From Methanothrix sp. (GTDB lineage: Archaea > Halobacteriota > Methanosarcinia > Methanotrichales > Methanotrichaceae), in contig JBAXWY010000038.1 in assembly GCA_037128175.1 (NCBI GenBank), positions 1-26,913 on the forward strand: a stretch of 26,913 nucleotides of DNA, read 5' to 3'. Of the stretch, positions 1 through 26,913 are shown one piece after another; the stretch's first letter is position 1, and each line of letters begins with the position of its first letter. The position numbers and the translations under genes are program-made. The notes under the pieces were generated by a model that worked only from the letters and a program-made list of their open reading frames with translations, made no database searches and was not told the DNA's origin.

Positions 1-54
1 AAAAACGCACTTTTCTCGGAGGTTTCTCTTAAATGCCAGTAAATAGGAATCCTC
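1..54. mobile_element. Terminus of a multicopy IS element at the left contig end
   Basis: 1-54 is the exact reverse complement of 26860-26913 (seen). The right-hand copy interrupts an ISAzo13 transposase, as an inserted IS would. The outer end GAGGATTCC resembles the GAGAATTCC end of the IS5 remnant at 2905 (family assignment is inference). Confidence 0.75.
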
Positions 55-226
55 TTCAGATGAAATCCATAAAAAGTCTACAAATCCCCTGTATAATATA
101 TTATAATTATAAGGGTTTACTAGCATCCTAAGAGGTGTGCATCCAGAATTACCGATGGTATATTTTCCCCACGCAAAATATTTTGAGCCGACTCCTTGAT
201 TGACAGACAGCCGATTGCTATTGAAT

Positions 227-505
227 TTAGCACTTTAGGTCGTTCATGGGATTATGATTTATCAATTCAAGAGGACTTGTCTGAGGTACCTCGATTTGAT
301 TTGGATCAGCCACAGCATCCTCGTTGTTGTACATCTCATATTCCTCTTCCGAAATCTCCTGCCACCCGATTAGAACCGTCTTGAAATTAGTTTCCGATAG
401 AACGTTTTTGAGCCAAGTAAAAGGATGCTCCTCGACTACATTGCAATCGAAAAATTCCCTTCCCAACCTCTTACTTACATACGAAATAAAATAATATTTT
501 CCCAT
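227..505 (-). CDS. Hypothetical protein (92 aa), probably from a mobile element or virus
   Basis: ATG start with a GGGG purine run upstream and a protein-like composition. No family recognised. Confidence 0.6.
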   Translation of the reverse strand: MGKYYFISYVSKRLGREFFDCNVVEEHPFTWLKNVLSETNFKTVLIGWQEISEEEYEMYNNEDAVADPNQIEVPQTSPLELINHNPMNDLKC

Positions 506-603
506 TATATCCCCCTTAATTTAGATAAAGATGGTATATCCTGAAAAACTTTTTGGGTGAAGCAAAGAACTTCCCACAGATTGGGTTTGGCAAGGTTGTC
601 TTC

Positions 604-658
604 GGACTCTCGCTACGCTACGCTCTACTAAAGTGAGAGCTACGCTTCGCAAGCGTCC
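604..658. repeat. REP-like intergenic palindromic element
   Basis: GCTACGCT occurs three times (612, 617, 639). Stems: CTCTCGCT/AGTGAGAG (607-614/632-639, one GU) and ACGCTT-cgc-AAGCGT (642-656). Confidence 0.45.
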
Positions 659-897
659 TCGATCTCTCCCTCACTGTCTGTCCAGAAATGATGTTACCTG
701 TATTCCCTTCTTTAGTTGCCCCACAAGCCCATGTGAAGCCCATTAAATCCCGAATTTTGCCCATGAGCGTGGGTTTGTGTACCAATGATTGACAGGTGGA
801 ATACGTCCACCGAAATAGAGAGCATTTTAGGACTGCCAGTGATATGCTGATGCTTTATATAATGGAAAGGATTTGAAAGAACAAGGTGATCAGTTTC

Positions 898-1269
898 ATG
901 ACAAAGAATATGGTGGGAGCAGGGATCGTATTTAGCCTTTTTATATTAGTTGTTTCATGCTATGCAGTTGACTTAAGCAATATCAGGAATAACTCCACTT
1001 CACTGAATAACACAACCGGGTTGAATGTCACCAATACTACTCTGAATCCCCTCAATGGTACTGTTGATTCGATCCTTGGAAAATCAGCAAACAAGTCTGA
1101 CCTCTGGAATTGGGGAGATGTTCCAGCAGGATACGTCAGAAAAGGTGGCAAGATCGTTCCTGAAGCCAATTCCGAATCCGATGAATCTGTTATGGAGACA
1201 CCTTCTATGTTATCGCCTAATCCTAATACAGACGGTCGAGCCGGAGGACTATTAGTCAGACCAGAGTGA
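898..1269 (+). CDS. Secreted or surface hypothetical protein
   Basis: AGGTGA RBS before ATG 898, hydrophobic signal peptide, several N-x-S/T sequons, DLWNWG.VP.GY motif. The ORF track start at 886 is the RBS GTG. Confidence 0.8.
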   Translation: MTKNMVGAGIVFSLFILVVSCYAVDLSNIRNNSTSLNNTTGLNVTNTTLNPLNGTVDSILGKSANKSDLWNWGDVPAGYVRKGGKIVPEANSESDESVMETPSMLSPNPNTDGRAGGLLVRPE

Positions 1270-1339
1270 GTTGGATGGTAGAAGTAATCCATATTTATTT
1301 TTATTCCTCGTAGATGATGCAGGCTCTGATCAGGATCAT

Positions 1340-1542
1340 CCAACTTACCAACTTTGTCCAACTTTTATCCAACTTTAGGAAACCGCTATACAGTTCATTG
1401 ATCCAACCAAAACAACTTGATTTCTAGGTTTTGCATGGGATAGCACCCTCCAATAATGCATGGTATCCATGAAATGTAGTTGTTTTAGTTGGATAACATA
1501 TCTAGCTACCTATTTTAGCGAGTTGTGCCAAAGTTGGGACAA
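1340..1542. repeat. Iteron-like CCAACT cluster with an inverted repeat
   Basis: CCAACTT at 1340, 1348, 1358 and 1369; 24-bp inverted repeat 1401-1424/1471-1494 (21/24 match); reversed copy AAAGTTGG at 1530. Confidence 0.7.
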
Positions 1543-1701
1543 CTTTTCGAGATCATTATTGGTAACAATATGTACCACCTAGCTCTGAATCCTTTGGAAA
1601 TTAAGCTCTCTTTAAACACCTCTTCAGCGGATTCTCTAGGTACAATGGTCGGGCACTTGAAAAAATTGCCCCTTAATACCCATTATAATCACGAATTTTA
1701 G

Positions 1702-2310
1702 CTACTTAATTTTATTTCTACTAAATGGAATAAACATTGGTACTTCCTGTTGATATTTAACGTAAGTATCACCAAACTCCAATACAAGTTTCTTTTCTTC
1801 AAGTCTCGTAGCGATAAGAATATAAATCGTCAAAATTGTGTTTACAATTATATCTGATATCGTGAAGATTTGGCACCATAAAACTATTATTAAAGCCAAA
1901 TACATCGGATGCCTTATTACTCCTAATAGTCCATTCTTTTTAACTTCAATCGATGGATTTGTTTCCTTTATTTTTCCAAAGTTTAATGCTTGCCGAATAC
2001 CAAAAAAGGATAGAGAATCATAGTTGAAGAAAAAAGCCCAAAAGAACATTAACAAGGAACCCGATATGAGTACATAACGTACAATGTTCAAGGGCAAACT
2101 ATACATTATAATTACTTTATTATCTAGCTGTGTTGTGTAATTGATTAAAGGAATAAGCAAAGCCAATGAAATGAATATATAAAAAATTCTATAAAAAGCA
2201 TAATAATTCTTTAATAAATGTTTCATTAAATCTGTAAACCTTATACTAATCAGAAAACTATGCTGCAAACAGTATCCTACCCACATTAATACAATTAATA
2301 AATAGTTCAT
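1702..2310 (-). CDS. ICMT/PEMT-superfamily membrane methyltransferase (MddA/nurim-like)
   Basis: Several TM helices, N-terminal QHS, RHPMY motif and C-terminal EE..L...FG..Y..Y...VP. Very AT-rich. Confidence 0.85.
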   Translation of the reverse strand: MNYLLIVLMWVGYCLQHSFLISIRFTDLMKHLLKNYYAFYRIFYIFISLALLIPLINYTTQLDNKVIIMYSLPLNIVRYVLISGSLLMFFWAFFFNYDSLSFFGIRQALNFGKIKETNPSIEVKKNGLLGVIRHPMYLALIIVLWCQIFTISDIIVNTILTIYILIATRLEEKKLVLEFGDTYVKYQQEVPMFIPFSRNKIK

Positions 2311-2382
2311 TTTGAGTCCTTCCCTATATCTTACAGTGCAAGACGAGTTCCTTCTATTTGCCCGATTAATACTAATAGTTTA

Positions 2383-2905
2383 TTACTGAAAGATGGGGTC
2401 AGATGTTATAAATGTGGCATCCTGCATGATTCCTTTTTGCACCTTGAGGTTCATTGCATCAAGCTGCCTCTGCATCTCTATCCATACTTCCTTATCCGCA
2501 CCGGTCTCGGCAAGACGCTCTCTGAACTTCCATATCGTTGTGGAATCTGGAACGACCTCTGTTGTGCCAAGGAACACTCTAAACGAGATGCGATCAGCTA
2601 ATTCGCGTTCAAGCTGTTCATCGGAGAGACTGTAAAGCTGTTGAATGAACAGCGACTTAAGCATCAAAATCACATCGAGGTTTGGGCGGCCACCGCGGTC
2701 AGTATTGTTTTTATACATGACCTCGAGTTTCTGCCTGAAGCCCTCCCAATCTATTCTGCCCCCGATCTCGACGAGTTTATCTCCAAGCTTCTTGATGCGC
2801 TCGTACTCATGCAAAATGGCAAAATCGGTAAGGTTCCTCGTGCATTGTTATATAGTATTAATACTATTTAAATATTTCGATTTAAATAGGTTTTTCGGAA
2901 TTCTC
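2383..2905 (-). mobile_element. Truncated IS5-family element (transposase N-terminal half, pseudogene)
   Basis: GGRP..D..LMLK..F.QQ.Y.LSD, VPD.TTIW.FRERL and first catalytic D in DATFI.SDP, after which it ends. The frame extends to an ACG at 2841 (probable mutated ATG). Putative terminal IR GAGAATTCCGAAAAACC at 2905-2889. Confidence 0.85.
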
Positions 2906-3004
2906 TATAGAATTTATTCTAATGAACTATGACGAATTAATGAAGCCAGCAATCAGAGGAACGGCAGGAACCAGTTGGTATGTATACAATTGGGATTGGT
3001 ATAT

Positions 3005-3367
3005 CTAATGATGAAGGTAAAGCTGACATTTTGTCCGAGCATTTCTTGATACTTTTTTTATCGAGAAGGAATAATTATTGATTGTACTCCGAGACAGCTT
3101 CCTGTCATGGAGCTGATCGCGAAATCCGGCAAAATCATCTGCGGAAGGCGAATCAGTTTCTGAGAACTCCAAGTATTTGGTTACATGTAAAACATACATG
3201 GGAATAGTGGACGTTCTTAGCCCTTTATCCTCCAAGTACCTTCTGTAACGCTTAACAGCAGGTTTAAGGTCTTCTTTGCTAATAACTCTCTCTTCCAGTT
3301 CACATCCATACGCTTCTTGGGCATCTTGTATCAACCTTGAAGCGGCACTGAAAAAGAATCCTGTCAC
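3005..3367 (-). pseudogene. Tyrosine integrase N-terminal (SAM-like, core-binding) fragment
   Basis: RRYLEDKGLRTSTI..Y and LSRSTINNY.FSIKK match integrase N-terminal domains; lies 50 bp downstream of the tRNA-Leu 3' end. Removing one A from the A7 run (3053-3059) restores IKKYQEMLGQNVSFTFI. The catalytic domain is absent. Confidence 0.75.
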
Positions 3368-3416
3368 CCATAGAAAAATTCTACGAGTGTTAATAGGCTA
3401 AAACCGATATCATTAA

Positions 3417-3500
3417 TGCGGGATACGGGATTCGAACCCGCGAACTCCTGCGAGACAGGATCTTAAGTCCTGCGCCTTTGGCCAGCTTGGCTAACCCCGC
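3417..3500 (-). tRNA. tRNA-Leu (anticodon TAA)
   Basis: GCGGGGT/ATCCCGC-A acceptor stem, CAGGA-CTTAAGA-TCCTG anticodon arm, long variable arm, GGTTCGAATCC T-arm; CCA not encoded. Confidence 0.97.
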
Positions 3501-3605
3501 GCTCATCAGATCTATACTTCTGGAATAAGTACTTTCCCGATTCAACAAACCTTTTTTGCGCCCTTAATTTGCAGATCATAGTAAAAGAAAAAAGGAGATG
3601 GTGGC

Positions 3606-4550
3606 TTAAATATAGACCGCTGTTCCCGGTTCCACGTAGATTATCTTCTGGACTCCTCTTGTGAAGAACATCGTCTTCGGATAGTTGAACTGGCCATCAT
3701 AGACCCGAACATCATGGTTCCTACCACCAACCACACTGAAACGGAACCTTCCATCAAGTGCATCTCCTCCAGCCCCCTCCGTACCTATGTAATTGCCATC
3801 CAGGAATACCTGATATCCTTTCATCCCTTGTGAGACAATCGTTACTGGTGTGTCTCCTGTTGCTGGCGGAGTTGTTGTCGCGGGTGGAATTATATAGGCC
3901 GGCGGATAGCTGGGAGTTGTCTGCGGATATGATGGCGGATAAGATGCGGTAACATCGATGACTATGGCATTGCTTACCTGGCCGCCGATTATGAAGAGCA
4001 GTACATGCTGGCCGATTGTATCGGCATAGAAGTCTATCTGGCTGCTGCCTGGGAAGAAGTAGAAGCTTTCCTTGGATAGCTTTCCATCAGGGGTTATCTC
4101 ATACAGATATCCGTTGCCTCCCGGGGAAGAGGTTGCCAGCAGAGAGAGGCCGGACCACTGGGGAACTTTAGCGTACTGGGACCAGCTGGAAGAGCCCAGT
4201 ATCCACAAGGAGTTTCCTCCAGTGTAGGCGGCATTGCTCTGATATTGAGTGTACGGCATAGCTTGCATTTGATAGCTGAAATAGACCGTGGAGGGCGTGC
4301 TGTCCACTATCAAATGCTTCTTTGGGATCTCAATATGCTTCTTGGGAGCAGATCCTTTGTAGGACCAGTAGTATTGAGAATAGAGGGAATCATATATGCT
4401 AGAAGACGGTGGATTGCCGCCTACCCATGGCTGGCCGATGCCCAGCTCAAACAGCTTCTCAGCTCTCGCTTCTCCTGGTAGCAGCTCTACGGCAATTGCA
4501 CACCCCACTAAAGATATAATGAGGACTATCGATATCAATAATTTATTCAT
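3606..4550 (-). CDS. Secreted protein with a P/T-rich linker and C-terminal PEGA-like beta domain
   Basis: AGGTGA RBS before ATG 4550, signal peptide, PPSYP/TTP linker, YQVFLDGNYIG motif. Confidence 0.85.
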   Translation of the reverse strand: MNKLLISIVLIISLVGCAIAVELLPGEARAEKLFELGIGQPWVGGNPPSSSIYDSLYSQYYWSYKGSAPKKHIEIPKKHLIVDSTPSTVYFSYQMQAMPYTQYQSNAAYTGGNSLWILGSSSWSQYAKVPQWSGLSLLATSSPGGNGYLYEITPDGKLSKESFYFFPGSSQIDFYADTIGQHVLLFIIGGQVSNAIVIDVTASYPPSYPQTTPSYPPAYIIPPATTTPPATGDTPVTIVSQGMKGYQVFLDGNYIGTEGAGGDALDGRFRFSVVGGRNHDVRVYDGQFNYPKTMFFTRGVQKIIYVEPGTAVYI

Positions 4551-4770
4551 ATATTTCACCTGATGTGGGTAAGATGGATTTTATGCATTCTTTATTCGTA
4601 CGGTTGTAGAGGGATGGATGCATCCCAAAGATATAAAGCTTTATATTTCAATGTGGTCTTATTTTCATAAATCTAATCAGAAGCAATCGAAAACCTGGCA
4701 CCTTTGTCTGCCTGGGGCAACCGGAGGGCGGAGCGATCTTGCCTGATGATTTCCCCAAAATTAAGCCCGA

Positions 4771-4812
4771 AAAAAAGATTATCTGGCCTCTCTCGAAGAT
4801 CGCGAGAAGGCC
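4771..4812 (-). terminator. Hairpin plus oligo-T terminator after the 4850-6013 gene
   Basis: Imperfect GGCCT..CTCG/CGAGAAGGCC stem at 4785-4812, followed on the minus strand by a T7 run. Confidence 0.5.
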
Positions 4813-4849
4813 TATCTAAGATTGAGGTTTGTGTATCTTACTTAGTCTC

Positions 4850-6013
4850 TTAGAAACCCTCCGTCACCCTCATGGCAGACCAGGTCCCTCCGGGAGCACT
4901 ATCTGCTGTGTAAGTGCCGGAAGATATGGAATTTTCCGCCACAGACCGCGATACCCAGAAGGTCGCACCCCCGTTCGGCGATACCCACATCAGGGTAAGG
5001 ACCGTTCCGTCGAACTGCCAGGTCCCCCGCCGGTTGGCTCCTACATTGGCTCCCTCCGTCTCCGTCCATTCCAGGGTGCCGTCCTTCTTTAAATTCAGGT
5101 CCGCCTTCCAATCGTTAAAGCCTTCCTGATGCCCGGACATCTTCCAGGCACCGGCCAGCTGCAAGCCGCTGCCCAGAGGTCCGTCAAAGCAGACCACGTA
5201 AGCATCCTCGGAGCTGAGTTTCAGCCAGACCAAAGACCTGCCGGGGGCAGGATTGGTGAGCATGGGGTTGATGGTCTGGGGGGTGGCCTCGCCCAGACTG
5301 GCTGCAACCACATCTAAGACGTAGAACTTGCCGTCAAGAAGCTCCTTTTGCCCCAGTTGATTCCATTTATCCGGCGTTCCTATCTGGGTGCCGGTTCTTT
5401 TGCCGTACCAGATATTGTACATGCCTGGGGCCAGTCCCGGTCCGGCTGTGTAAAGGTCGGTTGGACTTCTGGGCGAATAGTCCGCTCCATCTCCGGCACA
5501 GGGAGCAGACTTTCCTTTATCGCTGCCGCCGTTGCCACTCTTAAGACCGATAACTGTGGCAAGTCCACAGTCCTGGCTCTCGGAGGTATAGGACCAGGTC
5601 GATGGGCTTGAGTCGATAATCGTATAGGTCCCGGCGGGCAAATCCACACTCGGCGACAATTGAACTATCCAGTAAGCGTTGGGGACGCCACCCTGGCCCG
5701 GTTCTCCCCCGGCCTGCCAGGGGCCGTAGGTCTTGCCCTGTTCGTCCCTCAGCCCAATTGTTCCCGGCGATTCTCCGGAGCCATAATGGTATGTGCCCAT
5801 TTTGGTAATGGTCCTTTGCACGTCAATGGTAAAGACGGTAGGGTTGGGTGGGCCATTGCTGACACCTGCGCATGCGCTTTGAGCAAAGATGCGTTCTTCC
5901 CCGTCGCCCGGAGAGGGAAGACCGTAGCACTCGCATAGACCAGCCTGGGTCACAATAAATGCGGCCAGGATGGAAAATAATAAAATCGTAAACTGCTTCC
6001 TGGGTCTGATCAT
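4850..6013 (-). CDS. Secreted multidomain hypothetical protein
   Basis: 387-aa ORF, GAGGTG RBS, N-terminal signal peptide, G/S/T/W-rich beta domains. Confidence 0.85.
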   Translation of the reverse strand: MIRPRKQFTILLFSILAAFIVTQAGLCECYGLPSPGDGEERIFAQSACAGVSNGPPNPTVFTIDVQRTITKMGTYHYGSGESPGTIGLRDEQGKTYGPWQAGGEPGQGGVPNAYWIVQLSPSVDLPAGTYTIIDSSPSTWSYTSESQDCGLATVIGLKSGNGGSDKGKSAPCAGDGADYSPRSPTDLYTAGPGLAPGMYNIWYGKRTGTQIGTPDKWNQLGQKELLDGKFYVLDVVAASLGEATPQTINPMLTNPAPGRSLVWLKLSSEDAYVVCFDGPLGSGLQLAGAWKMSGHQEGFNDWKADLNLKKDGTLEWTETEGANVGANRRGTWQFDGTVLTLMWVSPNGGATFWVSRSVAENSISSGTYTADSAPGGTWSAMRVTEGF

Positions 6014-6197
6014 TCAAATCCACCTCGACACCTTCCAGCAGCTAAACCGAAAAGATGCAAAACATCCAAGACGCGCTATAGATATAAATTTTCTTAATTG
6101 ACGGGCTTTCTCCTGATTAAAAAAAGACGGAAAATGCCTATTACTGGCCTCTTTTTCCGCTGTTGTTTTTCCTGATTTACCAATTACTGCGTATCGC

Positions 6198-6797
6198 TTA
6201 AGCCGGAGGCATAACCTGGCCGCCCTGCGTCGTGGGGGCAGGCTGAGCTGAGGCCGCAGCCTCGCCCTTCACGATTTGTAGGCTGGAAAGCAAGCTCTCC
6301 GTAACATCCTGTGGGAATGTAGAGGTGATTACGACGCTGGTCTTACCGACTGATAACGGTCCGCATTCGCAGCCCTGGCTGTCCAGCCAGTACATGGCTC
6401 GATAGACTGAGCTAGGAGCTCCAGCTATCGCCTCTAATGGATTACTTGTAACCAAAAAGCCTTCCTTCCCGTCAATTGTCATATCTTCGACATTTGTGAC
6501 ATTGAGGCCCTGGAGCATCATGCTCATCGGTAACATGCTCTTAAAAACCATCAGTGTGGAATCGGTCGGTTCGGCGTACTCCGTTATGCCGATTGCGGCA
6601 AAGGTGGAGTTGTCGACGAATAAACGCATCTGGTAGGCGTTGCTGGTCTCCGTTTCAATCGGCTGGCCTATTTGAGGTTGATAATTGGCGTTTAGATCAA
6701 ACGATACCGCGTAGGGGCCGAGCTGTTGGTTATCCGGCACAGCAATAGCTATGGCCGACAGCATCAGCACTATGGTTGCTGCTAATAATAACTTCAT
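6198..6797 (-). CDS. Secreted hypothetical protein
   Basis: GGTGA RBS, signal peptide, LGPY.VSFDLN start of the mature protein, low-complexity tail. Confidence 0.85.
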   Translation of the reverse strand: MKLLLAATIVLMLSAIAIAVPDNQQLGPYAVSFDLNANYQPQIGQPIETETSNAYQMRLFVDNSTFAAIGITEYAEPTDSTLMVFKSMLPMSMMLQGLNVTNVEDMTIDGKEGFLVTSNPLEAIAGAPSSVYRAMYWLDSQGCECGPLSVGKTSVVITSTFPQDVTESLLSSLQIVKGEAAASAQPAPTTQGGQVMPPA

Positions 6798-6928
6798 TTA
6801 ATTTTCACCCGAAGCCATTTGCTCCTTCATCCTAGAAAAGACTTGCTTTGATATGCCCCTCGTATATTTCCTCCACGATTCCTATACAAAGCATCAAGCT
6901 CAAATATCCGCCATCCTGAGCACCAGGC

Positions 6929-7360
6929 ATGCAGCCGCAGAGAAATGAGCCGGGAATTTATACGCTGATACTTTCTTTGCAGGAGGCAGAGAAGATAAAG
7001 GTCGGATCTCTGGGCATTATGGACTTTGCCGGGGGCTTCTATTCTTACACCGGCTCGGCGCGGGGCTCCGGCGGTCTCAAGCGCGTGGATCGCCACATTC
7101 TGGTGTCAAATGGCATCAAAACAACGCGGCGCTGGCATATCGATTATCTCTTGCCCCACACTTGCGTCCGGGAGGTGTTCATCACTAAAACCCCCCAGGA
7201 TCTGGAGTGCTGCATCGCGAATGCGATAGGAAAGCAACTCGTTCCTGTGCCGGGCTTTGGCTGCACGGATTGTCGCTGCATAAGCCACCTGCACTATTCC
7301 CCGGGCCTGGGAGAGATGCGAGCGGCAGTAGCAGCGGCTCATGGTGTGGCCGTGATTTAA
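6929..7360 (+). CDS. GIY-YIG (Uri) nuclease family protein, DUF123 type
   Basis: GIY.L, Y.Y.GSA.G, RWHIDYLL and GFGC.DC.C.SHL motifs. Confidence 0.9.
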   Translation: MQPQRNEPGIYTLILSLQEAEKIKVGSLGIMDFAGGFYSYTGSARGSGGLKRVDRHILVSNGIKTTRRWHIDYLLPHTCVREVFITKTPQDLECCIANAIGKQLVPVPGFGCTDCRCISHLHYSPGLGEMRAAVAAAHGVAVI

Positions 7361-7424
7361 AGACGGTCCGGTGCCGAGATAATGGTCCCCGATCCGGGTT
7401 GAGAGCCGTCTCCGTTCGTTCGTC

Positions 7425-7451
7425 CTCTGTGCGCTCTGCGACTCTGCGGTT
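7425..7451. repeat. Triple CTCTGYG short repeat between convergent genes
   Basis: CTCTGTG-cg-CTCTGCG-a-CTCTGCG-GTT; the reverse strand reads AACCGCAGAG-T-CGCAGAG-CG-CACAGAG. Confidence 0.6.
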
Positions 7452-7472
7452 TCATTTCGGTATCGTTCCTCT

Positions 7473-8111
7473 TCACGGGCAGGGCAAGGTCAAAACGGAG
7501 GTATCTCCTACAATCGTTTCCGATCTTATCTGCGCGTAGCCCATGTATGTTCCGCCCATTATAAAGGACGGCACGGTCTTGGCATTCTTCTGCACCCGTT
7601 GGCCGATCCTGGCGGTCCCCTGGATCTCGGAGCTGATCTCATAAACGGAGAAGCTGTCATTCTGGTAAATCTTGGTATCCTTTATGAGGTCTTTGTCGAT
7701 GTTGTAGTTCTCAGAAAAGACCGATCCCACCTCGTAATTCTTGGCACAGAGAGCATTTCTAAGGTCGCTTTGTGTGAGGGGGGGAGTGTAAGGCCGGTAA
7801 TCATAATTGGCAGAGATGGTGAGGGATGCTTCATCCATATTCGAGTCCCGGTAGACCTCCGAGTCGATGGTTCTGGTGGCCATTCCACTTCCACTTGTGG
7901 TGAGGGCGATCTTTTGCCCTTTGAAGCCGGTCTTGGTCTGCAAGATTCTCGACTCTTCCAGGTAGCCGTTGACGAATATCCAGGAATGCTCCGTGAAGTT
8001 CTGAGCTAATCTATCCTTTGTCATGGCCTTTGCATCAACTGTGTTTACAGCAGCCATATTGGCAGCGATGCAAGCAAAAACTAACAGCATCGCGAAAAGC
8101 ATCCATCTCAT
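7473..8111 (-). CDS. Secreted hypothetical protein
   Basis: 212-aa ORF with a signal peptide, LCAKNYEVGSVFSE motif and C-terminal LPCP. Confidence 0.85.
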   Translation of the reverse strand: MRWMLFAMLLVFACIAANMAAVNTVDAKAMTKDRLAQNFTEHSWIFVNGYLEESRILQTKTGFKGQKIALTTSGSGMATRTIDSEVYRDSNMDEASLTISANYDYRPYTPPLTQSDLRNALCAKNYEVGSVFSENYNIDKDLIKDTKIYQNDSFSVYEISSEIQGTARIGQRVQKNAKTVPSFIMGGTYMGYAQIRSETIVGDTSVLTLPCP

Positions 8112-8174
8112 CTTTGCGCCTCACCCACTTATGGATAGGCAATGGTGCATTGAAATATAAATGTGATCCTGCAA

Positions 8175-8312
8175 GCATCCTCCTGGCAAAGGACAATGGG
8201 GCCAACCAGTTAGTGATGCTGGAAATGCTCACGCGCGCGCCTGGGCAGCCGGGCGGACGGGGCCGCCCACGGCATCGAGACCACCCCGGCCCAGGAGCGC
8301 CGGCCCTGCGAC
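8175..8312 (+). pseudogene. Decayed response-regulator receiver (REC) fragment, copy A of a 138-bp direct repeat
   Basis: Reads ILLAKDNGANQLVMLEMLTR, then after 4 extra nt in a (GC)n run LGSRADGAAHGIETTPAQERRPCD. This matches REC beta1-alpha2 (ILLAEDN..NQ.V...L..LG..AD.A.NG.E..QALE...YD). 131/138 identical to 11005-11142. Confidence 0.75.
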
Positions 8313-8413
8313 TGCATAAGAGTGGAGTTCTGCTCTGAAGCAACTATTTTTTTAAAGATATTGATCCAAATGTTTTTCTAGCTTGGCATCCATATTTCTT
8401 CTGAGGTGTTCCA

Positions 8414-8956
8414 TTGCTGAAAGCTATGCTCTACGTATTGATATTATCCTCGTTGTCACTCGCAATTTTTATGGGCACAGCAACTGCACATAATCCATCT
8501 GAAGTAGGTGGTAGTGCTCATACCCATCAATTGCCTCCGCCCTGGCCCTATCACGTCGCAATGGTATTTTTAGGGTTTACGTCTCTAGTCGGAGGAGCTT
8601 TCACGGCACGATACTTAAAGCAAAGGACGGGATGGATTGGGTTACATAAAAAACTGGCACTTATCGGTGTCGTATTTGTTCTGGCAGGTCTTTCCATCGC
8701 GGCATATATGGTATCCGTATACATGGAAACATTTTTTGTGCATGAAATGCATGCCTATTTAGGCGCCAGCGTCTTTGCTTTTCTCATAGTGACTCCTATG
8801 TTGGGAATACTCCAATTCAGATCGAGAGATATGAGAATACACACCATCCATCGATGGAGTGGGCGTATTACAATAATGCTCGTTCTGTTCACAATTATCG
8901 CAGGAATACAGATGGTACAAACTGTGTTAGCTCAAAGTGCGGGAAGCGGTAAGTAA
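8414..8956 (+). CDS. Cytochrome b561-like di-haem membrane protein
   Basis: GAGGTG RBS, signal or TM segment plus four TM helices, each with a His (YH, LHK, HAYLG, IHRW.GR). Confidence 0.8.
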   Translation: MLKAMLYVLILSSLSLAIFMGTATAHNPSEVGGSAHTHQLPPPWPYHVAMVFLGFTSLVGGAFTARYLKQRTGWIGLHKKLALIGVVFVLAGLSIAAYMVSVYMETFFVHEMHAYLGASVFAFLIVTPMLGILQFRSRDMRIHTIHRWSGRITIMLVLFTIIAGIQMVQTVLAQSAGSGK

Positions 8957-9210
8957 TCAATATGCAGCCCGAACTATGGAATGCCCGTAAAATAATAGAA
9001 GATGCCGAAATGTCTGAGCTTACCGGGCAGAAGTGGCCCAGGCCCTGCGGTAATTTTGCTCAGGGATGGGCGGCGGGCGGCTCGCATCATCCGCAAGCTC
9101 TGGTAGAGGGGTTGAGGAGAATGGGCGAGCAGGTGACAAGCTCCTGCGCGGGCGAAAAATGAGCATACGTAGGTATCTGAGCAGGAAGTGAAGAAGATGT
9201 CAGAGTCGAG

Positions 9211-9375
9211 TCAATCGTTATTCTGGCAGACGGAGCCATCGTCAAAGACATCCTCGAGGCGCTTTTTGAGTGTTTCGTACTCCTCTTTGCTGACACGCCA
9301 GACAACTTCACCATTCATATTGACAGCGCCGTCGTAAGGGAGGTCGTACCGTATCATTTCACGCCGATCCACCAT
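9211..9375 (-). CDS. Small hypothetical protein (54 aa), copy 1; below the ORF-track cut-off
   Basis: MVDRREMIRYDLPYDGAVNMNGEVVWRVSKEEYETLKKRLEDVFDDGSVCQNND; frame conserved without indels in copy 2; TATA-like TAAATA about 25-30 nt upstream. Confidence 0.6.
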   Translation of the reverse strand: MVDRREMIRYDLPYDGAVNMNGEVVWRVSKEEYETLKKRLEDVFDDGSVCQNND

Positions 9376-9421
9376 ATCAATCCCTTTACGTTCTTTAGAT
9401 ATTTAGTGCGGGGGGACGGGA
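9226..9421. repeat. ~190-bp direct repeat including a copy of the tRNA-Leu(TAG) 3' end (att-like)
   Basis: 9226-9405 aligns without gaps to 13149-13328 (over 90% identity by eye). TGCGGGGGGACGGGA (9407-9421) matches TGCGGGGGACGGGA (13338-13351) with one extra G. Confidence 0.9.
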
Positions 9422-9705
9422 ACCCCGCACGAGTTTACGAGTAAAAATCAAACCCTATGTCTCTCTACACAATGAGCTTTCTAATAACAAGTGAAAACGC
9501 CAGCAAAAAAGCCACAAGGGCCAAGAAAGACTCCCATGGGACGGACCGGCCAAGCGCAGCTGCCCTCTGGCATATGCTCGAACAAGTTAATTAGAGCCCC
9601 TTCTTAAAGCTCACAAACGAGGGCCGATGGTCGAGAAACATAACCCACCCCTACCTTCATCTCGGCCTGAGCCAGCCACATGGTATAGAGCAGTTCTGCG
9701 GTTGC

Positions 9706-9888
9706 TCAAGGCTTAATATAAGCATTCAATCCGATGGTGATCGGCTTATCATCAACTTTAGCGGTAGTAACGATATTCCCATGTGTACTTGCAACAACAA
9801 GGGTTTTACCGGATGACGATGGGGTTGGTTTTTCCAGGTCAATTTCTATGAAGAGCTTGTTATCCTTGATTTCTACTTTCAGAGTCAT
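9706..9888 (-). CDS. Small beta-rich hypothetical protein (60 aa)
   Basis: GGAG RBS before ATG 9888; L.IEIDL...PS.SGKT.VVAST.GN...IGLNAY is a small-protein pattern I recall from mobile elements; function unknown. Confidence 0.8.
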   Translation of the reverse strand: MTLKVEIKDNKLFIEIDLEKPTPSSSGKTLVVASTHGNIVTTAKVDDKPITIGLNAYIKP

Positions 9889-10017
9889 ATGAGTTCTCCT
9901 ATTGGCCATTCTTTCGACATTCTCATCTATTACCCTTTCCCTGAGAGATCCTCAGACATTTTTCGACGATTTTCGCGTTGCAACCATTTATCTCTTGGGG
10001 TCAAGGGACAGAGAAGA

Positions 10018-10340
10018 CCGCATCCTTCAGAGTGCGGATGAATCGAGCCCCTTGCGAGAGTACTTTCGTCCCGAGCTACTCGATTTGATATAGTTTCAAG
10101 ATGATTAGATCTTAGTTCCCTGGCACGTCCAGGAAACCGATTCACGCCTTCTAAACGGAAGGTAGGGCACTGAAGTTCTACTTCAGAGAGACGGTGAACG
10201 TGAATCAATCGCTTTGCGTGGCATGATCCTCGTAAGAGGATGGTCTGAGCGTGAACGGAAAGGTTCAGCAACAACAGCGTTAAGATCTCCACGCTTAGCA
10301 GGCTGCCTGAGTTGAGTGAAACTCTGCGGGTTCGCTACCC
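10018..10340 (+). ncRNA. Highly structured non-coding segment; candidate group II intron domain I fragment or novel ncRNA
   Basis: At least 11 stems in 320 nt, including GATTCACG/CGTGAATC (10139/10199) enclosing two hairpins, AATCGAG/CTCGATT and ATCCTC-GTAA-GAGGAT. GU pairs favour the + strand. Class assignment is from recall only. Confidence 0.55.
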
Positions 10341-10780
10341 AAATGTCAACCAGCCGATAGCGACACGACTTTTTGCGTAGTCGCAAGCCACGGACTTTAG
10401 GCCGTGGTAGTTGACGTAACAAAAGGATTGAGGCGGGATAAAATTTGGAAATACAATTTTTGGGTCCAATGGAATTTCAAATCTCTCCACTTCTGTTATC
10501 TCCCAAGCAAATCCTATTTCTTTATTCCTAAAATAGTCAAAAAACTCGTCTTCAGAAATCCCCGCATCATCCTTTGTTGGTCCCATAAAGCTCTGGGACT
10601 GCCTTCAATTATATTATTTATCTTGAAACTTCCAATTATTTTTTTAATAGGGGCGGTTGAGTAAATATATACACAATTTATATCTGTTTTAGCGAATTTA
10701 CTTTTGCGAAATTCATATTTTTTCCGCCCATCCATAATAGCCTCCACAAATCTTGGCTTAATGGATAGTAAAACGTCCAT
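10335..10780 (-). pseudogene. ASCH/PUA-domain protein, frameshifted, with its 3' end replaced by the IS605 end
   Basis: LLSIKP.F.E.I..G.K.YEFRK..VYIYS.AP...IIG (10514-10780) continues in another frame as AGIS..EFF.YF....PPQSFCY (10335-10586); one base is missing near 10575. Confidence 0.85.
10345..10415 (+). mobile_element. IS200/IS605-family end (tnpB-type right end / omegaRNA 3' part)
   Basis: Subterminal hairpin CCACGG-ACTTTAGG-CCGTGG followed by TAGTTGAC; GTCAAC (10345) is complementary to the terminal GTTGAC; GTCAACCAGCCGATA reads VNQPI, like TnpB C-termini. No tnpA or tnpB ORF present. Confidence 0.75.
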
Positions 10781-11004
10781 CGATATCACCGATTTCTTTT
10801 ATAGATTAAACATTATTTATTACTATGAGCTGCGCATTTGTTAAATAATCAATTTCTATAAATAACCTATCCCTGGTGCGAATAGTAACGATGCCCATGG
10901 GCGCGATGATGCCCAAGATGTAAGAGAATCGTGTCCCATCATTAAGTGCAAGCAGAAGATAGAACCTAACGAGGGGTTCCCGTCCGGTCCGCTTGCCTCC
11001 CTGT

Positions 11005-11157
11005 GCATCCTCCTGGCGAAGGACAATGAGGCCAACCAGTTAGTGATGCTGGATTTACTCACGCGCGCGCCTGGGCAGCCGGGCGGACGGGGCCGCCCAC
11101 GGCATCGAGACCACCCAGGCCCGGGAGCGCCGGCCCTGCGACAATGGTGCTCATGTA
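11005..11157 (+). pseudogene. Decayed REC fragment, copy B
   Basis: ILLAKDNEANQLVMLDLLTR, the same 4-nt GC slip, LGSRADGAAHGIETTQARERRPCD, then +1 MVLMY (matching DLVLMD). Confidence 0.75.
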
Positions 11158-11194
11158 TAGATTGTGGTCGCTGGGGATCGCCCAAAATTTGGGG

Positions 11195-12907
11195 CTATTG
11201 GCAATCACCTACCATCTCATTTTCTGCCTCAATTCGCTCGTGAAGATGTTGCTTTAAAATTGATAGAAGATCTGGACCTTTTGCGACCTTATCAGTTGCA
11301 CCTAGATCTCTATAATCCGAATTTACAAGCAGATAAGCATCTGCAAAAATTTCAACACTCAACTCTTTTTCCGCAAGTGACGCCAATTCTTGCGTCTGAG
11401 GATTTGCCTTTGATAATGCTAGCATTGAAGCAGCCATTGCGATATAGAATTTGAGGTCGGTTTTCGCTGAAGCCGTAAGATCTCCTGTGTACAAATTAAG
11501 AAATTCCTCCGTTAATTTTATAATTTGGGCGCATGCACGATAAATCTCAATTGGGTACTCACGATTGAATAATTTCTTATATTCTTCATCCCGCTTCATT
11601 AGAGAAGATGGCCTTGCACGTGCTGTATCTGGCTTTTGGAGAACAACTGCCATAACAGCCTGTGCCATTTGTGGAATGCCTACTATCCTATTAATTGGCT
11701 TGCCTTCATTTTTATAATAATTCTTTCTGCGATCGTAATAAAGACCAAACGGTTTAAGGTACTCTTCGATATCTCTGTGAATTCTGTCTGTTGCCCGCAG
11801 AGATGCAGGAGGAATTGCGGTTTGGCTGTTGGTTGCCTTTATTATGCGATCTCGGCTCTCCGATGCATTTGGCACTATTACTCGGACTAAGAGATTTCTT
11901 TCATCGCCTTGAGTATTACAGCTTGAGAAGTAATTGTATATTTCTGTTGAGGTCTGGAGTCCGTTTACTACTTCGGGATTTTCAACTGTTATCTTTTTTC
12001 CGCTTTGAGTTGCCTTTGATGCCAGCACTGTGATGCCATTGTTTAACCACCAGAAGTCTTCATTAATCGGATTTTGAAGCGAGGTTTGAATCTCCTCGTT
12101 TACTTGCGTCTTACCTTGATAGTCCCTTACATTGGCTTCGAAAATTTGGCGTATTAGATGGCCTTCCGAATCAGTTATAAAGCTGTAGAAATCATTGAGA
12201 GAAACTAGGCACACAAAGGCTACTGCACCCGTAGACGATATTGGATTTTCGGAAAGCTTGAGTTCATAAGTTGTTATGGGCGAACGACGTGCTAGATCCA
12301 GCAAGTTCCTTGCACCCAAGAATTCAATCTTAAACTCAGAAGATGAAAAGAGATGCTTGACTGTGTCTCTAAGGCGGACTTCCTTTCGCTCAACATTGGA
12401 ATGAAGTTGATCACCTTTTGTGGCATAATAATATAATAATGACAATTTTGGAAATCTGGAGGCTAGCATTTGATAAGTTTTTCTGAATCGTTTTACTGCT
12501 TCAATCAGTGACGGATTATATACCGAGCGGAGTTCATCGAGTGGTCTTGATAAATCGAACAGATCTCCTGTGGCAGAAATAAATCGATCAATAGCGGCTT
12601 CTGAAAAACCAGAAGTCGTCTTTGATTGAATCATTACTACCTCTATTGTTATATTTTTTTTCAAATCTGCGAAGTCACTATCGTCCTGTAGAAGTTCCCC
12701 ATTGACAAAAACATAGAACGAATCAATGCCACCATCACCGCTTCCAGAGATTATGCCTGATACAAGTTCGTCATAAGACAAGTCGAAATCTTTTAGGATC
12801 TGTTCTGATGTAAATACTTCAAAATACTTGTCAACAGCAAGAGTCGGTGCGATATTGCAGCGTTGTTGTTCCAGAACTTGGTCTAGGATAATTCTATCAT
12901 TGCTCAT
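11195..12907 (-). CDS. AIPR family protein (abortive infection phage resistance, often RM-associated)
   Basis: DGGID, IQSK, IFEANVRDYQG, FW.LNNGIT, VNGLQTS, ATNSQT and YYDRRKNYY motifs; GAGG RBS. Confidence 0.95.
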   Translation of the reverse strand: MSNDRIILDQVLEQQRCNIAPTLAVDKYFEVFTSEQILKDFDLSYDELVSGIISGSGDGGIDSFYVFVNGELLQDDSDFADLKKNITIEVVMIQSKTTSGFSEAAIDRFISATGDLFDLSRPLDELRSVYNPSLIEAVKRFRKTYQMLASRFPKLSLLYYYATKGDQLHSNVERKEVRLRDTVKHLFSSSEFKIEFLGARNLLDLARRSPITTYELKLSENPISSTGAVAFVCLVSLNDFYSFITDSEGHLIRQIFEANVRDYQGKTQVNEEIQTSLQNPINEDFWWLNNGITVLASKATQSGKKITVENPEVVNGLQTSTEIYNYFSSCNTQGDERNLLVRVIVPNASESRDRIIKATNSQTAIPPASLRATDRIHRDIEEYLKPFGLYYDRRKNYYKNEGKPINRIVGIPQMAQAVMAVVLQKPDTARARPSSLMKRDEEYKKLFNREYPIEIYRACAQIIKLTEEFLNLYTGDLTASAKTDLKFYIAMAASMLALSKANPQTQELASLAEKELSVEIFADAYLLVNSDYRDLGATDKVAKGPDLLSILKQHLHERIEAENEMVGDCQ

Positions 12908-13145
12908 TATTAGCCTCTAATGATTTCATTTTTCTATTTTATGCAAAGAAGATCTTAATTAAGTATTTGCCACGAATTAATTATTTATGTATTGTTTAGT
13001 TCACCTTAATCCGCTTCATTAAACTCATTTTATGATATTATGGATGGCGAGTTCAAAGAGCCAATATCAAGTAACTTCAGCTATTGATATTATTTCTCAA
13101 TTTAGCAAACGTTGTTGGGCGACATATCTTCATTGAAATAATATC

Positions 13146-13298
13146 CTAGCAGACGGAGTCATCGTCAAAGATATCCTCTAGGCGCTTCTTGAGTGTTTCG
13201 TACTCCTCTTTGCTGACACGCCAGACAACTTCACCATGCATATTGACAGCGCCGCCGTAAGGGAGGTCGTACCGTATCATTTCACGCCGATCTACCAT
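13146..13298 (-). CDS. Small hypothetical protein (50 aa), copy 2, directly downstream of tRNA-Leu(TAG)
   Basis: MVDRREMIRYDLPYGGAVNMHGEVVWRVSKEEYETLKKRLEDIFDDDSVC; TTTAAATA TATA box about 25-30 nt upstream. Confidence 0.6.
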   Translation of the reverse strand: MVDRREMIRYDLPYGGAVNMHGEVVWRVSKEEYETLKKRLEDIFDDDSVC

Positions 13299-13337
13299 AT
13301 CTATCCCTCTACGTTCCTTAAATATTTAAAGATCAGA

Positions 13338-13420
13338 TGCGGGGGACGGGAGTCGAACCCGCGAACACCTTCGTGACAGGGTCCTAAGCCCTGCGCCTTT
13401 AACCACTTGGCAACCCCCGC
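13338..13420 (-). tRNA. tRNA-Leu (anticodon TAG)
   Basis: GCGGGGG/CCCCCGC-A acceptor stem, CAGGG-CTTAGGA-CCCTG anticodon arm, long variable arm, GGTTCGACTCC T-arm. Confidence 0.97.
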
Positions 13421-13489
13421 GTTTGTGCCTTCCTCAGTAAGGCTTGGCCACATAAAAGAACTGTGCTCTACTAGAACTTTGCGATCCCC

Positions 13490-13930
13490 TCAACACCTTC
13501 CGGAGGCCCTCAGCCTCCTCGACGCCTGGATGAGGTCCCTCATCTCCTCACGGCTCACCTTTTGCCTCTGCTTTTGGTCCTCCCACTCGCGCCGGAAGGG
13601 ATAGAAATACTCGTAAAGCTCCAGGATGTCCCTTGCGTACACCACGAGCCCTTCCTCAATCACCGCGATCTTGATGTGCAGAGGCAAGAGCTCGAAGATG
13701 CGCACGTCATAGCGATGGTCACATAGATGCGAGATGAACTCTCTCCAGAGCGCGGCTTTATCGGCGGCCTCTGGGGCTACTATGCACAGGTCGATGTCGC
13801 TTCTCGGCCCAGCATCACTACGAGCCACGGAGCCGTAGAGAAGCACGCCCTGCACTTGATCCTGCCAGAAGGATTCATGCAGAAACAGCAGGTCGTTTTT
13901 CACCTGGGCGGCAACATCTTCTCCAACCAT
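13490..13930 (-). CDS. mntA: Minimal nucleotidyltransferase (MNT) antitoxin
   Basis: LYGS.AR......SDIDL (GSX10DXD) motif; overlaps the HEPN gene. Confidence 0.88.
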   Translation of the reverse strand: MVGEDVAAQVKNDLLFLHESFWQDQVQGVLLYGSVARSDAGPRSDIDLCIVAPEAADKAALWREFISHLCDHRYDVRIFELLPLHIKIAVIEEGLVVYARDILELYEYFYPFRREWEDQKQRQKVSREEMRDLIQASRRLRASGRC

Positions 13931-14331
13931 GCTTCCACCTCTTCGCCAAAAGCCGTGATGCCGGAAAGCAAGCCTCTCATGCTATCCAGAGCGAGCAGAT
14001 CATCCCTTTTATTATACCTGTGCACCAGATGATTGCGTAGGCCGTTGGCTTCAATCAGGACCTTCTTTGAGCCTTCTGTCAGATCCCCCAGATTCTCAAG
14101 GTTGCCGTAATCGTCATGTGGCTTGATCCCCAGATCCTTGCACATCATTGCCACCAGATCCATACAAGCTTCGACGGCTTCCTGAAATGCCTTGTAGGAT
14201 GCCAGCTTCGTCTTGTCATCCTCTAAAAAAACCTCAGAGGATACCTCCTCCAGCCAATCCTGCGCCTGCCCGGCTCTCTTGAAAATAAGATCGAGCTTAT
14301 CCTTGTATCTGCCTGCTCTTTCTATCTTCAT
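13900..14331 (-). CDS. hepT: HEPN/DUF86 RNase toxin
   Basis: RNHLVHRY (RX4HXY) motif; paired with MNT. Confidence 0.88.
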   Translation of the reverse strand: MKIERAGRYKDKLDLIFKRAGQAQDWLEEVSSEVFLEDDKTKLASYKAFQEAVEACMDLVAMMCKDLGIKPHDDYGNLENLGDLTEGSKKVLIEANGLRNHLVHRYNKRDDLLALDSMRGLLSGITAFGEEVEAWLEKMLPPR

Positions 14332-14352
14332 TGATGGCTCAACTCAAAGGAA

Positions 14353-15261
14353 TTATCTCTGGCCCATCAGCCAGGCCATGACTGCCTTGCTGGTGTGCAT
14401 CCGGTTCTCTGCCTCGTCGAATACCGCACTCTGCGGCCCGTCCATCACCTCGTCCGTGATCTCCTGGCCCCGGTGGGCAGGCAGACAGTGCAATGCGATG
14501 GCCTCTGGGGCCGCCAGGCCCATGATCTCAGAATTCAACTGATACTTGCCGAATACTCGCAGCCTTTCGGCTTCCTGGCCCTCATCTCCCATGGAGACCC
14601 AGGTATCCGTAACCAGCACGTTTGCGCCCTCTGCCGCCGCAGATGGCTCCTCTACAACCTTAGGCCAGCCGCCCAAGCTCTTGGCCTGCTCCAGAATGAG
14701 GGGCTTTGGCTGGTAGCCCTGGGGCGAGGCCACCGTGATCTCCATGCCCAAAATGGCCGAGGCCAGGATGAGGGAGTTACAGACATTGTTTCCGTCGCCC
14801 ACCCAGGCGAGGCGCAGCCCCTCCAGCTTTCCGAAGCGTTGATGCATGGTCTGCAGGTCGGCCAGAATCTGTAGCGGATGCTCCCAGTCGGACAGAGCGT
14901 TGACCACAGGCACGCGGGCGTGCTTCGCGAGCTGGACCACCGTGTTGTGAGAATAGACGCGAGCCGTGATGCCCTGCACATAGCGGGAGAGCACGCGCGC
15001 CGTGTCGGCGATAGTTTCACCCCGCCCGAGCTGAAGCTCCCCAGCCGACAGGTAAATGGGATGGGCACCAAGCTCCGCCGCCGCCACCTCCAGGGAGACG
15101 CGCGTGCGTGTGGAGGGCTTCTCGAAGATCATGGCCAGGCTCTTTCCCAGGAGCGGATGGCCATGCCAGCCCCGCCGGGACCGAAAGGCCTCAGCGCTCT
15201 CCAGCAGCCGCAAAATGTCCTCTTGGGAGAGATCAGAGATAGAGATGAGATCCATTTTCAT
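14353..15261 (-). CDS. argF: Ornithine carbamoyltransferase
   Basis: FEKPSTRTR, HPLQ, GDGNNV, SMG and HCLP motifs. Confidence 0.98.
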   Translation of the reverse strand: MKMDLISISDLSQEDILRLLESAEAFRSRRGWHGHPLLGKSLAMIFEKPSTRTRVSLEVAAAELGAHPIYLSAGELQLGRGETIADTARVLSRYVQGITARVYSHNTVVQLAKHARVPVVNALSDWEHPLQILADLQTMHQRFGKLEGLRLAWVGDGNNVCNSLILASAILGMEITVASPQGYQPKPLILEQAKSLGGWPKVVEEPSAAAEGANVLVTDTWVSMGDEGQEAERLRVFGKYQLNSEIMGLAAPEAIALHCLPAHRGQEITDEVMDGPQSAVFDEAENRMHTSKAVMAWLMGQR

Positions 15262-15270
15262 GTTCGTTCC

Positions 15271-15663
15271 TCAGCTTTGCATCCTTGCCTGGAGTTCGGA
15301 TATCGGGGTTATGTCCTCTACGGTCGTGGAGAGCGTGGCCTTAATGTTTTTGAAACCGGGAATGCTGTCGTCGCATACATTGTCGGAGACGAGCTGATTG
15401 GACCATGGGCTGTTGTACATGAAGGCCAGGCCCGGATGGGCTTCGTCCTCTGAGGTCCGGGCGGCGACAATTACGCTCCCCACGTCATTTTTCACCTGCA
15501 GCTTCTGCCCGTCTTTGGCTTCCAGGCGGATCATGTCCTGCTTGTCCAGAATGATCAGGGCGCTCAGGTTTTTGTACTCATCGGAAAACCGGCTCTTTCT
15601 TCCTGCCTCGTCCTGGAAGATGTCCCGCACGGTAACTATGGTGACCTGCACTTCTGCCGTCAT
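15271..15663 (-). CDS. fwdD: Formylmethanofuran dehydrogenase subunit D-like (molybdopterin dinucleotide-binding)
   Basis: T.R.IFQ, D...L....G..V.V....G, PG..FM..SPW.N.L and P.FK pattern; abuts fwdB. Confidence 0.85.
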   Translation of the reverse strand: MTAEVQVTIVTVRDIFQDEAGRKSRFSDEYKNLSALIILDKQDMIRLEAKDGQKLQVKNDVGSVIVAARTSEDEAHPGLAFMYNSPWSNQLVSDNVCDDSIPGFKNIKATLSTTVEDITPISELQARMQS

Positions 15664-16887
15664 TTAAATCGTCTCCATGATACGGGTTAAGATCTGCTCG
15701 TCCGAGAGCAGATTCGTATCGATGATGGGCTCAAACTTGATCTTCACTCCATCCATGCGTACCGCCGTGCCTCCGATCTCCAGGCCGGAAATAGCCGAAG
15801 GTATGACAACCTTCGCGGCATCCGTGGTCAAAGATCGTCGCGGATCTATGGCAATGAGCGGCAGCCGGGCCAGGGAATGGGCCGTGCCGAAGGGCAGCGC
15901 CGAGAGTGGATCTGAGCCGATGACCAGAGCCGCGTCGCATGTCTTGGCCGCGGCAACAACGCTATTCTCCGGCCCGTGCGCCGCCGCGCCGCCCTTAAAG
16001 GAGACGCGATTGATAAAGCCCGTCTTTTCCAGCATTAGCTCGTTAAAGCCGCGCATGTTGTAGTGCCCTACCATGGGGATGACCTTGAATGTGGTAATTT
16101 CATTTAGCTTAGCAAGCAGCCTCTCGAAGAGTTCCATCTTATCCTGCAAGGAATAGATCATGCCCGGGCCCGGAAAGATCGCTCCCCACTTAGTCTTCTT
16201 GAGATGGCTTCCCAGCTCAATCATTTTTTTCTTGTCTCCCACCTTGGGGATCTTTCCTTCCAAAACGGCCAGGATCGCCTCCATGAATTCGGCATCGCCT
16301 CCTGGCGCCACCCGGAAGTAGTAGTTGCTGCACAGCCGGGCCGTGGCGGACTTTCTCACATCCACGACAATGCAGGTCCTCTCCTCCTCGTAGCTCTTCT
16401 GCCTCTTCTCTCCCCGCGGATAGTAAGAGAAGCGCGAAAGATGGCGGGGATGGCTGCTGGAGGGGTCCGAGCCCCAGAAGATGCTGGTGTCGGCATAATT
16501 TCGCACATCGTCTAAAGTGCAAGAAGGAATCTTTCCCGATAAAATGCGCTCCATTAAGATTCCCTGGCAGAAAGAGGAGGCATCGTCCATGGTCGCGCCC
16601 AATTTTTCTGCCAGTTTTATGCCTGCTGCCTGCGCCTCTAATGTGGAGTTAGACCAGCCGTACAGGAGCGGGCTTTTGGCGCTCTTTAAAATTTCCGCGG
16701 CCTTGGCGATTGCTTTATCCAGGGTCACCTGCTCACCATCGATCATGGGCACCGTCCTCTCTGTGAAGGCTGCCTGGAAGTGGCCGTGCCCCTTGCGGCA
16801 GAGGTTCTTTACATGGGTGAGCGCACCATTTTCATAGGTCGCCACAATATCCTCGCAGAGAAGCGAGCATCCCGTGCATATTGCCAT
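15664..16887 (-). CDS. fwdB: Formylmethanofuran dehydrogenase subunit B-like (divergent active site)
   Basis: CxxCxxxC..C Fe-S motif, CTL..VRN.AD..FWG.DP..SHPRH.SR, GHYN and G.A.RMDGV. Confidence 0.92.
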   Translation of the reverse strand: MAICTGCSLLCEDIVATYENGALTHVKNLCRKGHGHFQAAFTERTVPMIDGEQVTLDKAIAKAAEILKSAKSPLLYGWSNSTLEAQAAGIKLAEKLGATMDDASSFCQGILMERILSGKIPSCTLDDVRNYADTSIFWGSDPSSSHPRHLSRFSYYPRGEKRQKSYEEERTCIVVDVRKSATARLCSNYYFRVAPGGDAEFMEAILAVLEGKIPKVGDKKKMIELGSHLKKTKWGAIFPGPGMIYSLQDKMELFERLLAKLNEITTFKVIPMVGHYNMRGFNELMLEKTGFINRVSFKGGAAAHGPENSVVAAAKTCDAALVIGSDPLSALPFGTAHSLARLPLIAIDPRRSLTTDAAKVVIPSAISGLEIGGTAVRMDGVKIKFEPIIDTNLLSDEQILTRIMETI

Positions 16888-16909
16888 TTGCTTTTCACCT
16901 TCCCTTTAA

Positions 16910-17371
16910 CTAGACAAACTCTATGGCCTTGCTCGGACAGGTCGCTGTGCAGGCATTGCAGAGGGTCTTGTTCGGCCCGAAGCGCCGGCATTCTTTGAGG
17001 TTGTTGGCCACCACCACTCCGTCTTCCACGCGCAAGATGACCTTTTCGCTCTCTGGGCCCAGACCCACCGCACAGCGTGTGGGCTCCGCGGCCACATTAA
17101 CGGGACAGGCGACAACGCAGTTACCGCAGCCAAAGCACCTCTCCGGATGTATGATCAGGCCGGTCTCCGAGGCGTTCTCAATGGGTGCCATCACCTCTCG
17201 CAGCTTTTTCAGCTTGGCCTCGTACTTCTTCTCTTCAATTAAGGGAGTACACTCATCGACCTTCTTCTCCCGGCCCAAAAGGCCCACGGCAAAAGCCATG
17301 CAGGTGGGAAGCCCGCACTTCTTGCAGTTGGTCTTGGGCAAAAGCATATAGATCTCCATGGCGCCGACCAT
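16910..17371 (-). CDS. fwdG: FwdG-like ferredoxin with an N-terminal Fe-S domain
   Basis: LPKTNCKKCG..TCMAFA domain, CFGCGNC...CP and C..C...CP; ATG 17371 follows GAGG. Confidence 0.8.
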   Translation of the reverse strand: MVGAMEIYMLLPKTNCKKCGLPTCMAFAVGLLGREKKVDECTPLIEEKKYEAKLKKLREVMAPIENASETGLIIHPERCFGCGNCVVACPVNVAAEPTRCAVGLGPESEKVILRVEDGVVVANNLKECRRFGPNKTLCNACTATCPSKAIEFV

Positions 17372-17464
17372 AACCAGAACCTCAATTTTGGGAAAGATTT
17401 GCATCAATTATATTTATGGGCTGCGCAAACCTTTTCATAGTTCTTGAATCAAAAGGTTGTTCTA

Positions 17465-19204
17465 ATGCCTTTCAGGAATCCCATGGCCCTTCTGGGGCTC
17501 CTCTCCATAATTCCCCTGATAATAATATACCTTATCCGTCCCCGTCCCAAGGAGATCCGCTTCTCCGCCACGCAGTTCCTGCGAGAGGGTGAGGTGGAGC
17601 GCTCCGCCGTGCTCAGCCGTTTGATCAACGACCCCCTCTTCTGGGTGCAGCTGCTGGTGCTTCTCTCTTTGTCCGTCGCGGCGGCCGGACCATTCACCAC
17701 TGAAACCGGGCTGGCCAGCAGTCATCTCGTGGTGGTCCTGGACAGCTCGGCCAGCATGCAGGCCAGCTCCCGCGCTTTGCCGTTGATCGATCCCTACCTT
17801 GACAGATACCAGAGGATCAGCATCGTGCTGGCGGGAGCCATGCCGTTGACAGCTCTTTCGGAGGGCAGTCCCACCGAGGCCAGGGACGCTCTGCAGCGGC
17901 AGCAGCCCAAGGCAGTCTCTGCCGATCTCTCCAGCGCCATGACGCTGGCCGGCAGCTTGCTGGCGGGCGAAGGCGGCCACATGCTGGTGGTCTCGGATTT
18001 CATAAGCTGGATAGGCGACGATCCCGATGCCACCCGCAAGATTCTGCAGGCAGACGGGCGGGTGAGCATTGTCTTTGCCGACTGCTACCAGGGGGGCGAT
18101 AACCTGGCCCTGGTGGAGGCCTGGGATGTGCCGGGACCGGGATATGTCAACCACACGGCTCTCGTGCATAACTATGGCCCGGCAAGAGTGGTTCCCATTA
18201 CTATCCGCGGCCCGAGTGGCGCCGACAGCCGCACGGTGCAGATGGCTTCTGGAGGGGACGACTATCTCTCTTTTACGGCTTACCCTGGAGTCAATGAGAT
18301 CTCTTTGGACCAGGAGGATGCCGTCGCCTGGGACAATCATGCCTACGTTTATGTTCCCGACCTGGCCCAGAAGAGGGTTCTTTACCTGGGTGAAGAGGGA
18401 CCGGCCCTGGCAGCTCTTCGCTCTCTGCCCAATGTTAAGGTGGAGACCTCCGGCGAATTCAATAGCTTCGACTTGATCGTGGTGGCCAGGAATGCCTCAC
18501 TGGACGGCAAGCTCAATCGTTACATCGATGGCGGAAGGGTGATATTCATCGCCTCTGACCAGGAGAGCCCCGAGTACCTGCCCGTTCGCGTGACGGGCGA
18601 GCAGGCAGGTCCGGCCAGCCTCTGGGTTCGTAGTGAGGGCTTTGCCAAAGGCGTGCACTTCGATGAGATCGGTCTTTTCCGTTTTCCAGAGGCCGTATCC
18701 CGAAAGGGCTCCACCACATTAGTCGAGGCCAATGGCCAACCCATCCTCTCCTACTGGCGCCTGGGAAAGGGCATGGTGATTTACAGCGGCCTGGAGATGG
18801 ATTCCGATTTCTATCTGCGTCCGGAATATCCCATCTTCTGGTATCAGATGGTGAACTGGATCACAGGTGTACCGGACATAATCGAGGCCAATAGGAAGAC
18901 GGGCGAGATAATCCATCTGGGCGAAACGACCCCTGTAGAAACGCCTTCTACAAGCCTTGCCGCCAGCACTCTGCTGCTGGACGAGGTGGGTGTCTATCGC
19001 TTCTCGGGAAAGGCGGTGGCTGCCAATATGTATGATCCCCAAGAGTCCTCCCTGCAAAGGAAAAATGGTGTTGATGCGGGGGCATTTTTAGCCGAAAGCA
19101 GGGAAACTATAGTGGAAACGGACCTCTCCAACTGGATCATTGCACTCGCGGCTCTGGCCATCCTTCTGGAGCTGGCCATTATGCGAAGGAGGAGAGAGAC
19201 ATGA
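17465..19204 (+). CDS. BatA-domain / vWA membrane protein
   Basis: N-terminal F.NP..LL.L...P.II.YL.RP, DSSAS MIDAS motif, VSDF, C-terminal TM. Confidence 0.9.
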   Translation: MPFRNPMALLGLLSIIPLIIIYLIRPRPKEIRFSATQFLREGEVERSAVLSRLINDPLFWVQLLVLLSLSVAAAGPFTTETGLASSHLVVVLDSSASMQASSRALPLIDPYLDRYQRISIVLAGAMPLTALSEGSPTEARDALQRQQPKAVSADLSSAMTLAGSLLAGEGGHMLVVSDFISWIGDDPDATRKILQADGRVSIVFADCYQGGDNLALVEAWDVPGPGYVNHTALVHNYGPARVVPITIRGPSGADSRTVQMASGGDDYLSFTAYPGVNEISLDQEDAVAWDNHAYVYVPDLAQKRVLYLGEEGPALAALRSLPNVKVETSGEFNSFDLIVVARNASLDGKLNRYIDGGRVIFIASDQESPEYLPVRVTGEQAGPASLWVRSEGFAKGVHFDEIGLFRFPEAVSRKGSTTLVEANGQPILSYWRLGKGMVIYSGLEMDSDFYLRPEYPIFWYQMVNWITGVPDIIEANRKTGEIIHLGETTPVETPSTSLAASTLLLDEVGVYRFSGKAVAANMYDPQESSLQRKNGVDAGAFLAESRETIVETDLSNWIIALAALAILLELAIMRRRRET

Positions 19205-21561
19205 TCCTGGATCTTTATTTTGCCACACCAGAGTTGCTCTGGGCCATTCCATTTATCTTGCTCTTAGGTGCGGTCATCATTCGCAAAAGAGCTAAGAACA
19301 GGCTCTTTGCCGTCTCAAGGCTTCTCGCCTTTTGCCTGATCATAGCAGCTTTCGCCAATCCCTATTTTGTCGAGCTGCATACCGTCCAATCGCAAAAACC
19401 CAGCATCACCATCCTGGATGATATGACCGGATCTATGGGCATCTTTGACCCCGATGTCACGGCGCGGGTGAAAAACTTTGTAGACGCACCAGCGCGCACC
19501 TTCTCCGGGGATGCTACGCCTCTGGGCGACAGAATCGTGCAGTACGCCCTGCCTGGCAGCACTCTTCTCTTGGTAACGGACGGCTACAGCAATAGCGGTC
19601 GCCCTCTGGCTGATGCCCTGGCACTGGCGCGAGCCTCCAATACCACGACCTTTGCCCTCTCTCTCGCCCCCCAGAGAGATGATGCGGGCGTGGAGATATC
19701 CGGGACGAACACCGCCGTCCTGGCCGGGGATTATCCCTTCAAGGTGTTGGTGCGTTCATCGAGAAGCTACCAGGGGCCTCTTTCCGTCTTTGCCGACGAC
19801 AAACTGATCTACAGCGACACGATCGTGGCCAACAGCAGCGCGTCCATCAAGATATCCCATTCCTTCCTGGAGACGGGAAACCATATTCTGCGAGCGACTA
19901 TTGCCCCGGACGGGCAGCCCATAAACGATAACTATCAAAAGGCAGTCTATGTCGTCCCCAAGCCACAGGTTCTGCTTATCTCCAGTGGCAACTCGCCCTT
20001 AGCTACGAATCTCAATGATCTTTACAAGCTGACGCTCGTTTCCGAGCTTCCAGGCCAGCTAAAGGGCTATAAGGCCGTAGTGCTCGATGACATCAGATAC
20101 AATTCCAATCTGGATCAACTGCAAGGTTATGTGCGCGAAGGCGGTGGGCTGGTAGTAGTAGGGGGCGAAGATGCCTATGACCTGGGCGATTACCGTAACT
20201 CCAGCCTGGAGGAAATTTTGCCGGTGCGCTCTATGCCCAGCATCTTCGAAGGCGGCAAGACGCTCATCTTCGTGCTGGATATCTCCTTCTCCCTGCTCAC
20301 CACGCGCGCGGGGGATGGCACGCCTCTGCTCGACTACGAGAAGGCTCTGGCGGTGGAGTTGCTCAAATCGCCCCATTTCCAGGACTACAAGGTGGGCCTG
20401 ATTGTATTTGGCACCAAAGCCTACGATGTGCAGGACCCCATTCCCCTGTCCCGAGCAGAGAGCGTTCTAAGGGAAAGGATAACAAGCCTGGCGCCCACTG
20501 GCACAGAGAACAGCTATCTGGATAGCGGTCTAGAGCTAGCCTGGGATATGCTCAATGTCAGCGGCGGCCAGGGTGAATTGGTTATCCTCTCGGACGGAAA
20601 CCTCTACAACTATCCGGAAGTGGTGGCGCGCTCGGTCGCCCTACTTTCCGAGATGAATGTCACCACCCGTCTCGTACAGGTGCAGGCCTTCCCCGGAGCG
20701 ACGGGCAGCTTCGATTATCTAGCCGCCCAGACGGGATCGGACTATTCTGCCTTCGTCTATCCGGACTCGCTCACCACTACGATGCAGGAAACCCCTCCGG
20801 ACATACCGGCAGAGGAAAGTAGCCTCTCCGGATATGCGGTAAATGTGGTCAATAAGAATCACTACATCACCGCCGATCTGAACTTAAACGCTACCGTTAC
20901 CGGCTTTAATGATGTCACGCCCCGTTCTGGTGCCCAGCGTCTGGCGGCTCTGCCCGATGGCAAGAGCGTTTTGACTGTATGGCGCTATGGTCTGGGCCGG
21001 GTGGCGGCGTTTACGGTCGATGATGGCCGTGCCTGGGCAGGCAGGCTATATGCCAGTCCAAGCTCGCAGATGATTTCGTCCACCGTCAATTGGGCGGTAG
21101 GCGATCCGCGCCCCCAGGATGATCGCGTCGAAGCAGACGATGGGTGGCAGGGTACGCCCTTATCTGTCACCATCAGCAGCAATGCGCGCCCCAGCCTTCC
21201 CGATGCAGATGTGGAAAAGGTGGGCGACAATCGATATGTAGCTACATTTATGCCCAATAGTTCTGGCATATACTATATCGGTAGTTATGGCCTGGCGGTC
21301 AACTATCCCCTGGAGTACCGAGATATAGGCTTTAATCCTGAGCTTTCCCGGCTGATCATGGCCAATGGCGGAAAGATCTTCAGCGAAGATGAGGCCCGCC
21401 AAAGCCTGGTGGTCGAAGCTTCCCGTGTCAGCCAGAGAACCGTGCAGGAGAGGCTATCACATAGAGACCTTCTGCTGCTCTTGGCCCTACTGGTATTCCT
21501 GGCAGAAATACTGTACCGAAAAATGGAGGAGATGCGTAGAAGAGGTCGATTTCGTGCATGA
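19201..21561 (+). CDS. vWA-domain membrane protein with a GATase-like domain
   Basis: Two vWA-like units (D.TGS..TDG; DISFS..SDG), YV..GGGLVV.GG..LEEILPV and W.YGLGRV; ATGA overlap with the upstream gene. Confidence 0.9.
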   Translation: MILDLYFATPELLWAIPFILLLGAVIIRKRAKNRLFAVSRLLAFCLIIAAFANPYFVELHTVQSQKPSITILDDMTGSMGIFDPDVTARVKNFVDAPARTFSGDATPLGDRIVQYALPGSTLLLVTDGYSNSGRPLADALALARASNTTTFALSLAPQRDDAGVEISGTNTAVLAGDYPFKVLVRSSRSYQGPLSVFADDKLIYSDTIVANSSASIKISHSFLETGNHILRATIAPDGQPINDNYQKAVYVVPKPQVLLISSGNSPLATNLNDLYKLTLVSELPGQLKGYKAVVLDDIRYNSNLDQLQGYVREGGGLVVVGGEDAYDLGDYRNSSLEEILPVRSMPSIFEGGKTLIFVLDISFSLLTTRAGDGTPLLDYEKALAVELLKSPHFQDYKVGLIVFGTKAYDVQDPIPLSRAESVLRERITSLAPTGTENSYLDSGLELAWDMLNVSGGQGELVILSDGNLYNYPEVVARSVALLSEMNVTTRLVQVQAFPGATGSFDYLAAQTGSDYSAFVYPDSLTTTMQETPPDIPAEESSLSGYAVNVVNKNHYITADLNLNATVTGFNDVTPRSGAQRLAALPDGKSVLTVWRYGLGRVAAFTVDDGRAWAGRLYASPSSQMISSTVNWAVGDPRPQDDRVEADDGWQGTPLSVTISSNARPSLPDADVEKVGDNRYVATFMPNSSGIYYIGSYGLAVNYPLEYRDIGFNPELSRLIMANGGKIFSEDEARQSLVVEASRVSQRTVQERLSHRDLLLLLALLVFLAEILYRKMEEMRRRGRFRA

Positions 21562-21632
21562 AGCCACACCATTAGATTTTAATAGCATAATCAGCTTTAT
21601 CGTTGGTATATTGCGGAGGTAACTGCCACCAA

Positions 21633-21941
21633 ATGAGTTCTCAAATGTGTACCGTCTGTGGCCTTCCCACGGAGCTCTGTATCTGCGAGGAGGTTGCCAA
21701 GGAGCAGCAGAGGATAGCTGTGAAAGTACAGAAGCGCAGGTATGGAAAAGAGGTGACGGTCATCCAAGGCATTGATCCTCATGAGATTGATCTTCAAGAG
21801 CTTTGTACGCATCTCAAATCCAAGCTGGCCTGCGGCGGAACTGTGAAAGAAAGCCTGATCGAGCTGCAGGGCAACCATATTCAAAGGATTAAAGAGATCT
21901 TAGTGAAAAAGGGATTTGGCGCAGATCAAATAAGTACCTGA
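21633..21941 (+). CDS. sui1: Translation initiation factor aIF1 (SUI1/YciH)
   Basis: C..CGLP.ELC.C, RRYGK.VT.I.G, LK..LACGGT and IELQG.H; GGAGGT RBS before ATG 21633. Confidence 0.96.
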
Positions 21942-21998
21942 ATCCCCTTAAAACTCTTAAGGTCTGCAGGCTGATCATATCGCTTGCTCATTTTTCTT

Positions 21999-23108
21999 TT
22001 AGTAGATCTCTTCCAAATCCTCGATATGAGCAAAGGCATCGTCTAGCTGTTTTCGGGCTCTGCACCTCTTCTCTTTCTCGTCCTGCATGCCCCGCGCCGC
22101 CTGGGCATAGATGGATTCCAGCTCCGGGGCGCTGGCTACGGTGAAGACCGAGAGCACTTTGGGATTTCCCTTCTTGACCACAATTCCCTTGAATACGTGG
22201 CCTGCGCTGGCAGTGAGCCTCTCCACCTCTTTGGTGATCTCATCTACATCCAGAAGCTCCCGAGAGCCCTGGATGATAATCATGGCTCGGGCGGCGTCGT
22301 CCCCAACATTGGCAGGATAAAGCAAATTGACAGGCTTGAGGCTGTTCTCAATGGCGTCCCTGATGGACAGATTCTTGCTATCGGCCTGATAAAATCCCAT
22401 AGTGCCAATGCGTAGTCCCCCATTCATCACCGTCTTGAAGTCGCCAAGATCAGTTACAGAGAGCATCTCGGAATCCAGAGACTCGATCAAGAATAATAAA
22501 CGTTTGGCGATCATGTTGTTGATCTTATCGTAGGCAGTGGCAATATCGCCGCTAAACCTCTTCATGTACTGGTTGTCGGCCAGGATGATGCCCTCTGCGT
22601 CAACCTCCATCAGCTCCCTCATGCTGAAGGCGGCATTTTGCAGGTAGATCGACCCCTCCTCTCGAGCCGGTAGAACAGCAACCGTGACGACGGTGATATC
22701 TCTGTACTGCCTTTTCAATTCATTTATGAGTAGAGGTGTGAAAGATGAGCCGGTCCCTCCGGATGTTGATGTGATCACAAAGGCGATATCGAAGTCGCCC
22801 CTCTTCTCGATCTCACCCATGATCACGTCGCGATTGTCCATAAAGGCCTGCTTGCCCACATTTCTATTGGCACCCACACCATGCAGATTGGGGACATGCA
22901 GTCTATCTTTGGCCGTGGTAAAACGCAGCTCCTTGAGATCATTTATGGCCGTATTTATGGCTAAAGTCTCCACTCGACTGGGGAACTTGGGGCGCAAATA
23001 ATACTTCGCCAGGTTAGCGGCACCGCCGCCCCCAAATGCTTCCTTATTTATTGCGTCCAGTATTCGATTACCGCACTGGCCTACGCCGAGTATGAGTACG
23101 TTGAGCAT
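21999..23108 (-). CDS. Tubulin/FtsZ superfamily protein (CetZ-like, non-canonical FtsZ)
   Basis: GVGQCGNRI, INTA..DL, GVGAN, SGGTGSS signature, ADN and D.GD T7-loop region. Confidence 0.9.
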   Translation of the reverse strand: MLNVLILGVGQCGNRILDAINKEAFGGGGAANLAKYYLRPKFPSRVETLAINTAINDLKELRFTTAKDRLHVPNLHGVGANRNVGKQAFMDNRDVIMGEIEKRGDFDIAFVITSTSGGTGSSFTPLLINELKRQYRDITVVTVAVLPAREEGSIYLQNAAFSMRELMEVDAEGIILADNQYMKRFSGDIATAYDKINNMIAKRLLFLIESLDSEMLSVTDLGDFKTVMNGGLRIGTMGFYQADSKNLSIRDAIENSLKPVNLLYPANVGDDAARAMIIIQGSRELLDVDEITKEVERLTASAGHVFKGIVVKKGNPKVLSVFTVASAPELESIYAQAARGMQDEKEKRCRARKQLDDAFAHIEDLEEIY

Positions 23109-23159
23109 GACAATCAAATCTCACTGTATATTTCGAATCTCTAAGTATATTTCTCTCCA

Positions 23160-24344
23160 TCAATATTTATACTCTCTGTATCGCCTATACATCCAGGCAA
23201 TGATAATTGCAATTGGGATAATAAGTAGTAGATATTGATATTTATACTCTCGTTCCAGGACAACGACTTCACCTGTGCCCTCACGGATAACGGATCCGTC
23301 TCCACCGTCATAATTGACTTTGAGGTGGATGATGTAGTTGCCTGGGCTTTGCCCCAAGAGACTGGCCGAGTAATTCACCTCTGCACCAGGCATTATCTCA
23401 AAGAAGCTCTTCTCCAGTCCCGTGACCTGCAGGCCCTCAGAGGGTACGACGGTCCCATCCGCTTCTATTCTGCTAGCGGAAGCGGTTCCCAAATTGGAGA
23501 TGCTGATGTTCAGCGTGCTTTCTCCATCCAATGCTATCGGGTTCAAGCTGGCGAGCTTAATGGCCAGATCTGCCTTGCTCCTGGGACTTATCAGAATGTT
23601 AAAAGGCTCCGAGCTATTTGATTTGGCATTCTTCTTTATGTCGGTGTAGCTGACCATTATGGCCGGGACACGGATAGAGCCTTCTTTTACGGCGTTCATC
23701 ACATAGACTGCCGAATCGGACTGCCCGGAGTCTATAGTTTCCTTGATCTTGGGTGGATAGCCTGCGACATAAGAGAACTCTGGAAGGGGCGGTATATCCT
23801 CTGCTTTTATACCCAGAGCCTGTCCCGAGCCGATGTTCTTGACAGTGATGGTGACCTTAACAGCGTCGCCCACGCTCATTTGATTTCGCTCGAAACTTTT
23901 TTGCACAAAAAGCTCCGGCTTATCTAATGCAGGAGCAGGCCTGTCTGAGGCATGCTTCCTGGGCGTTCCCAGGCTCTGGCTGTACTCGACCCTTACCTTA
24001 ACAGACTGCTCGTCGAAAATATCGGCTACGGTAATGGTAATGCCCCGGTTTTCCGCGCCACCATCGAAATTATTGGGGCTGTCCAGCAAGAGGGCTCTTT
24101 GCTCATCTAAGGACCCGCCTACCTTGGAGATCCTCATCACCACCAGTCCATCCCTTACCGACTGTACCTCAATGAGTTCCATCTGATAGTCGCCAAGATC
24201 TATGCGGTCTCCAATATTGAGGGTAAAATCCTTGAAGGCAACCTCATCACTGTTATCTGTGGCTTCTTCGGCATAGTCTGCTTGAATCAAGAGGATGGAG
24301 AATAGCAGATAAACTAAACAAGGCAGATAGATCAGACGCCGCAT
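23160..24344 (-). CDS. Membrane-anchored surface protein with Ig-like (BatD/CARDB/S-layer-type) domains
   Basis: Signal peptide, V.K......VGD.V.VTITVKN.G repeats, C-terminal TM with a basic tail; AGGTG RBS. Confidence 0.85.
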   Translation of the reverse strand: MRRLIYLPCLVYLLFSILLIQADYAEEATDNSDEVAFKDFTLNIGDRIDLGDYQMELIEVQSVRDGLVVMRISKVGGSLDEQRALLLDSPNNFDGGAENRGITITVADIFDEQSVKVRVEYSQSLGTPRKHASDRPAPALDKPELFVQKSFERNQMSVGDAVKVTITVKNIGSGQALGIKAEDIPPLPEFSYVAGYPPKIKETIDSGQSDSAVYVMNAVKEGSIRVPAIMVSYTDIKKNAKSNSSEPFNILISPRSKADLAIKLASLNPIALDGESTLNISISNLGTASASRIEADGTVVPSEGLQVTGLEKSFFEIMPGAEVNYSASLLGQSPGNYIIHLKVNYDGGDGSVIREGTGEVVVLEREYKYQYLLLIIPIAIIIAWMYRRYREYKY

Positions 24345-24397
24345 CTTGGGAACACCTTTCTCTATACGATATATTCTTTTTCAATTTGAATTTATCT

Positions 24398-25231
24398 CTA
24401 TTTGATCTTATCTTCTAGTTCGATCTCCAGGCTTAAATCGATCCATCGGGCGTTTCTGGTAAGAGCCCCCAATGATATCACATCCACTCCGCAGCCGGCA
24501 TATTCCTGGATATTATCAAGCGTTATGCCACCGGAGGCCTCCAGAAGTATGCGATCTTTAAGGCCCTTTTCCGTAAGCTGCTCGACTCCCCGGGCAATCT
24601 CCTCCGGAGCCATATTATCGAACATGATGATATCTGCGCCGCCTTTCGCAGCTTTGATCATGTCACCCTGGCTCTCAACCTCCACCTCGATCTTCTTGGT
24701 GAAACTGGCGCGCTCCTTGGCGCGGCGCAGGCATTCCTCCAGGCCCAAGATTTTTATGTGGTTGTCCTTGATGAGAACGGCATCGGAGAGATTGAACCGG
24801 TGCGTGTCCCCCCCACCTAAAAAGACGGCCTTCTTCTCGAATACGCGAAAGCCCGGGGTGGTCTTGCGAGTCGCGGCAATGCGCACCCGCCCCCCTGCGG
24901 AAAGAACGCACTCACGGGTTAATGTGGAGATGCCGCTCATGCGCGCCATGAAGTTCAATACCAATCTCTCTGCTTGCAGGATGGCTCTGGCACTTCCGCA
25001 GACAGAGATAACCCGGCCCCCGGCGGGCACATACTCGCCGTCATCGTAAAGAGGCGCGGCAGAAAGACGGAAATATGCAAAAATTTCCGCTGCCTCGGCC
25101 AGACCGGAGATGATGCAGTCCTCGTTGGCGATGATGACGGCCTTTGCCCCAATATCAGGAACGAGACTGCTGGAGTCGTCCCACTCGCCCAGGTCCTCGC
25201 CCACAAATCTCTCCAGCTCTGAGGTTAGCAT
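24398..25231 (-). CDS. nadC: Quinolinate phosphoribosyltransferase
   Basis: EDLG..D, TRKTTPG, HR..LSD..LIKDNH, EVE, DN and SGGI motifs; ATG 25231 is the likely start. Confidence 0.97.
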   Translation of the reverse strand: MLTSELERFVGEDLGEWDDSSSLVPDIGAKAVIIANEDCIISGLAEAAEIFAYFRLSAAPLYDDGEYVPAGGRVISVCGSARAILQAERLVLNFMARMSGISTLTRECVLSAGGRVRIAATRKTTPGFRVFEKKAVFLGGGDTHRFNLSDAVLIKDNHIKILGLEECLRRAKERASFTKKIEVEVESQGDMIKAAKGGADIIMFDNMAPEEIARGVEQLTEKGLKDRILLEASGGITLDNIQEYAGCGVDVISLGALTRNARWIDLSLEIELEDKIK

Positions 25232-25271
25232 ACCGCAAAGATTTTGATGTCCAATTGATTTATAGCCTCCG
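25232..25271. promoter_or_regulatory. 40-bp divergent promoter between nadC and nadX
   Basis: Minus-strand TATAAA (25264-25259) about 30 nt before the nadC ATG; AAAGATTTTGA about 25-35 nt before the nadX ATG. Confidence 0.5.
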
Positions 25272-26084
25272 ATGCCTATCAAGATCGGGCTTGTTGGGTG
25301 CGGCGCTATTGGGGCCGAGATTGCAAAAGCAGTTGACTCCGGTGCGTTAGACGCTAATTTAGTTGCGGTATGCGATCATAATCCGGAAACAGCGGTGGAG
25401 CTGATCGACAGCTTGCAGCATAAGCCGGCGAGGGTCAAATTGGAGGAGCTGGTGGCCCTCTCTGATGTGGTAGTGGAGGCGGCCAGCCAGAAGGCCGTTC
25501 CTGCCATTGCCAGGGCCGCGCTGGCAGCGGGAAAGAAGCTGATGATCATGAGCGTGGGGGCTTTCGCGGACAGGGAGTTCTTTGCCGAGGTGAAGGCCCT
25601 GGCCAAGGAGCACGGCTCGCGGGTTTATCTGCCGTCGGGAGCGATATCGGGCCTGGACGGCCTTAAGTCCGCCAGCATTGGCGCCATTCGCAGCGTGACT
25701 CTCACCACCACCAAAAATCCCGGCGGGCTGAAGGGCGCGCCCTACATCGTGGAAAATAAGATCGACCTGGATCTGCTCGCGGGGCCGACGTTGATCTTTG
25801 AGGGAAGCGCGCTGCAGGCCGTGAGGGCTTTTCCGGCCAATGTCAATGTGGCCGCCACCCTTTTCCTGGCCGCCGGGGAGGGCGAAGTGCACGTTAAGAT
25901 CGTCGCGGATCCGGGCATTCATGTAAACCGGCACGAGATCGTGGTGGTGGGCGACTTTGGGCGGATCTCGACCCTGGTAGAGAATGTTCCTTCGCCTCGA
26001 AATCCCAAGACCAGCTATCTGGCGGCGTTATCCGCCATAGCTACATTGCGATCCATTGTGGAGCCGGTGAAGATAGGGACGTGA
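25272..26084 (+). CDS. nadX: L-aspartate dehydrogenase
   Basis: GCGAIG, EAAS, SVGA, SGAI.GLD, FPANVNVAA and NP.TS.LAALS. Confidence 0.97.
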   Translation: MPIKIGLVGCGAIGAEIAKAVDSGALDANLVAVCDHNPETAVELIDSLQHKPARVKLEELVALSDVVVEAASQKAVPAIARAALAAGKKLMIMSVGAFADREFFAEVKALAKEHGSRVYLPSGAISGLDGLKSASIGAIRSVTLTTTKNPGGLKGAPYIVENKIDLDLLAGPTLIFEGSALQAVRAFPANVNVAATLFLAAGEGEVHVKIVADPGIHVNRHEIVVVGDFGRISTLVENVPSPRNPKTSYLAALSAIATLRSIVEPVKIGT

Positions 26085-26124
26085 TGGCTAAATTATGGCA
26101 CTTCGCTATTTCCAGTTGTTAGTT

Positions 26125-26859
26125 AGCGGTCGTAACGAAATAACCTAGGTATATTCATATATTTTATTTTGGCTTAATTGTATAATTCCATTCTTCGTGA
26201 AATTTCTCAATTGTTAGGTTTATTTCTTTTAATTCATTGTCAGATATCTTAATGCCTTTTCGGTAGACTTTTTTATCAATGCCACACTCTACATGAAGCC
26301 CTTTTTGGGTAGTAGTAGCTGCAATGAGATTTACTATGACTTCGTGGCTAATTAATGGCTTGCCTCTCCAGTTTTGGGTGATGAATGAAAATAGTTTATG
26401 CTCTATCTTATTCCACTTGCTTGTTCCTGGTGGAAAATGAGATACTGAGATCTCCAATCCAGAATCGTCTGCAAGTTTCTGAAGTTCAACTTTCCACAAT
26501 CGAGCTCGATAGCCATTAGAACCGCCGGAATCTGCCGTAATTAGAAGCTTGTGGGCATCTGGATAAGCGATTTTTCCCATTGTATTCCACCATTGCCGTA
26601 TACTTTCTACTGCAAAAGCTGATGTGTCGTGATCGGTTCCTACACCGACCCAACCTTCATTGCGTGAAATGTCATAAACTCCATAGGGATTTACTTTTCC
26701 CAAAGCTGGTATTTTAAAATCATGAACAAACACTTTCACAGGATTGCCTTTCAGGTGAAATTCACGTCCCCCATTCTTAAAATTTCCAACAAGCTCTTTC
26801 TTTTTTGTATCCACAGATATTACAGGTTGTCCATATTTTTTAAATAATTTAGTTTTATT
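26125..26859 (-). mobile_element. ISAzo13-family element, 5'-truncated by another IS
   Basis: The frame reads QPVISVDTKKKELVG..HDF..PYGVYD..HDT..FAVESI..WW..ITADSGGSNG..PPGTSKWNKIEH..WNYTI and is open up to 26859. Putative right end GTTATTTCGTTACGACCGCT at 26144-26125. Confidence 0.93.
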
Positions 26860-26913
26860 GAGGATTCCTATTTACTGGCATTTAAGAGAAACCTCCGAGA
26901 AAAGTGCGTTTTT
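26860..26913. mobile_element. Terminus of a multicopy IS at the right contig end, inserted in ISAzo13
   Basis: Exact reverse complement of 1-54; begins where the ISAzo13 coding sequence stops. Confidence 0.75.

Follow-up and report, generated by a model that had tools for sequence, protein, structure and literature searches.

The closest described systems are tRNA-linked genomic islands (Islander, PMC4383910) and additive flexible islands or core defence hotspots (Johnson et al. 2023, PMC10250203; Hochhauser et al. 2023, PMC10121019). Some occupied sites in the known hotspots are described as being without identifiable mobilisation, and the authors of that account propose transfer of the whole region via homologous flanks (PMC10250203). 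The locus analysed here lies in a 26,913-nt stretch of Methanothrix sp. DNA (the window) and shares with those islands, as these sources outline them, conserved flanks, a tRNA at one edge and a variable content that includes defence genes. Against the same outlines, it differs in being an archaeal (Methanothrix-type) locus with inserts of only 0.7-4 kb and no integrase within the island, in the doubling of its tRNA-proximal flank (small ORF plus receiver pseudogene) with each copy interrupted separately, and in its displaced "tRNA fragment", which belongs to a multi-copy module of 0.6-0.73 kb and forms its end.

On the near side, the variable region is anchored by tRNA-Leu(UAG) (13338-13420, minus strand; ARAGORN, Rfam), which is 97-100% conserved across the genus. 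The far conserved flank is a left neighbour gene (7473-8111, minus strand) for a 212-aa predicted secreted protein of no family, 80-91% conserved in G011, G012, G013, G020, G024, G010, G006, L043 and L055. Downstream of the tRNA, two pairs of direct repeats, D1 (187 nt, 9219-9405 versus 13142-13328, 93% identity, 13 mismatches, longest identical run 49 nt) and D2 (138 nt, 8175-8312 versus 11005-11142, 95% identity, 7 mismatches, longest identical run 59 nt), keep the same order and enclose an AIPR/AbiU gene and a cytochrome-b561-like gene. Each repeat occupies two sites and has no further copy in its own genome (blastn, 98 contigs), which rules out chance. Read from the tRNA, D1 copy B (minus strand) carries a 50-aa small ORF (13146-13298, minus strand) and is followed by the inserted AbiU/AIPR segment (11154-13141, minus strand) and D2 copy B (11005-11153, plus strand), the N-terminal part of a decayed receiver (REC) domain, which is preceded by about 100 nt of kinase-receiver linker remnant (about 10900-11004). 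Then come a frameshift-split ASCH-domain gene (PDC-M11B; 10335-10789, minus strand; ORFs 10514-10789 and 10335-10586), a multi-copy module with a 67-aa ORF (9405-9991, minus strand; ORF 9706-9909) and D1 copy A (minus strand) with a 54-aa small ORF (9211-9375, minus strand). The distal part consists of a region of 178 nt that continues the decayed receiver domain (9041-9218, plus strand), the insert with the b561-like membrane protein gene (8356-9040, plus strand), a fragment of 43 nt from the 3' end of an ASCH (PDC-M11B) gene (8313-8355, minus strand) and D2 copy A (plus strand), 64 nt from the left neighbour gene. The sequence-only reading of two tandem modules was right about the repeats, their order and their orientation, but it omitted the 1.56 kb between the modules (9441-11004), which hold the frameshifted ASCH/PDC-M11B gene and the 67-aa ORF module; likewise, its 0.9 kb of b561 cargo does contain that gene, but 178 nt of it are receiver remnant and 43 nt are the ASCH fragment.

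Such a layout could in principle be an assembly artefact, a single contig pieced together from two strains whose shared repeats enclose different cargo. The assembly is a metagenome-type draft (98 contigs), and because k-mer contigs break in both repeats, they do not by themselves assign each cargo to its slot. Nevertheless, the longest identical runs in D1 and D2 are shorter than ordinary reads, an independent metagenome contig (L040, 2550 nt, 99.96%) spans 8191-10740 from the b561-like gene through D1 copy A to the ASCH gene, and Logan contigs from three runs of three other studies cover all unique junctions without differences at even depth (about 12-14). Moreover, doubled receiver remnants occur independently in G013, G012 and L043, and we regard an artefact as highly improbable.

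Homology indicates that the arms D1 and D2 were not purpose-built but are left over from genes native to the chromosome, namely a small ORF and a receiver domain in decay. The receiver domain, that of a hybrid histidine kinase, is represented by D2, by the 178 nt that follow it and by the first part of D1. In G024 an intact 560-aa GAF-HisKA-HATPase-REC gene adjoins the same left neighbour gene, and its Pfam Response_reg match (4.9e-27) starts at residue 435, exactly where D2 aligns. D2 copy B matches nt 1303-1449 of this gene (77.6% over 152 nt), D2 copy A matches it at 77.9% over 131 nt, window positions 9064-9103 match nt 1467-1506 (85% identity), and a fuller receiver copy in L046 matches at 76.8% over 319 nt. 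The earlier recognition of a REC remnant is thus borne out by nucleotide homology to a bona fide receiver domain; a Pfam search of the translated remnants gave no receiver-domain match, a point against this reading that is nonetheless expected of a frameshifted pseudogene. The tRNA-side receiver copies retain the linker of about 100 nt, and the 178-nt region is contiguous with D2 in both copies of G013, in L043 and partly in G011 and G060. From the synteny with G024, the site of D2 copy A beside the left gene is taken as the ancestral position of the kinase gene. The small ORF stands behind the tRNA in the more distant G019 as well, with start and frame kept, 76% nucleotide identity and conservative replacements, which indicates that a conserved 50-54-aa ORF within D1 natively follows the tRNA; its product falls into only 6 protein clusters among 5.8 billion proteins.

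The arrangement in G013 shows the doubled scaffold with both slots empty: tRNA, D1, 178 nt, D2, intact ASCH gene, module, tRNA look-alike, D1, 178 nt, D2 and left gene, with direct repeats of 489 nt (91.4%) at a period of 2117-2119. Imprecise excision followed by re-integration, or a Campbell-type single crossover, leaves direct repeats of the host flank on either side of an insert, starting at the att site. The G013 layout resembles such products; it departs from them in that neither an integrase nor an excisionase nor a circular form was seen, and plain tandem duplication gives the same picture. The look-alike of the tRNA 3' end in the window (about 9407-9428) agrees with it at 21 of the 22 letters aligned; the alignment has 26 columns, two gaps (4 letters and 1 letter) and identity throughout the last 8 nt. 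D1 copy A abuts this look-alike at the nucleotide where D1 abuts the real tRNA in G013. What had been read as a copy of the tRNA 3' end is a look-alike that forms the terminus of the multi-copy module, not a plain att duplicate. This module end is a G+C-rich hairpin (about 9406-9430, -16 kcal/mol) that mimics the T-arm and acceptor end of tRNA-Leu. Module copies (0.6-0.73 kb, conserved 3' region about 290 nt, 88-98% identity) were found in 27 of 59 genus genomes among the matches listed; 8 copies were aligned, and copies at other loci, including loci without a tRNA, share the look-alike. In G017 a 1.43-kb insert with the module at its end adjoins the 3' terminus of tRNA-Leu(CAA) to the nucleotide; this site is uninterrupted in G002 and G061, and G020 probably carries the same case. 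All 8 further module loci scanned had no tRNA within about 2 kb, so tRNA targeting rests on two loci, tRNA-Leu(CAA) of G017 and the window locus.

The module is also what gives some appeal to successive integration of two related mini-elements at tRNA-Leu(UAG), each bringing a tRNA-end copy, small ORF, cargo and receiver remnant: the look-alike that separates the two units is part of the multi-copy module, which at another locus is inserted at the 3' end of a tRNA-Leu, and the 3.9 kb next to the tRNA (2.1 kb in G013) have the character of an insert bounded by the tRNA and the look-alike. Synteny contradicts the second element, since the copy beside the left gene is chromosomal flank; the distal receiver remnant lies 64 nt from that gene, where G024 has the intact kinase, and the same joint is found in G020. 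Beyond the distal module there is no third tRNA-end copy, and neither module contains an integrase. We consider two such elements unlikely.

Indeed, the part of the sequence-only reading that called the locus integrase-less agrees with our search, as the stretch from the tRNA to the left neighbour gene is free of integrase genes, and none of the 15 ORFs scanned around 6198-14331 matched recombinase families. The sole integrase trace is a 120-aa N-terminal fragment of a tyrosine integrase (3005-3367, minus strand; Pfam Phage_int_SAM_1/4/5), located directly downstream of a second tRNA-Leu (UAA, 3417-3500) and adjoined by an IS transposase fragment (2383-2814; Pfam DUF772). The six PF00589 matches of the genome are all on contigs other than that of the window. 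Like integron gene cassettes, the locus has a series of promoter-poor single-gene inserts between recurring elements; unlike integrons, it has no IntI-type integrase, no conserved recombination site at the cargo ends, and varying breakpoints. An integron-like cassette array was rejected on the lack of inverted repeats above shuffled sequences, of constant D2 junctions among loci and of an integrase.

When we compared the relatives, the interval from tRNA to receiver held at least 6 different contents in the 10 loci that have the tRNA and a receiver remnant on one contig: AbiU in the window, nothing in G013, genes for 283-aa and 302-aa zinc-ribbon proteins in L043, a 251-aa membrane protein or related insert in G011, G060 and L046, PDC-M11A and B in G012, G051 and G050, and a membrane protein with three TPR proteins in L055. 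On the opposite side of the tRNA, a pair of MNT nucleotidyltransferase and HepT genes (13490-14331, minus strand; Pfam) is lacking from some relatives; in G012 and L055 position 14349 of the flank is connected directly to about 13550. A tRNA-anchored hotspot with defence genes, as first proposed, is therefore supported by tabulating the cargo of the locus and its close relatives, since the content differs among them and includes AbiU, PDC-M11A/B and the HepT/MNT pair.

The more specific proposal, a dedicated integrase-less cassette hotspot in which D1 and D2 act as fixed homology arms and cargo is exchanged with incoming DNA bearing the same arms, fares differently. The scaffold is known both empty (G013 twice, L043) and filled (window twice), and the 43-nt ASCH fragment joins D2 copy A at the nucleotide where the full ASCH gene joins D2 in G012 and G051, a shared joint which means that D2 copies have recombined and which, as the record of a past crossover, speaks for cassette exchange. 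Of the 5 D1-D2 intervals resolved, cargo occupies only 2, both of them from the window genome, and the other three are uninterrupted, with presence or absence as the sole variation and no third cargo type among the five. D1 is absent in 8 of 11 related loci carrying D2, and the receiver remnant is cut at roughly 138, 151, 190 or 235 nt into the repeat depending on the locus, which is not a fixed slot. With arms that are decaying remnants of ordinary genes, swapping between fixed arms is not supported. Compared pairwise, the D1 and D2 copies are about 90-97% identical without falling into clear orthologous groups, and these identity matrices therefore do not separate integration from duplication or gene conversion.

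The two cargo genes of the window have different histories. ORF 11195-12907 (minus strand, 570 aa) matches Pfam AIPR (1.3e-39, 137 bits against a cut-off of 25) and PADLOC AbiU (5.9e-205, 680 bits), with residues 3-556 on profile positions 1-535 of 537. The AbiU segment has a G+C content of 39% against 51-54% in the flanks and stands in place of a 171-nt receiver remnant that G013 and L043 retain, so it removed part of the arm interval instead of filling a slot. Its ends show no terminal inverted repeat and no target duplication above shuffled controls, and this lack of transposon-like ends speaks for cassette exchange. ORF 8414-8956 (plus strand) matches Pfam Cytochrom_B561 below the cut-off (18.0 against 23 bits, E 0.0035), and its nearest Atlas cluster (score 0.92), which may be the ORF's own, is named for the cytochrome b561 domain. 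On either side of the insert stands a 9-nt direct repeat that belongs to a doubled piece of the receiver, and the insert's terminal inverted repeats do not exceed shuffled controls. An 81.3% homolog of the gene lies beside the same left gene in G020, where the flanking genes are 81-85% identical and a receiver piece beyond it matches the G024 gene (70.7% over 75 nt, E 0.001). The left-hand receiver trace in G020 is visible by eye only. This flank-like divergence is at odds with exchange, and the b561-like gene seems to go back to an old insertion that G020 shares, not to a cassette swap. Within the receiver remnant, the two cargo junctions of the window are separated by only some 13 nt (one after repeat position 138, the other after about 151), which fits cassette exchange. 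That closeness is also what a site preference would predict, and it counts against the explanation we prefer. Weighing these observations, we find a dedicated cassette system improbable.

The ASCH gene is intact as a 151-aa form in G013 (PADLOC PDC-M11B 2.8e-49, Pfam ASCH 8.9e-4), and its PDC-M11A partner (PADLOC 1.8e-120) is present in G012, G051, G050 and G001. By these profile matches, the window gene is an orphan, frameshifted B gene of the two-gene candidate defence system PDC-M11. The locus thus resembles the PADLOC-DB systems in its near-full AbiU profile match and in the matches of the ASCH gene and the relatives' partner to PDC-M11B and A, and differs from full PDC-M11 in retaining the B gene only. 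Recognised defence genes at the locus and in its relatives are AbiU, PDC-M11A, PDC-M11B and the HepT/MNT pair; no defence model matched the other inserts (251-aa, 283-aa, 302-aa and TPR proteins). To our knowledge, neither AbiU nor PDC-M11 has been tested in archaea.

No undoubled order of tRNA, small ORF, receiver remnant and left gene was found at tRNA-Leu(UAG) among 59 genus genomes and 16 metagenome loci, so we infer the order of events. The enzymes are inferred as well, and what the data show directly is how the locus is built, what its parts are homologous to and how relatives vary. The native tRNA flank would have been the small ORF followed by the convergent receiver-domain end of a hybrid histidine kinase pseudogene, about 0.5 kb in all. 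A block containing the ASCH/PDC-M11B gene and the multi-copy module with its tRNA-Leu-mimicking end would then have been placed at the tRNA 3' end, bringing its own copy of the flank and so doubling it, whether by aberrant excision and re-integration, a Campbell-type crossover or an equivalent tandem duplication, routes that are equal in outcome; G013 would represent the pure doubled form. The copies would have been altered later and independently, the tRNA-proximal one by the low-G+C AbiU gene, an abortive-infection gene, with loss of 171 nt of pseudogene, the distal one by the older b561-like insertion and the scrap of ASCH gene. Further, differences among strains would stem from insertions at the tRNA end, deletions into the pseudogene of varying depth and homologous recombination between pseudogene copies. 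We therefore presume, as the probable reading, that this locus is a tRNA-linked island of defence and other variable genes shaped by integration and generic recombination without dedicated cassette machinery.

Reading from tRNA-Leu(UAG) (13338-13420, minus strand, called by Rfam and by a tRNA search) towards lower coordinates, the locus begins with D1b, the tRNA-side copy of direct repeat D1 (13142-13328, with a 50-aa ORF), followed by a 1,988-nt segment with a 570-aa AbiU gene (Pfam AIPR, 1.3e-39; PADLOC AbiU, 5.9e-205), D2b, the tRNA-side copy of direct repeat D2 (11005-11142, homology continuing to 11153), and a 1.56-kb block missing from the sequence-only reading. Beyond this block are a tRNA 3'-end look-alike (about 9407-9428), D1a (9219-9405, with a 54-aa ORF), a 178-nt receiver-domain remnant (9041-9218), a cytochrome-b561-like gene (8414-8956, plus strand), a 43-nt stretch (8313-8355) and D2a (8175-8312), which lies 64 nt from a conserved 212-aa gene (7473-8111), hereafter the left gene. 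Rfam found two tRNAs over the window and nothing else. The D1 copies (187 nt) are 93% identical and the D2 copies (138 nt) 95% identical, with 13 and 7 differences and longest identical runs of 49 and 59 nt, and a search of the own genome placed each repeat at two sites and no other; given these identities and this restriction, the layout is real and not a chance likeness. The doubled D1/D2 arrangement around two cargos, noticed in the sequence-only reading, was thus confirmed by repeat alignment and own-genome search.

The genome comprises 98 contigs (2.96 Mb), of which the window is the entire 26,913-base contig C38. Part of this order recurs on L040, an independently obtained metagenome contig of 2,550 nt (99.96% identical), which starts within D2a, crosses the b561-like gene, D1a and the look-alike, and ends in the ASCH gene. 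Moreover, Logan contigs from three runs of three other studies cover every unique junction with zero differences and even depth; they end within the repeats, as expected of k-mer assembly, hold no joint over cargo or repeats, and are of a kind that misses rare excised or empty forms. Doubled receiver remnants are also found in two genus relatives (G013, G012) and at locus L043, and a chimeric assembly of the window is unlikely. An ISAzo13-type DDE transposase (26164-26814, 7.7e-101) at the contig end probably explains why the assembly stops there. Between a DUF123 gene and the left gene (7400-7460), contig depth is about 110-120, versus about 13 nearby, with many loose contig ends and one joint going back 50, marking what is probably a short element repeated many times.

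In the relative G013 (contig C101) the same doubled scaffold is present with both slots empty. On the tRNA side the order is tRNA, D1, 178 nt, D2, a spacer, an intact 151-aa ASCH gene and a module with a 67-aa ORF, and on the distal side tRNA look-alike, D1, 178 nt, a D2 that lacks 48 internal nt, and the left gene; the direct repeats of this genome are 489 nt long and 91.4% identical, with a period of 2117-2119. This layout shows that D1, the 178 nt and D2 belong to one contiguous unit and that each cargo of the window interrupts it.

Thirteen copies of D2 from relatives were aligned, and the most distant (77-78%) lies within a 560-aa gene of G024 that is intact, has GAF, HisKA, HATPase_c and Response_reg domains and directly adjoins the left-gene homolog. 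The alignment of D2 to this kinase gene begins at residue one of the receiver domain (gene nt 1303, residue 435), and the 178-nt region continues the same domain (9064-9103 against gene nt 1467-1506, 85%). In addition, a fuller receiver copy at locus L046 aligns over 319 nt (76.8%), and the tRNA-side receiver copies retain about 100 nt of the linker preceding the domain. The label of receiver remnant in the sequence-only reading was therefore correct, as a matter of DNA homology and not of a protein profile: six translated pieces of the frameshifted remnants gave no Pfam match to Response_reg at E up to 10. The remnant is what decay has left of the 3' end of a hybrid kinase gene of the chromosome, and not a purpose-built arm. 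For the small ORF of D1, a search of 5.8 billion proteins yielded only six related clusters; G019, a more distant relative, has this ORF after the same tRNA with start and frame kept (76% nucleotide identity), and one G013 copy has an in-frame stop. Its AlphaFold2 model (9-row alignment) is a weak one of a beta-hairpin and a helix (mean pLDDT 61.8, pTM 0.35), and neither the small ORF nor the 67-aa ORF matched any family in Pfam, NCBIfam, PHROGs or PADLOC. Codon positions did not serve as an argument for the small ORF, since its wobble positions are also those of the frame on the opposite strand, and changes that look synonymous do not distinguish one strand from the other.

The interval from the tRNA to the first receiver remnant was resolved on one contig at 10 loci and has contents of at least six kinds: the small ORF with AbiU (window), the small ORF alone (G013), genes for 283-aa and 302-aa zinc-ribbon proteins directly at the tRNA end, ahead of the small ORF (L043), a 251-aa membrane protein or related insert (G011, G060, L046), PDC-M11A with PDC-M11B (G012, G051, G050), and a membrane protein with three TPR proteins (L055). 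PDC-M11A and PDC-M11B are present in G001 as well, on a contig without receiver remnant. Between the tRNA mimic and the receiver remnant next to the left gene, the second interval holds the small ORF and the b561-like gene in the window, the small ORF alone in G013, a 62-aa ORF in L043 and a deletion in G012 and L055; the same 62-aa ORF follows the mimic in G051, where the contig ends before any receiver remnant. Tabulated across relatives as had been proposed, the cargo does vary, but the breakpoints vary too and D1 is often missing (8 of the 11 related loci holding D2). The receiver remnant is cut after repeat position about 138 in window copy A, G012 and G051, about 151 in window copy B, about 190 in G011 and G060 and about 235 in G050, and is uncut in G013 and L043; three of the five resolved D1-D2 intervals are empty, and the two filled ones are both in the window. 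A dedicated system in which cassettes are exchanged between homology arms would draw mainly on the two window junctions lying only about 13 nt apart; with the repeats being eroding host genes, D1 and D2 as purpose-built arms were not borne out, and we consider such a system very improbable.

Presence also varies for a HepT/MNT nucleotidyltransferase pair immediately 5' of the tRNA (13490-14331), which is absent in G012 and L055, where the flanks join cleanly. Contig C1 of G005 has, in addition to the full tRNA-Leu(UAG) gene (1487596-1487686), 48 nt of the 5' part of this gene duplicated 3.3 kb away (L018, 1484249-1484296), beside the MNT homolog, which suggests an insertion on the 5' side of this tRNA. 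At L046 only 56 nt (2847-2902) match tRNA-Leu(UAG), with unrelated sequence after. The 62-aa ORF, which matched no Pfam or PHROG family, adjoins receiver-remnant fragments in L043 (3709-3897), L033 (about 8950-9150), L041, L042 and L045.

The AbiU segment has 39% G+C, versus 51-54% in its flanks, and takes the place of 171 nt found between D1 and D2 in G013; measured against shuffled controls, it shows no excess of terminal inverted repeats and no target duplication. Across 59 genus genomes and 16 metagenome loci, DNA-level matches placed AbiU at this position in no other genome, and an 81% homolog lies at another place in G009. The b561-like gene is taken as a putative old insertion, which G013, G012, L043 and L055 are without, because its 81.3% homolog in G020 stands beside the same left gene (itself 85%), with a receiver piece just past it (70.7% over 75 nt against the G024 gene, E 0.001) and a D2 trace, seen by eye only, before it, and because in the window a short receiver piece that includes a 9-nt exact repeat is doubled around the insert. 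The 43 nt at 8313-8355 are the 3' end of an ASCH gene, and D2 joins them at the same nucleotide at which it joins the complete ASCH gene in G012 and G051; this shared joint is direct evidence of past recombination between D2 copies.

The most unusual feature of the locus is a multi-copy module of 0.6-0.73 kb that mimics tRNA-Leu. The look-alike is a perfect 8-bp G+C hairpin (-16 kcal/mol) that terminates a conserved unit of a 60/67-aa ORF and about 290 nt (9405-9991 in the window, ORF 9706-9909; other loci L005, L056-L062 and L065). Among the matches listed, copies of 88-98% identity occur in 27 of 59 genus genomes, including some with core genes only about 72% identical to those of the window. 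A 1.43-kb insert in G017 terminates in the module and sits precisely at the 3' end of tRNA-Leu(CAA), a site uninterrupted in G002 and G061, where the flank resumes directly past the shared terminal letters; for eight further copies no tRNA lies closer than about 2 kb, and several of them retain the same hairpin end. In the window and G013 the hairpin meets D1 at the nucleotide where the real tRNA of G013 meets D1. Judged from ORF lists alone, the roughly 2 kb around the examined copies showed no integrase. The 60-67-aa ORF has 1,541 related clusters, with 76-87% amino acid identity across many bacterial phyla (Syntrophobacteraceae, Nitrospirota, Geobacteraceae, Chlorobiaceae and others); conservation in bacteria is limited to the ORF, the flanks not being conserved, and in Atlas the 67-aa ORF falls in 'hypothetical' clusters only. 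A structured RNA in the module 3' region was unsupported, since none of the 84 pairs predicted by RNAalifold from 8 copies had a compensatory change. In an Oryzomonas isolate, a module-type ORF lies between an RNase-H-like gene and a GIY-YIG gene. Two window segments, 9985-10123 (about 139 nt) and 10317-10415 (about 99 nt), have 80-91% copies on many contigs of many genus genomes and look like miniature repeats; contig depth was 3-6-fold higher over 9884-10090 in three runs. A joint reading, which we hold to be rather unlikely, is that the module, with its 60-67-aa ORF of bacterial type and a conserved 3' region whose end mimics T-arm plus acceptor end of tRNA-Leu, would be a non-autonomous miniature integrative element, served by an integrase in trans and landing at tRNA-Leu 3' ends, with the mimic as second landing pad, tRNA and mimic each nucleating a cargo slot, and cargo spreading between Methanothrix strains by recombination in the small-ORF/receiver flank.

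We favour, with some reserve, a tRNA-linked additive and replacement island, in which DNA would land at the tRNA 3' end, the neighbouring pseudogene would be eroded by deletions of variable depth, and the doubled flank of pseudogene and small ORF would provide substrates for homologous recombination, by which the content beside each copy is reshuffled. The tRNA-proximal 3.9 kb (2.1 kb in G013) is read as DNA placed at the tRNA end, with the mimic as its distal bound; since a D1-receiver-linker copy of its own stands at the start of this block, the block must have brought a flank copy with it. Such a copy might have come with an element that was aberrantly excised and re-integrated, or through a Campbell-type crossover, and plain tandem duplication would give the same picture; identity matrices of the D1 and D2 copies held no orthology signal and do not decide between these integration routes and duplication. 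The tRNA-proximal block does resemble an element, as would be expected of two mini-elements in tandem, but the distal module is chromosomal flank by synteny, and we regard a tandem pair as unlikely. Overall, the observation in the sequence-only reading stood, and its interpretation was partly supported.

No integrase was found between the tRNA and the left gene. An integrase acting in trans on the island is possible, given an integrase N-terminal fragment (3005-3367, 120 aa, Phage_int_SAM) that follows tRNA-Leu(UAA) (3417-3500) directly on the downstream side and has a DUF772 transposase fragment (2383-2814) beside it, and two full tyrosine recombinases elsewhere in the genome, one of them near a doubled tRNA-Gly. 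This last region (C5, 98631-104713) is a classical integrated element, its two tRNA-Gly(CCC) genes lying 6 kb apart and one of them accompanied by a full tyrosine integrase. In G020 a stretch like window 3219-3502 (80%) lies downstream of tRNA-Leu(UAG) instead, which hints at a possible exchange between these two tRNA-Leu loci; the second tRNA-Leu(UAA) of the own genome is on C3. A G022 match to 2396-2906 was rejected as synteny, being only an IS (DUF772) copy.

An earlier study describes islands as usually landing at tRNA and tmRNA genes, their ends marked by a regenerated gene and a displaced fragment (PMC4383910). In Pseudomonas and E. coli, according to two reports, defence hotspots with conserved flanks lie beside tRNA genes, some with no identifiable means of mobilisation, and transfer via homologous flanks was proposed (PMC10250203, PMC10121019). 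The present locus is an archaeal member of the tRNA-linked defence hotspots and differs from the bacterial ones described there in its unusually small inserts and doubled flank. Among the matches listed for literature on Methanothrix tRNA islands and integrases, PDC-M11, AbiU and PADLOC, the locus was not described, which leaves absence unproven. The locus offers a worked archaeal case of how a tRNA-linked defence hotspot is built up in an acetoclastic methanogen lineage, and the finding that its seemingly designed homology arms are eroding host genes is a caution against taking repeat-flanked cargo too readily for a novel cassette system. The doubled flank would give more room for recombination, so that small defence inserts could be reshuffled without a resident integrase; AbiU and PDC-M11 are candidate antiviral genes in Methanothrix, and the tRNA-Leu-mimicking repeat module may merit separate study.
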